This document shows, piece after piece, positions 1 to 64,000 of a stretch of 64,000 nt of DNA. The stretch covers positions 160,001 to 224,000 of the forward strand of contig CAWAMW010000017.1 in the NCBI GenBank assembly GCA_963783305.1, read 5' to 3'. The position numbers and the translations under genes are program-made. The notes beneath the pieces were generated by a model that ran no database searches, had not been told where the DNA came from, and saw only the letters and a list, made by a program, of their open reading frames with translations. The DNA is from an uncultured Gemmatimonadales bacterium. GTDB lineage: Bacteria; Gemmatimonadota; Gemmatimonadetes; Longimicrobiales; RSA9. Positions within the stretch are counted from its first letter, which is position 1. The number at the start of each line of letters is the position of its first letter.

Positions 1-730
1 TCTTCAGCCCTCCCGACTCCGGCAGGAGCGCGTCGGCGCCCACGCGGACGTCGTCCATATGCAGCTCGCTGGTGTCGGACGCCAGCAGGCTCAGCTTTCC
101 CTTCTGGTCGCGTGCGCTGAAGCCATCGCTGTCCGTGTGGACGATGAAGCCGCGGATCGAGGAGACGTCGTCGATGTCGCCGGTCTTCGCCCACACGATC
201 GCGATGTCGGCCATGGACCCGTTCGTGATCCACATCTTCGACCCGTTCAGGACCCAGCCGTCGCCGTCCTTCTTCGCGGTCGTGAGCATGCCGCCGGGGT
301 TCGAGCCGAAGTCGGGCTCCGTCAGACCGAAGCAGCCGATGATCTCCCCCGCGGCCATGCCCGGAAGGTACTTCTCCCGCTGCTCCTCCGAGCCGAACTC
401 GTAAATGGGATACATGCACAGCGCCCCCTGCACGGAGGCGAACGACCGGATCCCCGAATCCCCCCGCTCCAGCTCCTGCATGATCAGACCGTACGCCACG
501 TTGTTGAGCCCCGCGCAGCCATACTTCTCCGGCAGGTTGGCGCCATAGATGCCCAGCTCGGCCATCTCCGGGATGAGCTCCTTCGGGAAGCGCTTCTCGA
601 TATACGCTTCCTCGATGATCGGCATGAGCGAGTCGTCCACCCACTGGCGGACGGTGTCGCGCACCATCCGCTCTTCCTCGCTCAGGAGCGAGTCGACGTC
701 GTAATAGTCCACACCCTGGAATTTTGCCAT
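1..730 (-). CDS. Acyl-CoA dehydrogenase, glutaryl-CoA dehydrogenase-like (3' end runs off the window)
   Basis: Read manually on the minus strand from ATG at 730: MAKFQGVDYYDVDSLLSEEERMVRDTVRQWVD..., with later CFGLTEPDFGS. Absent from the ORF track because it has no stop in the window; 59..751(+) is its antisense shadow. Confidence 0.85.
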   Translation of the reverse strand, partial: MAKFQGVDYYDVDSLLSEEERMVRDTVRQWVDDSLMPIIEEAYIEKRFPKELIPEMAELGIYGANLPEKYGCAGLNNVAYGLIMQELERGDSGIRSFASVQGALCMYPIYEFGSEEQREKYLPGMAAGEIIGCFGLTEPDFGSNPGGMLTTAKKDGDGWVLNGSKMWITNGSMADIAIVWAKTGDIDDVSSIRGFIVHTDSDGFSARDQKGKLSLLASDTSELHMDDVRVGADALLPESGGLK

Positions 731-879
731 CTTACAGTCCGTTCAGGTTGATCTGCGGGGGCCCTAACCTAATCGGTGGGCCGGGCCTTGGCGAGGTGGT
801 GCGCGTTGCCGCAGGTGGCACGCCCTCTGCGGCAGCATCGGGGTCGAGAGCCAACATCCCCCTGAACCCACGGAAAGCC

Positions 880-1263
880 ATGCGACTCATCGCAAGGATC
901 GCCCCCGCCGCCCTTCTCCTCACCATCGCGGCGTGCGCCACCACGGCCGAGCGTCTCCCGATCACGGACGTTCCGGCAGGCAACTACGTGATGGTGGAGC
1001 CCGCATCCGACACCTACCAGGCCGTCTCCATCACCGACCGCGCCTACATGATGCGCGCGGGCGACCAGCTGATGGGCGGGGAGATGTGGGTGGACGCAGC
1101 GGGCGATCTTCACCTGTTGGCCACCGACGGTCCCTGCCTGGGGCAGGAGTCACTCTGGAGGTACGATTACGAGGGCCGTCGCATCACGCTGGATCTGGTC
1201 GAGGACATGTGCACCGCGCGGATGAACGCCCTGCCGGATCGCATCGTCTACGAGCGCCGCTGA
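880..1263 (+). CDS. Hypothetical lipoprotein
   Basis: MRLIARIAPAALLLTIAAC lipobox; ATG at 880 preferred over 724. Confidence 0.7.
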   Translation: MRLIARIAPAALLLTIAACATTAERLPITDVPAGNYVMVEPASDTYQAVSITDRAYMMRAGDQLMGGEMWVDAAGDLHLLATDGPCLGQESLWRYDYEGRRITLDLVEDMCTARMNALPDRIVYERR

Positions 1264-1276
1264 CGCGACGGGCGAC

Positions 1277-2299
1277 CTAGCGCAGGTTGTCCAGCACGGC
1301 CGCGGCGAACTCATCCGTGCTCCCGGTGCCCCCCACGTCCCGCGTACGGCGGTCGTCGGGGCATTCCCGGAGGCAGCTGGTGAGGGCGCCGCGGATGCGG
1401 GTCGCCACCTCCTGCTGGCCCACGTGGTCCAGGAGCATGCACGCCGCCAGGATCTGGGCGGTAGGGTTGGCCACGCCCCGGCCGGCGATGTCGGGGGCGG
1501 ATCCGTGGACCGGCTCGAACATGGCCGCGTCGGTACCGATGTTCCCACCCGGCGCCATCCCGAGCCCGCCGACCAGGCCGGCCATGAGGTCGCTCAGGAT
1601 GTCCCCGAACATGTTCTCCATCACCAGCACGTCGAACTGATACGGGTTCAGGACCATGTTCATGGCGCACGCGTCGATGATCATGTCCTCGAACTCGATT
1701 CGGCCCTCGTACAGATCGGCCACCTCGTGGCCCACCTCCAGGAAGAGCCCCTGCGTGTACTTCAGGATGTTCGCCTTGTGGGCGATCGTGACTTTCTTCC
1801 TGTTGTTCGCCACGGCGTACTCGAACGCGTACTCCACGATCCGCCGGGCACCGAACCGGGTGATGATCATCACCGATTCCGCCGCCGCCTTCGGGTCGCC
1901 CTCGAGACCAATGTAGTGCTCCACACCGACATACAGCCCCTCGGTGTTTTCGCGGATCAGCACCAGGTCGATGTCCTCGTACCGACCGCCGGGCATGAGC
2001 GTTACCGCCGGGCGAACGTTGGCGTACAGGTCGAACTCCTTGCGGATCGCCACGTTGATCGACCGGAACCCCGACCCCACCGGCGTTGTCAGGGGGCCCT
2101 TCAGGATGAGCCCCGTTCGCTGCGCGGATTCCAGCGTCTCCCGGGGGAGCGGGTCATCCATCTCGTGGACGGCGGCCACGCCGGCCAGCTGCCGGTCGTA
2201 CTCCAGGTCCGCCCCGGCCTCATCGAGGATACGGAGCGTCGACTCCACGATGTCCGGTCCGATCCCGTCGCCGGGGATCAGTGTTACGGTCGTGCTCAT
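1277..2299 (-). CDS. Isocitrate/isopropylmalate dehydrogenase family (NAD-dependent IDH-like)
   Basis: [33 protein letters not shown] and [13 protein letters not shown] motifs. Confidence 0.9.
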
Positions 2300-2306
2300 C
2301 GGTCCC

Positions 2307-2828
2307 TCAATTCACGTATTCAGGATTGTAGCGGAACTCGGTGCGCTCCTCGCTCCACTCCGTCAGCTCTTCGAGCTTGCGCGGGTTCTCCCTCCCGCCC
2401 TCGAGCGCGGTGCCGAGGATGTTCAGCGTGCGCCGCCACTGCACGTCACTCATGGCGTTCCTCCGCAGCATGGCCCGCGCCACCTCGTCGCCGTCGGGGA
2501 GTCGCGTGATGACCCGCACGGCGGCGATGCCCGGGTAGGCCTCGAAGAGGGACCGGGTCGACGGCGTCATCAGGTAGACGTACGGCCCCACCCGCGCCCA
2601 CAGGGATCCGCCCCGCTCCAGCTGCCGGTACGGCTGCTCGACGTGCACCTCCACAATGTTCCCGCGGAGCCGAACCGAATCGATCCCGCGATACTCCGTG
2701 TAATAGGGCTCGACCTCCTCCACGGGCGGCGGCTCGGGCCCCTCCCGATCCAGGTACTCCCGCACGCGGTCGCACCCGCCGAGCATTACGAGGCCGGCCA
2801 GGCCGGCCGCCATCATGTATGCCTTCAC
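2307..2828 (-). CDS. Hypothetical lipoprotein
   Basis: GTG start, MKAYMMAAGLAGLVMLGGC lipobox; co-directional with neighbours. Confidence 0.65.
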   Translation of the reverse strand: MKAYMMAAGLAGLVMLGGCDRVREYLDREGPEPPPVEEVEPYYTEYRGIDSVRLRGNIVEVHVEQPYRQLERGGSLWARVGPYVYLMTPSTRSLFEAYPGIAAVRVITRLPDGDEVARAMLRRNAMSDVQWRRTLNILGTALEGGRENPRKLEELTEWSEERTEFRYNPEYVN

Positions 2829-2874
2829 TCCACGTCCTTCGTTTCGGTCCGGTCCCACTGTGGCCGCCACCTTA

Positions 2875-3453
2875 TCAGGGCACAAGGCTCCGCGCCACCG
2901 CTTCGGCGAGGGTGGCCAGGGCCGCCGTACCCGTGGGGCTCGTCGGGCTCCGGGTCCGGTGCAGCCACAGGACCCTCCCACCGCGGATGTCCACCACCGC
3001 CATGGTCAGGTCGAGCTGGATGCCGGTGGAATCCGTTCGCTCCTCGAGCGACACCGGCACCAGTGCGAGGTTCGCGTCCACCACCGCACCGAGCTGCCGC
3101 AGCGCGCCGTAGAGCGGGTCTATGATGCGACGGTCGTTCCCGCCCATGTCCAGCACCGGCCGCTGGAGCGACGCGAGCCGCAGTCGCCACGCGGGCGCAC
3201 GGTCCGCCGCCGCCTGGAGCTCGGCCGGCAGCAGCCACTCGACGGCGGGCAGCGCGTCCTGCAGCCAGTAGGCGAGCTCGGCATCCAGCTGCTCCGGTCC
3301 CGGCGTCTGCACCGGCAGGAGCATGACGCGCTCACCGGCGAGGTTGGGCGCGGCAGGGGCGGGGCCGGGCGCGCGCTCTGCGCTCCGGCCGCCGCAGGCC
3401 GCCGCCAGGGCGAGCAGCCCGAGCACGAGCGCCGTCCGGAGAGGGTGAGTCAT
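2875..3453 (-). CDS. Hypothetical lipoprotein
   Basis: MTHPLRTALVLGLLALAAAC lipobox; starts just after the stop of the upstream hydratase. Confidence 0.65.
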   Translation of the reverse strand: MTHPLRTALVLGLLALAAACGGRSAERAPGPAPAAPNLAGERVMLLPVQTPGPEQLDAELAYWLQDALPAVEWLLPAELQAAADRAPAWRLRLASLQRPVLDMGGNDRRIIDPLYGALRQLGAVVDANLALVPVSLEERTDSTGIQLDLTMAVVDIRGGRVLWLHRTRSPTSPTGTAALATLAEAVARSLVP

Positions 3454-3458
3454 CGCGC

Positions 3459-4226
3459 TCACCGGTGCGACCAGCGCGGCTCTCGGCCCTCGCGGTGCGC
3501 GCGGATCCCCTCCCCGGCGTCCTCCAGGTCCATGAGCTCCCGGAGGTACAGGTTCTGGACCCGGTAGAGTGCTTCCTCGTACGTCGAGTAGTACGCCTCG
3601 TACTGCGCGCGCTTGGCGAGCTGGAGCACGGGGCCGCTCTTGGCCGTGAGCTCCGCGACGAACCGGTCGAGCGCCTCGTCGAACGAGCTCTCCTCGAAGA
3701 TCCGGTTCACCAGCCCCACGTCGTACAGCTCCCCGGGCGTAATCTCGTTGCCGGTGAGGATCCACTCCATCGCGCGACGACGGGGCACGACCCTGGGCAG
3801 GATGATGGTGGCGATGTGCGGGATGAGCCCGCGGTCGATCTCCGGCAACCGGAACGTGGCGTTCCGGGAGGCGACGATCAGATTGCAGCCCAGGGCGAGT
3901 TCGAACCCGCTGCCCCACGCCGGTCCCTGCACGGCGGCGATGGAGACCATGTCGATCATCCGGATGGTCTCGAAGATCCGGCTGTACACCTGGAGCATCC
4001 GCTGGAGGCGCTCCCTGCCGTGGTCGGCCAGGTCGAGACCGCGGCAGAAAATGGACTCGCTGCCCCGGATGACCAGCACCTCCACGAGCCCACGGTTTCG
4101 CAGGTCCAGCAGACCCTCGTTGATCTCCTCCATCATGTCGATGTGGAGGAGGTTCTCCGGAGGACGCTCGAGCGTCAGCGTCGCCGACCGCTCGCGTTCC
4201 TCGATCCGTATGTGGTCGTACCCCAT
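3459..4226 (-). CDS. Enoyl-CoA hydratase/isomerase (crotonase) family
   Basis: FCRGLDL, GSGFELALGC, FRLPEIDRGLIP and C-terminal DAGEGIRA crotonase motifs. Confidence 0.9.
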   Translation of the reverse strand: MGYDHIRIEERERSATLTLERPPENLLHIDMMEEINEGLLDLRNRGLVEVLVIRGSESIFCRGLDLADHGRERLQRMLQVYSRIFETIRMIDMVSIAAVQGPAWGSGFELALGCNLIVASRNATFRLPEIDRGLIPHIATIILPRVVPRRRAMEWILTGNEITPGELYDVGLVNRIFEESSFDEALDRFVAELTAKSGPVLQLAKRAQYEAYYSTYEEALYRVQNLYLRELMDLEDAGEGIRAHREGREPRWSHR

Positions 4227-4235
4227 GGCATCGTC

Positions 4236-5156
4236 CTACAGTAGGTGCCCGCCATCGACCGGGATGACCGCGCCGGTGATGTGCCGGGCCTGCTCGGAGC
4301 AGAGGAAGAGCACCACGTGGGCCACGTCCTGCGGTCCCCCGAGTCGGCCGAGCACGCTGTGCTCCCGTGCCTCGTCCAGGATCTCGGCCGGCACTGCATC
4401 CGTCAGGCGCGTCGTCCGGATGTACCCGGGTGCGACGGCGTTCACATTCACGTTCGAGGGCCCCAGCTCCACGGCCGCGGAGCGCGTCAACCCCAGCAGG
4501 CCCGCCTTCGAGGCCGCGTAGTTGGCCAGCCCGAACTCCGGCCGGATCCCGTGGATCGAGCTGATGTTGACGATCTTGCCATCCTGCTGAGCGCGGAAAT
4601 CAGGGGCCAGGGCCCGGATCATGTTGAAGGCCCCCGTCAGGTTCGTGCCCAGGACGTCCGCCCACTCCCCGTCGCTCATGCGCCAGAGCGCACGGTCCCG
4701 ACCGATCCCGGCGTTGTTCACCAGGATATCGATCCGACCGAGCTCCTCGCGGGCGCCGTCCACGAACTCCTTCACGGCGTCCGGGTCGCGGACATCGCAT
4801 TCCTGGTGGAAGACCTTGACCTCGAGCTGCCGCAGCTCGAGGGCGGTGCGCTTCGCCTCCTCCCGGCCGCTCGCGCTGCCCAGGTAATTGAAGGCGACGT
4901 TCACGCCATGCCGGGCGAGCTCGAGAGCCGTGGCGCGGCCGATCCCCGTGGAGGCCCCCGTCACGACGGCTCCGCGACCCCTCAGGTCCGCGAACCACGT
5001 GGCGGGGCGCGGCTGCGACTCCTCGACGACCTGGGCCAGGAGTTGCTCGAGGACCTCCACCTCGTCCACCACCTGGTGGCCGGGACTGGTGCCCGGTTCG
5101 GGGTCCCCGTTCGTACGGGCGCCCGGCGGTTTCGGGGCGGGCTCGTCCTTCGACAT
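4236..5156 (-). CDS. SDR oxidoreductase, FabG-like, with ~55-aa N-terminal extension
   Basis: TGASTGIG, LVNNAGI, YAASK and VNAVAPG motifs. Confidence 0.88.
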   Translation of the reverse strand: MSKDEPAPKPPGARTNGDPEPGTSPGHQVVDEVEVLEQLLAQVVEESQPRPATWFADLRGRGAVVTGASTGIGRATALELARHGVNVAFNYLGSASGREEAKRTALELRQLEVKVFHQECDVRDPDAVKEFVDGAREELGRIDILVNNAGIGRDRALWRMSDGEWADVLGTNLTGAFNMIRALAPDFRAQQDGKIVNISSIHGIRPEFGLANYAASKAGLLGLTRSAAVELGPSNVNVNAVAPGYIRTTRLTDAVPAEILDEAREHSVLGRLGGPQDVAHVVLFLCSEQARHITGAVIPVDGGHLL

Positions 5157-5245
5157 GGACCCCCTTTGCTGACCGGGCGAGATGAGTGGGCGGACCGGCG
5201 CAGAATGGGACCGCCCGGGGGCAGTGTCAAGCGAGAGCGTGCCCC

Positions 5246-5950
5246 TCAGCCGGCCGCCTCACCCTCCCCGTCATCCGTCTTGCGCGTCCGGTGGAAGGCG
5301 TGCTTGATCGTCTTGCCTTCCACCATGAAGACCACGTCCTCCGCCACGTTCGTCGCGAGGTCCGCGATCCGCTCGAGGTTCCGGGACACCAGGATCAGAT
5401 CGATCCCCGCGCCGATCTTCCGGGGCTCCTCCATCATGTGCGTCAGCAGGATCCGGAACACGTTCTCGTGCAGCTCGTCCACCCGGTCATCGCGTTTCCC
5501 GATCTCCCGGGCCAGCTGTGCGTCGGAGCGGACGAAGGCATCCAGCGCGTCATTGAGCATGTCCGTGGCCAGCCCCGTCATCTCCTCCAGCTCGGGTAGC
5601 TGGGGCAGTCTCGGCGCCTCCACGACGAACTCCAGGACCTCGGCGATGTTGACCGCATGGTCGCCTACCCGCTCCAGGTCGTTGCCGATCTTCATGGCCA
5701 TGGTGATGAACCGGAGGTCGCGGGCCATGGGCTGCTGGAGGGCGAGCAGGCTGATGGCCTGGTTGTCCACGGCCATCTCCAGCTTATCGATCTCCACGTC
5801 GCTCCTCTTCACCTGCCGCGCGAGCTCCACGTCGCGCTCCAGCAGACTTTGCACCGCCAGCGCCACCTGCCGCTCCGCCAGCCCCGCCATCCGCACCAGC
5901 GACTCCTTCAGCCGGTCCAGCTCCGTCTCGAAGTGCCGGTGCTGCTTCAT
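5246..5950 (-). CDS. phoU: Phosphate signalling protein PhoU
   Basis: [21 protein letters not shown] and [13 protein letters not shown] repeats; follows pstB. Confidence 0.95.
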
Positions 5951-6747
5951 CCGAACCTCCCGGTAATGTAGGACTCCGTGCGCTCCTCCACGGGGTTGGT
6001 GAAGATCCCGTCCGTCTCACCGTACTCGATCAGCTCCCCCATGTACAGGAACGCCGTAAAGTCGGAGATCCGCGCCGCCTGCTGCATGTTGTGGGTCACG
6101 ATCACGACCGAATAGTCCTCCTTCAGGTCGAAGATGAGCTCCTCGATCCGCTGGGTCGCGATGGGGTCCAGCGCAGACGTGGGCTCGTCCATGAGAATCA
6201 CCTCCGGCTCGATGGCCAGCGCGCGTGCCACTACCAGCCGCTGCTGTTGTCCGCCCGAGAGGCCCAGCGCTCCCTCGTGCAGGCGGTCCTTCACCTCGTC
6301 CCACAGCGCCGCCTGCCTCAGCGACCGCTCCACCAGCTCCGCCATATCCCCCTTGAATCCGTTGATCCGTGCGCCAAACGCCACGTTGTCGTAGATCGAC
6401 TTAGGGAACGGGTTCGGCTTCTGGAACACCATCCCGATCCGCCGGCGGACGTCGACGGGGTCCACGTCGGGGCCGTACAGCGACTCACCGCGAAACCGGA
6501 CGGCGCCTTCCACGCGCGCCGCGGGGACCAGGTCGTTCATCCGGTTGAAGCAGCGCAGGAGCGTGCTCTTGCCGCACCCGGATGGGCCGATGAACGCCAC
6601 CACCTGCTTGCGCGGGATCTTCAGCGTGATGTCCTTCACCGCGGCCTTGTCACCGTACCGGACCCACAGGCCCTCCGTCTCCAGTACCGCGTCTCCGGGC
6701 GGCGTGATGATGGACCCTCCGGTGGCCTCTGTCGTGGAATCCGTCAT
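5947..6747 (-). CDS. pstB: Phosphate ABC transporter ATP-binding protein
   Basis: [45 protein letters not shown]. Confidence 0.97.
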
Positions 6748-7655
6748 TCGCCCCTCGACTTCTGGAAATGGTTTCGCAGCCAGATGGCGCCGGCATTCAT
6801 GCTCAGGAGGACCAGGAGCAGAACGACAATGGCGCTGGCCGCCAGCTCGTGGAACTCCGCCTGCGGACGTCCGATCCAGTCATAGATCTGGATGGGCAGG
6901 ACCGTGAACGCGTCCAGCGGTCCGGCCGGCAGGAACGCCACGTAGCCGACGGCGCCGATCACGATGAGCGGTGCGGTCTCCCCGATGGCCCGTGACAGGG
7001 CCAGGATCGTGCCGGTCATGATGCCGGGGAACGCCTGCGGCAGAACCTGCCGCGAGATTGCCTGCCAGCGCGTGGCGCCAAGGGCGTACGCGCCGAATCG
7101 ATAGCTGGGCGGAACCGCGCGGATCGCCTCCTGCGCCGCAATGATGATCACGGGCAGGATGAGCAGCGCCAGCGTGGCGGCCCCGGCCAGCAGGCTTCGA
7201 CCCATGGCCATGGCGCGCACGAACACCGCCAGCCCCAGGATCCCGTACACGATGGACGGCACGGCGGCCAGGTTGGAGATGTTGAGCTGGATGATCCGCC
7301 GGAGCCGGTTATTGGGAGCGTATTCTTCCAGCCAGATCGCCGTCCCCACGCCCAGCGGGAAGGAGAGGGCCGCGGTGAGGCCGAGGATCCAGAGGGACCC
7401 CACCACCGCCGGCCAGACACCCGCGCGAGCAGCGATCCGGGAGGGGAATGAGGTGATGAAGGACCAGGACACCCCGCCGATCCCGTCGGAAATCAGGTCG
7501 AAGAGGAGCACGACGAGCATGAGCACGCCGAAGAGTGTGGCCCCCATGGCCACCGCGGCGAACACCCTGCCCGTCCGGTGCCTCTGCCGGATCCGCGGGT
7601 CGTATTCCGCGGCATCGGTGAGCGTGGAGTCGAGTCGTGCGCGCGGGACGCTCAC
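6744..7655 (-). CDS. pstA: Phosphate ABC transporter permease PstA
   Basis: [24 protein letters not shown]; position in the pst operon. Confidence 0.95.
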
Positions 7656-8581
7656 TCGTACACCTCCCGAAAGCGTCGGAGGATCAGCAGGCTGATGGCG
7701 TTCATGGCGAGCGTGATCAGGAAGAGCACCAGCCCCACGGCGAAGATGGTCTTGTACTCGATGCTCCCGTACGGCGTCTCACCGCGACTCACCTGCACGA
7801 TGTAGGCGGTCATGGTCTCGATGCTGGTGAACGGGTTCAGCGTCAGCTTGGGCGTGGCACCCGCCGCGATGGTCACCGCCATCGTCTCACCGATCGCCCG
7901 CGACAGCGCCAGGATGAACGACGCGATCACGCCCGACAGCGCCGCCGGGAACACCGTCCGCGTCGCCACCTCGTACTTCGTCGCCCCCAGCGCGAACGCC
8001 CCCTGCCGGAGCGAGTCCGGGACCGACGACAGCGCGTCCTCCGACAGCGAGGATACCAGCGGGATGATCATGATCCCCACCACGATGCTCGCGCTGGCCG
8101 CGTTGAAGATATCGGTACCCGGCACCACCATCCGGATCAGCGGCGTGACGAAGGTCAGGGCGAAATAGCCGTACACCACCGTTGGGATCCCCGCCAGGAT
8201 CTCCAGCGCCGGCTTCACGACCTTCCGGATCCGCCCGGGGGCGTACTCGCTCAGGTAGATGGCGATGAGGACGCCCAGCGGCAGCGCCACGACGGCCGCG
8301 CCCACCGCCACGAGCACCGACCCGGCCACGAGCGGCAGAATGCCGAAGCTCTGCGGCCGGATCAACGGCGCCCAGCGGGTCCCCGTGAGGAACTCCCACG
8401 GGGACACCTGGAGAAAGAAGCCCACGGACTCCTCCACCAGCACCACCACGATCCCGAGGGTCGTGAGGATGCTGATGACGCTGAACAGCAGGAGCACGCC
8501 GCCGATGGCTCGCTCCGTGGCGCGCCGGCGGCGACGGCTCGGTGGCGCCCAGCGGGATTCAGCTTCCGCCGGCAAGCTCAT
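7652..8581 (-). CDS. pstC: Phosphate ABC transporter permease PstC
   Basis: [22 protein letters not shown]; position in the pst operon. Confidence 0.95.
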
Positions 8582-9494
8582 CGATCCGGCTCAGGTTCTG
8601 ATCATAGTCCGTCGCCGACAGCGGGACGTACCCGGCCGCCGGCACCAGCTCCTCGGCCTGGTTCATGTAGAACTCCACGAACGAGCGGACCTCGGGACGC
8701 GCCAGCGCGCTGCCCTTCACGTAGATGTAGATGGGGCGCGCGAGCGGTGTGTAGCTCCCGGACCCAATGGTCTCGCGCCCGGGGTCCACGCAGCCGTTGC
8801 CGCCGTCCACCGCCACCGCCTTCAGCTGCGTCGGGTTCTGCTCGTAGTAGGCAAAACCGAAGTACCCGAGGGCGCTCGCGTCACCGGCCACACCCTGCAC
8901 GAGCACGTTGTCGTCCTCACTCGCGGTGTAGTCCTGCCGGCTCGCGCCGTCCTCACCCATGATCACCTCTGTGAAGTAGTCGAACGTGCCCGAGTCCGTA
9001 CCGGGGCCGTAGAGCTTGATCTCCTGGTTCGGCCACTCGCTCCGCACGTCCGACCACATCTGGATCTCGCTCCCGGGTCCCCAGATCCGGCGCAGCTCGT
9101 CCACCGTCAGGCACTGCACGAAGTCGTTCGCAGGGTTGGTCACCACCGTGATGCCGTCCATGCCCACTTCGAGCTGAATGGGCTCGATCCCGTTCTGCTC
9201 GCACAACGCTTCCTCCGACGGCTTGATCGGTCGCGACGCGTCGCTGATCTCCGTCTCGCCGGCACAGAAACGCTGGAACCCGCCGCCCGTGCCCGACTGC
9301 GACACGGTCACCCGCACGCCACGGCCCTCCTGCGACATCATGAACTCCTCGGCCATGGCCTGACTCACGGGGTACACGGTGCTCGACCCATCGATCTGGA
9401 TGCGACCGCCGCCCTCGGCACCGCCGTCCCCACCACCGCACGCCGCCATCGAAAGGGCGGCCACCAACGGGACCAACCGGTTCAACATCTTCAT
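8559..9494 (-). CDS. pstS: Phosphate-binding lipoprotein PstS
   Basis: Lipobox [32 protein letters not shown] 6 nt before ATG 9494. Confidence 0.95.
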
Positions 9495-9531
9495 CACTCG
9501 CCTCCATTGCTGTAGAGAACCATCCGACTCA

Positions 9532-10641
9532 TTAGAAGTACACCTGGATCTGCGCCACGAGGGCGAGCTCCGGGTCCAGCGCGTCGCTCTCCGGCACGTA
9601 CACATCGCCGTTCAGCATCAGGCGGTTGCGGCCGTCGAAGTACAGGTTCAGCCCCGGCGTCACCAGGAACCCGGCATCGTCCGCCGCATCCGTGGACGGG
9701 TCCGCCCAGCCGAGCCGGAGCACCGGCTCCAGGCCTTCCACCCTGCCCTGCCGCGGCGCGAACCAGCTCACCAGCCCGTGGAGACCCATCATTGTCGGGA
9801 GCTCCGGCCCCGCCGACACCAGCGGATCGTCCCCCATCATCCACTCGGCCCGCGCGTGCAGCCCCGGCTCCCGGAATCCGCCCCAGCTGGCGTCCAGCTC
9901 CAGCGCCTTCCCGTAGACCTCGTCGGAGCCATCGAACAGGCCCGTGGGCTGTACACTCAAACCGGCGCCGATCACCAGCGGTGTGGCACCCGACCCGACG
10001 ATCCCGCCGAGGTCGTACGTCACCCGGCCCGCGTACGCCTTCGTCCCCGCCGTCTCCTTCGTGTTCGCACCCTCGCCGTTGAAGATGCCCACGGCGTAAT
10101 CCGCGCCGCCCAGTCCGCCGTGGAGCATGACCCCCACCTGCCGGCCCAGATACCCGGACTCCGACAGCAGGTACTGCGACTCCGCCGGCACCCCCACCAC
10201 CTCGGACAGCCCACGGATTCGCACACCTCGCTCGATCGTGCGGATCTTTGTGCTGCTCTCCAGCTCGAACACACCGAACGGCTTCTTGAACTGACCCGCC
10301 CGGATCCCTACCTGATCATCCAGCGCCAGGTCGATGTAACCGTCGGTCAGACGCGCGCCGCCACCCGCGAAATCGGCCTCCACCTTCCCGGTGATCCACT
10401 CCCCGTACGCGAGCTCCGCGCCGAACCGGACCCGCCGCGTCTCGAACGCCGACGACGCGGGCGCCACCGCCACGTCCTCGTCGTCCACCAATGTGGTGTT
10501 CAACTGGACCTGGACCCGCCCCGTCAGGTCGACCTGGAGCGGGCCGGCCGTGACCTGCTGCGCGGCCGCGGGGGCCGCGAGCAGCGCCAGCGCGAGCAGC
10601 GCGCTCCATCCCGGGACCGCTTTCCCTGTCATCGACGCCAT
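9532..10641 (-). CDS. Phosphate-selective porin (OprO/OprP-like)
   Basis: Signal peptide, FETRRVR, LTDGYI, GQFKKPFG, C-terminal QIQVYF; directly upstream of pstS. Confidence 0.8.
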   Translation of the reverse strand: MASMTGKAVPGWSALLALALLAAPAAAQQVTAGPLQVDLTGRVQVQLNTTLVDDEDVAVAPASSAFETRRVRFGAELAYGEWITGKVEADFAGGGARLTDGYIDLALDDQVGIRAGQFKKPFGVFELESSTKIRTIERGVRIRGLSEVVGVPAESQYLLSESGYLGRQVGVMLHGGLGGADYAVGIFNGEGANTKETAGTKAYAGRVTYDLGGIVGSGATPLVIGAGLSVQPTGLFDGSDEVYGKALELDASWGGFREPGLHARAEWMMGDDPLVSAGPELPTMMGLHGLVSWFAPRQGRVEGLEPVLRLGWADPSTDAADDAGFLVTPGLNLYFDGRNRLMLNGDVYVPESDALDPELALVAQIQVYF

Positions 10642-10696
10642 CTCTCATCTCCGCGTTGGTGTGTAACGAGCTGCACACAGAGATAGCGGTTGATCC

Positions 10697-10740
10697 GTGA
10701 GACTCCGGTCACGGCCATGTAACAACGCGGTAACGGGATC
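10697..10740. promoter_or_regulatory. Putative Pho box array upstream of porin-pstSCAB-phoU
   Basis: GTGAG/GTCAC/GTAAC/GTAAC at 10697, 10708, 10719 and 10730 (exact 11-bp period). Confidence 0.7.
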
Positions 10741-10761
10741 GGGCGCCCGCTCAGTGTCTGC

Positions 10762-11139
10762 TCACCGCGAGGGAGTCGGACCAGGGCGAGTCGCGGGTCG
10801 GATCGAAGAAGATGAGCTCGTCCGGATCGTGAAGGCGCGGAGCGGGTGCCAGGAGGGGGCGTGGTGCAGCTCCGGGTCGAGGTTGAGGAGGTCGATGGCC
10901 CGGTCGTCACGGCGCTGTGCCCAGCTGAGGAGCGCGGAAGCGAGAATGCGTGCGGCCTCCGGCGAGGCGGCCTCGAGGGAGGAGCATTCCAGACGGAGGC
11001 GCACGCTCTGGTAGTCACCATCAGCTGTTCTCCACGCCGCGCGCCATGTGCGCGTCCAGCGCGCCCCCCAGCCGAACGCAGCAGGAGCGACCCCTGCGGA
11101 ACGTGCGATTCCGGCTTCGCGATCCACGTGCGTCTGCAC
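10762..11139 (-). CDS. Hypothetical protein (uncertain)
   Basis: GTG start preceded by GGGGAGG; fills the gap between phoR and the porin promoter; no recognisable motif. Confidence 0.3.
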   Translation of the reverse strand: MQTHVDREAGIARSAGVAPAAFGWGARWTRTWRAAWRTADGDYQSVRLRLECSSLEAASPEAARILASALLSWAQRRDDRAIDLLNLDPELHHAPSWHPLRAFTIRTSSSSSIRPATRPGPTPSR

Positions 11140-11281
11140 GATGCCTCCCCATCAGACGGTGAGCGGGGCTCGGCGAGCTCCCGTGCCGTACGATCGCGGG
11201 GAGCGATCTCGTGGGGGTCACACGTCCGTAGCGGGCGGGAAACGCCAGGCCGGAGAGCCCGCGCGCGCTCCGCTGCGCGTG

Positions 11282-12730
11282 TCAGTCGCGAGGCCTGGGC
11301 AGCCTCAGTCGGAAGGTGGTGCCCCTGCCTAGTACGCTCTCCGCGCTGACCGCGCCGCCCATGCTCTCCACCATGTGCTTCACGATGGCCAGCCCCAGCC
11401 CGGTGCCGCCCTCCGCCCGGGAGCGTGCGGGGTCGACGCGATAGAAGCGCTCGAAGATGCGCGGCAGGCTGTCGCGGGGGATGCCGGCGCCGGTATCGCT
11501 CACCTCGACCACCAGCCAGTCGCCCGCCGGCTCTACGCGAGTGGCCACCCGGATCCGGCCGCCGGCATCGGCGCTCCTGCCGGGCTCCCGGGCGGGGGTA
11601 TAGCGGAGGGCGTTGTCGAAGAGGTTCGCGAAGATCTGCTCCAGCGCCTGCGGCTCGGCCAGGGCGCGATCGTCGTCCTGGCCGTCGACGTCGAAGACGA
11701 CGCCACGGTCGGAGGCGCGTTCCGCGAACGGGGCCCAGGCGGCGCGCGCGGACTGCCCCACCGAAACGCTGCGGACATCCGGCTGCCAGCCCCCGGCCTC
11801 GATCCTGGAGAGGTCCAGGAGGTCGTCTACGATGCTCTGGAGCCGGTTGGCGTTCCGTGAGATGGTCTCGAGGAACTGGCGTCGCTCGGGATCGGGCAGG
11901 TCATCGGCGAGGAGCGTGTCGGCGTACCCGCGGATGGACGTGAGGGGAGTCTTGAGCTCATGGCTCGCGTTCGCGACGAAGTCCCGCCGGACCTCCTCCA
12001 GTCGCCGCAGGTCGGTGAGGTCGACGAGGGTGGCCACCGCTCCGCCGCCCCGCTGCGGCGCCACCGCGGCGAGGATCCTGCGCTCGTCGAGCAGCACCTC
12101 GAGAGGCGCGGTCGGCGTCCCCGCCGCGGCCTGCTCGATGGCCCGGCGAAGCGGCTCGTCCCGGACGAGCGACGACACGCGCTCGCCCAGCGCGTCGCCC
12201 GGCACCCCCAGCAGCCTGCGGCCCGCCGGATTGACGCGCTCGATCCGACCTTCCCCGTCGGTCTGTAGGATCCCCTCCGACACGGACTCGAGCAGCCGGT
12301 TCAGCTCCGAGCGCTTCGACCGCTCGGCGACCAGGCGCTCCCCGAGCTCGGCCACGACCCGCTGCATTCCGCGCAGGGCATCCTGGACCTCGGCGATGGG
12401 AGAGGCCGCCGGCTGTGCGGTCGGCGTGGGGCCCTCGGCAGAGCCGCCCGGGCCCGTGGCCGGAGCCGCCACCGCCTGCATTCCGCGTAAGGGCCGCACA
12501 ATGAGCCCGGCCAGGAGCGCGCTCAGCGCCACGGCGAGCGTGGTGACCACGATGCCGGCGAGCGTGACCGCCGCCACCGCGTCCCGCACCGCCCGCTCCC
12601 GCGTGAGGCCGGGGACCGTCATGAGGGCGTCCCGCACGGCGCCCGCCACACTGGCGGCGGATACGATGAAACCGCCGGCCACGAGCAGGCCCACGGTCAG
12701 CGGGAGGATGAGCTGGAGGCGGAGTCGCAT
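11282..12730 (-). CDS. phoR: Phosphate regulon sensor histidine kinase PhoR
   Basis: Two TM segments, PAS-like region, FVANASHELKTPL H-box, NLFDNALRY, DTGAGIP, FERFYRVD, GTGLGLAI; ATG overlaps the phoB stop. Confidence 0.92.
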   Translation of the reverse strand: MRLRLQLILPLTVGLLVAGGFIVSAASVAGAVRDALMTVPGLTRERAVRDAVAAVTLAGIVVTTLAVALSALLAGLIVRPLRGMQAVAAPATGPGGSAEGPTPTAQPAASPIAEVQDALRGMQRVVAELGERLVAERSKRSELNRLLESVSEGILQTDGEGRIERVNPAGRRLLGVPGDALGERVSSLVRDEPLRRAIEQAAAGTPTAPLEVLLDERRILAAVAPQRGGGAVATLVDLTDLRRLEEVRRDFVANASHELKTPLTSIRGYADTLLADDLPDPERRQFLETISRNANRLQSIVDDLLDLSRIEAGGWQPDVRSVSVGQSARAAWAPFAERASDRGVVFDVDGQDDDRALAEPQALEQIFANLFDNALRYTPAREPGRSADAGGRIRVATRVEPAGDWLVVEVSDTGAGIPRDSLPRIFERFYRVDPARSRAEGGTGLGLAIVKHMVESMGGAVSAESVLGRGTTFRLRLPRPRD

Positions 12731-13446
12731 CAGCCAGGCGGCTCGGTGCGGAACCGATAGCCGAAGCCGCGAACCGTCTCGATATAGTCGCCGGCCTCGC
12801 CCAACTTGCTCCGCAGTCGCTGGATGTGCATGTCCACGGTGCGTGTCTCGATCTGTACGCGGATGTCCCATGCCAGCTCGAGCAGCTGCCGCCGACTCTG
12901 CACCCGACCCTTCCGCTCCATCAGCGCCACCAGCAGCCGGTACTCGGTAGGCGTGAGGTCCACCGGCTCCGAGTCCACCAGGACCGTCATGGCCGACGCG
13001 TCCACCGCGATGGGTCCGCCCCGGAGCAGCCGACCGGATCCGGCCACGGCCGCCGCCCGCACCCGCCGCAGCACGGTGCCGATCCGCAGCACCAGCTCCT
13101 GCGGGCTGAACGGCTTCGTCATGTAGTCGTCGGCGCCCAGCTCCAGACCCCGGATCCGATCCGACTCGTCGCGGCGCGCCGTAAGCACGACCACGGGGAC
13201 ATCGGAGAGGGAGGGCTGGCGCCGGATCTCCTCCAGGATCTCGTAGCCGGAGAGCCCGGGCAGCATGAGGTCCAGCACGACCAGGTCCGGGCGCTCGTTG
13301 CGCACCGCCTCGAGCGCCTCGTCCCCGGAGCCGACCGTCCGGACCCGGAAGCCCTCCTTCGTGAGGTGGTACGCCACCAGCGCCGCGATATCGCGCTCGT
13401 CCTCCACCACGAGGATCTGCGCCGAGGCTGTCTGCGCTGCCGTCAT
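12730..13446 (-). CDS. phoB: OmpR/PhoB-family response regulator PhoB
   Basis: ILVVEDE, LDLMLP, GADDYMTKPF, RTVDMHIQRLR, TVRGFGYRF; paired with phoR in the pst locus. Confidence 0.92.
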   Translation of the reverse strand: MTAAQTASAQILVVEDERDIAALVAYHLTKEGFRVRTVGSGDEALEAVRNERPDLVVLDLMLPGLSGYEILEEIRRQPSLSDVPVVVLTARRDESDRIRGLELGADDYMTKPFSPQELVLRIGTVLRRVRAAAVAGSGRLLRGGPIAVDASAMTVLVDSEPVDLTPTEYRLLVALMERKGRVQSRRQLLELAWDIRVQIETRTVDMHIQRLRSKLGEAGDYIETVRGFGYRFRTEPPG

Positions 13447-13523
13447 CCGCTCGCCCTCCGTCGCTCTGGCCCGTTGCGTAGGGGACCCGATCCGTCCCCT
13501 ATACATGGAGATACCGGCGGTCC

Positions 13524-13561
13524 GTCATAATCGGGTAACGGCAATGTATCATCAACATCAC
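13524..13561. promoter_or_regulatory. Putative Pho box array upstream of phoB (autoregulation)
   Basis: GTCAT/GTAAC/GTATC/ATCAC at 13524, 13535, 13546 and 13557 (11-bp period). Confidence 0.65.
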
Positions 13562-13600
13562 GATGAGGGTCATCGCTCTGCCGCGGCGCCGTGGAACGCG

Positions 13601-13638
13601 GGAGCCCCCTCCCCCGCGCGGCCGGGGAGGGGGGCTCC
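13601..13638 (-). terminator. GC-rich hairpin after the lipoprotein gene
   Basis: GGAGCCCCCTCCCC...GGGGAGGGGGGCTCC inverted repeat ~20 nt past the stop; weak U tail. Confidence 0.55.
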
Positions 13639-13659
13639 AGGTCATGGCTTTCGGCGGCG

Positions 13660-15255
13660 CTAGTTGCGAGCCCAGGTCGTCCAGCCTGCGTACCAGGGGT
13701 TGTCGGTGCCCGGCTCCACGGCGCCGATGTAGTCGGCTGCGGTGAACCAGCCCCCGCCGGGGACGTCCGCGGCCGAGAGCCCAGCCTGGCTCATCAGGTC
13801 CGCTGACGGAACCAGATCGGGCATGGTGCCGGAGGCCCAGTCGGCGGCCGCCGCCATGCCGAGGCTGAGGCCGGCCGGATCGCTCCAGATGTCGCTCCAC
13901 GCGGCCAGACAGGTGTTCTCCTCCGAGTCGGCCGCGTCGTTGTGCAGGAAGTCGTCGTTACCGGCGAACAGCACGTTCATGAGGTTGAACGTGTCGTCGC
14001 TGCAGAGGCCGACCGTGGTCGGGTCATCGACCCGCAGCCCGTCGGTGAAGCCCCGGACGATCCCGTTGGCCACGGTCCCCGCCGTGCCGCGACGGTACCG
14101 CATGCCCAGGGACGTTCCGTTGCCGATCAGCGTCACGTTGTAGATCATCGGGTTCGTGAGCGGCGTAGCCGTGTGCTCGTCCTCGTTGCCGTCCACTTCG
14201 AACCCGGTGTCGGACTGCCCGACGTCGTCCGGATCCTGGAGCGCCAGCCAGAACTGACCGTAGCCCTGCCAGCCGGTGGAGTAGTCGAACGAGTCGTCCT
14301 GGGCGCCGGTGACCAGGGCGTGGGAGATGTTGACGGTGCCGCCGAAGAGCTCGATTCCGTCGTCATCGCCCATGTGAGCCTGGATGTAGTCGATCTCGGT
14401 ACCGCTGCCCACGCCGTTCAGCGTCAGGGCGTTGACCTCGTTGCCCAGGCTTACCTCGTACCCGGCATACTCGATCCGGATGTACCTTAGCGAGCCACTG
14501 TCATCGCCGGTATCCGGCTCGGTCCCCGCCTCGTTGCCGTACTCGGCCGAGATCCCCTCGGAGACGCACCGGTCGCCCGCGGAGCGCGGGAAGTTGCAGT
14601 TGGAGTCTCCGTTGATCACCACGCCCGCCCAGTCACCTCGCGAGCGGCTGCCGACGGGGTTTGAGCTCGTGAAGACGATGGGGGCCTCGGCCGTCCCCTC
14701 GGCGATCAGCTGCCCACCGATCTTCACCAGGAGCGCCGTCGGGGTCGTATTGGCGTCGCCGAGGATCAGGGTGCCCGGCTCGATCGTCAGCACGCCGCCA
14801 TCCTCGACGGACACGATTCCGCGGAGGATGTAGGTCGTGTCCGCGTGGAAGGTGCGGCTGCCGGTGATCTGCCCCGACACCGCGACATCGGTGATTACCT
14901 CTTCGATGACCACGGTCACCGGGTTGCTCGGCTCCGAGTCGTCCGCGCCCATGGCCACCACCACGTAGGTGTACGCCGCGCCAGGGGTCAGATCCGCGTC
15001 GGTGTAGGTGGTGGCGGTCAGGTCGTCGGCGATGGTCGAGAGGGCGCCGCCCTCGCTGCTCCGTTGGACCCGGTACGTCGTAGCTCCGGCTACCGTCGTC
15101 CAGGTCAGAACCACGCCCGCGTCCGTCTCCTGCACGGAGAGCGATGGCGGATTGAGCAGCACGATCCCGGTGCCGTCATCGTCGCTGCACCCGGCGAGCG
15201 CGAAGCCGACCAGGGCGAGGAGACAGAAGCTTGCGATCTTGCGGAACAGCGGCAT
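13660..15255 (-). CDS. Surface lipoprotein with Fn3-like domain and beta-helix-like domain, TBDR-associated
   Basis: Lipobox LAGC; Fn3-like W..VAGATTYRVQR...YTD; beta-helix motifs LTIEPGT, GTAEAPIVFTS, SGSLRYIRIEYAG, DDGIELFGG, DDSFD. Confidence 0.75.
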   Translation of the reverse strand: MPLFRKIASFCLLALVGFALAGCSDDDGTGIVLLNPPSLSVQETDAGVVLTWTTVAGATTYRVQRSSEGGALSTIADDLTATTYTDADLTPGAAYTYVVVAMGADDSEPSNPVTVVIEEVITDVAVSGQITGSRTFHADTTYILRGIVSVEDGGVLTIEPGTLILGDANTTPTALLVKIGGQLIAEGTAEAPIVFTSSNPVGSRSRGDWAGVVINGDSNCNFPRSAGDRCVSEGISAEYGNEAGTEPDTGDDSGSLRYIRIEYAGYEVSLGNEVNALTLNGVGSGTEIDYIQAHMGDDDGIELFGGTVNISHALVTGAQDDSFDYSTGWQGYGQFWLALQDPDDVGQSDTGFEVDGNEDEHTATPLTNPMIYNVTLIGNGTSLGMRYRRGTAGTVANGIVRGFTDGLRVDDPTTVGLCSDDTFNLMNVLFAGNDDFLHNDAADSEENTCLAAWSDIWSDPAGLSLGMAAAADWASGTMPDLVPSADLMSQAGLSAADVPGGGWFTAADYIGAVEPGTDNPWYAGWTTWARN

Positions 15256-15326
15256 TGGCTATCCTCCGATTGTGTTCAGTGAGTGCAGCGACAGCGGGGC
15301 GGCCGAGCGCCGCCCCAGCGGGTCGA

Positions 15327-18194
15327 TCATCCGCCCAGATCCCAGCTGGCGGAAAACGAGAACACGCGGCCCGGGTCGTACCACCGGACCACACGGCCGG
15401 CCTGGGTGAACTCGACCTCGGAGCCGAGCAGGTTCCTGGCTCCGAGCTTGGCGGAGAGACCGCGTCCGAGCGGCTGCTCGATCACCAGGTCCAGCACTCC
15501 CCGCGCTTCCTCGTAGATGTCGGGAAGCGTCCGGGCGCCGACGGCGTCGATGCGCTCGCCGATCCGGTTGTACATCAGCGTCAGGTTCGTCCCCAGCCTC
15601 GACTGCAGGTAGCCGAGTGACACGTTCACGGTGTAGGGCGACTGCCCCTGGAGCGGCCGCTCCCTGCGGATCAGGGTGAAGTACCCCACCTCCTGCTCCA
15701 GCGGGAGCCAGACGGCCGCCGAGTCACCGGCCGAGACCTCCGACCGGATCAGTGAGACGTTCGTGTTCAGAGACAGCGTCTCCAGCGAACGGGCGATGAA
15801 CCCGAGGTGGGTCCGCAGCTCGAGCTCGACCCCGTAGTTCTCCGCGGAAGCCGCGTTGACCCACGTCTTCACCAGCTCGTTGCTCGGGAGCGCGGCGGCC
15901 TCGATGGGCCCGTCGAACTTCTTGTAGAAGCCGCTCATTGCCACGAGTGAGCCGAGGGTCGGGAACCACTCCCAGCGCACGTCGTAGTTCTCGATCCGCG
16001 TACGCTCGAGCGCGGGGTTCCCGATGGTCAGGAAGCCGCCGGCATAGTCGGTGAACCCGAACGGCGCCATTTCCCGGAACTGCGGACGGGCCAGCGTGCG
16101 GGACGCGGCCAGTCGGACGTTTATCCCGTCCGTGACCTGGTACGTGAGGTTCACGCCGGGGAGCAGGTCCGTGTTCGAGTTCTCGGCGGGTGCCAGGCTG
16201 TCGGCGATGGTGACGAAGCGCGGGACCGGCTGGACGAGCTGATCGGAGTCCTCGAGCCTTGCTCCACCCACGATTCTGAGGCGCGGGAGCAGCTCGACGT
16301 CCAGCAGCGCATACCCGGCCGTGATCGTCTGGTCGGCGTGGTAGTTGTCCTCGGGGAACGTGACTTCCTGGATCGCCAGGCCGTGCGGGCCGATGTTCTC
16401 GGCCGTGAACAGCTGGTTCGGCGGGAGCTGGAGCGTCTCGAGGGGGAGCGAGCCGGCCAGCTCGAACCGGAAACGTCGCAGGAAGTTCTCCCGATCCGAG
16501 TAGTCCCCGGTCCCGCCGAACGAAAGCGTCGCCGGCAGCTTCCGGAACTCGAACGGCACCGACACATCGACGCCGCCACCATAGGTCCACTCCTTCAGGT
16601 CGGAGTGGAAGATGCTCCCGCTCTGCTTGGCGACCGTGTAGGTCAGGACGCCACCCCGCTCCCGGTAGACGGCGTCCCGGGTGTTCGGCTCATAGCGCCG
16701 AGCGCGCGAGACCGCGCCCCGCCACTCCACGCGCGCGTCCCCGAGCCACGGCAGCAGGTGCCGGCCCTTGAGCTGGGAGGAGAAGAGCGACTGCGACAGG
16801 TACTGGACGCGGTAGTTGGCGGCGAGGGAGCCGAAGTCCTGGTGCTCGCCGACGAGGTAGCGGGCGTTGTCCGAGGACGTCCGGTTGTAGATCGCCGAGA
16901 GCGACAGCCGGTTCGATGGCGTGACGTCCACCGCGAGATTGAAGAGCCCGCCGAGCTCGCCGCTCCGGGTCGTCGAGGTGCCGGTGTAGTCGACTTCGGG
17001 GGTCTCCGCCGCCTTGAAGACCCGCTCGATCAGGTCGTCCCTGTGGCTCCAGCCTGTGGACTGGTTCACGGCCACCAGGTACCCCACGGGCATGTCGCCT
17101 CCGCGCAGCCCGACCTCGTTCCCCAGGGCCAGGCTGAAGCTCTGCGGCACGCCAATGCTGGTGGGCTCACCCGCCCACGGGCCGACGAACTGCTCCCCGA
17201 TCCGCTCCAGCGCCTCGTCCGTATGCGGGGGGTTGTCGATCCGATCCGGCCCGACGGCCGGCAGGACCCGGCTGCCGCCCGGCACCGCCAGGAAGTCCAG
17301 GCTGCCGCCGCCGTACATGAGGCCGGTCCGGCCCGTCGATTCGCTGTGGTAGGACGTGCCCAGGCCGATCTTGAACAGCTGCTGGGCCGGGAAATCCCGG
17401 GTCCGGATCTGCACCAGTCCGCCCGCGTAGTCACCCGGCTGGTTCGGCGAGTACGTCTTCGCCGTGACGACGCTCTCCAGGAAGTCCGAAGGGACGAGGT
17501 CCAGAGGCACGGTCTTCCTGTCCGGCTCCGGGGACGGCAGCGCGGAGCCGTTAAGCGTCGCGGAACCGTACCGCTCTCCCAGCCCGCGCACGTAGACGTA
17601 CTTGCCGTCGACCACGCTCACGCCGGGCGATCGAGCCAGAACCGCCGCCGCGTCACCGTCCGTCGACCGGGCGATCTGCTCCCTGCCGATCGCGTCCACC
17701 ACCACCGGCGACTTGCGCCGCTCGCCCAGCAGCGCCGTGGTACTGCCGCGCTCGATCGACGCGCTAACCGTGATCCCCTCGACCGCCACCGCCTCCGGCG
17801 AGACGGAGATGTCCAGGCTGGTCGTCGCGCCCGCGGTCACCTCCACGCCGGTCACCCTCTTCCGACCGAACCCGACCACTTGCGTCACGAGCGTGTACGA
17901 CCCGGTCGGAACACCGCGGATCAGGTACCGCCCGTCCATGTTGCTGAGGGCGCCGCCATCCGTCCCCTCGAGCTGGACATGCGCCCCCGGAATCGGCTCA
18001 CCCGTCTCGTCGCTGACCACGCGTCCGACGATGACCCCGGTGCCGCCGATGGTGCCCATGCCCTGGGCCAGCGCAGAGTCCGCTACGAGCCCCGTGACGA
18101 GAGCGAGAACGACGAGCCCGCGACCGATCACGCGCAGGCACGCCCGGGAGCGCTCGAATCCGCCGGCCCCGGCTGGTATATTGGTGATCGTCAA
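15327..18194 (-). CDS. TonB-dependent receptor with N-terminal carboxypeptidase-regulatory-like domain
   Basis: TTG start 5 nt after AGGAGG; GRVVSDETGEPIPGA, plug motifs PGVSV...VRGLGERY, KTYSP...GGLVQI, barrel end PGRVFSFSASW. The ORF-track start at 19184 is over-extended. Confidence 0.9.
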   Translation of the reverse strand: MTITNIPAGAGGFERSRACLRVIGRGLVVLALVTGLVADSALAQGMGTIGGTGVIVGRVVSDETGEPIPGAHVQLEGTDGGALSNMDGRYLIRGVPTGSYTLVTQVVGFGRKRVTGVEVTAGATTSLDISVSPEAVAVEGITVSASIERGSTTALLGERRKSPVVVDAIGREQIARSTDGDAAAVLARSPGVSVVDGKYVYVRGLGERYGSATLNGSALPSPEPDRKTVPLDLVPSDFLESVVTAKTYSPNQPGDYAGGLVQIRTRDFPAQQLFKIGLGTSYHSESTGRTGLMYGGGSLDFLAVPGGSRVLPAVGPDRIDNPPHTDEALERIGEQFVGPWAGEPTSIGVPQSFSLALGNEVGLRGGDMPVGYLVAVNQSTGWSHRDDLIERVFKAAETPEVDYTGTSTTRSGELGGLFNLAVDVTPSNRLSLSAIYNRTSSDNARYLVGEHQDFGSLAANYRVQYLSQSLFSSQLKGRHLLPWLGDARVEWRGAVSRARRYEPNTRDAVYRERGGVLTYTVAKQSGSIFHSDLKEWTYGGGVDVSVPFEFRKLPATLSFGGTGDYSDRENFLRRFRFELAGSLPLETLQLPPNQLFTAENIGPHGLAIQEVTFPEDNYHADQTITAGYALLDVELLPRLRIVGGARLEDSDQLVQPVPRFVTIADSLAPAENSNTDLLPGVNLTYQVTDGINVRLAASRTLARPQFREMAPFGFTDYAGGFLTIGNPALERTRIENYDVRWEWFPTLGSLVAMSGFYKKFDGPIEAAALPSNELVKTWVNAASAENYGVELELRTHLGFIARSLETLSLNTNVSLIRSEVSAGDSAAVWLPLEQEVGYFTLIRRERPLQGQSPYTVNVSLGYLQSRLGTNLTLMYNRIGERIDAVGARTLPDIYEEARGVLDLVIEQPLGRGLSAKLGARNLLGSEVEFTQAGRVVRWYDPGRVFSFSASWDLGG

Positions 18195-18285
18195 CGTGTC
18201 CTCCTGTTCCCCATGGGGTCCTGCCTTGGGTTGTATTCGACGACTGCGTTCCATCATTTCTCTGCTCGAAGGATGGCCGGAGGAT

Positions 18286-18323
18286 GTCACGCCGAACGGC
18301 GGCTCCGGTAACGTGGACGTAAC
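18286..18323. promoter_or_regulatory. Putative Pho boxes upstream of the TonB-dependent receptor
   Basis: GTCAC at 18286, GTAAC at 18308 and 18319 (22- and 11-bp spacing). Confidence 0.55.
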
Positions 18324-18363
18324 GTCGGCATCCCGTGCCGATCCGGGCGCTCCGGCGGGCACC

Positions 18364-18388
18364 AACGTTTTCCCGAGCGCGTGCGTCA
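18364..18388 (+). promoter_or_regulatory. Putative ECF-type promoter (AAC-N17-CGTC) of the ECF sigma gene
   Basis: AAC at 18364-18366, CGTC at 18384-18387, GTG start 8 nt later. Confidence 0.5.
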
Positions 18389-18395
18389 TCCCACT

Positions 18396-18941
18396 GTGAC
18401 GGAGGATGCCGGTCTGGTCCGACGCGCTCTGGTGGGCGATGAGCGCGCGTTCGAGACGCTGGTCCGACGCTACAGCGGACCGGCCTTCTCCATCGCGCTC
18501 GGGATCATGAAGGAGCCGGCGGATGCGGAGGACGTGGTCCAGGATTCGTTCGTGAAGGCGCTGGAGCGGCTGGAGGACTGCGACCCGGAGAAGTTCGGCG
18601 CGTGGTTCCTGCGGGTGGTGCGGAACCGGGCCCACAGTACGCGCCGCTACATGGGCGTGCGGGATGCCGCTCCGCTGGATTCGCTGCCCACGGCGTCGGA
18701 CGAGCCTGGGCCGCACCACGACGCCGAGCGCCGGCAGCTGCGAGCACGGCTGCTGGCGGCGATGGACGAGTTGACGGACGTGCAGCGGCAGGTGCTGATG
18801 CTGCACGACATCCAGGGGTGGAAGCACAGGGAGATCGGGGACATGCTCGAGATGCCGGAAGGAACCGTTCGGGCACACCTGTTTCACGCCCGCCGAGCCC
18901 TGAGACAGAATGACGCGCTGAAGCGCTCGATGGAGGGATAG
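18396..18941 (+). CDS. ECF RNA polymerase sigma factor
   Basis: DAEDVVQDSF, FGAWFLRVVRN, EIGDMLEMPEGTVRAHLFHAR; GTG 18396 preferred. Confidence 0.92.
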   Translation: MTEDAGLVRRALVGDERAFETLVRRYSGPAFSIALGIMKEPADAEDVVQDSFVKALERLEDCDPEKFGAWFLRVVRNRAHSTRRYMGVRDAAPLDSLPTASDEPGPHHDAERRQLRARLLAAMDELTDVQRQVLMLHDIQGWKHREIGDMLEMPEGTVRAHLFHARRALRQNDALKRSMEG

Positions 18942-18945
18942 ATAC

Positions 18946-19302
18946 ATGGAACCGGAACGAATCGACCTGAGCGCTCTCGACCCGGCGGCGGACTCGCTGG
19001 CGTACGAGAGGATGGTCCGCCGGATCATGGACGCGGCGGCGCCCGAGCTCACTCGCCGGACCCGTGAGACCGGTCCCCTCGGCCTGGTCGAGCGTTGGGC
19101 GCGGCCCACGCTCGCGGCCGCCGCCATCATCGCCGCCCTGGCCGCCGGTGCGCTCTTCGCGACCGAGCGGCCGGAGCCCGCCACGGCCGCCGCCTCGGGG
19201 CTCGAGGCGCTGGGCGTACCCTCCCCCGCCGCCGACTGGCTCGAGGCTGGCCGTCAGCCCGATGCCCGGGACCTGGTCCTCGCCATGGAGCGCCGGCGAT
19301 GA
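18946..19302 (+). CDS. Putative membrane anti-sigma factor
   Basis: Directly after the ECF gene, strong RBS (GGAGGG), single TM helix. Confidence 0.6.
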   Translation: MEPERIDLSALDPAADSLAYERMVRRIMDAAAPELTRRTRETGPLGLVERWARPTLAAAAIIAALAAGALFATERPEPATAAASGLEALGVPSPAADWLEAGRQPDARDLVLAMERRR

Positions 19303-19688
19303 CCGCACTCTTCGGCCGCATGCGACTGCTGGGCGTGGCGCTGCTCGCCGCGACCTTCGTCGCTGGCGCTCTGTCCGGCGCCGCCATCGAGCGGGTCCTC
19401 GGCGCCGAGGAGCCGAGTGCAGCCCAGCACGGCAATGACGAGGATTCCCGCCGGTCCTACATCATCGACCAGGTCGAAATGACCGGGCAGCAGAGGACGA
19501 CGATCGACGCGATCCTCGAGCAGCGCTCAGACCGTATGCGCGCGGTGTGGCAGGAGGTCGAGCCCCGCATGGATGCCGTTACCGACTCGGCGCGCATGGA
19601 CATCATGGGAGTGCTCACCCCCGAGCAGCGGGCGGAATACGAGCGGAAGCTCGAGGAGCGGCGGAGCAGGAGGGGCTCCGGCGAGTAG
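19299..19688 (+). CDS. Small exported helical protein, Spy/CpxP-like
   Basis: N-terminal hydrophobic helix, EMTGQQR and VLTPEQR (LTxxQ-like) motifs; ATGA overlap. Confidence 0.6.
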   Translation: MTALFGRMRLLGVALLAATFVAGALSGAAIERVLGAEEPSAAQHGNDEDSRRSYIIDQVEMTGQQRTTIDAILEQRSDRMRAVWQEVEPRMDAVTDSARMDIMGVLTPEQRAEYERKLEERRSRRGSGE

Positions 19689-19705
19689 CGGCGACGGGTG
19701 GAACG

Positions 19706-19790
19706 GTCGCTGCGCTCCCTGGGGACCGCGTCGCTTCGCTCGCTATCGAACGCCTCGGCCTCCGGCCTCGCTATCGAACTTCGCAGCCGA
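19706..19790. repeat. REP-like cluster of short palindromes at a convergent junction
   Basis: CGCTATCGAAC twice, CTCGGCCTCCGGCCTCGCT, CGCTTCGCTCG; related sequence at 27937-27958. Confidence 0.45.
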
Positions 19791-19810
19791 GGTGGCTTGC
19801 AGCGGACCGG

Positions 19811-20779
19811 CTACGGCAGGAGCAGCAGCTTCCCCGACGTCCCGCGGCTCTCCAGCATGCGGTGCGCCCGCTCGGCCTCGTCGAGCGGGAGGATCTCGTG
19901 GATGCGCACGTCGAGGGACCCGTCGCGGACCGCGTCCAGCACTTCGCCAGCGCGCCACTCCACCTCCGCGCGACCGAGCGTATGGTGCGCCAGTGAGGGC
20001 CGCGTGAGGAAGAGCGACCCACCCTGCGCCAGCGCCTGCGGGTCGATGGGCTCCACGGGCCCGCTCGCCTGCCCGTACAGGACCAGCATCCCGCGCGGTC
20101 GAAGCGAGGCGAGGCTTTCCCGGAACGTGGCCTTCCCGACGGAGTCGTAGACGACGGTGGCGCCCCGGCCATCCGTCAGCCGCCGCACCTCCGGCCGGAA
20201 CTCGACCTTCGTGTACCGGATGACGTGGTCCGCGCCGGCCCGACGCACCCGCTCCGCCTTGTCTTCCGTCGAGCAGGTGCCGATCACGGTGGCACCCCGT
20301 GCCTTGGCCATCTGCACCAGCAGCAGCCCCACGCCGCCGGCGGCCGCGTGCACCACCGCCACGTCCTCCGGCCCCAGCGGGTACGTGCTGTTCACCAGGA
20401 AATGGGCGGTCATGCCCTGCACCATGACCGCGGCCGCGACCTCGATATCCACGCCCTCCGGGACCGGCACCAGGCGCCAGCCGGGGACGACCGCGGCCTC
20501 CGCGTAGCTCCCGGGACTCATGGCCCACGCCACCCGATCGCCCACGGCCACGTGCTCCACGTCCGGCCCGATGGCCTCCACGGTGCCGGCGCCCTCCACC
20601 CCCGGGATGAAGGGCCGATCCTTCGGGTACAGCCCCGTCCTGTGGTACGTGTCCACGTAGTTCACACCCGCCACCGCCACACGGACCCGCGCCTCGCCCG
20701 CGCCCGGCTCCGGCGGCTCAACTTCCTCCGGGCGCAGCACCTCCGGGCCGCCCGTCTCGTGCACACGGATCGCTCTCAT
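19811..20779 (-). CDS. NADPH:quinone oxidoreductase (zeta-crystallin/Qor family)
   Basis: GGPEVL, GVNYVD, PGVEGAG, HAAAGGVG, VYDSVG, GSLFLTRPSL. Confidence 0.9.
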   Translation of the reverse strand: MRAIRVHETGGPEVLRPEEVEPPEPGAGEARVRVAVAGVNYVDTYHRTGLYPKDRPFIPGVEGAGTVEAIGPDVEHVAVGDRVAWAMSPGSYAEAAVVPGWRLVPVPEGVDIEVAAAVMVQGMTAHFLVNSTYPLGPEDVAVVHAAAGGVGLLLVQMAKARGATVIGTCSTEDKAERVRRAGADHVIRYTKVEFRPEVRRLTDGRGATVVYDSVGKATFRESLASLRPRGMLVLYGQASGPVEPIDPQALAQGGSLFLTRPSLAHHTLGRAEVEWRAGEVLDAVRDGSLDVRIHEILPLDEAERAHRMLESRGTSGKLLLLP

Positions 20780-22038
20780 TTCTCCTCCCCGCGCCCCGCC
20801 GTCGCGCCGTATTCGCGGCAGCACGCGTGCACCTCGTCCTCGGTCAGGGTGTGTCCTGATCCCTTCGCGAGCTCGAAGACCCGTCCGCACAGCCCCGCGT
20901 CCGTCGCGTCGTAGCCGTGCTCGCCCAGCCAGTGCTTCACATTGGACATCCCGCTCATGTGGCTGATCTCGATCTTCTGTCGTCGGCCGAAGTGGGCGGC
21001 GGGCACACCGCTGTACACCATGTCCGCAAGCCAGTCATCACCCTTCTCCTGCGCCTTGATGATGGCCGCCGCGTGCACACCCGTTCCCGTGCGGAAGGCG
21101 TCCGCGCCGATGACGGGGTAGTTGTCCGGGATCGGCACGCCCGTGGCCCGGGCTACGAGCTGGCAATACTCGTCGAGCCGGGAGAGGTCGTAGTCGTGGA
21201 GCCCGAGGAGCTTGAGGTTCACGAGCAGCAGGTCCATCTCCGTATTGCCCACCCGCTCCCCGATTCCCAGCGCGGAGCCGTGGACCCGGTCCACGCCCTC
21301 CTCGATGGCCGCCAGCGTGTTCGGCACGCCCAGCGCACGGTCACGGTGGCCGTGGAAATCCAGCTTCACGTCCTCACCGCTCGGCCCGATGACCGAGTCC
21401 TTCACGAACCGCACGAGCTGTCGGACCCCATGGGGCGTGGCGTGGCCCACGGTGTCGGCGATGCAGATCCGACGCGCACCCTGCTCGATCGCGGTGCCGT
21501 ACAGCCGGCTCAGCGTCTCCGGTGCAGCCCGGGTCGTGTCCTCCGTCACGTACATGACCGGCAGCCCCTCCGCCACCGCGAATCGGACCGCGTCCTCCGT
21601 AACCCGAAGCATCCGGTCGATCGTCCAGCCCTCCGCGTATTGACGGATGGGCGAGGAGCCGATGAAGGTGCACGCCTCGATGGGGATCCCCGTCTCCTGC
21701 GAGATGCGGGCGATGGGCTCGATGTCGGCGCGTACGGTCCGCGCCGCGCAGTTGGCGCCGATCGCCAGCCGCTGATCCGCGATCTCCCGGGCCAGCGCCC
21801 GCACATCCTCCACCGCCCTCGGCCCCGCTCCCGGAAGGCCGATATCCGCCGTGTGGATCCCCAGCGAGTCCATGAGGTGCAGGATGCGGATCTTGTCCTC
21901 GATGGATGGATCCCGCACCGACGGCGACTGGAGCCCGTCCCGGAGCGTCTCGTCGTCGAGCTCCACCGGCCGCAGCGACGCGTAGTCAAACGCGTCGCCG
22001 ACCGTGTTCCAGTCGTGGATGAGATCCTGCCGCTTCAT
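20776..22038 (-). CDS. DRE-TIM metallolyase, 2-isopropylmalate/homocitrate synthase family, no C-terminal regulatory domain
   Basis: DETLRDGLQ, ADTVG, HGHRD, GIGERVGN motifs. Confidence 0.85.
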   Translation of the reverse strand: MKRQDLIHDWNTVGDAFDYASLRPVELDDETLRDGLQSPSVRDPSIEDKIRILHLMDSLGIHTADIGLPGAGPRAVEDVRALAREIADQRLAIGANCAARTVRADIEPIARISQETGIPIEACTFIGSSPIRQYAEGWTIDRMLRVTEDAVRFAVAEGLPVMYVTEDTTRAAPETLSRLYGTAIEQGARRICIADTVGHATPHGVRQLVRFVKDSVIGPSGEDVKLDFHGHRDRALGVPNTLAAIEEGVDRVHGSALGIGERVGNTEMDLLLVNLKLLGLHDYDLSRLDEYCQLVARATGVPIPDNYPVIGADAFRTGTGVHAAAIIKAQEKGDDWLADMVYSGVPAAHFGRRQKIEISHMSGMSNVKHWLGEHGYDATDAGLCGRVFELAKGSGHTLTEDEVHACCREYGATAGRGEEK

Positions 22039-22191
22039 CTGGGGGGCCTCGCGGAGTCGGGGGGCGCGGGTCAAGATGTTCGGAGCGGGAGGGCGCTGTC
22101 AATCATTGGACGCTCGCTGTTGGGGCGCTCGCTGTTGGCTGCTCAGCTCATTCGCGTCCCCTCCGTTGTCCCCCCATCAACAGGGAGCGGG

Positions 22192-23190
22192 TCAGCGCGA
22201 CTGGCCGTCTATGACGGAGTCCGCGGCCACGCTGACGCTGCCCGTCACGCCCCTGACCACGGCCCGATCGCCGATGACGGAGTCGTGGAGGTCGCAGTCC
22301 TCGATCACCACGTCGCGGCCCACAATGCAGTCACGTAGCTCGGAGCGCTGGATGGTGGTGCCCTCCTCGAGCGTCACGTTCGGCCCGATCCGCGCCGATT
22401 CCACGGTCACCCCGGGCTCTATCCGCACCGGATCGTCGAACGACGAATCCCGGGCCCCATCCGGAGCGCGACCGCGCGTGGTCTCGAGCAGGTGTTGGTT
22501 GGTTTCAATGAGCGTGCCCGGCTTGCCGCAGTCGTACCACCCCTCCACCTCGGCGGTCCGGATGCGGGCGCCCTTGTCGATCATGTACTGGAAGGCGTCG
22601 GTCAGGTAGTACTCCCCACCGGGCCCCAGGGTGCTCTTCAGTGTGTCGTTGATCCCCTCGAAGAGGAGCTGCCAGTCCCGGATGTAGTACAGCCCGATGT
22701 TCGCCAGTTTCGAGATCGGGTCCTGCGGCTTCTCGATGATCCGCTCCATGTACCCATCGTCATCCGTGACGATGACCCCGAAGCGCTGGTAGTCGTCCAC
22801 CTCTTTCGCCCAGATGACGCCCGCGTCCTCCTCCGGCAGCCGCTTCACCAGCGACAGGTCGGTGTCGAAGAGCGTGTCCACGAAGATGATGAGCAGGTCC
22901 TCGTCAATGTACGGCTCTGCGAGCTTTACGGCTCCCGCGGTCCCGTCCTGGACCTCCTGCTCCACGAAGTGCGACGTGAACTCGGGGTACTCTTTCTCGA
23001 TGTACGCCTCGATCGTCTCCTTCATGTACCCCGTGATGAAGACCGCCTCGTCGACGCCCAGATCCCGGAGGTCATCCAGGATGTAGCTCATGACGGGTCG
23101 GCCACCCACGTGCACCAGCGGTTTCGGCGTGGTGTACGTGTGCGGACGGAGGCGTGTGCCCTTCCCGGCCAGCGGTATGACGACCTTCAC
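22192..23190 (-). CDS. Sugar-phosphate nucleotidyltransferase with C-terminal hexapeptide repeats
   Basis: VIPLAGKGTRLRPHT..PKPL, IEKP, YYLTDA, WYDCG; GAGGAG RBS before GTG. Confidence 0.9.
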   Translation of the reverse strand: MKVVIPLAGKGTRLRPHTYTTPKPLVHVGGRPVMSYILDDLRDLGVDEAVFITGYMKETIEAYIEKEYPEFTSHFVEQEVQDGTAGAVKLAEPYIDEDLLIIFVDTLFDTDLSLVKRLPEEDAGVIWAKEVDDYQRFGVIVTDDDGYMERIIEKPQDPISKLANIGLYYIRDWQLLFEGINDTLKSTLGPGGEYYLTDAFQYMIDKGARIRTAEVEGWYDCGKPGTLIETNQHLLETTRGRAPDGARDSSFDDPVRIEPGVTVESARIGPNVTLEEGTTIQRSELRDCIVGRDVVIEDCDLHDSVIGDRAVVRGVTGSVSVAADSVIDGQSR

Positions 23191-23346
23191 TTCGACTCCT
23201 CGTTGAATGCGCGCTCCCACCGGCTCTGCGGGCATGCAAGCTCGGTTCCCAGCGCGGCAGAATACCCGTCGTGACCCACACCTGCCAGGTGCGCACCCGA
23301 CAGCTCCCGTCTCGCGTTGGCTCGACACGTGCTCTATTTTCCGGGC

Positions 23347-24075
23347 ATGAGAACCATTGCTACAGTACTCGTCGCGCTCGTCATCGGCGCCTGCTCGGCC
23401 CACCCGCGCCCGGTCGCCGCGCAGCTCCAGGACGTCGCGGACCCGCCGATCCCCACGATCAATGTCAGCGCCAACGCCACCGTCCGGCGCGCGCCCGACG
23501 TGGCCGTGATCCAGCTGGCCGTGGAGACCATCGCCCCCACTGCGCGCGAGGCCACGGACAGGAACACCGCCCTCATGGACGCCGTACTGGCAGCCGTGCG
23601 GGGCCGGGACGTCCCCCCGTCCGCCATCCGCACACAGCGACTGGATCTCCAGCCGCGCTATCAGGACCGGAGGGATGCGGACCCCGAGATCGTCGGGTAT
23701 CGCGCGCTCAACCAGGTGACCGTCCGCCTCAATGACGTCGCGGCCACCGGACCCGTCGTGGACGCCGCCGTGCGCGCGGGCGCCAACCGGGTGACAGGGA
23801 TCCACTTCGAGCTATCGGACCCGCAGTCGGCGTATCACGAGGCGCTCCGGGATGCGGTGGCGCAGGCGCGTGCCGAGGCCGAGGTTCTGGCAGCGGCGCT
23901 GGGTCGCACCCTGGGCGAGCCCCTGAACGTATCGACCGGGGGGTTCAACCCGCCGCGGCCAATGTTCCGCGCGGAGTCCATGGCCGCCATGGATCAGGCA
24001 GGCCCTCCGCCCGTGGAGCCGGGCGAGGTGGAGGTGCAGGCAAACGTCAGCATCGCGTGGCGCCTGGGGACGTGA
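23347..24075 (+). CDS. SIMPL (DUF541) domain periplasmic protein
   Basis: Signal peptide; PDVAVIQLAV, IRT..LQPRY, GYRALNQVTV, GAN.V.GI.F motifs. Confidence 0.85.
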   Translation: MRTIATVLVALVIGACSAHPRPVAAQLQDVADPPIPTINVSANATVRRAPDVAVIQLAVETIAPTAREATDRNTALMDAVLAAVRGRDVPPSAIRTQRLDLQPRYQDRRDADPEIVGYRALNQVTVRLNDVAATGPVVDAAVRAGANRVTGIHFELSDPQSAYHEALRDAVAQARAEAEVLAAALGRTLGEPLNVSTGGFNPPRPMFRAESMAAMDQAGPPPVEPGEVEVQANVSIAWRLGT

Positions 24076-24524
24076 TCGGGGGCCTGATCGACGCGTTCGT
24101 TCGCGGGCTCACGCGGAACGCCGCCTTCACTTCACCGGGGGCGGAAGACCCCCGTCTCGTCGGCCGCACCTACGCCGTCCCGTTCGAGGAGGTGTGGCAG
24201 GCGTCGCTCGACCTCGTCGGTGGCGGAATCCCGCGCTGGGAGATCGTCGAGTCCGACGACCAGGAGGGGATCATCCGGGGTGTCGCTCACGGCCGCATGG
24301 AGCGGTTCACCAGCACCATTACAGTCCGGATCACCCTCGACCGGGACGCCCAGACACGCGTCGATGCCATCGCCGCCTCCCGCGCCGGCCGCGCCGATCT
24401 GGGCTCCAACGCCCGTTGGCTGCACCGCTACTTCAGGACGCTCGATCGCCGCATCGAGGACGATCACGGCCGCGCCATCGCCGCACTCCGCCTCGATACC
24501 GCGCACGCCGGCGCGCGGCTCTGA
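24072..24524 (+). CDS. DUF1499-like hypothetical protein
   Basis: ASRAGRADLGSNAR resembles the SR.G..DLG.N..R motif; GTGA overlap. Confidence 0.6.
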   Translation: MIGGLIDAFVRGLTRNAAFTSPGAEDPRLVGRTYAVPFEEVWQASLDLVGGGIPRWEIVESDDQEGIIRGVAHGRMERFTSTITVRITLDRDAQTRVDAIAASRAGRADLGSNARWLHRYFRTLDRRIEDDHGRAIAALRLDTAHAGARL

Positions 24525-24566
24525 ACCCGCCGCCGCCCGCCACTGCCCCGATCGGAGGCCCGGCCG

Positions 24567-25460
24567 ATGATCATCGATTTTCACACCCACCCCTGGATGC
24601 CGCGGCGTCTGAACGGCGCCACCGAGGCGTTCATCCGCGGGATCTCGCCTGCGGTCGCGCAGCACGGCGATCGGCTGGAGGACCCCGCGTTCGCCGCCAA
24701 TGTCCTCCGTTCGGAAGGCGTCCACCGCGCCGTAGTCCTCCCGGAGCACTGCCCCGAGACCTCGGGCAACGTGAGGACCGGAGACGTCCTCGCCTTCTGC
24801 GCGGCCGCACCCGACTTCTACCTCCCGTTCGCGTCCATCAACCCGAACCTCGACCCGGACCCCGCCGCACTCCTGGCGGACTATGTGGAGGCTGGCGTCC
24901 GCGGACTGAAGATCTACCCGTCCTACCAGTTCTTCACTCCGGATGAAGAGCGCCTGTACCCGGTATACGACGTATGCCAGACCGCCGGGATCCCACTCCT
25001 GGTGCACGTAGGCAGCTCCGTCATACCCGGCACCCGCCTCGAGTACTGCCACCCCCGTTACCTCGAGCCCGTCGCCCGCCAGTTCCCGGGCCTGCCTGTG
25101 GTGATGGCGCACGGCGGACGCGGCCACTGGTATCGGGAGTGCGCCGAGCTCACGGCCGCCCTACCCAACGTCTACATCGACGTGACCGGACTCGTGCCGT
25201 CACGACTGCTGGAACATTTCCCGGAGCTCCCCTCCCTCGCCGGGCAGGTAGTGTTCGGGAGCGACTGGCCCGCCATGCCGAAGAGCGTGGCCCACAATGT
25301 GGCGGCCGTGCGCGCCCTGGGCCTCCACGATGACGCCGTGGACGCCATCCTGTGGCGCAATGCCGCACGGCTTCTCCACCTCGATGAGCCCCGCCGACCC
25401 ACGCCTCCTCACGCGAGGACGTCTGGTTCGGATCATGCGTTGAATCCCTCCGATTCCTGA
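24567..25460 (+). CDS. Amidohydrolase_2 family metallo-hydrolase
   Basis: IIDFHTH, GLKIYP, LVHVG, MAHGG, FGSDWP. Confidence 0.9.
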   Translation: MIIDFHTHPWMPRRLNGATEAFIRGISPAVAQHGDRLEDPAFAANVLRSEGVHRAVVLPEHCPETSGNVRTGDVLAFCAAAPDFYLPFASINPNLDPDPAALLADYVEAGVRGLKIYPSYQFFTPDEERLYPVYDVCQTAGIPLLVHVGSSVIPGTRLEYCHPRYLEPVARQFPGLPVVMAHGGRGHWYRECAELTAALPNVYIDVTGLVPSRLLEHFPELPSLAGQVVFGSDWPAMPKSVAHNVAAVRALGLHDDAVDAILWRNAARLLHLDEPRRPTPPHARTSGSDHALNPSDS

Positions 25461-25477
25461 ACCTGAACCGCTTGCCC

Positions 25478-27925
25478 ATGTCGCCAATCCCCGATCCGAC
25501 GACGGTCCCGCTCCTGCCCCTCCGGAGCACCGCCATCTACCCGTCCGCCGCGCTCTCGGTACAGATCGGGATCGAGGCGAGCCTCGCCATGCTCGGCGCC
25601 CACACCGGAGAGGGGCTGGAGGTCGTGACGGCTCTGGACTACGGCACCGGCGACGATCCCGTCGACCCTCGCAAGCTCCGCAAGATCGGGGTGCTCGCCC
25701 GGATCACGGACCGCCTCCACCTGCCGGGGGGGTCCATGCAGGTGACGGTGCAGGGGCTGCGGCGCGTGCGGATCCGGAAGCTCACCCACCCCGACGGCTA
25801 CCTGATGGCCACCATCGAGGAGGTCGAGGAGGAGCGGGCAACCGACGAGGCCGCCGAGGGGCTGATGGCACGCATTATCGCGGCCCTCGAAACGCTCTCC
25901 GCTGAGGTGGAGCGAGTGTCCGCCGAGATCCCGGCCGTGCTTCGTATGAACGTCGGCAAGCCGGGCCGCTTCGCCGACCTCGTCGCAACGCTCGCGAACT
26001 TTACGGTCCGGAACAAGGACGAGGTGCTCCAGCGGCTCGACATCACCGCCCGACTGGATTTCGTCCTCCAGCAGCTCGAGGACGAGCTCACGCACCTCCG
26101 TGAGATGGCCGCCGAAGCGGCCGACAGCGCGGAGCCCCGGGCCGGGGGCGACCCCGAACGCCCACGCCGGCCGCGCCGCCAGCGGGCTTCGGAGCTGCGC
26201 CGCAGCATCAAGCGGCTCCAGGTGGAGCTCGGACGCGTGGATCCCGCGGAGCGCGAGGCGGTCCACCTCCTCCGACGCATCGACGCCATCGAGCTGCCGA
26301 TCCACGTGGCCGCCCGGATCCGGCAGGAGGTGGAACGGCTGAGGGCCATCGAGCCCGGGGGTCCCGAGGCCCAGGAGATCCGGACGTACATCGACTGGCT
26401 GCTGGCGATGCCCTGGGAGGAGCGGGCCACCGGGAGTCCCCGTGAGATCGACCTGGAGGCCGTCCGGCTCGCCCTGGACAACGAGCTGCTCGGTCTCGAT
26501 GAGCCGAAGGAGCGGCTGCTGGATGACCTCGCGGTCGCTCGCCTCCGCGGCGACCTCGAAGGCCCCATCCCCTGCATCGTCGGACCGCCCCACGTGGGCA
26601 AGACCACCCTCGCCGCCGCCGTCGCACACGGCCTCCGCCGACCCCTCGCCCGCGTCGATATCGACGGACGGGGCGAGGCGGACCTCATCGGCGTCCGCCG
26701 CACTCAGCGCGATGCGGCCGCTGGCAAGATCGCGCAGTCGCTCCGCGACGTGGGCGTGTGCGATCCCGTCCTCCTGTTGGAGGAAGTGGACCTGGCCGGC
26801 GCCGGAAAGGTGGAGGGTGACCCCGCCGACGCACTCGTGGAGGCGCTGCGGTGGCCGGAGCGGAAATCGTTTGTCGACCGCTACCTCGATGTGTCCTTCG
26901 ACCTCTCCCGCGCCATCGTGATCGCCACCGCCTACGATTTCCACCGGATCCCGCGGGACCTGCGGGAGATGATGGTCGAGATCCGGATCGCCGGATATAC
27001 ACCGGAGGAGAAGGTGGCCATATCCCGGCAGCGGCTCCTGCCGCGCCTGATCCGGGACCACGGCCTCGAGCCGGATGACGTCCGCTTCACCGATGACACC
27101 CTCTACGACCTGATCCGCGGGTATGCGCGCGACACGGGGCTCGAGCGGACGAGGCGAACCCTCGCCACCCTCCTTCGGACCCGCGCCCGCGCCAAGGCGT
27201 CCGGACAGGACGGGGTCTGGGAGTTCGGGACGGAGCGCATCGAGGAGATCCTCGGGCCGCCGCGCTATGTCGCTACGCCCGCCGAGAGCGCGCCCGAGGT
27301 GGGCGTCGTCACGGGCCTGGCCTGGACCGCCGCGGGGGGCGAGCTCCTCTTCATCGAGGCGCTCAGCATGCCCGGCAGCGGACGCCTCTTCATCACCGGC
27401 CACCTCGGCGATGTCATGAAGGAGTCGGTCAACGCCGCGTACTCCTACGTCCGCAGCCGCGCCGCCGAGCTCGGCATCCGCGATGGCGACTTCGGCGAGA
27501 TCGACGTCCACGTCCACTTCCCCGTGGGCGCCGTCCCCAAGGACGGCCCTTCCGCAGGAGTCGCCGTCACCCTCGCCCTCGCCTCCACCCTGGCCGGTCT
27601 CCCCGTTCGCCACGACATCGCCATGTCCGGCGAGGTCACGCTCCGCGGGAAAGTGCTGGAGGTCGGCGGCATCAAGGAGAAGGTCCTGGCCGCCTACCGC
27701 GCCGGCATTCGTGAGATCATCCTCCCCGCGGGCAACGAGCGCGACCTGCGGGACGTGCCCGAGAACACCCGCTCCAGGATCGACTTCTACTTCGTCGAGC
27801 GGATGGACGAGGTGCTGGAGCTCGCCCTCATGCGCGGCCCCGAGAAGTCGGCCGACCGAGCCGGCAAGACACCGCGCCGTGAGAAGGCCGAGTCCGGCGA
27901 CGAGCGGGTGGCGAAAGAGCGCTAG
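25478..27925 (+). CDS. lon: Lon protease homologue (N-domain, degenerate AAA+ module, intact S16 protease domain)
   Basis: PLLPLR N-domain; PKDGPSAG catalytic Ser; [19 protein letters not shown] catalytic Lys; AAA+ motifs altered. Confidence 0.85.
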
Positions 27926-27926
27926 C

Positions 27927-28010
27927 GGGGGCGAGCAAAGCGAGGCCGCAGGCCAAGCCCCGACAGCGCGCGTCAGCGCGCGTCCCAACAGCCGCGCGTC
28001 AGCGCCGCGA
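27927..28010. repeat. REP-like short palindrome cluster at the lon/symporter convergent junction
   Basis: GCGAGGCCGCAGGCCAAGC (reverse complement resembles 19752-19772) and repeated GCGCGTCAGCGC. Confidence 0.4.
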
Positions 28011-28012
28011 CC

Positions 28013-29308
28013 CTACGGCCTGATCTCCACCGGATGATCCTTCGGCCTCGGGATGAGCTCCTCGCCCTCCGTCCGGGCGACGAAGCTGGCGGCGGTGAGG
28101 TCGCCGGTGACGTTCACCGCCGTCCGGAGCATGTCCAGGATCCGGTCCACCCCGAGGATCAGCGCGATGCCGGCGGCCGCGTGCCCACCGAGACCGACGG
28201 AGTTCAGCACCAGGATCAGGATGATGATGCCCGCGCTGGGCACGCCCGCGGCGCCGATGCTCGCCAGTGTCGCCGTGAGCACGATGGTGACCTGCTCCCC
28301 CACGCCCAGGCCCACCCCGTAGATCTGGGCGATGAACATGGTGGCCACCGCCTGGTAGAGCGCCGTGCCGTCCATGTTGATGGTGGCGCCGAGCGGCAGC
28401 ACGAAGGACGCTATCTGGGGCGAGATCCCCAGGTCCTCCTCGGCGGTCTCCATGGTCACGGGCAGCGTGGCGTTCGAGCTCGATGTCGAGAAGGCCACCA
28501 CCTGCGCTTCCACGATCCGGCGATAGAACGTGATCGGGTTCATCTTCACCAGGAACCGGACCACGAGGCCGTAGGTGAACAGGGCGTGGATCAGCAGTCC
28601 CGCCGTCACCGTCAGCGTGTAGATCAGCAGAGACCGGAGCAGGTCGAGGCCGAACTGCGCCACGACGGCCGCGATCAGCGCGAAGACCGCGTACGGCGCG
28701 AGCTTCATGATCCAGTCGATGAGCACCATGACCGCGTCGTTGACGCCCTCCGCGACCATCAGGACCGCCTGCTTCTTCTCTTCCTCCACCAGGGTGATGG
28801 CCGCCCCGAACAGGATCATGAAGATGATGAGCGGCAGCAGATCCATCTCCGCCGCCGCCTGAATCGGGTTCCGCGGGATCATGTTCAACAGCGTTTCCAC
28901 CACCGGCGGCTTCTCCGCGGCCATCGCCACCCGCTGGCCGGCTTCCGTCGCGAACGCCTGCGACAGCGTGTCCCGAGTGGCCGGATCGATGCGGCCGCCC
29001 GGCTGGATCACGTTCGACAGCACGATGCCGATCGTCACCGCCACCGCTGTGGTGGTCAGGTAGTATGCCACCGTCTTGCCGCCGATCCGGCCGAGCTTCC
29101 GAAGGTCGCCCAGCGACGCCGTACCGATCAGCAGGCTCGCGGCCACCAGCGGCACCACGACCATCGTGATGAGCCGGATGAACGCGGTGCCAATCGGCTC
29201 GACGGCGGCGAGGATCGCCTGCAGCCAGACCAGGTCCAGCACGTTCGCGATGAGCCCGACGGCGACGCCGAGTCCGAGACCGATCAGGATCTTCGTGTAG
29301 AGCTGCAT
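28013..29308 (-). CDS. Dicarboxylate/amino acid:cation symporter (GltP/DAACS family)
   Basis: AFSTSSSNATLP, LGATINMDGTALY, ASIGAAGVP, DMLRTAVNVTGD. Confidence 0.95.
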   Translation of the reverse strand: MQLYTKILIGLGLGVAVGLIANVLDLVWLQAILAAVEPIGTAFIRLITMVVVPLVAASLLIGTASLGDLRKLGRIGGKTVAYYLTTTAVAVTIGIVLSNVIQPGGRIDPATRDTLSQAFATEAGQRVAMAAEKPPVVETLLNMIPRNPIQAAAEMDLLPLIIFMILFGAAITLVEEEKKQAVLMVAEGVNDAVMVLIDWIMKLAPYAVFALIAAVVAQFGLDLLRSLLIYTLTVTAGLLIHALFTYGLVVRFLVKMNPITFYRRIVEAQVVAFSTSSSNATLPVTMETAEEDLGISPQIASFVLPLGATINMDGTALYQAVATMFIAQIYGVGLGVGEQVTIVLTATLASIGAAGVPSAGIIILILVLNSVGLGGHAAAGIALILGVDRILDMLRTAVNVTGDLTAASFVARTEGEELIPRPKDHPVEIRP

Positions 29309-29435
29309 TCGCCCTGACTTTGCTGTGAGATGGGGAAGCCGGCTGGTGACGGCGGGGCGAAGTTAGCGGCCGGCTCGACGCCATGCTAGGTTTCGGCCCC
29401 ATCGTACAGAGCGCGAACGTCGCATCCCTGATCCC

Positions 29436-30443
29436 ATGCTACGCGGTTTCCACATTGTCCTCCTGCTGCTCGCCAGCGTCCTCACGGGCGCGTGCGAGAC
29501 CGACGCGCCGTGGTCCGATGACACGGCCGAGGCCGTCGACACCCCTCACGACTTCGGCCCCACCGCCACCTACGGAAGACGCCTGATCTTCATGGGGCCG
29601 GGAGACCAGCTGCCCACCGCCGCCATCTTCGATTTCACCTCCCTCAGCGACGGCGTCGCCGTCCGGCGCGGGGTGCGGGCCCGGGTCCTCACGGACGAGG
29701 AGTGGACCACCGTCGTCGACGCCGGCTGGACCCTCGAGCCCATGCGCGAGCCGTGGCGCATCGTCCCCGGCGGTGGACTCAAGGTCATGGTCAACGACGC
29801 CGGCGAGATCTCCGCCCTCGCGCACCCCGGCGACCCCGAGGTGCGTCTCCGGCCGGGGGCCCTCCTCGCCGAGAACAGCCCGGACGCTGGCACGCAGTTC
29901 GTCCTGAGACAGGCCACGCTCACCGTCCGCGACGAGACGGTCCGCGGGATCCTCCTCGACTCCCAGCTGGGCAGAACCGTGAGTCCTTCGGCGGTCCCGC
30001 GGGTCGAGCCGGACCCGGCCGAACGGACCGACACCGACTCCACGATCGGTGCGCCCCCCACACCCATCGCCAGGGCCGGGGCCGAGGCCTTCCTGGTGAA
30101 CAACAGCGGCTACTACGTGGTGTTCGCCAACTCCGCAGGCGGCGCTGTGGCGTGGCTCAGCCGCTCCGGGAGCGATGAGATCGAGCGCGGGGCGACCCTG
30201 GAGCCCATCGCCGGGCCCGAGTCGCGGGGAGACGGGGAAGAAAGCGCCGTCTCCATGCCCACCCAGTGGCGGATCAGCGGCTCCGACGGCCTGACCGGCG
30301 AGCTCTCCGCCACCGCCACCGACGCGGTACCCCTCACCGGCCTGGATCCCCTCTCCGGCCTCGGATATGTCCTCGTCACCGGATGGCTGGCCGAGGACGG
30401 CGTTCGCAGGGACGTCATCGGCCTCGTCCGCCAGGTCCGGTGA
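29436..30443 (+). CDS. Hypothetical lipoprotein
   Basis: LLLLASVLTGAC lipobox; coupled to the next gene by GTGA overlap. Confidence 0.65.
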   Translation: MLRGFHIVLLLLASVLTGACETDAPWSDDTAEAVDTPHDFGPTATYGRRLIFMGPGDQLPTAAIFDFTSLSDGVAVRRGVRARVLTDEEWTTVVDAGWTLEPMREPWRIVPGGGLKVMVNDAGEISALAHPGDPEVRLRPGALLAENSPDAGTQFVLRQATLTVRDETVRGILLDSQLGRTVSPSAVPRVEPDPAERTDTDSTIGAPPTPIARAGAEAFLVNNSGYYVVFANSAGGAVAWLSRSGSDEIERGATLEPIAGPESRGDGEESAVSMPTQWRISGSDGLTGELSATATDAVPLTGLDPLSGLGYVLVTGWLAEDGVRRDVIGLVRQVR

Positions 30444-32011
30444 TCTCCAGCGGCGTCATCGTCGAGGCGGCCATCACCGTCGTCTTCGGGTCGCTGGCGG
30501 GCGGACTCACGAACACGATCGCCATCTGGATGCTCTTCCACCCCTACGACGCCCCGCGCGTCCGTGGGCGGCCGCTGCGGTGGGCACAGGGCGCCATCCC
30601 CAAGAACCGTGAGCGGCTGGCGGCCACCATGGGCCGGACCGTGGGCGAACGACTCCTCACCGGCGACGACCTCGCCCGGGCCCTCGCGGAGCCCGCCTTC
30701 CGCGACGCGTTCGACGAGCGCCTCGGCGCCTTCCTCCGCGCCACCCTGGAGCGCGAGCGCGGCAGCCTCGGAGAGATCCTGCCACCCGCCGTGCTGGCGG
30801 AGCTCCGGCCCATCCTGGACGACCTCGCACGGAGCGCGACCTCGCGACTCGACGAGTACCTGGCATCCGAGGCCTTCCGGGCGGCCGTCCACCGCCGCGT
30901 CCGCGCCTTCCTCGAGGAGATCGCGGACCGGCCCGTGGGCGAGCTGCTCACCGAGACGCGCGAGCAGGCCGTGGCCGACCTCGCCGACCGCCTCATCGCC
31001 GATGCCGTGGGCGGCCCCGGCTTCGAGCGGGCCGTGAAGGACTACCTGGAGCGGTCCGGCGAACGCCTGCTCCGCCCGGACCGGACCTTCGAGCAGCTGC
31101 TGCCCGTGGGGCTCGTCGCCGCCGTCGAGCGCGGCATCGCCGGCTACCTCCCGCTCGCCATCGAGCGGCTCGCCTCCCTGCTCGAGGACCCCGAGGCGCG
31201 CGACAAGGTCCGCTCGGTCCTCCACAGGCTCCTGGAGCGATTCCTCCAGGACCTGAACTTCTACAAGCGCGTCGTCGCCGCCCTGATCATCCCGCCCGAC
31301 ACCGTCGATCGGGTCATCAGTGCCATGGAGACCGAGGGCGCAGCGAACCTCTCCGAGCTCCTGCACGATGACGCCGTTCGGGACGCCATGGCCCGCAGCG
31401 TCAATGACGCCATTGTCGACCTGCTCCGCCGCCCCGTCGCCAGTGTGCTGGGACAGCCGGGAGACCCGAGCGTCGACCAGGCGCTGGACACTGTCGCCGG
31501 CTGGATGCTCGGCGTGGCCCGCGACCCGGGCACCCGCGGCTTCCTGGTGGACAAGCTCCGCTCTACGCTCGGCGCCGCCGAGGATCGAACCTGGGGTGAG
31601 CTCCTGGGCCGGATCCCGCCCGAAAAGGTGGCCGACGCCATCGTCGCCGCGGCCCGCAGCGACGAGGCGGGCGAGGTGTATCGGGAGATGGCGGACCGGG
31701 GGGTCCGGCTCGTCCTGGAACGGCCCGTCGGCCGGCCCGCCGACCTGCTGGGCGATGACGCCGCGGGTCGGATCGCCGACGCGGTTCGAGAACCGCTGTG
31801 GCGCTGGCTCCAGGAGCAGGTCCCCACCGTGGCCGCCCGCGTCGACATCTCGGGCAAGGTGGAGAAGAAGATCCTGGAGTATCCGATGGCCAAGGTCGAG
31901 GAGCTCGTCCGCGGGGTCACCGAGCGCGAGCTGCAGCTCATCGTCTATCTCGGCTACGTCCTCGGCGCCATCATCGGGCTCAGCCTGGTCACCGTCCAGC
32001 TGTTCGTATAG
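30440..32011 (+). CDS. DUF445 family membrane protein
   Basis: GGLTNTIAIWMLFHP, QGAIPK, C-terminal EL..I.YLGYVLGAIIG. Confidence 0.85.
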   Translation: MISSGVIVEAAITVVFGSLAGGLTNTIAIWMLFHPYDAPRVRGRPLRWAQGAIPKNRERLAATMGRTVGERLLTGDDLARALAEPAFRDAFDERLGAFLRATLERERGSLGEILPPAVLAELRPILDDLARSATSRLDEYLASEAFRAAVHRRVRAFLEEIADRPVGELLTETREQAVADLADRLIADAVGGPGFERAVKDYLERSGERLLRPDRTFEQLLPVGLVAAVERGIAGYLPLAIERLASLLEDPEARDKVRSVLHRLLERFLQDLNFYKRVVAALIIPPDTVDRVISAMETEGAANLSELLHDDAVRDAMARSVNDAIVDLLRRPVASVLGQPGDPSVDQALDTVAGWMLGVARDPGTRGFLVDKLRSTLGAAEDRTWGELLGRIPPEKVADAIVAAARSDEAGEVYREMADRGVRLVLERPVGRPADLLGDDAAGRIADAVREPLWRWLQEQVPTVAARVDISGKVEKKILEYPMAKVEELVRGVTERELQLIVYLGYVLGAIIGLSLVTVQLFV

Positions 32012-32032
32012 CGGCCGACGCGGGACTGCGGC

Positions 32033-32485
32033 TCAGCCGCCCTCGAACGTTGCGATGGACTGGCGCGTCTCGTCGTCCATGGGCCTGGACCGGCCGGCGT
32101 CGTAGTCGAAGAGGACCTGGCGGCTGGTGCCCGAGCTCAGCAGCCGACCGTCGTCGTCCCACAGACCGTACTCCATGTCGAAGCTGCTCCGGCCGAGCCG
32201 CGTGGTCCGGACCCCCGCCACCAGGATCGCCGGGTAGAGGATCCGCTGGTGATATCGGAGCGTGAACTCCCCCATGACGTAGTCGATGGACTCCACCGTC
32301 TCGCGACCGGCCACGGTCCGCCAGTACCGCGCCCGCGCTTCCTCCCAGTACATGAGCGGGAGTGAGTGGTGGACGTGCCCCATGGGATCCAGGTCGCGGA
32401 ACCGGACCGCCACCTCGTGCTCGAAGCGGAATTCCTCCCGACGCGGCTCTCGGACTTCCCGCGCCGCCGACCCGGCGGTGGTCAC
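32033..32485 (-). CDS. Acyl-CoA thioesterase (4HBT/YbgC-like hotdog fold)
   Basis: VRFRDLDPMGHVHH...EEAR, LGRSSF. Confidence 0.88.
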   Translation of the reverse strand: MTTAGSAAREVREPRREEFRFEHEVAVRFRDLDPMGHVHHSLPLMYWEEARARYWRTVAGRETVESIDYVMGEFTLRYHQRILYPAILVAGVRTTRLGRSSFDMEYGLWDDDGRLLSSGTSRQVLFDYDAGRSRPMDDETRQSIATFEGG

Positions 32486-32664
32486 CGGCGCCTGCTGCCC
32501 CGCTCGGTCCTGCGCAGCAGGTCGAGCGGCGTGAAGTGGTGGGTCTTCCGGCGACGCATCCCCTTCGGCAACACCCGGTCCTCCCGGCCCGGTAGACCGG
32601 GCATGCCAAGGCCGATGTAGATCCCGGCCAGAAGAGCCGCTATCGCTCCGAGCACGTAAAGCAT
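32482..32664 (-). CDS. Small single-TM hypothetical protein
   Basis: GGGAGAGGAG RBS, N-terminal TM helix, basic tail; GTGA overlap with the thioesterase. Confidence 0.6.
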   Translation of the reverse strand: MLYVLGAIAALLAGIYIGLGMPGLPGREDRVLPKGMRRRKTHHFTPLDLLRRTERGSRRR

Positions 32665-32683
32665 GTTCAGCTCTCCTCTCCCT

Positions 32684-33517
32684 TCAATGCGTACTACGCA
32701 GTCGCGGCGCCGGCAGGCCTTCGGCCGCGGACATCAGCCTGCCGTGCAGCACGGGCGCCGCGGCGACGATCCCGTGCACGTACGGGTCCGACCGATTGTA
32801 CCGCGGCGGCCGGCCCAGCAGATCCGTCACCCGTCCACCCGCTTCCGCCACGATGAGCGACCCGGCGGCAACATCCCACTCGCTCTTGGGGCCCCGGCTG
32901 ATGAACCCGTCGCCAGCGCCGGCCGCGACGCCCGCCAGCTTGTAGGCCGCGCTGCCCCAGGGCCGGATGTGCCACTCGCCCTCGAATGACTCGAACTCGC
33001 CGGCGGCGATCTCGCTCCGGGACGCCAGCAGCGCCGGCGTCCGACCCTCGAGCGGGTCCGCCATCCTCAGCGCCTCCCCGGCCTCCGAGCCCCCGTGCCA
33101 GTGCCGGGCCCGGAACGCGCCACCGCCCCTCGTGGCCCAGTACACCTCTTCGCGGGCCGGGTTGTACACCACCCCCACCACCGCCTCTCCATCCTCCACC
33201 AGCGCCACGGAGACCGCGAACTCACGATACCCCGCGATGAAAGAGCGGGTCCCGTCGATGGGGTCCACGATCCACACCCGCGACCGCTCCAGTCGGTCCG
33301 GGCGGTCCACGCTCTCTTCCGACAGCCAACCGTAGCCGGGGCGAGCGCTGGACAGCCGCTCCCGCAGGATCGCGTCCGCCTCCAGATCGGCGGCCGTAAC
33401 CGGCTGGTCGGGCGTCTTGTGCCGCACCTCGGGGTTCGCCCGGAACCACGGCATCACCGCCTCGCCCGCCGCCCGCGTGGCCGCGAGCGCCAGCTCGAGC
33501 TCAGCCGTCAGGGTCAT
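32684..33517 (-). CDS. Inositol monophosphatase family / CysQ-like phosphatase
   Basis: PVTAADLEAD, WLSEE, WIVDPIDGTRSF, EWDVAAG. Confidence 0.88.
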   Translation of the reverse strand: MTLTAELELALAATRAAGEAVMPWFRANPEVRHKTPDQPVTAADLEADAILRERLSSARPGYGWLSEESVDRPDRLERSRVWIVDPIDGTRSFIAGYREFAVSVALVEDGEAVVGVVYNPAREEVYWATRGGGAFRARHWHGGSEAGEALRMADPLEGRTPALLASRSEIAAGEFESFEGEWHIRPWGSAAYKLAGVAAGAGDGFISRGPKSEWDVAAGSLIVAEAGGRVTDLLGRPPRYNRSDPYVHGIVAAAPVLHGRLMSAAEGLPAPRLRSTH

Positions 33518-33947
33518 GGGCTTCCGGGTCATCGAGGACCAGCTCGGGGTGGCGATGACAGCCATAGCACTCCAGCGTCTGGCGACCCCGTACGCGCGTT
33601 CCGCGAGACAGCTCGATCGGCGTTTCGCACCGCGGGCAGTGGCCCTCGAAGTCGATGACGTAGTACTCGCCCCGCCAGTACCGCCAGGCCAGGTAGCCGC
33701 CGATGCCGAGCGACAGCAGCGGCCACAGGAAGTGCGGCGGGATGAAGAAGACGACGGGCATGATCGCAATGGCCACACCCAGTGTCAGGAGCGCACGGGA
33801 GGCCCGCGTCGCCCGCGACTGGTAGATCACCTCGACGGATGCATCCACGGTTCCGCTGCCCGGGAGGACCAACCGCGCGTCCGGCCGTCCGATCTCCGTC
33901 GTCGCCACGCTCTCGCTCCTGTCTTCTGCTGGATTGGGTGATGTCAT
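33501..33947 (-). CDS. Membrane protein with C-terminal zinc ribbon
   Basis: Two TM helices (FFIPPH) followed by CPRC...CYGC. Confidence 0.65.
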   Translation of the reverse strand: MTSPNPAEDRSESVATTEIGRPDARLVLPGSGTVDASVEVIYQSRATRASRALLTLGVAIAIMPVVFFIPPHFLWPLLSLGIGGYLAWRYWRGEYYVIDFEGHCPRCETPIELSRGTRVRGRQTLECYGCHRHPELVLDDPEAHDPDG

Positions 33948-33975
33948 GCCCACCGTTGCGAGAACAGTGCCCGCG

Positions 33976-35721
33976 TCACAGCTCCACCTCGCCCACCCGC
34001 CGCACCGCCGTGCGCAGCGGGACGATGATGGCCACCGCCGAGACTCCCGCCGCCGCCGCCAGCCCGCCCGCGAGCCAGAGCCAGGCGCCCACCGTAAGCA
34101 CGCTGCCCTCCATGCGGGCCTGAAGCACCGCGTACACCGGCCACGCCTCCAGCACGATCACCGTAGCCAGGTAGCCCACCGCCGTCATCATGAAAAGCAG
34201 ACCGCCGAAGCCGGTGGGGATGTCCGCCGCGTTGGCCGTGTCGAAGCGAGGGAAGAGCGCACCGAACCCGAGCGCCAGCGCGGCGATCGCGAACGTCATG
34301 ACCGTGATCGTCACGATCGACAGCACCATCACGAAGGCTCCTACCTCCAGGATGTAGTTGGTCCCCGCCGTCAGCGTCACGGCCACCACCAGGAGCGGGA
34401 CCACGTTCACCCAGTACTTGCTCCAGATCAGGCGTCGGAGCATGAGCGGAGAGGAGCGCAGCAGCCATAGCGTCCGCCCCTCGAGGCTGACCACCGGGAA
34501 AAGGAACCGCGCTGCGATGGCCGCCAGGACGAACCCGGCCAGCCCCACATTGAGAAAGCTGATCACGTTCACCAGGAAGAAGCCCACCTCCACGCCGGTG
34601 AAGAGCGGCAGAACCCTGATGTTGTACACGTACACCACCACGAGGACCGCCAGGAGGATCAGCTGCGACCACTGCGTCGTGTCCCGAAAGAAGCTCCGGA
34701 TGTCCTTCACCACCAGCGCCCGCGTGGACGGCCGTAACGCCACGAACACCCGGTCGAGTCGCGCGCCCCGGCCCGAGACGTTCCCCTCCCTCAACGACGC
34801 CCCCTCCTGCGCCCGGCTGTACCCGTCGGCGAAATACCGCGCGTGGAGCCAGGCCCCTACCACCACCGTCCCCGCCGCGGTACTCGCGAGCAGGAACAGC
34901 GGGAACCAGTCCGCCCCCCGGCTCCGGAGCGGCGCCATGATCGCCTCGGCCGCCCACTCGCTCGGCAGCCACACGGAGCCCGGCGTCCGCAGCGCGGCAA
35001 TGAAATCCACCAGGCTGGTGAAGCCTTCCGGACTCACGATCTGCTCAGGGCGCAGCAGACGGAACAGCACCACCACGCCCGCCGCCGCAAAGAGCCCGAT
35101 GAGCGCCAGCAGGTCGCGGGCGCGGCGCGCGGGGAAGACGTTCACGAGGACCAGGGTAATGGCACTCCCGACCACCGCGGGGATGACGAAGAAGGAGGCC
35201 ATCGCCAGGAGGGAGACGCCCACGTAGAGCAGTCCACCGCGGTACACGACGCCATAGGAGCTCAGGATGGGGACCATCATGAGCGCCACCATCCACGACG
35301 AGTAGGTCATGGTCTCCGTGAGCCGCGCAGTGTAGACCTTCAGCGCGTCGGTGGGCGACGACATCAGGAGCTCCAGGTCCCTGGCCAGGAAGAAGCTCGA
35401 CAGCGCGGCAATGACGTTCGACAGCAACAGGATCGCCATGAAGCTGAGCAGCACCAGGCTCAACAGCTTCACCGCCAGCACCTCGCCGATCCCCTCCGCC
35501 CGCCGGAAGTAGAGGAGCATCCGCAGCAGGATCCCGAACATCAAGGTGAAGAACAGGAGCCCCACGCAGCCCAGCAGGAGTGCCCGACCGCGACCCGACT
35601 CCCCTCCCGACCGGCGCCGCAGCGCCACCCACTTCGGCCGCAGGATGTCGAGCACCCCGAAGCGGCCGCCCGCCCGCGGCGCCGCCATGGTGCCCTGCAT
35701 CGGGGGCGCCGGGCTGTCCAC
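33976..35721 (-). CDS. Putative ABC-2-type exporter permease (multi-TM)
   Basis: Many TM helices, FFLARDLELLMSSP, KD...FFRD..QW, SLEG..LWLLRSSP; next to an ABC ATPase. Confidence 0.8.
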   Translation of the reverse strand: MDSPAPPMQGTMAAPRAGGRFGVLDILRPKWVALRRRSGGESGRGRALLLGCVGLLFFTLMFGILLRMLLYFRRAEGIGEVLAVKLLSLVLLSFMAILLLSNVIAALSSFFLARDLELLMSSPTDALKVYTARLTETMTYSSWMVALMMVPILSSYGVVYRGGLLYVGVSLLAMASFFVIPAVVGSAITLVLVNVFPARRARDLLALIGLFAAAGVVVLFRLLRPEQIVSPEGFTSLVDFIAALRTPGSVWLPSEWAAEAIMAPLRSRGADWFPLFLLASTAAGTVVVGAWLHARYFADGYSRAQEGASLREGNVSGRGARLDRVFVALRPSTRALVVKDIRSFFRDTTQWSQLILLAVLVVVYVYNIRVLPLFTGVEVGFFLVNVISFLNVGLAGFVLAAIAARFLFPVVSLEGRTLWLLRSSPLMLRRLIWSKYWVNVVPLLVVAVTLTAGTNYILEVGAFVMVLSIVTITVMTFAIAALALGFGALFPRFDTANAADIPTGFGGLLFMMTAVGYLATVIVLEAWPVYAVLQARMEGSVLTVGAWLWLAGGLAAAAGVSAVAIIVPLRTAVRRVGEVEL

Positions 35722-35723
35722 CG

Positions 35724-36494
35724 CTAGGCCTCCGAGACGGCCCTGAGGGAGGCGATGAGCTCCCCCACCTCTTCACCGCCCGTCAGCTTCAGGAAGATCT
35801 CCTCCAGACCCGCCGCCCCCGTTTCCGCCTCGGCCCGAAGCTCGTCCATTGTCCCCATGGCACGGATCCGACCGCCCTGGATGATGGCGATCCGGTCGCA
35901 CAACGCCTCCGCCACCTCCAGCGTGTGCGTGGACAGGAACACCGTACCGCCCTGCTCCACGAACGTCCGCAGCAGCTCCTTGATCATCCGGGCCGCCTTC
36001 GGATCAAGCCCCACCATCGGCTCGTCCACCACGATCAGGCGCGGGCCGTGGATGAGTGCGGAGCTGATCAGCAGCTTCTGCCGCATTCCGTGGCTGTAGC
36101 TCTCCACCAGCGTGTCCTTCCACGCGGTCAGCTCGAACAGCTCAAGCAGCTCGCTCGCCCGCGCTTCCACCGCCGGACCCTCCTGGCCCCACAACCCGCT
36201 CACGAAGCGGAGGAACTCACTCCCCGTCAGTTTCTCGTACAGGAACGGACGGTCCGGGATATAGCCCAGCAGCTGTTTTGCCGCCGCTGGCTCCGTCGCC
36301 ACATCGTGCCCGCCGATGAGCACGCGCCCGCCAGAGGGCCGGAGCACCCCGGTGAGGAGCCGGATGGTCGTCGTCTTCCCGGCGCCGTTGGGGCCCAGGA
36401 ACCCGAACAGCTCCCCTTTCTCCACGTGGAGGTCCAGCGGGTGCACCGCGGTGAACTTGCCGTAGCTCTTGCTGAGGCCTTCCAGACGGATCAT
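35724..36494 (-). CDS. ABC transporter ATP-binding protein
   Basis: GPNGAGKTT, YSHGMRQK, VDEPMVGLDP, STH. Confidence 0.95.
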   Translation of the reverse strand: MIRLEGLSKSYGKFTAVHPLDLHVEKGELFGFLGPNGAGKTTTIRLLTGVLRPSGGRVLIGGHDVATEPAAAKQLLGYIPDRPFLYEKLTGSEFLRFVSGLWGQEGPAVEARASELLELFELTAWKDTLVESYSHGMRQKLLISSALIHGPRLIVVDEPMVGLDPKAARMIKELLRTFVEQGGTVFLSTHTLEVAEALCDRIAIIQGGRIRAMGTMDELRAEAETGAAGLEEIFLKLTGGEEVGELIASLRAVSEA

Positions 36495-38092
36495 AGCGTG
36501 CTGACGATCTCCAGATCGAGCCGGCCGATCAGCCGGATGAGCTCCACCTGACGGGCGAGACCGCCCACCAGGAACCGCAGGTGCGTGGCGTCGGCCGGGT
36601 ACTGGTCCAGCGTTGGATCCACCGCGACCCACCCGTCCAGCCATACCTCTGGCCACGCGTGGTAGAAGAACCGGCCATTCAGATGGACCAGCCCCACCGC
36701 CGTACGCGCAGGGAGCCCGAGCGCCCGGGCCAGCGCCACGTACAGCACCGTGTGCTCATTGCAGTCGCCCTGCCCCAGCTCCAGCACCTGCACCGCGCTC
36801 GGGATGCTCAGCGTGATGTCCTTCCGGAGCCTCCCATACACCCACTCCGTCAGACGACCCGCCACTACCTCCGGCCTCGTCTCCCCCCCGGCGATCTCCC
36901 GCGCCCGCGCCACGATCCGGGGGTCGGCCGCCTGGATCAGCGGCGTCGACTCCAGCGACTCCGGTCCGGGAGCGCCGTACAGATCGCCCCCGGCGACGCC
37001 CGCATCCTCCCGCCGGCCGGCTGATGCTGCCGCCTCCACCCGGTAGGGGAGACGATACGACGCCCGCAGCGGCAGCGATTCCCGTGTCACCACGAGCGTG
37101 TCACCCCGCAACGCCTGCCGACCGCCATCCAGATCGAAGCCTTCCAGCTCCACCCGCCGCAGCTTCACCGCCAGCCGCGGCACTGCGTCCTCCGCATCCG
37201 ACAGATCCACGTTCGCCGCGATCGCCGTGTTCTCGATGACGCTGCCATAGCCAGACGCCAGCCGGGGATCGGACCGGGCGGATTCCCACGCCTGGTTCGC
37301 CAGCTCGTACGGGGCCCGCTTCACGCGAAATCCCATGGGGCTCTCCGCCACCACGAGCCGACCATCCTCGTCGATCCAGCTGGTCACGCTCACCCCGCCG
37401 TAGCTCTCCTCCACCACCCAGACGGGAATCGTGTCGTAGCGCGCCGGCGCCCATCGCCGCGCACCAGCCCCAAGGAACACGCTGTCCGCGACCACCACCA
37501 TGTCCCGGCCCGTCACCTCGACCTTTACCTCCCGCTCGGACATCGAGGACGGATCGAATACGCGCGCCGAATACTCGCTCCCCACGTCCAGCCGACCGGC
37601 TGCCGCCATGCGCAGCGGGAGCGCGACCGGGAGCGTCAGCCCCTGGTCGAGGGGGATCGCCGTCACCTGGTCGCCCGTCCCAGCCGCCATCGAGAGGACC
37701 AGCGTGGAGTCTCCGCGCGCCTCGCCCGTGACGTTGAAATCGCCGATCTCCGAGTCGAGGGAGAACTCGAAATCAAGGAGCTGAAGCGAGTGACCGAGGC
37801 GAGCGCGGGTTCGTACCACCGCCGAATGGCTCGTGCCCATGGCCGGCACTTCGAGGCGAAGCACATCCTCGAACGAGAAGCCCTCGGGGACCGTATCCAG
37901 CCGCGAGGAGGCGAGGCCGATGGCCTGACCATCCATCTCCACGGTGTAGAAGTAGGAGCCCGGGGCCAGCGACTGGGCGCCCTCGGCAAGGACCAGCGAT
38001 TCCGAGCGGAAGTACTCGCGCCGTACGTGGAACGAGAGTGCGACGACCCACGTCAGGAGCACCAGCGCTCCGATGAGATGACGAAGCTTCAC
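36491..38092 (-). CDS. Membrane-anchored transglutaminase-like protein
   Basis: N-terminal TM; GDCNEH...ARALGLPAR...HAWPEVW..GWVAVDPT gives the Cys-His-Asp triad. Confidence 0.88.
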   Translation of the reverse strand: MKLRHLIGALVLLTWVVALSFHVRREYFRSESLVLAEGAQSLAPGSYFYTVEMDGQAIGLASSRLDTVPEGFSFEDVLRLEVPAMGTSHSAVVRTRARLGHSLQLLDFEFSLDSEIGDFNVTGEARGDSTLVLSMAAGTGDQVTAIPLDQGLTLPVALPLRMAAAGRLDVGSEYSARVFDPSSMSEREVKVEVTGRDMVVVADSVFLGAGARRWAPARYDTIPVWVVEESYGGVSVTSWIDEDGRLVVAESPMGFRVKRAPYELANQAWESARSDPRLASGYGSVIENTAIAANVDLSDAEDAVPRLAVKLRRVELEGFDLDGGRQALRGDTLVVTRESLPLRASYRLPYRVEAAASAGRREDAGVAGGDLYGAPGPESLESTPLIQAADPRIVARAREIAGGETRPEVVAGRLTEWVYGRLRKDITLSIPSAVQVLELGQGDCNEHTVLYVALARALGLPARTAVGLVHLNGRFFYHAWPEVWLDGWVAVDPTLDQYPADATHLRFLVGGLARQVELIRLIGRLDLEIVSTL

Positions 38093-38652
38093 GACCCGCT
38101 TTCCACCCGGCGTACGGATGGCTCGTCCACCTCCAACGACGACATGCCCTCGCTGCCGAGACGCGCCACGGCCGCCTCGAACACCGCCTTCTGGTACGCG
38201 TCCTCCACCACGATCGTCGCCTGGAGCGGTCGGCCCGTACGGCTCTCATGCTCCGCCAGCACCGGGACCATCGCCAACGCGGATTCCTCCGCGTCCAGGT
38301 TCCCCGCCCCCGTACCGAGCGGCGCCAGCGCCAGCACGTCGATCCCCCAGTCGGCCGCCCTGCGGAGCGCGTTGCGGAGCCCCTGCCGCACCACCGCCGC
38401 CGTGGCGTTCTCCGCCGCCGTCCGGACGACCACGTGGATGATGAAATCGGCGGGGAGCGCGCCGGCCGCGGTGATGGCGGCCGACCCGAGGGGAAGCTCA
38501 CCGAGAGCGGCGCATTGCGCGGCCACGGCGGGACCCGCGGCCTCGGAGAACCGCGACATGGCCGGCGTCACCGGTGCGAAGTCCGAAGCCACAGGACGGA
38601 TGAGGGCGCCCGCCACCACCTGCGCCAGCTCACCGACCCGCGCTTCGATCAT
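38089..38652 (-). CDS. Macro domain protein (degenerate)
   Basis: GSAAITAAGALPADFIIHVV and LALAPLGTGAG; lacks NAAN and GGGV. Confidence 0.75.
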   Translation of the reverse strand: MIEARVGELAQVVAGALIRPVASDFAPVTPAMSRFSEAAGPAVAAQCAALGELPLGSAAITAAGALPADFIIHVVVRTAAENATAAVVRQGLRNALRRAADWGIDVLALAPLGTGAGNLDAEESALAMVPVLAEHESRTGRPLQATIVVEDAYQKAVFEAAVARLGSEGMSSLEVDEPSVRRVESGS

Positions 38653-39293
38653 GCGGCGCCGACTTCCCTGGCCTTCCGATACATGGTCGCCGCTTCCTGA
38701 CTGAGGTGCTTGCGGTCGTACAGAATGCCCATGGTGTAGTAAGCCTTGGCATTCCGCGGCTGGTACTGAACCGCCCGCTCCAGCATCTCCAGCGCGTCAT
38801 CCAGCCGCCCCAGCTGGTTCAGCGCCTCGCCCCGGTAGAAATACGCCTCGCCATCCCGGTCATCCAGCTCGATGGCCCGGGACAGCTCCGCCTCTGCCTG
38901 ACGGTACAGCCCTCGCTTGAAGAGCAGCACGCCGAGCTGGCTGTGCACGCGCGGTCGGTCCGGGTCCAGACGCTGCGCCCGCCGAAGCTCCTTCTCCGCC
39001 TCCGCCGCGCGACCCGCGATTCTCAACGCGACCCCCAGCTCCACCAGCACTTCCACGCTCTCCGGTGCCGTGGAGCGGGCGGCGTTCAGCTGCTCGATGG
39101 CCAGCTCCGTCTCTCCACCCTCCATGTAGAGCTGCGCCAGCCCCATGCGCGCTTCCACGTTCTCCGGCTCCTCGACCGCACGGCGCCGCGCGTCCACCAG
39201 CGCATCCGATCCCCCCCGAGGCTCCGCCTCGGCCGCCGACTCGGTCTCGCCGCTCTTCTTCCGTCGATTCGTCACGCCTTCAGCCACCTTCAT
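38649..39293 (-). CDS. Tetratricopeptide repeat protein
   Basis: Several TPR-like repeats (AYFYRGEAL, AYYTMGILY). Confidence 0.85.
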   Translation of the reverse strand: MKVAEGVTNRRKKSGETESAAEAEPRGGSDALVDARRRAVEEPENVEARMGLAQLYMEGGETELAIEQLNAARSTAPESVEVLVELGVALRIAGRAAEAEKELRRAQRLDPDRPRVHSQLGVLLFKRGLYRQAEAELSRAIELDDRDGEAYFYRGEALNQLGRLDDALEMLERAVQYQPRNAKAYYTMGILYDRKHLSQEAATMYRKAREVGAA

Positions 39294-39628
39294 GCACCCA
39301 CGTTCTCGGAAATCCATTGCACATACGGCAGGTATCCCGCCTCCACCGGGAGCACGAGCACCTCCGGGACATCGTAGGGATGGAGCTCCGGGACCCGGCT
39401 CAGAAGCCGCTCCGCCCCGGCCGCCGTGGTCTTGAACACCACCAGCGCCTCCTTCTCACGCTCCACCTTGTCATTCCACCGGTAGATCGACGTGACCCCC
39501 GGCAGGATGTTCCCGCACGCCACTACACCTTCCTCCACCAATTGTCGCACAAGTGTCTCCGCAGCGGCAGCGCCCTGTATCGTCACCAGCACGACCCGCG
39601 CCGCGGCACCCGTACCCTCCGCCGCCAC
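39290..39628 (-). CDS. cutA: Divalent-cation tolerance protein CutA
   Basis: ACGNILPGVTSIYRW, KT, LHPYDVPE, YVQW. Confidence 0.93.
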   Translation of the reverse strand: MAAEGTGAAARVVLVTIQGAAAAETLVRQLVEEGVVACGNILPGVTSIYRWNDKVEREKEALVVFKTTAAGAERLLSRVPELHPYDVPEVLVLPVEAGYLPYVQWISENVGA

Positions 39629-39630
39629 CC

Positions 39631-41484
39631 TCAGTCTTCCGCCGGGACGGCGCCATCCTCGTACAGAGCGCGGATCACATCCGCAAACCGCTCCTCCACC
39701 ACCCGCCGCTTTACTTTCTGGGTGGGCGTCAGCACGCCACCCTCGACCGTGAACTCCGCCGCCAGCAGCGCCGTCTTCTTCGGCCGCTCGAATCGCGCGA
39801 ACCCTTCCAGATTCCCGAGCGATTCCTCCTCCAGCTTCTGCCGCACCCGCTCGTCCCGGAGCAGCGCTTCACCACGCTCCGTGATGCCCTGCGTCTCCGC
39901 CCACTCCTCCAGCTTCACCGTGTTCGGTACGAGCAGCAGGATCGCGTACGGCCGCCGGTCCCCCACCATCACCGCCTCGTCGATGAACGCACTCTGCTTC
40001 ACACGGTTCTCGACCGGCTGCGGCGCGATGTTCTTCCCGCCCGCCGTCACGATGATGTCCTTCTTCCGGTCCGTGATCTTGAGGTACCCGTCCACATCGA
40101 TCTCGCCCACGTCACCGGTGGAGAACCAGCCCTCCTCGTCGATGGCCTCCGCCGTCGCGTCAGGCAGGTTGTAGTAGCCCTGCATCACCTGCGGACCGCG
40201 CACCAGGATCTCACCATCCGCGGCGATCCGGATCTCCGTCCCCGGCACCGGCTTGCCCACCGTCCCGAGCCTGAGATCCGTCTCGGTGTTCACGTTCGTC
40301 ACGGGCGAGGTCTCCGTGAGGCCGTACCCCTCCAGGATCAGAACATTGGCGCCGTGGAAGAACTGCGCCACGTGGTATGCCAAGGGGGCGCCACCCGAAA
40401 TAAAGAACCGCAGCTTGCCTCCGATCCGGCCGCGCAGCTTCGAGTACACCAGCCGGTCAGCGATCGCATGCTGCACGGATGTTGCCAGCCCCGGCGAGCG
40501 CCCCGCCAGCTTCGCCTCCGACCAGCGCGCTGCGACCCTGGACGCCCAGGCCACAAGCTTCCCCTTCACCCCCGCCTGTGAGATGACCCTGTCGTAGACC
40601 TTCTCGTAGAGCCGCGGCGTCGACACTGCCATGGTTGGCTGCACCTCCACGAGCGAGTCGGCCACCAGGTCGATATCGTGCACATACGCGATGGTGACCC
40701 CGTTCGAAAAGAACCAGTAGTCCACCATCCGCTCCAGGATGTGCGAGAGCGGAAGGAAACTCGTCGCCGTATCCTCGGGCCCCGCCGTGAAGAGCTCGTT
40801 CACTGCCTGCACATTGCTGTAGATGTTGTAGTGCGACAGCAGCACGCCCTTCGGCGATCCCGTGGTGCCGGAGGTGTACAGCATTGTGGCGACATCGTCG
40901 GGGGTCGCCTGCAGCGCGCGCTCCCGGAACGCGCTTCCACCGCGCCCCTCCTCCTCCGCCTCCCGTCCCTTCTCCATCAGCAGATCGAGGGCAATGACCC
41001 GCGTGTCCTCGACGTCACCGTCGAAGAGGACCGCGTGCTCCAGAGAGGGCACATCGTCCCACACCGCCAGCACCTTCTCGAGCTGTGCCGTCGTGGACAC
41101 GAAGATCAGCCGCACCTCGGCGTCGTTCAGGATGTACGCCACCTGGTTGCTCGGCAGCGTGTCATAGATGGGCACGTCCGGAATCCCCGCGCAGAGAGCG
41201 GCGAAATCCGCCTGCGCCCATTCCGGACGGTTCTCCGACAGGATCGCGACGCGCTGCCCGCGCTCGACCCCCAGCGATTCCAGCCCCAGAGCCGTTCGTG
41301 TCACCCGCTGCAGCAGGTCACGGTGGGATATGGAGCGCCAGTCGTCGGGCCCGACGCGATAGCGCATGGCGTCGTCGCTGTCGACCCGCTCCACCGCCTC
41401 GAAGAAAAGCTCCACCAGCGTCCCCCGCGGCACGTCGGCGGGGTTGGCGGCGTACTGGAGGGTGGTCTCGGGAACCGTCGCCAT
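39631..41484 (-). CDS. Long-chain fatty acid-CoA ligase (AMP-binding)
   Basis: YTSGTTGSPKG, FLPLSHILER, EGYGLTETSP, TGDVG, DRKKDIIVTAGGKNIAP. Confidence 0.93.
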   Translation of the reverse strand: MATVPETTLQYAANPADVPRGTLVELFFEAVERVDSDDAMRYRVGPDDWRSISHRDLLQRVTRTALGLESLGVERGQRVAILSENRPEWAQADFAALCAGIPDVPIYDTLPSNQVAYILNDAEVRLIFVSTTAQLEKVLAVWDDVPSLEHAVLFDGDVEDTRVIALDLLMEKGREAEEEGRGGSAFRERALQATPDDVATMLYTSGTTGSPKGVLLSHYNIYSNVQAVNELFTAGPEDTATSFLPLSHILERMVDYWFFSNGVTIAYVHDIDLVADSLVEVQPTMAVSTPRLYEKVYDRVISQAGVKGKLVAWASRVAARWSEAKLAGRSPGLATSVQHAIADRLVYSKLRGRIGGKLRFFISGGAPLAYHVAQFFHGANVLILEGYGLTETSPVTNVNTETDLRLGTVGKPVPGTEIRIAADGEILVRGPQVMQGYYNLPDATAEAIDEEGWFSTGDVGEIDVDGYLKITDRKKDIIVTAGGKNIAPQPVENRVKQSAFIDEAVMVGDRRPYAILLLVPNTVKLEEWAETQGITERGEALLRDERVRQKLEEESLGNLEGFARFERPKKTALLAAEFTVEGGVLTPTQKVKRRVVEERFADVIRALYEDGAVPAED

Positions 41485-41515
41485 TTATCAGTCTCCGTTA
41501 TGAGGGGATTCGCTG

Positions 41516-41923
41516 TCAGCCAGCCTCGATCCGAATGGAGAGGTCCATGTCGGGATCAAGGGTGTGCAGCACGCTGCAATACTTGTCCCGCGAGAGATCC
41601 ACCGCCCGCTGCAGCTTGCCGTGACTGTCTTCCGGAACACCGGTCACCACGTATACGAGGCGCATGGCCGTGAACCGCCGGGGAGGATCGGCGCGACGAT
41701 CGCCTTCCGTGCGCACCGACAGTCCGTCGAAGGGAACCCGCATCTTGTTCAGAATGTCCACCACGTCGATGCCCATGCAGGCAGCCAGCGCCATGAGGAG
41801 CGCTTCCATCGGGGAAGGGCCTGCCGCACCCGCGCTGTCCAGCATCGCGCGAGACCCGCGCTCGCCTACCGCTTCGAATTGGAGCGCCTCGGTCCAGCGC
41901 ACCTCCACCACCATGTCGCTCAC
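41516..41923 (-). CDS. OsmC family protein
   Basis: PSPMEALLMALAACMGIDV...KYCSV two-Cys pattern. Confidence 0.9.
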   Translation of the reverse strand: MSDMVVEVRWTEALQFEAVGERGSRAMLDSAGAAGPSPMEALLMALAACMGIDVVDILNKMRVPFDGLSVRTEGDRRADPPRRFTAMRLVYVVTGVPEDSHGKLQRAVDLSRDKYCSVLHTLDPDMDLSIRIEAG

Positions 41924-42375
41924 ACGTCCACCGGTCCCGCTGAACCTTGCTCCAACCCGTCCGACCCGTCCTCCAGACGCGCCAGCGTCGCACGCGCATG
42001 GTCGACGTGCCGCTGCGCTTCCTCCCGCTCCGGCGCCAGCTCCAGGAACCGCCGCAGATGCTCCACCGCTTCCTCATCCCGCCCCGACCGCAGCAGGAGG
42101 AACGCCAGACCGTAATGCGCGCCCGCCGCGCCCTCATCGCGCGACAGCACCGACCGGTACGTCTTCATGGCCTCGTCGGTCATTCCGATACGCGTGTGCG
42201 CGATCGCCATCTGCTGCAGGATCGCCACGTCTCCCGGCGACTCCCGCAGCGCCAGACGAAACGACGTCAGCGCTTCGTGGTAGCGGCCCGCCCCCAGGAG
42301 ATCCAATCCTTCCCGGTAGTAGTCCACCGCACTCTCGTGCGCAGGCCCGTTGAACAGCTTTTTCAGAAAGTCCAT
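41920..42375 (-). CDS. Small TPR protein
   Basis: MDFLKKLF start; TPR-like YYREG, AHYGLAFLL repeats. Confidence 0.8.
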   Translation of the reverse strand: MDFLKKLFNGPAHESAVDYYREGLDLLGAGRYHEALTSFRLALRESPGDVAILQQMAIAHTRIGMTDEAMKTYRSVLSRDEGAAGAHYGLAFLLLRSGRDEEAVEHLRRFLELAPEREEAQRHVDHARATLARLEDGSDGLEQGSAGPVDV

Positions 42376-42448
42376 GGGATGGGGAAGGGGTGCGTGCCGG
42401 GGCTGATGGGAACAGCCAGAAGATAGAAATGGGCTCCCGCCCACGCAA

Positions 42449-43081
42449 TCACCGGAGCCGACCCGCCACCACCACGTCCGCCTCCGCGGCGAGGACCCGC
42501 AGACCGGCAGCCTCCAGGCGCTCACGGGCGTCCGCAGGCGCCGGCTCCACCAGCAGGCGGCCCGCCGGACCCAGCAGCCGAGCGCCCTCCTCCACCTGCT
42601 CGGCACGGGCCCCCGTGAGCGCGACTCCCCTCATGCTGCCGCTCCGGAGCGGCACCGACGCCCCCACCCTCAACACACTCACTCCCTCCTGAGCCGCGCC
42701 GTCGACCGCTCCACCGCCCGCAAGCACGATCACCGCCACGTCCGGGACCAGACTCCGCAGCAGCCCCGCGTGCGCCACGGCCGGCCCCGCCACCAGCACA
42801 GTACCCCCACCCCCCGTGAGTCCCAGCAGCGCCGCCAGCCGCACCGCCGCCTCCCGGTCCGGCGCCCCCACTCCCCCGTCTCCTCGCGTGCACGACGTCT
42901 CGCCCGGATCCACCCGCAGATCCGCCACCCCACCCTCGACGCCCCACCGCTCCCGGCAGTTCGCACACCCCAGAACCCCCGTCACCACCCCCCGCTGCCG
43001 CACTTCGCTCGGGAGCAGGATGAGACCGTACGAGGGGCCGCACCGGGGGCAGGTCAGGACGTCCGTCAGCGCTAGCTCCAT
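42449..43081 (-). CDS. Trm112-like zinc-binding domain fused to a methyltransferase-like fold
   Basis: LTCPRC...GVLGCANCRERWGVEGGVADL; C-terminal PLRSGSMRGV...RLLGPAGRL. Confidence 0.6.
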   Translation of the reverse strand: MELALTDVLTCPRCGPSYGLILLPSEVRQRGVVTGVLGCANCRERWGVEGGVADLRVDPGETSCTRGDGGVGAPDREAAVRLAALLGLTGGGGTVLVAGPAVAHAGLLRSLVPDVAVIVLAGGGAVDGAAQEGVSVLRVGASVPLRSGSMRGVALTGARAEQVEEGARLLGPAGRLLVEPAPADARERLEAAGLRVLAAEADVVVAGRLR

Positions 43082-43307
43082 ACCCGCGATGGTACGACCC
43101 CCCGCCGCGCCGCGCCATCCCTCCCTCCCACCGCCCCCTCTCCGCCTCCACCACCCGCCCGTCGGGCACTGTCTGGAGATCCGACAGATCCACCAGCGCA
43201 CGCGTCGATCACCGCGTCGCCTCGGGCTGCACGCCTGGCGCACGGAAATCCCACACTCCGCAAAAAGTAGCGGAAATTTGTAGCAGATACGCTGGGGGCT
43301 ATACAGG

Positions 43308-43364
43308 TAAATGGTTGTGGTACAACAGGTTGAGAAACTTACCAAATAACGGCCCCGCAGTTGC
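43308..43364 (+). promoter_or_regulatory. Palindromic double IHF-like site plus sigma54-type promoter of the pilus operon
   Basis: TAAATGGTTGTGGTACAACAGGTTG (43308-43332) and CGGCCCCGCAGTTGC (43350-43364, GG-N10-GC). Confidence 0.6.
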
Positions 43365-43426
43365 CCTGATCCAGGCCGGCAGAATCAGAATGACACGGCG
43401 AATCGACACCCACAGGAGGGGCACAC

Positions 43427-43927
43427 ATGAAGAAGCTCGCGATCGTTACTCTGGTAGCAGCGGCGGCTCTGGCACTGCCGGAGCTGGCATTCGCGCAGGC
43501 CATCACCGCCAGCGCGACAGTGAACTCACTCTTCAGCGAGGGTCTGACCCAGGGCCTGACGTTCAATGCGGTGAACCCGGGAACGGCAGCGGCGGTGGAT
43601 ATCACGAGCGGCACGGGCGGCACGCCGGGGTATGTGGAGTTCAACTACAACGCGAACTACAAGGTGACGGCGACGACCCTCCCCGCCACCCTGACAAATG
43701 GCGGCACTTCGACCCTGTCGGTAGCTTGGATGTGTGGGACGTCGTCGGCCGTGGGCATAAACCCCGCGGCGTCGGCGGCGTGTGTACAGGGCAATGTGGT
43801 GGACAGCGACAACGCTGTGGCGGATTTCGGAACCGTGGTGGTGTGGCTCGGTGGCTCAATCGCCAACACGGACGTCCTGGCCGGAACGTACACCGGGAAC
43901 ATCACCTTCACGATCTCGGCGTTCTGA
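43427..43927 (+). CDS. Putative major pilin-like subunit (DUF4402/spore-coat-U-like)
   Basis: Strong RBS AGGAGG, signal peptide AFA|Q, Thr/Gly/Ala/Asn-rich, one Cys pair, C-terminal WLGG...AGTYTGNITFTI. Confidence 0.7.
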   Translation: MKKLAIVTLVAAAALALPELAFAQAITASATVNSLFSEGLTQGLTFNAVNPGTAAAVDITSGTGGTPGYVEFNYNANYKVTATTLPATLTNGGTSTLSVAWMCGTSSAVGINPAASAACVQGNVVDSDNAVADFGTVVVWLGGSIANTDVLAGTYTGNITFTISAF

Positions 43928-43956
43928 TCGAGTCGTAGCAATGGGAGGGCACGGCG

Positions 43957-44469
43957 ATGCGGTTCCGCTTCGAGAATCCTGCGAGGATCATCGGCGGAGC
44001 CGTTTTCGTCTCGGCCCTGCTGGTGTCCCCTCCCGGGGCATACGCCCAGGGAGTTGGCGGGGGGGCGGGTGGAGGAGGAGAGGCCACCGTACAGCCGGTT
44101 CAGGGCCTCGAGTTCGGACTGCTCATTCCCGGCACTCCCATGCGTGTGCGGCCGGATGATGTGGGGCGGCGCGGCGAGCTGCAGGTCTCTGGAAGGGGGC
44201 AGTACCAGGTCCGGTTCGTTCTTCCCGCGTCTCTCGTGTCGGCTGAGGGGGCCAGTATCCCGGTCGAGTTCGGTCCCGGTGACGCGGCGGTGGTACGGGG
44301 CACTGCGGGGTCACCGCAGCTGTTCGATCCCAGTGTGGGAGCGGGCGTCTCCTTGACGGCAGGCATCAGCGAGGCGCAGTTGTTTCTCGGCGGAACGGCG
44401 CGACCGGCGGGGAATCAGGCGGCCGGGACGTACTCGGCGAGTGTCACGGTTCTGGTGGCCCGAAACTGA
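43957..44469 (+). CDS. Pilin-like minor subunit with Gly-rich N-terminus
   Basis: AYA|Q; QGLEFG..PG, FVLP, FLGG...QAAGTYSASVTV, paralogous to 43427. Confidence 0.65.
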   Translation: MRFRFENPARIIGGAVFVSALLVSPPGAYAQGVGGGAGGGGEATVQPVQGLEFGLLIPGTPMRVRPDDVGRRGELQVSGRGQYQVRFVLPASLVSAEGASIPVEFGPGDAAVVRGTAGSPQLFDPSVGAGVSLTAGISEAQLFLGGTARPAGNQAAGTYSASVTVLVARN

Positions 44470-45386
44470 TGGTGACGAAGAAAGAGGGCGGGATGGTCAG
44501 GCTCATGGGGACAGTGAAGAGGCGGGGACCGCTGGCAGTTGCGGCGGTCTTCGCTGTGCTGTTGCTCCCCATCCTGGCGGATGCGGTGTCGGTTAGCCCG
44601 GTGGCGCTCTACATGGATCACCGAACCCGGTCGGAGACGCTCACGCTCTACAACTCGGGGACGACGACGGAGGAGATCGAGATCTCTTTCGCGTTTGGCT
44701 ATGCCCGCTCCGACTCGACAGGCGACGTGAGCGTGTTCTTCAGCGATGATCCCGCGCCGGCAGGCGAGCCGTCGGTGGTTCCCTACCTGAGGGCCTTCCC
44801 GCGCCAGCTGCGCCTCGCTCCCGGGGAGCGGCAGGTCGTCCGCATCCTGGTCACACCGCCGGCGGACCTGCCCGCCGGCGAGTACTGGGGGCGCGTGATG
44901 GTCACGTCGCGTGGCGGACAGCCGCCCATCGAGGAGTCCCGCGGCGACGTCCAGATGCAGCTCAGTCTGACCACCGTGATCGCGGTCGCCCTCAACTACC
45001 GGCATGGCGAAGTCGCCACCGGGCTGGCGGTCCGGTCGGTCGACGCGGTGCAGACGGAGGAGACGATCGAGTTCATCGCGGACGTGGAGCGGATCGGCAA
45101 CGCCGCCTTCCTCGGCCGCGTTGTCGCGGAGGTCGTGGACGCGGACGGCAATGTGGTCGCGGAGCACGTGGAGGACATGGTTGCCTACGTCCCCACACTG
45201 TGGCGCTTCTCCATACCGCGGCCCGCAGGGACTCTGGGAGCGGGAGCGGTGGTGAGGTACCGGTTCGAGGCGGAGCGGGCCGGGGTGCCCGCAGGGGCCA
45301 TCCTCCCGGCCGAGCCCGTCCGCGGCACCGCACCGATCCGGCCGGTCGCCAACGCGCCCACACCAACGTCCCACCCCGACCGATGA
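44469..45386 (+). CDS. PapD-like periplasmic pilus chaperone
   Basis: Signal peptide, VSVSPVALYM..R...LTLYN, FPRQLRLAPGERQVVRI, GEY, second Ig-like domain (RIGNAAF.G). Exact start uncertain. Confidence 0.72.
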   Translation: MVTKKEGGMVRLMGTVKRRGPLAVAAVFAVLLLPILADAVSVSPVALYMDHRTRSETLTLYNSGTTTEEIEISFAFGYARSDSTGDVSVFFSDDPAPAGEPSVVPYLRAFPRQLRLAPGERQVVRILVTPPADLPAGEYWGRVMVTSRGGQPPIEESRGDVQMQLSLTTVIAVALNYRHGEVATGLAVRSVDAVQTEETIEFIADVERIGNAAFLGRVVAEVVDADGNVVAEHVEDMVAYVPTLWRFSIPRPAGTLGAGAVVRYRFEAERAGVPAGAILPAEPVRGTAPIRPVANAPTPTSHPDR

Positions 45387-45934
45387 GCACCGGCGCGCGA
45401 CTGCTGGCGCTGTTCCTTGCGGTCGGCGTGCTCGGCGCCCCCACCGGAGTCCGTGCTCAGGGTGGGACGCTGGCCGCCAGCGTGAACATCCTGCTACCTC
45501 CGGCCAGCGGCAGCGGTCTGAGGGGGCTGGAATTCGGGACGGTCACGCCCGGGACCCCCGCGGAGGTCCTGCCCATCGCGCCGCTCAGCGGCTGGTTTCA
45601 GCTGACGAGTGTGAATCGGAAGACCAATGTTCGGCTCACGTTCACGCTGCCCTCCGTGCTGATCCGGGCTGGCGGCAGCCAGGCACTGCCGATCTTCTTC
45701 GATGGCCCCTACGTCCGCTCGTGCGGGAACGGCTGCCAGACCCACACGATCACTCCTACCCCGCTCAACGCTACGCAATCGACGGCCGAGGCCATCCACG
45801 TTCGCCCCGGCCCCCCCTGGGGTGCCAACCCCACCGTCATCGACGTGTACATAGGAGGCCGGGTGGAACCGACACCGGCGCAGCTGGCCGGCTCGTACCT
45901 GGGCACCATCCAGCTCACGTTCGCGGCTCTCTGA
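45383..45934 (+). CDS. Pilin-like minor subunit
   Basis: VRA|Q; GLEFGTVTPG, FTLP, CGNGC, YIGG...QLAGSYLGTIQLTF; ATGA overlap. Confidence 0.65.
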   Translation: MSTGARLLALFLAVGVLGAPTGVRAQGGTLAASVNILLPPASGSGLRGLEFGTVTPGTPAEVLPIAPLSGWFQLTSVNRKTNVRLTFTLPSVLIRAGGSQALPIFFDGPYVRSCGNGCQTHTITPTPLNATQSTAEAIHVRPGPPWGANPTVIDVYIGGRVEPTPAQLAGSYLGTIQLTFAAL

Positions 45935-45966
45935 GCCGCGCGGCGAGCCCCCTTCCGCGCTCCGCC

Positions 45967-48477
45967 ATGCGCCGCACGCTAGCGGTCGTGATCCTCGCGG
46001 CGGCGGCCGCCGCGGCTGTTCCGACGTGCGGTACCGCTCAACAGCTGCCGGCGCACGTGGAGGAGGGCCTCTTCGAGGTGCTCGTCCCGGCCCTCGGAGC
46101 GATCACGGTGCCCGTCCTGGTGGATACCGCCCAGGCGGTCCTGCTCCCGCTCGAGCCCGTTCTCAGCCACCTGGGCTTTCTCGTCGAGACCGGCCCCCTG
46201 CAAGCGGCCTGGCGACCGGCCGCGGCGGCGCCCGAAAGCCGGCTCCAGCTAACCCCGCCGCATTACCGCGACGTCGACGGAGACACCCTCTCCCTCCCGC
46301 CAAGCTCCGTCCTCCGGTACGGCGGCGAGGTCTTCGTCAGCACGGCCGCCCTGGGCGTATTGCTGGGCGCCGAGATCGAGGTGGACTGGGGTGCACTTCG
46401 GGTGGTGCTGACCCGCAGGGACCCGCCCTTCCCCGCCCACGCCCGCGCGCTGGTCGAGGCCCGCCGCAGTCGGCTGGCGAGGCCGGAGCGCGGTGCGGGC
46501 GCCCCCTCGGTGCCGTACACCCCGCGCACGGGGGGCGGAATCCTGGACTGGAGCCTGGGCACTTCTCCACTGGAGGATCGGACCCTTGCACGCGTCGCAC
46601 TCGGTGCCGCGATTCTCGGCGGCGACCTGGTGGTCGGCGGATCCGTGGTCACGGGCGACTCCCCCGACCGCGCGGGCGAGGTATCCTACCGCCGCATCTT
46701 CCCCGAGCGGCGCTGGATCAACCAACTGCTGCTGGGGCAGGTCGTCACCCAGGACCTGGCACCCCGATCGATCATGGGCGCGGTCGTGTCGAACATCCCC
46801 CAGCAGCGCGACGCCCATTTCAGCGACGTTGCCATCGCTCCGGACATCCCGGAGGGATGGGAGTTCGAGGTGTACCAGGGCGGTCGCCTCGTCGGGTTCT
46901 CCAGCGCCGGCGCAGATGAGGCCGTGCTCGTGCCCGTCCGGTACGGTCAGACACCCGTCGAGGTGCGAATGGTGGGACCGTCCGGGGAGGAAGTGGTGTC
47001 GCAATACCGTTACCTGGTTCCGATCACACACCTCCCGCCCGGGCGGACGGAGTACTCCGCGGGCGTGGGCGTCTGCCCCGCCGACCGCTGCGACGGGATC
47101 GGCTACGGCGAGCTTCGACACGGCTGGGGGCAACGGCTCACTCTCGGCGGTGGTGTCCAGGCGCTCTCCGAAGACGGGGAGCTGAGGGTCAGGCCGTCCG
47201 CCCTGGCGAGCTTCGCGCCCGATCGCCACTGGGCTCTCGAAATGGAGGCGCGCGCCGAGGAGTTCGTCCGCGCCTCCGTGGATCGCATGGGAGACGACGG
47301 GCGGCACGTGGGTGTCGATGCATCTCTCCACCAGTCGATTTTCGGTCAGCCCTCTTTCCTGCCGGGATCGGGTGCGCGCTGGCAGCTGCAGGGCCAGGCG
47401 GGGGCCCACCCCGTTCACGTGACCGGCCGGATCGATGGGGTGGCGGGCGACGGAATCGAGCGGGTTCGCCTCGCCGCTGGCCGCTCGCTCCCGCGGGGGT
47501 TCGGTGAACTGGCCGTGGAGGGCGGCCCTTTCGGCGCTGACCGCGTCACCGGCCGCGCCACCACGATCCTCCCCGAGCGCCTTTGGGCGTTCGGACGACC
47601 CATCGCCGTTTCCGGCAGCATGAGCGCCACCGCCGACGGGCTGCGGCTCCTGGAGTTGAGCAGCTCGATGCGGCCTCGGCGCGAAAGCTACCTGAGCGCC
47701 GCCCTCCAGTGGAACGGGGAGCGCGACGAGCTCCACCTAAAGGTCACCTTCCGACAGGTGCTCCAGGCCGCGCGCCTCGACGCCGCCCTCTCCCAGCGCT
47801 CCGCCAACTCCAGCCTCACCATGTCCGCCAACGGCTCCATCGCGATCGGCGGGGTACGCGGCTCCCATTTCTCCAGTCGAGACCTCCAGCGACGAGCCGG
47901 CGTCGTCGGCCGCGTCTACTACGACCGGAACGGAAACCGCGCGTTCGACGATGGCGAACAGCCCGCCCCCGACGTCTCGGTACTCGTGGGCGGCATGCGT
48001 ACCAGGACGGACGACGACGGGCTCTACCGCGCGTGGAACGTTACCCCCTACGAGGTCACTGCCGTCTCCGTCGACACCCTCTCGGGGATCGACCCGCGCT
48101 ACACCGTCCTCACCGGCGGCACACTCCTGCGCCCCGTTCCACACCTCCCAAACCGCGTGGACTTCCCGCTCACCGAGACGCGCGAGCTCCTCGGCCGCGT
48201 CCAGAGGGAGAACGGAAAAGGCGTCGGTGGCGTCGAGATCGAGATCCTGAGCGCCCATGGTGACCCCGTCCAGACCCTCCGGACCTTCACCGACGGGACC
48301 TTCTACGTGAGCCGCCTCCTGCCCGGCGATTGGCGCGTGCGGATCGCCAGCCGATCACTCCGCGCACTCGGCGTGGCTTCCGCACCGCCCGAGGTCACCG
48401 TCCACATCCGCCTCCAGGAGTCCGAGCCGCTGCTGGAAATCCCACCCTTCGTACTGCGCGAGGACGCGGAGCCCTGA
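45967..48477 (+). CDS. Usher-like outer-membrane assembly protein with two C-terminal beta-sandwich domains
   Basis: Signal peptide; plug-like WEFEVYQGGRL...PVRYG...GPSGE...LPPGRTEYSAGVG; alternating barrel strands; GRVYYDRNGNRAFDDGE and TFTDGTFY..LLPGDW domains. Confidence 0.7.
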   Translation: MRRTLAVVILAAAAAAAVPTCGTAQQLPAHVEEGLFEVLVPALGAITVPVLVDTAQAVLLPLEPVLSHLGFLVETGPLQAAWRPAAAAPESRLQLTPPHYRDVDGDTLSLPPSSVLRYGGEVFVSTAALGVLLGAEIEVDWGALRVVLTRRDPPFPAHARALVEARRSRLARPERGAGAPSVPYTPRTGGGILDWSLGTSPLEDRTLARVALGAAILGGDLVVGGSVVTGDSPDRAGEVSYRRIFPERRWINQLLLGQVVTQDLAPRSIMGAVVSNIPQQRDAHFSDVAIAPDIPEGWEFEVYQGGRLVGFSSAGADEAVLVPVRYGQTPVEVRMVGPSGEEVVSQYRYLVPITHLPPGRTEYSAGVGVCPADRCDGIGYGELRHGWGQRLTLGGGVQALSEDGELRVRPSALASFAPDRHWALEMEARAEEFVRASVDRMGDDGRHVGVDASLHQSIFGQPSFLPGSGARWQLQGQAGAHPVHVTGRIDGVAGDGIERVRLAAGRSLPRGFGELAVEGGPFGADRVTGRATTILPERLWAFGRPIAVSGSMSATADGLRLLELSSSMRPRRESYLSAALQWNGERDELHLKVTFRQVLQAARLDAALSQRSANSSLTMSANGSIAIGGVRGSHFSSRDLQRRAGVVGRVYYDRNGNRAFDDGEQPAPDVSVLVGGMRTRTDDDGLYRAWNVTPYEVTAVSVDTLSGIDPRYTVLTGGTLLRPVPHLPNRVDFPLTETRELLGRVQRENGKGVGGVEIEILSAHGDPVQTLRTFTDGTFYVSRLLPGDWRVRIASRSLRALGVASAPPEVTVHIRLQESEPLLEIPPFVLREDAEP

Positions 48478-48569
48478 CCCCGGTCCGCCAACCGAGGGAA
48501 CCACTACGATCGAATGGCCGTTCCAAGGCGGCCATCACCGATCGCTCCAGCACGGATTTGCGCCGCGAA

Positions 48570-48926
48570 TCAAGGGGCGGCCAGCACCACCCGCACGGGA
48601 ACCGCGCTCGTACCCGAGTCCCGCGCCAGAGTCGCCCAGTCGGACGCCGACAGCTCCAGCCGACCCGCGGGTCCAGGGTCACGAGTCACTGCGTAGCCCT
48701 CAGCACCCACCCGCACGCTCACCGTCCACCGGTGCCTCCCCTCCACAACCACCGCCGGCTCACCTTCCGCGACACCGGAGGCCTCGATCCGCACCGATGG
48801 CTGCACGCTCGGCGCAAGCACCGTCACACTGGCCTGAATACTGGCTGATTGCGCCTCCGACGCGGTCGGACACACCGCCAGCAGAGCCAGCGCCGCCACC
48901 ACAACTGCCTGACCCGTGAATCTCAT
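48570..48926 (-). CDS. Small secreted protein with pilin-like N-terminal strand
   Basis: GAGGAG RBS, signal peptide SEA|Q, mature N-terminus QSASIQASVTVLAP. Confidence 0.65.
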   Translation of the reverse strand: MRFTGQAVVVAALALLAVCPTASEAQSASIQASVTVLAPSVQPSVRIEASGVAEGEPAVVVEGRHRWTVSVRVGAEGYAVTRDPGPAGRLELSASDWATLARDSGTSAVPVRVVLAAP

Positions 48927-48965
48927 GCGACTCCTCGAGCGGGAAGATCTCAGGAGTCAGGCGGT

Positions 48966-49021
48966 GCGAGAACCGTGCTACGCGGACAATATGAGGGAAA
49001 CCGTTGGTGGACAACACTTTA
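48966..49021 (-). promoter_or_regulatory. Double IHF-like palindrome plus imperfect sigma54-like element
   Basis: GAAACCGTTGGTGGACAACACTTTA (48997-49021); minus-strand TAGCACGGTTCTCGC (48980-48966) has AG instead of GG. Confidence 0.45.
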
Positions 49022-49201
49022 TAAGTATATCCACCCTCGCGCTCCAGGCACCCGGGCTGTCCGGGATCCAGACGCCTGGAGCGGTGAATACGGATCTTGT
49101 GAAGGGGATCCTGGGCCGGCATCCGAAAACCAGACACTGTGTGAATCCCGGACACCACCGGGTAATCGCCGGTCCACGCGCTGCTCGGCCGGCGACCCCG
49201 G

Positions 49202-49594
49202 TCAGAAGGCGAGGGTCTTCTCGGAGTACAGCGCGAACTGGGTGGGCGTCTCCCACACCTTCACGTAGAGGAGCGCGGCGGCCATGTCGGTCGGGAGTCG
49301 CTGCTTCAGCTCATCGAAGAAGAAGCGGGCCTGGTTCTCGGCAGAGGGCTCGACCTCGTCGAAAGGCGGGAGCTCGTTGATGTTCTCATGATCGAGCCAG
49401 TCGGCAAGCTCGCGCGTGTGCCTCTTCACGTCGACGAAGTCGAAGGCCAGACCGGCCGCGTTCAGCTCGTCGGACATTAGTGCGACTTCCACCACATAGC
49501 GGTGGCCGTGAAGCCTCTCGCACTTCCCCTTGTAGTTGCGGAGGAAATGGGCCGAGTCGTAATGGGCCTGCACACTGACGACGTACATGGTCAA
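49202..49594 (-). CDS. queD: 6-carboxytetrahydropterin synthase / PTPS (COG0720), CExxHGH motif
   Basis: YDSAHFL..Y.GKCERLHGH, DF..VK, LDH, PSAEN, VWETP. Confidence 0.85.
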   Translation of the reverse strand: MTMYVVSVQAHYDSAHFLRNYKGKCERLHGHRYVVEVALMSDELNAAGLAFDFVDVKRHTRELADWLDHENINELPPFDEVEPSAENQARFFFDELKQRLPTDMAAALLYVKVWETPTQFALYSEKTLAF

Positions 49595-50361
49595 CTCCGT
49601 TGGACTGCGACCGTAGGGATGTGGACTCCCGGCGGCCGCGATAGGACGAACAGAACGGCGTCGGCGATGGCCTGGGCCGTGAGCATTTCACTGCGCGCGG
49701 GAAGATCCGGCCGCCCGTCCGGATCGATGGGATCCCAGATTGGGGTGTCGGTGGCGGCGGGCTCCACGAGGGTCGCGCGCACGCCGGTGCCACGGAGCTC
49801 CTGCACCAGGACCTCGTGCATTCCCCGCACGCCGAACTTGGACGCCGAGTACGCGGCGTTGCCGGGGAAGGCTGTCCTCCCGGCCACGGAACCGATGGTG
49901 ACGATGTGCCCGGCCCCGGCGGCGAGCATGGACGGGAGTAGGGCGCGGGTAACGAGGAACGGCGCGGTCAGGTTGCCGTCTATCATGCGCTGGAACATCC
50001 GGGGCTCGGTCTCCGCCAGGGGCGCGAGGTCGAACGCGCCCACCGCGTGGACAACGGCAAACAGTGGCCCCTCGTCCAGCACGGCCTCGGCCAGCGCCCC
50101 GACGGCGTCGGCGTCCGACGCATCGGCGGGAAGGGCGCGCGCCCCGGTGTCGGCCGCCAGGTGGTGCAGCCGCTCCGCTCCGCGCGCGGTCGCCAGCACG
50201 CGCGCGCCCCGGCCGGTCAGTCTACGGACGACTGCCGCGCCGATCCCTCCGGTCGCACCCGTCACCAGAATGAGTCGGCCCGTCAGGTCGACCGCGTCGA
50301 TGCTCCCGCCGACGTCAGAGGGTCCAGCCCGGCCCGGATCCACCTCAGTCGATGATGCCAT
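49591..50361 (-). CDS. SDR oxidoreductase in the pterin operon
   Basis: [28 protein letters not shown]; overlaps folE and queD. Confidence 0.85.
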
Positions 50362-50935
50362 TCGACATCGTCAGTCGGAGGAACTCCTCGCGGGTCCTGA
50401 TGTCCTCGAGGAACACACCCTTCATTGCACTGGTGATGGTCTTCGAGTTCTGCTTCTCCACGCCACGCATCATCATGCACAGGTGATAGGCCTCCACGAC
50501 CACCCCCACGCCTTCCGGCTTCAGCACCTCCTGGATGGCGTCGGCCACCTGCTCCGTGAGCCGCTCCTGCACCTGGAGCCGACGCGCGAACACGTCCACG
50601 ATCCGCGGGACCTTGCTGAGTCCCAGGATCCGACCGTTCGGGATGTACGCCACATGCACCTTCCCGAAGAACGGCAGCATGTGATGCTCGCACAACGAGT
50701 ACATCTCGATGTCCTTCACCACCACCATGTTGTGATGGTCCTCGTTGAAGATGGCCGTGCCGATCACATCCTCCACCGCCTGACCGTATCCCCGCGTCAG
50801 CCACTTCAGGCTGTCCGCCACCCGGTCCGGCGTCCGCAGCAATCCCTCCCGCTCCGGATCCTCACCCAGTCGCGACAGCAGCTCCCTGACCAGATCCCGT
50901 GTCTCCACCGTCTCCAGCTCCGACCCGCTCCCCAT
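50345..50935 (-). CDS. folE: GTP cyclohydrolase I
   Basis: [44 protein letters not shown]. Confidence 0.97.
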
Positions 50936-50937
50936 CC

Positions 50938-51354
50938 TCAACCCCCCGCGTATTCCACGTAGTTGCGCGGCGTCTCCCACAGGACCAGCCGCACCAGCTC
51001 CACCTCACCCGGGAGCTCCGTCACCAGTCGGCCCCAGATCGCCACCACCAGGTTCTCCGTAGTGGGATTCTGACCGCCGAGCCACTCCACGTCCAGATTC
51101 AGATTCCGGTGATCGACGTCCCCCAGCACCCGCTCCTCCACGAGCGCCTTCAGATCCTTGAGGTCCAGAACGAACCCCGTCTCCCCGTCTACCTCGCCCT
51201 CCACCGTCACATCCAGCTCGTAGTTGTGGCCGTGCCAGTTCGGGTTCGAGCAGTCCCCGAAGACCGCCGCGTTCCGCTCAGCACTCCACTCGGCGAGACC
51301 CAGTCGATGCGCCGCCGCGAAGTGTACCCGCCGCGTTACCCGGACCCTCGGCAT
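50938..51354 (-). CDS. 6-pyruvoyl-tetrahydropterin synthase (COG0720), CX5HGH motif
   Basis: [43 protein letters not shown]. Confidence 0.88.
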
Positions 51355-51385
51355 TCGCCACCTCCACCTCGCCACAGGAAACGAT

Positions 51386-51421
51386 GAAAGGGCCGGTCCG
51401 CGACGCATCGCAGACCGGCCC
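51386..51421 (-). terminator. Intrinsic terminator after the 6S RNA
   Basis: GGGCCGGTCTGCGA-loop-TCGCGGACCGGCCC followed by TTTC on the minus strand. Confidence 0.75.
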
Positions 51422-51580
51422 AGTCGGCACACCGAAGGGTATATTTGAAGCCCAGTCGTTAATAACTGGTGACCTCCCCGCGCCTTCCGTCTTCCCTCTC
51501 GGGCCTGACGTCCGGCACAGAAGTGAGTCCCTGCTTCTGTAGTGTCGGCTCAAATGACGGCCCTTCAGTGCACCGCACCT
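51422..51580 (-). ncRNA. ssrS: 6S RNA
   Basis: Rod structure: CGGUGCACUGAAGGG/CCCUUCGGUGUGCCG closing stem, AUUUGAGCC/GGCUUCAAAU, A-rich central bubble with a 3' mini-hairpin, upper stem ending in a GAGA tetraloop; own promoter and terminator. Confidence 0.88.
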
Positions 51581-51582
51581 AC

Positions 51583-51611
51583 AAGATCACCAATGGGCCC
51601 CAGTGAGTCAA
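51583..51611 (-). promoter_or_regulatory. sigma70-type promoter of the 6S RNA
   Basis: TTGACT-N17-GATCTT immediately upstream of the predicted 5' end. Confidence 0.7.
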
Positions 51612-51626
51612 CCGGCGCGGAAGCCC

Positions 51627-51673
51627 ACAAAAGACGAACGGCCGCTGCCTAAGCAACGACCGTCCGCCTTTGT
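51627..51673 (-). terminator. Intrinsic terminator upstream of the 6S promoter
   Basis: ACAAAGGCGGACGGTCGTTGC-TTAG-GCAGCGGCCGTTCGTCTTTTGT; four G-U pairs form only on the minus strand. Confidence 0.75.
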
Positions 51674-51766
51674 CCGCGGCGCTCTCCCCGGTTATCCCGC
51701 CGCCGCGTCCAACCTTCTTGTGCCCGTTCTTCAGGCAGGATCGAGTCCAGCGCGGGCACGATACGG

Positions 51767-51791
51767 AAACTCGTTGCAGGACAACCACTTA
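51767..51791. promoter_or_regulatory. Third copy of the palindromic double IHF-like box
   Basis: AAACTCGTTGCAGGACAACCACTTA, same pattern as 43308 and 48997. Confidence 0.55.
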
Positions 51792-51937
51792 CCCCATGCC
51801 AGCGCGCAGGCACGGTCCGTGACAGTCGATACTATTTGCCGGGTTCCGCGCCATTTTTTCCGCCCCCGTCGGCCCCAGAAGGACGCGAGCGGGAATCGGA
51901 GCGCACAACCTGAGGGATCCTGATCCGGCAGCGACTG

Positions 51938-52103
51938 CCGGGGGGAAATGGGATACCGATGGCCGCCGGCACGGCGCTGGGCGGATTCACCCCGGTATCC
52001 GGGGGGAAACGGGATACCGATCGCCGCCGGCACGGCGCTGGGCGGATTCACCCCGGTATCCGAAGGAAAACGGGATGCCGGCGCCGCCGGCACGGCGCCG
52101 GGC
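51938..52103. repeat. 61-bp tandem repeat (~2.7 copies) of hairpin-forming units
   Basis: Units start at 51938, 51999 and 52060; each full unit contains GGATACCG...CGGTATCC (closing into the next unit) and an inner CCGCC...GGCGG. Confidence 0.9.
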
Positions 52104-52180
52104 AAAAAGCCGGGAGATGCCCCGGGGTTGATTCGCCGCGGTCGCGCCGGAGTCGCGCCGCTCGCGTCGCCCCCCGGCCG

Positions 52181-53077
52181 CTATTTCCGCCGGTAGGAGC
52201 GGAGCAGGGCGAGGTTGGCGCGGTCGGCTGCAACGGCATCGTCGCCCTTGGGAGTCTCGATGGCCTTCGGCACATGGGCGAGACGGGGCTCGTTCATGAT
52301 GGCGCGGAAGATCTCGTCGCCAATGGAGCCCTCGCCGATGGCCGCGTGACGGTCGCGGTGGCTGCCGAAGGGAGTCAGGGAGTCGTTCAGGTGGAGGAAC
52401 CGGAGGTGCTGGAGTCCGACGGTGTGATCGAATCGATCGAGCACGGCTTCCAGGTCGCGGAGGTCGTGGCCGGCGGCCCACACGTGGCAGCTGTCGAGGC
52501 AGACGCCGACGCGGTCCGGGTGGCGTGCGCCCACGAGCGTGACGAGGGTCGCGAGCTCCTCGAACGTGGAGCCCAGGGCGGTACCACTGCCGGCGGTGCC
52601 TTCGAGGAGGACGCGAACTCGGCCCGGAACCGCGTCGAGTGCGCGGCTGATGGATTCGGCGTTCTGTCGCAGGCCCCGGTCGGGATCGCCGTCGGTCGCG
52701 TTCCCCGGATGAGAGACGAGGAAATCGAGGCCGAGGGCCTCGCAGCGACGGACTTCGGTGGTAAAGGAGTCCAGCGAGCGCTCCAGGAGCGACGGATCGG
52801 GCGTGGCCAGGTTGATCAGGTAGGAGTCGTGGGCGGCGCTGGTGCATATGCCGTGCTCCTCCATGGCCGAGCGGAAGGCGGCGACCTCCTCCTCCTCCAC
52901 GTCCCGCTCGCGCCAGCGGTTGGGCTGCTTGGTGAAGATCTGGAGCACCGCGGCGCCGAGCTCGGCGGCCCGACCGGGGGCGTTGGGCGTCCCTCCAGCG
53001 GTGGAGACGTGCGCCCCCAGCTCGTCAACGATCCGCTCCGCCATCTGCTTCGTTCCGTGATCCGTGTCGGTCCGCAT
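52181..53077 (-). CDS. nfo: Endonuclease IV (AP endonuclease)
   Basis: LGAHVSTAGG, QIF, HDSYLINLA, HPG, LLEGTAG, CLDSCH, HLNDS, DRHA, ETP. Confidence 0.95.
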   Translation of the reverse strand: MRTDTDHGTKQMAERIVDELGAHVSTAGGTPNAPGRAAELGAAVLQIFTKQPNRWRERDVEEEEVAAFRSAMEEHGICTSAAHDSYLINLATPDPSLLERSLDSFTTEVRRCEALGLDFLVSHPGNATDGDPDRGLRQNAESISRALDAVPGRVRVLLEGTAGSGTALGSTFEELATLVTLVGARHPDRVGVCLDSCHVWAAGHDLRDLEAVLDRFDHTVGLQHLRFLHLNDSLTPFGSHRDRHAAIGEGSIGDEIFRAIMNEPRLAHVPKAIETPKGDDAVAADRANLALLRSYRRK

Positions 53078-53125
53078 CTTGCCTCCTTCGACCGTGAATA
53101 GGGAGGCAGCAACAACGGGTGTCAA

Positions 53126-53644
53126 ATGCTACTGGTACTGTATTTCTTCATCGTGGTCGCGCTACCGCTGGCGCTGGGCTCCTACGTCGTTTTCAACGGC
53201 CTGCCGCGCTCACGGGCGTGCCCCGTGTGCGCGTCTGAGACGCTCCGGATCCAGTCGGTGCCCCACGCGCTGGCCAGTCGAGTGCTGCGGCGGAGCCTCC
53301 ATAGCCGCTGGTGCATGAGCTGCGGCTGGCGCGGCGCCATTGTGGACCGCGGCCGAGCGGTCGTGCCCCCCGTCCGGGTCGCCTCCGATCGTCGGGCCGC
53401 CGCGCCCCAGCCGGACCGGGTGGACCTGCGGACCCTCGAGGTCGATGGTCACCCGTGGCGCGTGATGCTCGAGTGCTGGGCCGAGGGCGGCCGCTGGCTC
53501 GCCCGGCTGGTGTTCGTGGCGCCCGGCGGACAGGTGTGCGCGGACCAGAGTTCCCTGGAGGGCGACTCCGTGCTCGAAGTGATCTCGCAGGCCTTCCGTC
53601 TGCCCGAGCAGACGCTGGCCGGCCGACTGCGGTCCATCCGATAA
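53126..53644 (+). CDS. Hypothetical membrane-anchored zinc-ribbon protein
   Basis: N-terminal TM, CPVC...WCMSCGW. Confidence 0.6.
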   Translation: MLLVLYFFIVVALPLALGSYVVFNGLPRSRACPVCASETLRIQSVPHALASRVLRRSLHSRWCMSCGWRGAIVDRGRAVVPPVRVASDRRAAAPQPDRVDLRTLEVDGHPWRVMLECWAEGGRWLARLVFVAPGGQVCADQSSLEGDSVLEVISQAFRLPEQTLAGRLRSIR

Positions 53645-53652
53645 CGCGCGTC

Positions 53653-54516
53653 ATGACAGAAATTTACGGGCCCGAGCCGGGCTCCCCGCCACCGCTGGTC
53701 TCCACTTCCGATCTGGCCGGACTCTCCGCCAGCGATGTGGAGGGGACCCCGGTGGGGGAGCTGGTCGGCGCGCTTTCGGAGGAGCGGACCGGCCTGATTC
53801 GCTATCTGGATGTCTCCATCCGGGATGCGGGGAAGCACGTGCTGGTGCCCATCGGACACGCGCGTATCGATCGCGAGTCGGTGCCGCCACGGGTGCGGCT
53901 GCGTGCAGCGACGCACGGGGACCTCCTCTCCGTCCCGGAGTTCGTGGAGGACGAGACCCCCGTAGACGCCGAGTATCAGCAGGCTGTCATGGGAGTTCAC
54001 GGCCGCCTCTTCTACGGCGCCCGCTACTACGCCCACCCCGCCTACGACCACTCCGCACTGCACGTGGGGGACGTACCCGTCGTGGGGACAGCCGCACCCG
54101 CCGAGGAGGAAGGGCTCCGGGCGCTTTCGGAGACCGGGGCTCTCGCGCTCTCGCGGCGCGGCCCCGACCTGTCCGGCTGGGAGGTGGTGGACGAGGACGG
54201 CGAGACCGTCGGCGCTCTGCGGGACTTCCTCGTGGACCCCTCGGCCGCACGCGTGCGCTACGCCATCCTGGACCTCGCGTCCCCGGAGCGGTCGACGGCG
54301 CTTCCCATCGGCTATCTCGTCATCGATGAAGAGGCCCGGAGGGCACGTGTGCCGGCGCTCACCGTGGAGGACATCGGGCTGCTCCCGCCGTACGAGCCGC
54401 CTCTCACGCGTGAGGAGGAGAACAGACTGCACGCCGCGATCGAGGGCCGGCTCACGGGCGAGCGCTACTTCGATCGCCCAGACTTCTGGAGACCGAACGC
54501 ACGAGAGCTGGACTAG
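53653..54516 (+). CDS. Tandem PRC-barrel domain protein
   Basis: Two repeats: G..VG.L....IRYLDV...HVLVPIG and GWEVVDEDGETVG.L.DFLVD...VRYAIL...LPIG. Confidence 0.75.
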   Translation: MTEIYGPEPGSPPPLVSTSDLAGLSASDVEGTPVGELVGALSEERTGLIRYLDVSIRDAGKHVLVPIGHARIDRESVPPRVRLRAATHGDLLSVPEFVEDETPVDAEYQQAVMGVHGRLFYGARYYAHPAYDHSALHVGDVPVVGTAAPAEEEGLRALSETGALALSRRGPDLSGWEVVDEDGETVGALRDFLVDPSAARVRYAILDLASPERSTALPIGYLVIDEEARRARVPALTVEDIGLLPPYEPPLTREEENRLHAAIEGRLTGERYFDRPDFWRPNARELD

Positions 54517-55199
54517 AGCAGCACCTTCCCCGGCCCGGGCGGCGTTTCCCACGCGTCGAATCGCTCGGCCACCTCGAGATCGTGCGGGCGCCCCGCGCGT
54601 CGCAGCCGATCGAGGAGCCATTCCTCCTGCGGCCACCCCACGCGCTGGCGGTGGAATGCGGCCAGCTCGAGCACGATATCCAGGTGTGGCTCCACATCCA
54701 CCACCGCCTCGGGCAGCGCGGAGTGCTCACCCCGGAGCGTGAAGACCGGGGCGGGCTCACGATGGGGTGAGTCGGGGGCGGTCACCCGGCCCAGCCGCGC
54801 CAGCGTGATGGCATCGCGCACGATCTGGCCGGTCGCCTGGTGATCGGGATGACGCATGCCTCGCGACCACGCCTCACCCCACGTGATGACGGCGTCCGGC
54901 TGGATCTGAGCGATCGCCCGGGCCACCTCGCGGGCCGCCTCGGGCGTTGCGTGTACGCGCGTGTCCGGAAAAGAGAGGAACCGGTACTCGGCGTCCAGGA
55001 TCTCCGCCGCGCCGCGACCCTGCTCCATGCGGGTTTCTATCACTGCCTCAGTGCTCATCCCGCCGTAGATCTCCGTCATCTCTCCACGCGTGAGCCAGAG
55101 CAGGACCACTCGGTCACCCGCCGCCCGGTGGGCCGCCACGGTGCCGGCGCAGCCCACCTCGTCGTCGGGGTGGGTCAGGGCCACGAGTATCGTCTTCAC
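54513..55199 (-). CDS. PIG-L/LmbE family deacetylase
   Basis: HPDDE, TRGE, HPDH motifs. Confidence 0.88.
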   Translation of the reverse strand: MKTILVALTHPDDEVGCAGTVAAHRAAGDRVVLLWLTRGEMTEIYGGMSTEAVIETRMEQGRGAAEILDAEYRFLSFPDTRVHATPEAAREVARAIAQIQPDAVITWGEAWSRGMRHPDHQATGQIVRDAITLARLGRVTAPDSPHREPAPVFTLRGEHSALPEAVVDVEPHLDIVLELAAFHRQRVGWPQEEWLLDRLRRAGRPHDLEVAERFDAWETPPGPGKVLL

Positions 55200-55249
55200 A
55201 TCCGCTCCCGGTTGACGGCGCGCCTCCACATGGTCATCATCGGCGCGCC

Positions 55250-55645
55250 ATGGAACTGTTACTGTCACTCGCCTGCGAGGACGCCAACGCGCGTCCTGAC
55301 GGAAGACTCGACTTCATCGGGGTCTTCGACGAATTGAACGCCCCCGGCTTCCCCGCGGCGCAGGACCGCATGACAGTGGTCTTCATCATGGAATGGGCGG
55401 CGGGGCAGGAGGGGCGGCAGCAGTTCACCGCCGACCTCGTGGATGCCGACGACCAGAAGGTCCTGACCATTGAGGGCCATACGGACGTGGCACAGCCGAA
55501 CGGCGCCGCGCGCGCGAAGACCCGGCTCATCATGCCGCTCGAACGCGTGGTATTCCCCCACGAGGGCGCGTACCGCTTCATCCTGACCGTCGCAGACACC
55601 CGGACCACCGCCTTTTCGCTGGTGGTCACCGAACGTCCGGACTGA
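55250..55645 (+). CDS. Hypothetical protein (DUF6941-like)
   Basis: LACEDA...DGRLDFIGVFDEL..P.FP...FPHEGAY pattern. Confidence 0.6.
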   Translation: MELLLSLACEDANARPDGRLDFIGVFDELNAPGFPAAQDRMTVVFIMEWAAGQEGRQQFTADLVDADDQKVLTIEGHTDVAQPNGAARAKTRLIMPLERVVFPHEGAYRFILTVADTRTTAFSLVVTERPD

Positions 55646-55720
55646 CACGGACCCCGCCCGCCAGAGACGGGTAGTAGGCCCCACGCAAGGGAATCACCGC
55701 TGGACACCTTCGGAGGCCGA

Positions 55721-56131
55721 GTGGGGGAATCGCAACCAACGTCGCGGGAGACCGTACGCGTTCTGGCCGCCTTGTCGGACGAGAACCGCTTCCGGATCGT
55801 GGAGCTCCTCGCGACGGAGCAGCAGGAGCTGACGTGCGGCGCCATCAGCACGGCGCTCGACATGTCCCCATCGCTCCTCTCCCACCATCTCGGGATCCTG
55901 GCGGACGCCGGGATCATCGGCCGTCGGAAGAACGGGCTCTGGACCATGAACGTGCTCCAGCAGGCTGTCATCGAGCGGCAGGTGGAGACGCTCCAGTCGC
56001 TGATCCGCTCGGGCAACGGGCACTCCGAGGCGCTGATCCGGCTGCACCGCGACTCCGAGACCGGCACCCACCCGGCGCCACCGCACCTCGGCGATGCCCC
56101 CGAATGCGACGAGGCCATCGCCGGCTCCTGA
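55721..56131 (+). CDS. ArsR/SmtB family transcriptional regulator
   Basis: ALSDENRFRIVELL, S.SLLSHHL.IL..AG wHTH; GGAGG RBS. Confidence 0.88.
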   Translation: MGESQPTSRETVRVLAALSDENRFRIVELLATEQQELTCGAISTALDMSPSLLSHHLGILADAGIIGRRKNGLWTMNVLQQAVIERQVETLQSLIRSGNGHSEALIRLHRDSETGTHPAPPHLGDAPECDEAIAGS

Positions 56132-56173
56132 CGAGCCCCGCTCACCTCACTCCGACGGCACCGTCCGCCGCCG

Positions 56174-57556
56174 TCATGATCCCGGGATCCCCGGTTCCGT
56201 CATCGACCGGGCGTCCAGCACCCGATCCAGCTCTTCGGCGGGCAGGACGTCCTTTTCCCGCGCCAGCTCCCGCACCGTCTTTCCTTCCCTGAACGCCTCT
56301 TTCGCGAGCGCGGCCGCTGCGTCGTAGCCGATGTGGGGCGCCAGTGCGGTGCCGAGCGAGAGGTTGCCCTCGAGCAGCTCCCTGATCCGCTCCTCGTTCG
56401 CCGTGATCCCGTCCACGCACTTGTCCGCCAGAACCTGCGACGCATTGGCGAGGATCCGGATGGACTGCAGGAGCGCCTGGGCCATGACCGGCATCATGAG
56501 GTTCAGCTCGAAGTAGCCCCCGGTTCCCGCCACCGTGATGGTGGTGTGATTGCCCATCACCTGCGCCGCGACCATGGTCACCGCTTCCGGGATCACCGGG
56601 TTCACTTTCCCGGGCATGATGCTGGACCCGGGCTGCGTGGACGGCAGCGTGATCTCGGCCAGACCCGCCCGCGGGCCGCTTCCGAGCCACCGGATGTCGT
56701 TAGCGATCTTCATGAGCGAGACCGCCAGAGTGTTCAGCGCGCCGTGGGCGAACACCACCGTGTCGCGCGTCGCCTGGCGCTCGAAATGATTGCTCGCTTC
56801 CACGAAGTCCAGCCCCGTCGCGTCCGCCAGCCGCGCGATGGTGCGGGCGGCGAACTCCGGGTGCGTGTTGATCCCCGTACCTACGGCCGTGCCCCCGAGC
56901 GGGAGCTCGCGCATGTCCGCCATCGCCTCCCGTACGCGGCGGATCCCGTGCTCGATCTGACTCGCGAAGCCCGCGAACTCCTGCCCCAGCCGGACGGGTG
57001 TGGCGTCCATCAGGTGCGTCCGGCCACTCTTCACCAGCCCGTCGAACTCCCGGGCCTTCCGCTCGAGCGCTGCCTTCAGCGCCTCCAGCGACGGGATCAG
57101 CTCCTGAGCCATCGCCACCGTGGCCGCCAGCTGCATGGCCGTGGGGATCGTGTCGTTCGATGACTGGCCGTTGTTCACATGATCGTTCGGATGGACCTCG
57201 TCGCCCAGCCGCCGGCTCGCCAGTGTCGCGATCACCTCGTTCGCGTTCATGTTCGTCGAGGTGCCGCTCCCCGTCTGGAAGATGTCGATGGGAAAGTGAG
57301 GGTCGTGCTCCCCCTCGATCACCTCCTGCGCCGCCTCGACGATCGCCGCCGCACGCGCCTCATCGAGGAGCCCCAGCTCCGCGTTCGTCCGGGCCGCCGC
57401 CTTCTTGATCATCCCCATGGCCGCGATGAACCCGCGCGGGAACCGCAGGTCGCTGATCGGGAAGTTCTCCACGGCCCGCTGCGTCTGCGCCGCGTACAGC
57501 GCGTCCGCCGGCACCCTCATCTCTCCCAGCGAGTCCTTTTCGATCCGATATTCCAT
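56174..57556 (-). CDS. fumC: Class II fumarate hydratase
   Basis: [40 protein letters not shown]. Confidence 0.93.
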
Positions 57557-57615
57557 CTTTCCCCTTCAGGTTGTTCCGTGAGCGAAGTGCGCCCCGAGAG
57601 CGGAGCGAGCCCTCC

Positions 57616-58317
57616 CTACTTCTTCGGCGGCCGGCTCGGCCGGACCTCGATCCTGCTGGGCAGCGTCCGATCCGGAGTGGCCAGGAGATCCAGTACGATC
57701 TGCCCGAGGTCCTCCGGCTGGATCTTCCACTCGGCGTCCCCAGAGCTGAACCCGGGCGTGGCCACGCTCCCCGGCATGATGTAGCTGACGCGTATGTCGT
57801 CGTGACGCACCTCCTGCATGAGCGCCTCGCTGAACCCGATCAGCGCGAACTTGCTCGCGTTGTACGCCGCGCCGCCCGGAAACGCATTCTTCCCGGCCAG
57901 GCTGCCGATGTTGATGATCCAGCCGCCTCCCCGCTCCTTCAGCCGCGGGATCGCCGCGCGCGAGCAGTAGAAGACGCCGTTCACGTTCGTGCGCTGGACC
58001 CGGTCCCACTCGTCCACCGACAGCTCCGCCACCGGCTTGAAGATCCCCACTCCCGCGTTGTTCACCAGGATGTCGAGTCCACCGAACGCGTCCACCGCCG
58101 TAGCGACCAGCGCCTCGCAGTCCCCGGCGCTGCCCACATCGCAGACGACCCCGCGGGCGTTCTCCCCAAGCTCGTCGGCTGCACGCTCCACCTCCTCCGC
58201 CGTGCGGGCCCCCACGACCACGCGGGCCCCCTGTCCGATGAGCGCCTCCGCGATCGCGCGACCGATCCCCTTCGTTCCCCCGGTGACCACCGCAACCTTG
58301 CCGTTCAATGCCGACAT
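57616..58317 (-). CDS. SDR oxidoreductase
   Basis: TGGTKGIG, LVNNAG, YNASK, IMPGSV. Confidence 0.9.
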   Translation of the reverse strand: MSALNGKVAVVTGGTKGIGRAIAEALIGQGARVVVGARTAEEVERAADELGENARGVVCDVGSAGDCEALVATAVDAFGGLDILVNNAGVGIFKPVAELSVDEWDRVQRTNVNGVFYCSRAAIPRLKERGGGWIINIGSLAGKNAFPGGAAYNASKFALIGFSEALMQEVRHDDIRVSYIMPGSVATPGFSSGDAEWKIQPEDLGQIVLDLLATPDRTLPSRIEVRPSRPPKK

Positions 58318-58502
58318 CCTCTTCCTTTCCGCTCTGTGACCATGCTCCCCCCGGGACCGCGCCGCAGGGGCCGTACCGCGACGCGCCCGAGCGTCCGCTC
58401 CTGCGCCCTCGGAGCTCGCTGCGTAGCCGAGGATCGCCGCGGGATCCAGGGGTGTGCCCACCTTGATTGCTCCCCCCAGCCGTCGCCCCTTACGTTTCCG
58501 CC

Positions 58503-59231
58503 ATGAACCTCGACAACAGCGTGGCACTGGTGACCGGCGGGGCCCACCGCGTGGGACGCGCGCTCGTCCTGGCGCTGGCCCGCGCCGGCGCTGACATCGC
58601 GCTCCACTACCACGGCTCGGAAGAGGCAGCGGAGCGAACGGCCGGGGAAGTGGAGGCCCTGGGGCGCCGGTGCGTCCGGTTGCCCGCGGATCTGGCCGAT
58701 GCGGAGCAGGCGGCGGCGCTGGCCGGCAGGGCGGTGGAGTCGCTCGGTCGCCTGGACGTGCTGGTAAACAACGCCGCCCTCTTCGAGTCCGCGTCGTTCC
58801 TGGAGGTCACAGCCGCGGACTGGGACCGCGTCATGGCTGTCAACGTGCGCGCCCCCTTCCTCCTCCTCCAGGCAACCGCACCCCACCTCGCCGCATCGAA
58901 AGGGGTGGCGGTCAACATCGCCAATGTCTCCGGGCTACGGCCCTGGCCGGCGTTTCCGCACCACAGCGTGTCGAAGGCGGCGCTGGTCCACCTGACGAAG
59001 GTGGCCGCCCGCGCGCTGGCGCCGGACGTGCGCGTGAACTGCATCGTCCCGGGAGCCGTGATGCCGCCGGAGGACTATACAGAAGCACAGCTGCGGGAGA
59101 GCCGCGATCGCACCGTGTTGGGCCGGATCGGCTCGCCGGACGACGTGGTCGAAGCGCTCCTGCTCCTGGTGCGATCGGAGTTCGCCACCGGGTCCGTGAT
59201 CGTCGTGGACGGTGGAAGGATGCTGAAGTAA
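58503..59231 (+). CDS. Pteridine reductase-like SDR with atypical catalytic residues
   Basis: TGGAHRVG and LHYHGS typical of PTR1/FolM-like SDRs; HxxxK replaces YxxxK. Confidence 0.75.
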   Translation: MNLDNSVALVTGGAHRVGRALVLALARAGADIALHYHGSEEAAERTAGEVEALGRRCVRLPADLADAEQAAALAGRAVESLGRLDVLVNNAALFESASFLEVTAADWDRVMAVNVRAPFLLLQATAPHLAASKGVAVNIANVSGLRPWPAFPHHSVSKAALVHLTKVAARALAPDVRVNCIVPGAVMPPEDYTEAQLRESRDRTVLGRIGSPDDVVEALLLLVRSEFATGSVIVVDGGRMLK

Positions 59232-59247
59232 CGGTGTAGAAGGCAGC

Positions 59248-61359
59248 ATGAAACGCATAGCACGACGCTGGAAGAGCTGGGGCACGGTGCGCCGCGTCCT
59301 CTATCCGCTGATCGCCGTCGGGGTCCTTCTTGGACTCGGCGGATTCCTCTGGGCCGGTCTCACCGTGGCGGGCGTCACGGGGCCCGGCTGTCCACCCATC
59401 GCGGAGCTCCGCACCTATCGGCCCCCGGAGGCCACCCGGGTATTCGCCGTGGACGGGTCGGTCGTAGCCGACCTGTCGCCTCAACGCAGGGTCGTTCTGG
59501 ACATCGAAGAAGTGCCACCCCTGCTTCGAGAAGCCGTGGTTGCCGTGGAGGACCGTCGCTTCTGGGACCACGGCGGCGTCGACTTCCGTGGAGTCGCCCG
59601 AGCGCTGTGGCGCAACGTCACGGGTCTCGGGATCGAGGAGGGCTTCAGCACCATCACAATGCAGCTCACCCGCAACATCTTCCCGGATCAGCTCCCGATG
59701 CGGGAGAAGGTGACGCGGAAGGTGTGCGAGGTCTATCTCGCCTACCGCGTCGAGGCGGAGTTCCAGAAGCGGGAGATCCTCGAGCTCTACCTGAACCAGA
59801 TCTACCTGGGCGGCGGTCTTTACGGGGTCGAGGCGGCGGCACAGGGATATTTCGGCACGTCGGTGAGCGAGATCTCGCCGGCCGAAGCGGCGCTCCTCGT
59901 GGCACTGGTGAAGAGCCCCGAGGGATACAACCCGCGCAAGAACCCGAGGAAGGCGGTCGAACGCCGCAACATCGTCCTTGGCGTCATGGCCGAGGCCGGC
60001 GTCATCGAGCGAGCCGAGGCCGACGCGGCTCGGCGGGCGCCCCTGGCTCTGGCGCCGCCGATCGAGGCGTCTGGACCCGCGCCGTACTTCGTGGCGGCCG
60101 TACGCAGACAGCTCCGGGAGGAGTTCGGGCCGGACGCCGATATTCGGGGGCTCCGGGTCTACACCGGCCTCGATCCCTCGCTCCAGCGCGGAGCCCGATC
60201 CGCGCTCGTCTCGCAGATCGACAAGATCGAGCAGGGCGGCTATGGACGGTACTCCCACGCGAAGGGGCCGGCGGCCGATCCGGAGGCCGCGGTGCTGCAG
60301 GGGTCTGTGATCATCCTGGACCCGCACACCGGCGACGTGCGGGCACTCGTGGGAGGCCGCGACTTCGCCACGTCACAGTTCGACCGGGCCCTCCAGGCGC
60401 GTCGGCAGCCGGGCTCCGCGTTCAAGCCGATCGTCTATGCCGCGGCGCTCGAGTCGGGGCTCCCGCCCACGGCCCGGCTCGGTACCACGCCGGTGGCCGT
60501 GAACACCCGCGGCTCGCCCACCTGGAGGCCCGGTGACCACGTGGCCGACAGCGTGGAGACCCTCTCCGTTCGCAAGGCGCTGGCGGTCTCGTCGAACAAC
60601 GCGGCCGTCCGTCTCGGACAGTGGGTCGGGGAAGGCCGCGTGGCGGCGATGGGGCACCGGCTCGGGCTCTCCACGGACATCCCGGAGTACCCGTCGATCT
60701 TCCTGGGCTCCGCCGAGGTCATACCGGCCGAGCTGGTGGCCGCGTTCGCCGCCTTCGGCAACGGCGGCTACAGGGTCGAGCCCCGTCTGTTTTTCCGCGT
60801 CGAGAACGGCGATGGGGCCGTGCTCTGGCAGGCGCGTCAGCCGGCCCATCAGGCGCTGGACCCGGGCGTGGCCTTCCTGACGCTCACGCTCCTCGAGGAA
60901 GTAGTGAACACCGGCACGGGCTCGGCCATCCGCGAGGGCGGGTTCTGGCTGCCCGCGGCGGGGAAGACGGGGACCACGAACGACGGCAAGGACGTCTGGT
61001 TCGTAGGGCTGACCCCGGACCTGGCGGCGGGCGTCTGGCTGGGGTTCGACAAGCCTCGATCGATCATGCCCGGCGCGAGCGGCGGGCGGCTGGCCGCACC
61101 GGTCTGGGCCACGGTCATGAAGGAGGCGTACCGGGAGCGGCCCGCGCCGGCCCCGTGGACCCCCCCCTCCAACGTCGTGAGCGCCCAGGTGGACCAGGCC
61201 ACCGGGTACCTGGCCACGGAGAACTGTCCGCCGGAGGACGTGAGAATCGAGTACTTCCTCGCGGGGACGGAGCCGGAGGAGTACTGCCCCGTCCATCCGC
61301 AGGAGGGCATGGATCGGTTCCTGGACGACCTGTGGGGTCGGATCCGGAAGATCTTCTAG
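59248..61359 (+). CDS. Class A penicillin-binding protein (PBP1A family)
   Basis: Transglycosylase EDRRF, GFSTITMQL, ELYLN; transpeptidase SAFK, SSN, KTG. Confidence 0.95.
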   Translation: MKRIARRWKSWGTVRRVLYPLIAVGVLLGLGGFLWAGLTVAGVTGPGCPPIAELRTYRPPEATRVFAVDGSVVADLSPQRRVVLDIEEVPPLLREAVVAVEDRRFWDHGGVDFRGVARALWRNVTGLGIEEGFSTITMQLTRNIFPDQLPMREKVTRKVCEVYLAYRVEAEFQKREILELYLNQIYLGGGLYGVEAAAQGYFGTSVSEISPAEAALLVALVKSPEGYNPRKNPRKAVERRNIVLGVMAEAGVIERAEADAARRAPLALAPPIEASGPAPYFVAAVRRQLREEFGPDADIRGLRVYTGLDPSLQRGARSALVSQIDKIEQGGYGRYSHAKGPAADPEAAVLQGSVIILDPHTGDVRALVGGRDFATSQFDRALQARRQPGSAFKPIVYAAALESGLPPTARLGTTPVAVNTRGSPTWRPGDHVADSVETLSVRKALAVSSNNAAVRLGQWVGEGRVAAMGHRLGLSTDIPEYPSIFLGSAEVIPAELVAAFAAFGNGGYRVEPRLFFRVENGDGAVLWQARQPAHQALDPGVAFLTLTLLEEVVNTGTGSAIREGGFWLPAAGKTGTTNDGKDVWFVGLTPDLAAGVWLGFDKPRSIMPGASGGRLAAPVWATVMKEAYRERPAPAPWTPPSNVVSAQVDQATGYLATENCPPEDVRIEYFLAGTEPEEYCPVHPQEGMDRFLDDLWGRIRKIF

Positions 61360-61441
61360 CCATCACCCGGTCGCCACCGACCGCGCGGAGGAGGAGCGGG
61401 GCCGATCACCGTCGGCCCGCTCCCGCCCCGCGGCGGAGCCG

Positions 61442-62446
61442 TCAGCCGGTGCCCGGAGCCTCCGCCGTCTCCAGCAGCGGGCTTTCGCCGATCCCCTGGT
61501 GCGACAGCCAGCGCTCCGCTTCCAGCGCCGCCATGCACCCGGTGCCTGCGGCCGTCACGGCCTGGCGGTAGAAATCGTCCATGACGTCGCCAGCGGCGAA
61601 CACCCCCTCGATGTCGGTAGCCGTGCGCCAGCTGTGGGTCTTCACGTACCCGTGCTCGGTCAGGTCGAGCTGTCCGTCCAGGAAGTCGGTGTTCGGTCGG
61701 TGGCCAATGGCCACGAACAGCCCGCCCACTTCCAACTCCGTGCTCTCTCCCGTCACGGTGTCCTTGAGGCGAAGCCCCTCGATCTGCTCGTAACCGAGGA
61801 TCTCCTCGACCACGCTGTTCCAGAGGACCTCGATCTTGGGGTGCTCGAGCACGCGCTTCGCCATGACGTTCGACGCCCGCAACTCGTCCCGACGATGGAT
61901 CACATAGACCTTGCTGGCGAACTTGCTCGCGTACGTCGCCTCCTCCATGGCAGTATCCCCACCACCGATCACTGCCAGGACCTTGTTCCTGAAAACCGGC
62001 AGCGCGGCATCACACACCGCGCACGCCGAGACGCCGCCGCCGCTCTGCGCCAGCCGCTCTTCGTTCGGTAGACCCAGCCACTTGGCGTTTGCGCCCGTGG
62101 AGACAATCACCGCGTGCGCACGGTACTCGTCCCCGGCGCGAGTGGTCACCGTGAACGGACGGTTCTGGAAATCCACCTTCTCCACCATCTCCATCATGGA
62201 GCGCGTGCCGAAACGGGTCGCCTGCTCCTTCATCTTCTGCATCAGCTCCGGACCCGTCACACCCTCGGGGAAGCCGGGATAGTTCTCGACCTCCGTGGTG
62301 ATCATCAGCTGCCCCCCCGGCAGCATGATTCCCTCGGGCTCCCCCTCCAGCACCAATGGGTTAAGGTCCGCCCGTGCCGCGTACAGCGCTGCCGTCCACG
62401 CCGCCGGGCCCGAGCCGATCACGAGTAGGTTCTCCACGTTTGCCAT
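61442..62446 (-). CDS. trxB: Thioredoxin-disulfide reductase
   Basis: IGSGPA, GGQL, ENYPGF, SACAVCD, GGGDTAMEEA, HRRDE, FAAGDV, QAVTAAG. Confidence 0.95.
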   Translation of the reverse strand: MANVENLLVIGSGPAAWTAALYAARADLNPLVLEGEPEGIMLPGGQLMITTEVENYPGFPEGVTGPELMQKMKEQATRFGTRSMMEMVEKVDFQNRPFTVTTRAGDEYRAHAVIVSTGANAKWLGLPNEERLAQSGGGVSACAVCDAALPVFRNKVLAVIGGGDTAMEEATYASKFASKVYVIHRRDELRASNVMAKRVLEHPKIEVLWNSVVEEILGYEQIEGLRLKDTVTGESTELEVGGLFVAIGHRPNTDFLDGQLDLTEHGYVKTHSWRTATDIEGVFAAGDVMDDFYRQAVTAAGTGCMAALEAERWLSHQGIGESPLLETAEAPGTG

Positions 62447-62594
62447 AGCGATATCCGATCTCGAGTGCATGCCTCCGAGCGTCCCTCAGGGGGAATGTAC
62501 AAAGTCTGGCAACCCTGCGGGTCGCGCCAGGGGAGTTGCAGCCAGTGTCCGCCGCGTGCTACACTCCCTTCCGGTCCACTCTATCCTGCGATCC

Positions 62595-63344
62595 ATGCAT
62601 CACGCCCACGACGGGAAGCTCCGCGAGGAGGACGCCGAACGACTGCTCGGCGCACTGGCCGGTGTCGTATCGGCTCACATCATCTCCGATGACGCGGGAC
62701 GGCTTCTGGAGATCCACGTTCTGGCCACTCCCGACCTGCACCCCAAGCAGGTCGTGCGGAACGTCGAGTCGGCGCTCTCCGCGGGGCTGGGCATCCAGGT
62801 GGACCGCCGCATCGTGAGCGTCGCCCAGATCCGGTCCTCGACCGTGGGCGGGAGCGGTTCCGTCAGCGCGGAGGACGCCGCGGCCGATCAGGGGAGCTCC
62901 CACGCCGCCGCCGCGGTCATCGACGCCATTGCCGATCGACAGCCGAACGCACCCATGGCGAGAGCCACCAGAAACGAGCGGCTGGAGTATGTGCGCTACG
63001 AATCACACCGGGATGAGGAGCTCTGCCACTGTCAGGTCCTGCTCCGCTCGCCGGCGGGCGAGGCGGCCGGGAACGGGTCGGGGCCCGACACCGCCGGTGG
63101 CCGGGCAGAGGCCGCGGCGCGCGCGGTATTCGACGCCCTCGCGAAGGCGCGGCCCGATCTCCGCATCCGCCTGGACGGCGCCGTGATCTCGCAATCGCGC
63201 GGCCGGAGCTTCGTCATCATCTCGGCCAATGTCGTTCTCGACAGGGCTACGATTCCACTGGCCGGCGCCGCCATCCTGAGCCGATCCCCCGAGGAGGCCG
63301 CCATACTCGCGGCGCTCCAGGCATCCAACCGTTGGAGCGCCTGA
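62595..63344 (+). CDS. Conserved hypothetical protein
   Basis: GVVSAHI...EIHVLA...PKQVVRNVESAL...DRRIVSVAQ N-domain plus a C-terminal alpha/beta domain; TATCCT 7 nt before ATG. Confidence 0.7.
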   Translation: MHHAHDGKLREEDAERLLGALAGVVSAHIISDDAGRLLEIHVLATPDLHPKQVVRNVESALSAGLGIQVDRRIVSVAQIRSSTVGGSGSVSAEDAAADQGSSHAAAAVIDAIADRQPNAPMARATRNERLEYVRYESHRDEELCHCQVLLRSPAGEAAGNGSGPDTAGGRAEAAARAVFDALAKARPDLRIRLDGAVISQSRGRSFVIISANVVLDRATIPLAGAAILSRSPEEAAILAALQASNRWSA

Positions 63345-63347
63345 AGC

Positions 63348-63947
63348 GTGAGCCCGGCCGACCTGGGCCCTGATCTGGAACGACTCCCGGGTGTTCTGGC
63401 GGCCACGGTCTTCGAGGACACCGCGCTGGGCCCCAGGATCTATCTCGCCACCGGCGTCCAGGCGGACCGGGAGGCGCTTCGCTCCACGATCCTCGCCGTC
63501 CTCCAGGACCGCGGGCTGACCGCTGACCCCGCTCGGATCCACATCGCAGTGGCCCCCGCCAGCGCCGCCACACCGCTCCCCACCTTCGCACTGGATTCCA
63601 TGGACGTGCACCGGGTGGGCGGGCGCGCAGAGGTCGAAGTTCGGCTGCGCGCCGGTGGGCGCACGGTGGTGGGGAATGCGGCCGAGCCCGACACCTCGGC
63701 GGGGCGAGCGCGGGCGGCGGCGCGAGCGATCCTCACCGCGGTCGAGTCGCTGGGACCGGACCTGCGGCTGGGGCTGCACGGCGCGCGCCGGCTCGACCTG
63801 TTCGGCCAGGATGCCGTGCTGGTCCTGCTGGAAGCGACGGAGGGAAGAGCCCACGTACACCTCCCGGGCTCCGCGCTCGTCGAGCAGTCGGTGGAGCATG
63901 CGGCCGCGGCGGCCACGCTGGGAGCGCTGCGCAGCTGGGGGCCCTGA
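63348..63947 (+). CDS. Hypothetical protein, paralogous in layout to 62595..63344
   Basis: Shared GV, DT.AGR..AAARA..A and G.A......AA..A.L motifs; 3 nt after the upstream stop. Confidence 0.65.
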   Translation: MSPADLGPDLERLPGVLAATVFEDTALGPRIYLATGVQADREALRSTILAVLQDRGLTADPARIHIAVAPASAATPLPTFALDSMDVHRVGGRAEVEVRLRAGGRTVVGNAAEPDTSAGRARAAARAILTAVESLGPDLRLGLHGARRLDLFGQDAVLVLLEATEGRAHVHLPGSALVEQSVEHAAAAATLGALRSWGP

Positions 63948-63953
63948 GGAGCC

Positions 63954-64000
63954 CTACTCGTCGCCCGTTTCCACGGGGGGCCCGATGAACTTCTCCACCT
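63954..64000 (-). CDS. C-terminal end of a gene entering from the right edge
   Basis: Minus-strand frame VEKFIGPPVETGDE* converging on 63947; too short to assign. Confidence 0.35.
   Translation of the reverse strand, partial: VEKFIGPPVETGDE

Follow-up and report, generated by a model that had tools for sequence, protein, structure and literature searches.

A probable chaperone-usher fiber operon in Gemmatimonadota with a predicted usher branch outside the sampled named groups

A cluster of genes in DNA from an uncultured Gemmatimonadales bacterium (64,000 nucleotides analyzed as one stretch, hereafter the window) very probably builds an adhesive surface fiber by chaperone-usher donor-strand exchange, with a predicted usher whose branch is separate from the named groups sampled here. 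The mechanism class is already known; the cluster stands out by its predicted usher branch and by a putative single-domain cap in place of the usual two-domain adhesin. The plugged usher and the pilin fold of its first subunit come from structure models; the gene set, the pattern of donor strands, and the chaperone residues were read from sequence.

Gene content and the usher model

As the sequence-only reading had described, five genes on the same strand form an operon in the order A-B-chaperone-C-usher. Subunit A (43427–43927, + strand, 166 aa), the presumptive major or shaft pilin, is followed by subunit B (43957–44469, +, 170 aa), a DUF4402 protein that may act as a single-domain tip cap or initiator, and by a periplasmic chaperone of non-classical type (44469–45386, +, 305 aa from the first ATG or 297 aa from a later ATG at 44493). 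Subunit C (45383–45934, +, 183 aa), a minor pilin with a donor strand, precedes the outer-membrane usher (45967–48477, +), which is 836 aa long and not 837 aa as first reported. The convergent small secreted gene that had been seen after the usher is gene D (48570–48926, − strand, 118 aa), and signal-peptide-like N-termini are present in the products of all six genes. A, B, and C had been described as paralogs with shared motifs, and an alignment indeed shows these motifs in all three (identity to A of 25% for B and 29% for C).

The gene order was found again in loci L017–L022, and subunits, chaperone, and usher occur together in most of the 54 loci examined. Since both order and gene set recur across loci, the arrangement is not due to chance. 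A scan for promoters and terminators at the locus gave no signal above shuffled sequences; a strong Shine-Dalgarno sequence lies before the donor-bearing first gene.

The usher-like protein had been expected to form a plugged barrel of about 24 strands, and its AlphaFold2 (AF2) model (pLDDT 94.4) agrees, with a 24-strand β-barrel (46531–47847, +; model residues 165–603, hand-counted from the DSSP strand list) and a six-strand plug between strands 6 and 7 (46816–47019, +; residues 260–327). A predicted N-terminal periplasmic domain (46057–46413, +; residues 7–125) precedes the barrel, and two C-terminal domains follow it (47896–48462, +), i.e., an SdrD-B-like CTD1 with an inserted DxNGN loop and a CarboxypepD_reg-like CTD2. 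FimD and PapC, the ushers of type 1 and P pili, are the best structural matches, occupying the first four places in a VIA search of 48,161 chains (Z 20.7, 19.8, 19.3, and 18.6; next 14.1), and Foldseek likewise matched the model to FimD (E 6e-28). A profile-profile (HH) comparison with nine E. coli ushers gave a probability of 96 (E 4.5e-9). Barrel, plug, and both CTDs are collinear with FimD and PapC, but identity is only 13–14%, the DxNGN loop is an insertion in CTD1, and the N-terminal domain, predicted to be folded, falls outside the part aligned by VIA and does not match the classical one in sequence (Cu_amine_oxidN1 matches this region weakly in 3 of 43 usher relatives).

The C-terminal domains had been considered unusual, and this holds for the extra DxNGN loop alone: the SdrD-B-like and carboxypeptidase-like domains are ordinary usher CTDs, since they are collinear with those of FimD and since EcpC matches the same Pfam family. 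For the same reasons (collinearity with the FimD CTDs and the CarboxypepD_reg match of the EcpC C-terminus), a novel C-terminal add-on is ruled out. The SdrD B domain (4jdz) was matched at Z 11.9, with an rmsd of 1.8 across 92 residues.

Could the barrel instead have nothing to do with ushers and serve complete Ig-like DUF4402 domains as an outer-membrane transporter or anchor, with the chaperone-like protein as an Ig-fold accessory? Sequence databases leave some room for this idea, as none of the window proteins matched an usher or chaperone family in Pfam (Usher, PapC_N, PapD_N) or NCBIfam, and PDB sequence searches with the usher and its profile returned no usher or other pilus protein, the C-terminal part matching SdrD/NOMO-like domains. 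However, strand count, plug site, collinear CTDs, and structural ranking are all usher-like, and an unrelated barrel would leave the rule of one donor-less subunit per operon (see below) without explanation. We regard this reading as very improbable and as largely refuted by the predicted usher structure and the structure searches.

Subunits, chaperone, and the two-domain adhesin

The subunits had been called DUF4402-like and incomplete Ig folds. Of the three, B passes the Pfam cut-off of 25.2 bits for DUF4402 (27.3), C stays below it (19.9), and A has no match; DUF4402 is matched by 6 of 22 A relatives. The incomplete fold is borne out by the AF2 model of A (pLDDT 93.5), in which the pilin domain ends at strand F and residues 1–12 are left unpaired. 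After a signal peptide of 23 aa (by inspection), mature A thus begins with a free extension of alternating small and hydrophobic residues (43496–43531, +), a putative donor strand that is kept in first subunits across loci. The VIA search with this model returned CsuA/B, the CsuE pilin domain, and CupE1 as best matches (A residues 12–141 on CsuA/B 15–155, Z 8.0, rmsd 2.9) and also the CfaE pilin domain (Z 7.5), in a Z range of 7.5–8.0 that VIA grades as a possibly common arrangement, with the top rows tied. HH comparison with sigma pilins reached a probability of 95.8 with the donor strand included. No pilus protein came up when PDB sequences were searched with two subunit profiles. Viral look-alikes of A are listed in the Atlas, and one major subunit, when used to search phages, gave no match.

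In the alignment, B has no donor strand and carries a Gly-rich linker in its place. Exactly one donor-less subunit was present in 45 of 45 operons, a count for which seven signal-cleavage or motif positions were placed by hand. The subunit after the chaperone has a donor strand in 18 of these 45 operons, and in 5 more the donor-less one stands there; subunit C is hence optional in the family, and the commonest form is a minimal operon with two subunits (24/45). Mature subunits are 126–184 aa long (n = 117).

The chaperone is a predicted two-domain periplasmic protein of the non-classical type, judging by its residues, with an invariant Pro (codons: Pro 44799, Arg 44892, Tyr 45186, all +). These features, as defined in PMC4654587, recur among Gemmatimonadota chaperones: Pro in 48/48, Tyr in 43/48, and an Arg in the column of CsuC and EcpB Arg89 in 46/48, which compares with 11/11 sigma, 2/2 alpha, and 0/8 classical chaperones, in an alignment that gave no position for the second Arg (Arg174). 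The classical anchor pair is largely missing (Arg 0/48, Lys 2/48). Proteobacterial chaperones of the same family carry the Arg in 0 of 9 cases, so this mode of anchoring is not family-wide. By HH comparison the chaperone matched a Polaromonas protein that passes the PapD_N cut-off (probability 97.9), and PapD_N was matched by only 2 of 52 chaperone family members. The chaperone profile matched no pilus protein among PDB sequences, and it was not significant against EcpB by itself or a set of eight classical chaperones.

The absence of a two-domain adhesin gene, already remarked on from the sequence, extends well beyond the window: none turned up within or next to 46 operons, and subunit profiles found no other subunit-like gene in the source genome of the window. 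Across the 46 operons there was no conserved large secreted neighbor. A hidden two-domain adhesin adjoining the operon was rejected as well; ten flanking ORFs with hydrophobic starts are mutually unrelated except for one pair of relatives.

Missing adhesins and frequent two-subunit operons also suit a different outcome, in which the same chemistry yields short fibrils or a surface or matrix coat instead of long pili. Myxococcus protein U and the amorphous FGL polyadhesins are examples of this. We found no relevant publication on chaperone-usher fibers of Gemmatimonadota in the searched literature, which is in keeping with such a product. However, the presence of a donor-less cap, and of a first gene that combines a donor strand with a strong Shine-Dalgarno sequence, agrees with a linear polymer that is capped, whatever its length, and we consider the short-fibril or coat outcome rather unlikely.

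Placement among known chaperone-usher systems

None of the three findings named in advance as refuting the sequence-only reading came about: in the models the barrel is plugged and subunit A is incomplete, and a quick tree and cross-profiles place the usher apart from the sigma, alpha, and classical ushers sampled. The tree was run with no AU test, has EcpC alone for alpha, and leaves out kappa ushers; it unites sigma and classical ushers (SH-aLRT 99) to the exclusion of the DUF4402 ushers, with EcpC apart on a long branch. Of nine proteobacterial DUF4402 ushers, the family usher profile matched eight with E values from 1e-68 to 1e-100 and the ninth at 2e-7, but among ten sigma ushers it reached just two (E 1.6e-5 and 1.3e-4). 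In contrast, the classical profile matched 10/10 sigma ushers (1e-24 to 1e-46) and 0/9 DUF4402 ushers.

These results bear on the question of whether the system is no more than a strongly diverged archaic (sigma) pilus, like Acinetobacter Csu or Pseudomonas CupE, that lost its two-domain adhesin and forms no separate branch. Much is indeed shared with sigma systems: the pilin fold with its donor strand, indicating homologous pilins, the Pro/Arg/Tyr of the chaperone (PMC4654587), whose profile matches sigma chaperones weakly, and operons with several small subunits, a chaperone, and an usher. However, the two-domain tip adhesin CsuE/CupE6 (PMC10104325) is absent, domain 2 of the chaperone aligns poorly, SCPU (PF05229) matches neither the window subunits nor 22 A relatives despite the remote homology seen by HH, and the Cys that follows the donor strand is lacking (1/117 subunits has a Cys ahead of the first F(G) motif). 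Together with the contrasting usher profiles and the clustering of sigma with classical ushers, this makes a sigma derivation improbable in our view, and we favor a branch of its own.

Some features are shared with the alpha systems, E. coli ECP (EcpABCD) and CFA/I. EcpC too escapes the Pfam Usher model and ends in CarboxypepD_reg, the chaperone Arg falls in the column of EcpB Arg89, and CfaE is among the pilin matches of A. However, the TcfC and CooC_C domains that EcpC carries are absent from the window usher and 43 relatives, the usher profile is not significant against EcpC alone, and there is no large adhesin like EcpD. From the classical groups (beta, gamma, pi; kappa ushers left out), the operon differs by lacking the Arg/Lys anchor pair of the chaperone and a PF00577-positive usher.

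SafD and AfaD are not known to carry a donor strand, and the FGL polyadhesins to which they belong, Saf and Afa/Dr, are classical systems. In Salmonella Saf, SafD-(SafA)n, the polymer is built from one major subunit and has a single-domain subunit as its cap (PMC5700814), as is proposed here. Because the classical anchor residues are nearly absent and the usher falls outside the classical group, such a single-domain tip would be convergent with FGL.

Strong matches to the usher family occur in 60 of the 201 Gemmatimonadota genomes sampled; PF00577 scores above its cut-off in 0 of 201. The same cassette is present in Proteobacteria, among them the cultured Polaromonas JS666 and Sphingopyxis indica, and the system is not lineage-restricted. 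The position of the usher supports the first suggestion of a divergent fimbrial class, but the class is not confined to Gemmatimonadota. At E ≤ 0.001 the usher branch takes in 2,662 sequence clusters, the weak ones including matches by the C-terminal domain alone; 1,409 clusters remain at ≤ 1e-10.

Proposed assembly and significance

In our model, the subunits would be exported by Sec, and the chaperone would complete each subunit fold and hold its C-terminus through Arg and Tyr, by analogy with CsuC. B, which could receive a strand but has none to donate, would enter the usher first; we think it probable that B is the single-domain tip cap, a role suggested by its missing donor motif. A would then polymerize into the shaft, with C as an optional adaptor or minor subunit. 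As there is no two-domain adhesin, adhesion would fall to B and/or the shaft, with surface attachment or aggregation as its most likely purpose.

Gene D may have a part at the other end. Its product, which has a donor-strand-like N-terminus (donor-motif score 13.3), is short in the body and carries a hydrophobic strand at the C-terminus, with no Pfam or NCBIfam match. D-like ORFs lie ≤450 nt from 12 of 54 loci, compared with 4 background matches in 4.35 Mb; several of these 12 loci are near-relatives, and the body of D is not conserved. Tentatively, gene D is a candidate fiber terminator or anchor: it could donate a strand to the last subunit without accepting one, thereby ending and anchoring the fiber. 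A strand-only terminator has been predicted for ElrB (10.64898/2026.10.17.759780), part of the Enterococcus Elr (WxL/DUF916) pilus, which also uses chaperone-guided donor-strand exchange; however, that pilus is Gram-positive, usher-less, and sortase-anchored, and the comparison with D is by analogy alone.

Going one step further, we put forward as a possibility, short of an even chance, that DUF4402 operons form a further major chaperone-usher clade, farther from sigma than sigma is from the classical systems and dominant in Gemmatimonadota. Its minimal logic would be a donor-less single-domain cap, a shaft pilin, and a stand-alone stopper consisting of a donor strand only, with a calcium-type loop on usher CTD1.

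DUF4402, a Pfam family that none of 8.4 million searched papers mentions, gains a likely function from this cluster. The standard usher model is blind to this large branch, and because it misses the branch in about 30% of the sampled genomes, chaperone-usher pili would score as absent in Gemmatimonadota. Whether non-classical pili possess a terminator, a point undetermined according to PMC10104325, is a question on which the branch bears. Likewise, it bears on how ushers are activated without a two-domain adhesin and, as a deep branch with a minimal operon of two subunits, on the origin of the chaperone-usher pathway.

Operon and predicted usher architecture

The sequence-only reading had proposed a five-gene operon followed by a convergent small secreted gene, and all six genes were found: on the forward strand, subunits A (43427-43927) and B (43957-44469), the chaperone (44469-45386), subunit C (45383-45934), the usher (45967-48477, 836 aa) and, on the reverse strand, gene D (48570-48926, 118 aa). 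Alignment also bore out the paralogy of A, B and C, with the listed motifs common to all three. Against the Pfam DUF4402 cut-off, B scores above, C below and A has no match, while the usher matches CarboxypepD_reg only, plus SdrD_B below cut-off. The pilus system is single-copy in the source genome, in which we found no match to a canonical usher. Beside the operon lie housekeeping-like genes (48978-50980 and 50938-51432: QueD-like, SDR, FolE-like and a second QueD-like, named by inspection) with no clear GC shift.

An AlphaFold2 model of the usher, built with a 123-sequence alignment as input (mean pLDDT 94.4), is predicted to have the plugged barrel of about 24 strands that had been expected. 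Counted from the strand list, the chain runs through an N-terminal domain (7-125) and six strands of the barrel into a plug of six strands (260-327); eighteen more strands complete the barrel by residue 603, after which come two C-terminal domains (CTDs). FimD and PapC are the four top structural matches among 48,161 chains (Z 20.7, 19.8, 19.3 and 18.6; superposition rmsd 5.3-12.1), the next barrel reaches only Z 14.1, and Foldseek likewise ranks FimD top (E 6e-28). The C-terminus, previously taken as unusual, is the usual CTD pair because both CTDs are collinear with those of nine E. coli K-12 ushers in a profile-profile comparison (probability 96, residues 155-771) and because EcpC has a C-terminal CarboxypepD_reg match as well. 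Its extra feature is a DxNGN loop in CTD1, the first Asp of which is invariant across the 123 sequences; the superposition of CTD1 with SdrD B domains has an rmsd of 1.8 (Z 11.9), and in those domains the DxNGN loop binds calcium. Separately, two almost invariant Cys residues of the usher consensus (346 and 351 in the model) lie in a barrel loop right after the plug and likely form a disulfide. Some ushers of the family (P0160, P0173) end in OmpA and SPOR peptidoglycan-binding domains, a possible tether between the usher and the cell wall or septum.

Subunits, chaperone and gene D

Modelled in its mature form (pLDDT 93.5), A has residues 1-12 unpaired and its last strand at 137-142. Its best match is CsuA/B (Z 8.0), residues 12-141 of A aligning with 15-155 at rmsd 2.9, followed by the CsuE pilin domain (Z 7.9), CupE1 (7.6) and CfaE (7.5); these scores are tied and middling, although chaperone-usher pilins make up the majority of the first 50 matches. 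With a profile built from the donor-bearing subunits, seven archaic (sigma) pilins are matched at probability 95.8. The sigma-pilin Cys position is occupied by Cys in 1/117 family subunits, the count among the seven sigma pilins being circular since the pattern used to choose them required it. By language-model features, the Atlas clusters nearest to A are two labelled tailed phages (scores 0.97 and 0.96); searching phages with a single relative gave no match.

In all 45 complete operons, exactly one subunit lacks the alternating donor motif, with seven positions having been set by hand (+- in 23, +-+ in 17, ++- in three, ++-+ in one, and one with an ambiguous first-gene start); a stricter automatic score missed the weaker motif in five C-type subunits, that of the window among them. 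We infer that B is the tip subunit because a strand acceptor unable to donate fits the distal end only, and Salmonella Saf, SafD-(SafA)n (PMC5700814), offers a precedent for a single-domain tip. In line with the original claim, no two-domain subunit was found: mature subunits span 126-184 aa, and no conserved large secreted gene lies beside the operon across 46 operons. One locus (L020:8513-9820) carries the gene for the major subunit twice in tandem, both copies being identical; this is either a true duplication or an assembly artefact.

The chaperone matches that of a Polaromonas cassette in profile comparison (probability 97.9), and the latter scores above the PapD_N cut-off. As stated in PMC4654587, a Pro is invariant in all such chaperones, while an Arg and a domain-2 Tyr mark the non-classical ones. 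In a single alignment, the Pro is present in 48/48 Gemmatimonadota chaperones, the non-classical Arg in 46 (sigma 11/11, alpha 2/2, classical 0/8), the non-classical Tyr in 43, the classical Arg in none and the classical Lys in two. At the non-classical Arg position, the nine DUF4402 chaperones from Proteobacteria carry His or Tyr instead, and 8/9 of them have Arg at the classical one, which counts against uniform anchoring across the family. The non-classical Tyr is also present in proteobacterial DUF4402 chaperones (L070, L071, L157-L164), making a hybrid anchoring mode possible.

Gene D encodes a signal peptide, a donor-like strand (donor-strand score 13.3 vs 15.9 for A) and a 93-residue mature chain whose final strand is hydrophobic. 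With the same scan, 14 D-like ORFs turned up in 54 loci, 12 of them within 450 nt of operon ends, compared with four hits elsewhere in the 4.35-Mb genome. Among the 12, several are closely related to one another, orientation is variable and the protein bodies are not alike. The best reading of D is a putative truncated pilin that would give its strand to the fibre and halt growth, as PapH does. ElrB, described in 10.64898/2026.10.17.759780 as a predicted strand-donating terminator, offers a further likeness, and PMC10104325 states the terminator protein of archaic pili as an open question.

Distribution and genomic setting

The named relatives belong to Gemmatimonadota, which is probably also the phylum of the window. 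At E ≤ 0.001 the usher family numbers 2,662 representatives, falling to 225 at ≤ 1e-30. Its profile matched 81/201 Gemmatimonadota genomes at E ≤ 1e-10, of which 60 are strong (E ≤ 1e-40, our own count) and 21 are short, mostly C-terminal matches. With the same search settings, the Pfam Usher model scored above cut-off in 0/201 genomes, and its one weak match lies inside an usher of the DUF4402-operon family. We fetched 53 loci (13/14 loci from hit genomes plus contigs, and 40/60 strong usher matches); with the window, 45/54 contain an usher, a chaperone and 2-4 detected subunits, and the other nine are truncated at a contig end, have diverged beyond what the profiles detect, or are spurious. 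At L067 and L068, usher-family genes have neither subunit nor chaperone detected nearby by profile.

The same cassette occurs on Polaromonas and Sphingopyxis plasmids, annotated as DUF4402 proteins, a chaperone and a "carboxypeptidase regulatory-like domain protein", with further family matches in Novosphingobium and Pseudoalteromonas. DUF4402 matched 10/301 genomes sampled from the phylum of G228, a genome labelled Burkholderiales. IS6 transposase genes on either side of the Polaromonas plasmid cassette (L071:1956-9559) suggest that it is mobile. In MAGs titled Burkholderiales (L079 / G228:C123) and Acidimicrobiia (L084), the chaperones resemble those of Gemmatimonadaceae (80% and 39% to P0054), reflecting either transfer or bin contamination.

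Two loci from the genus or family of the window (L027:5916-7742 and L028:407-2249) hold a much more diverged cassette of subunit, chaperone, subunit, large protein and convergent small gene, with chaperones lacking the non-classical Arg. Since these adjoin the same folE/queD/SDR genes as the window operon, the site seems to be an old locus in which the cassette was replaced or diverged fast. L025 likewise lies beside folE.

Place among chaperone-usher systems

The family usher profile recovers 8/9 of the DUF4402 ushers from Proteobacteria (E 1e-68 or better) but 2/10 sigma ushers, and these weakly; the classical usher profile gives the opposite pattern, matching sigma but not proteobacterial DUF4402 ushers. 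A quick IQ-TREE phylogeny of 44 ushers (24 DUF4402, one alpha, no kappa) places sigma and classical ushers together (SH-aLRT 99), joined by EcpC (94), and 23/24 DUF4402 ushers on the opposite side (support 88), the 24th (L160) being a long branch. The tree has long branches and biased composition, and its groupings are backed by SH-aLRT values alone. It shows DUF4402 ushers as separate from the sampled groups and gives neither root nor order of events. The phylogenetic check proposed at the outset accordingly puts the window usher outside the sampled sigma, alpha and classical ushers, and by usher placement and gene set the cassette falls outside these groups, whereas its pilins and chaperone are sigma-like.

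In the literature searched, which leaves most subscription journals outside, we found no description of a DUF4402 chaperone-usher system. The cassette is predicted to work like a chaperone-usher pilus: the plugged usher barrel with its two CTDs and the incomplete pilin fold of A with a donor strand are both predicted, and the invariant chaperone Pro is present. The pathway mechanism is known, and the novelty lies in a variant outside the sampled sigma, alpha and classical groups.
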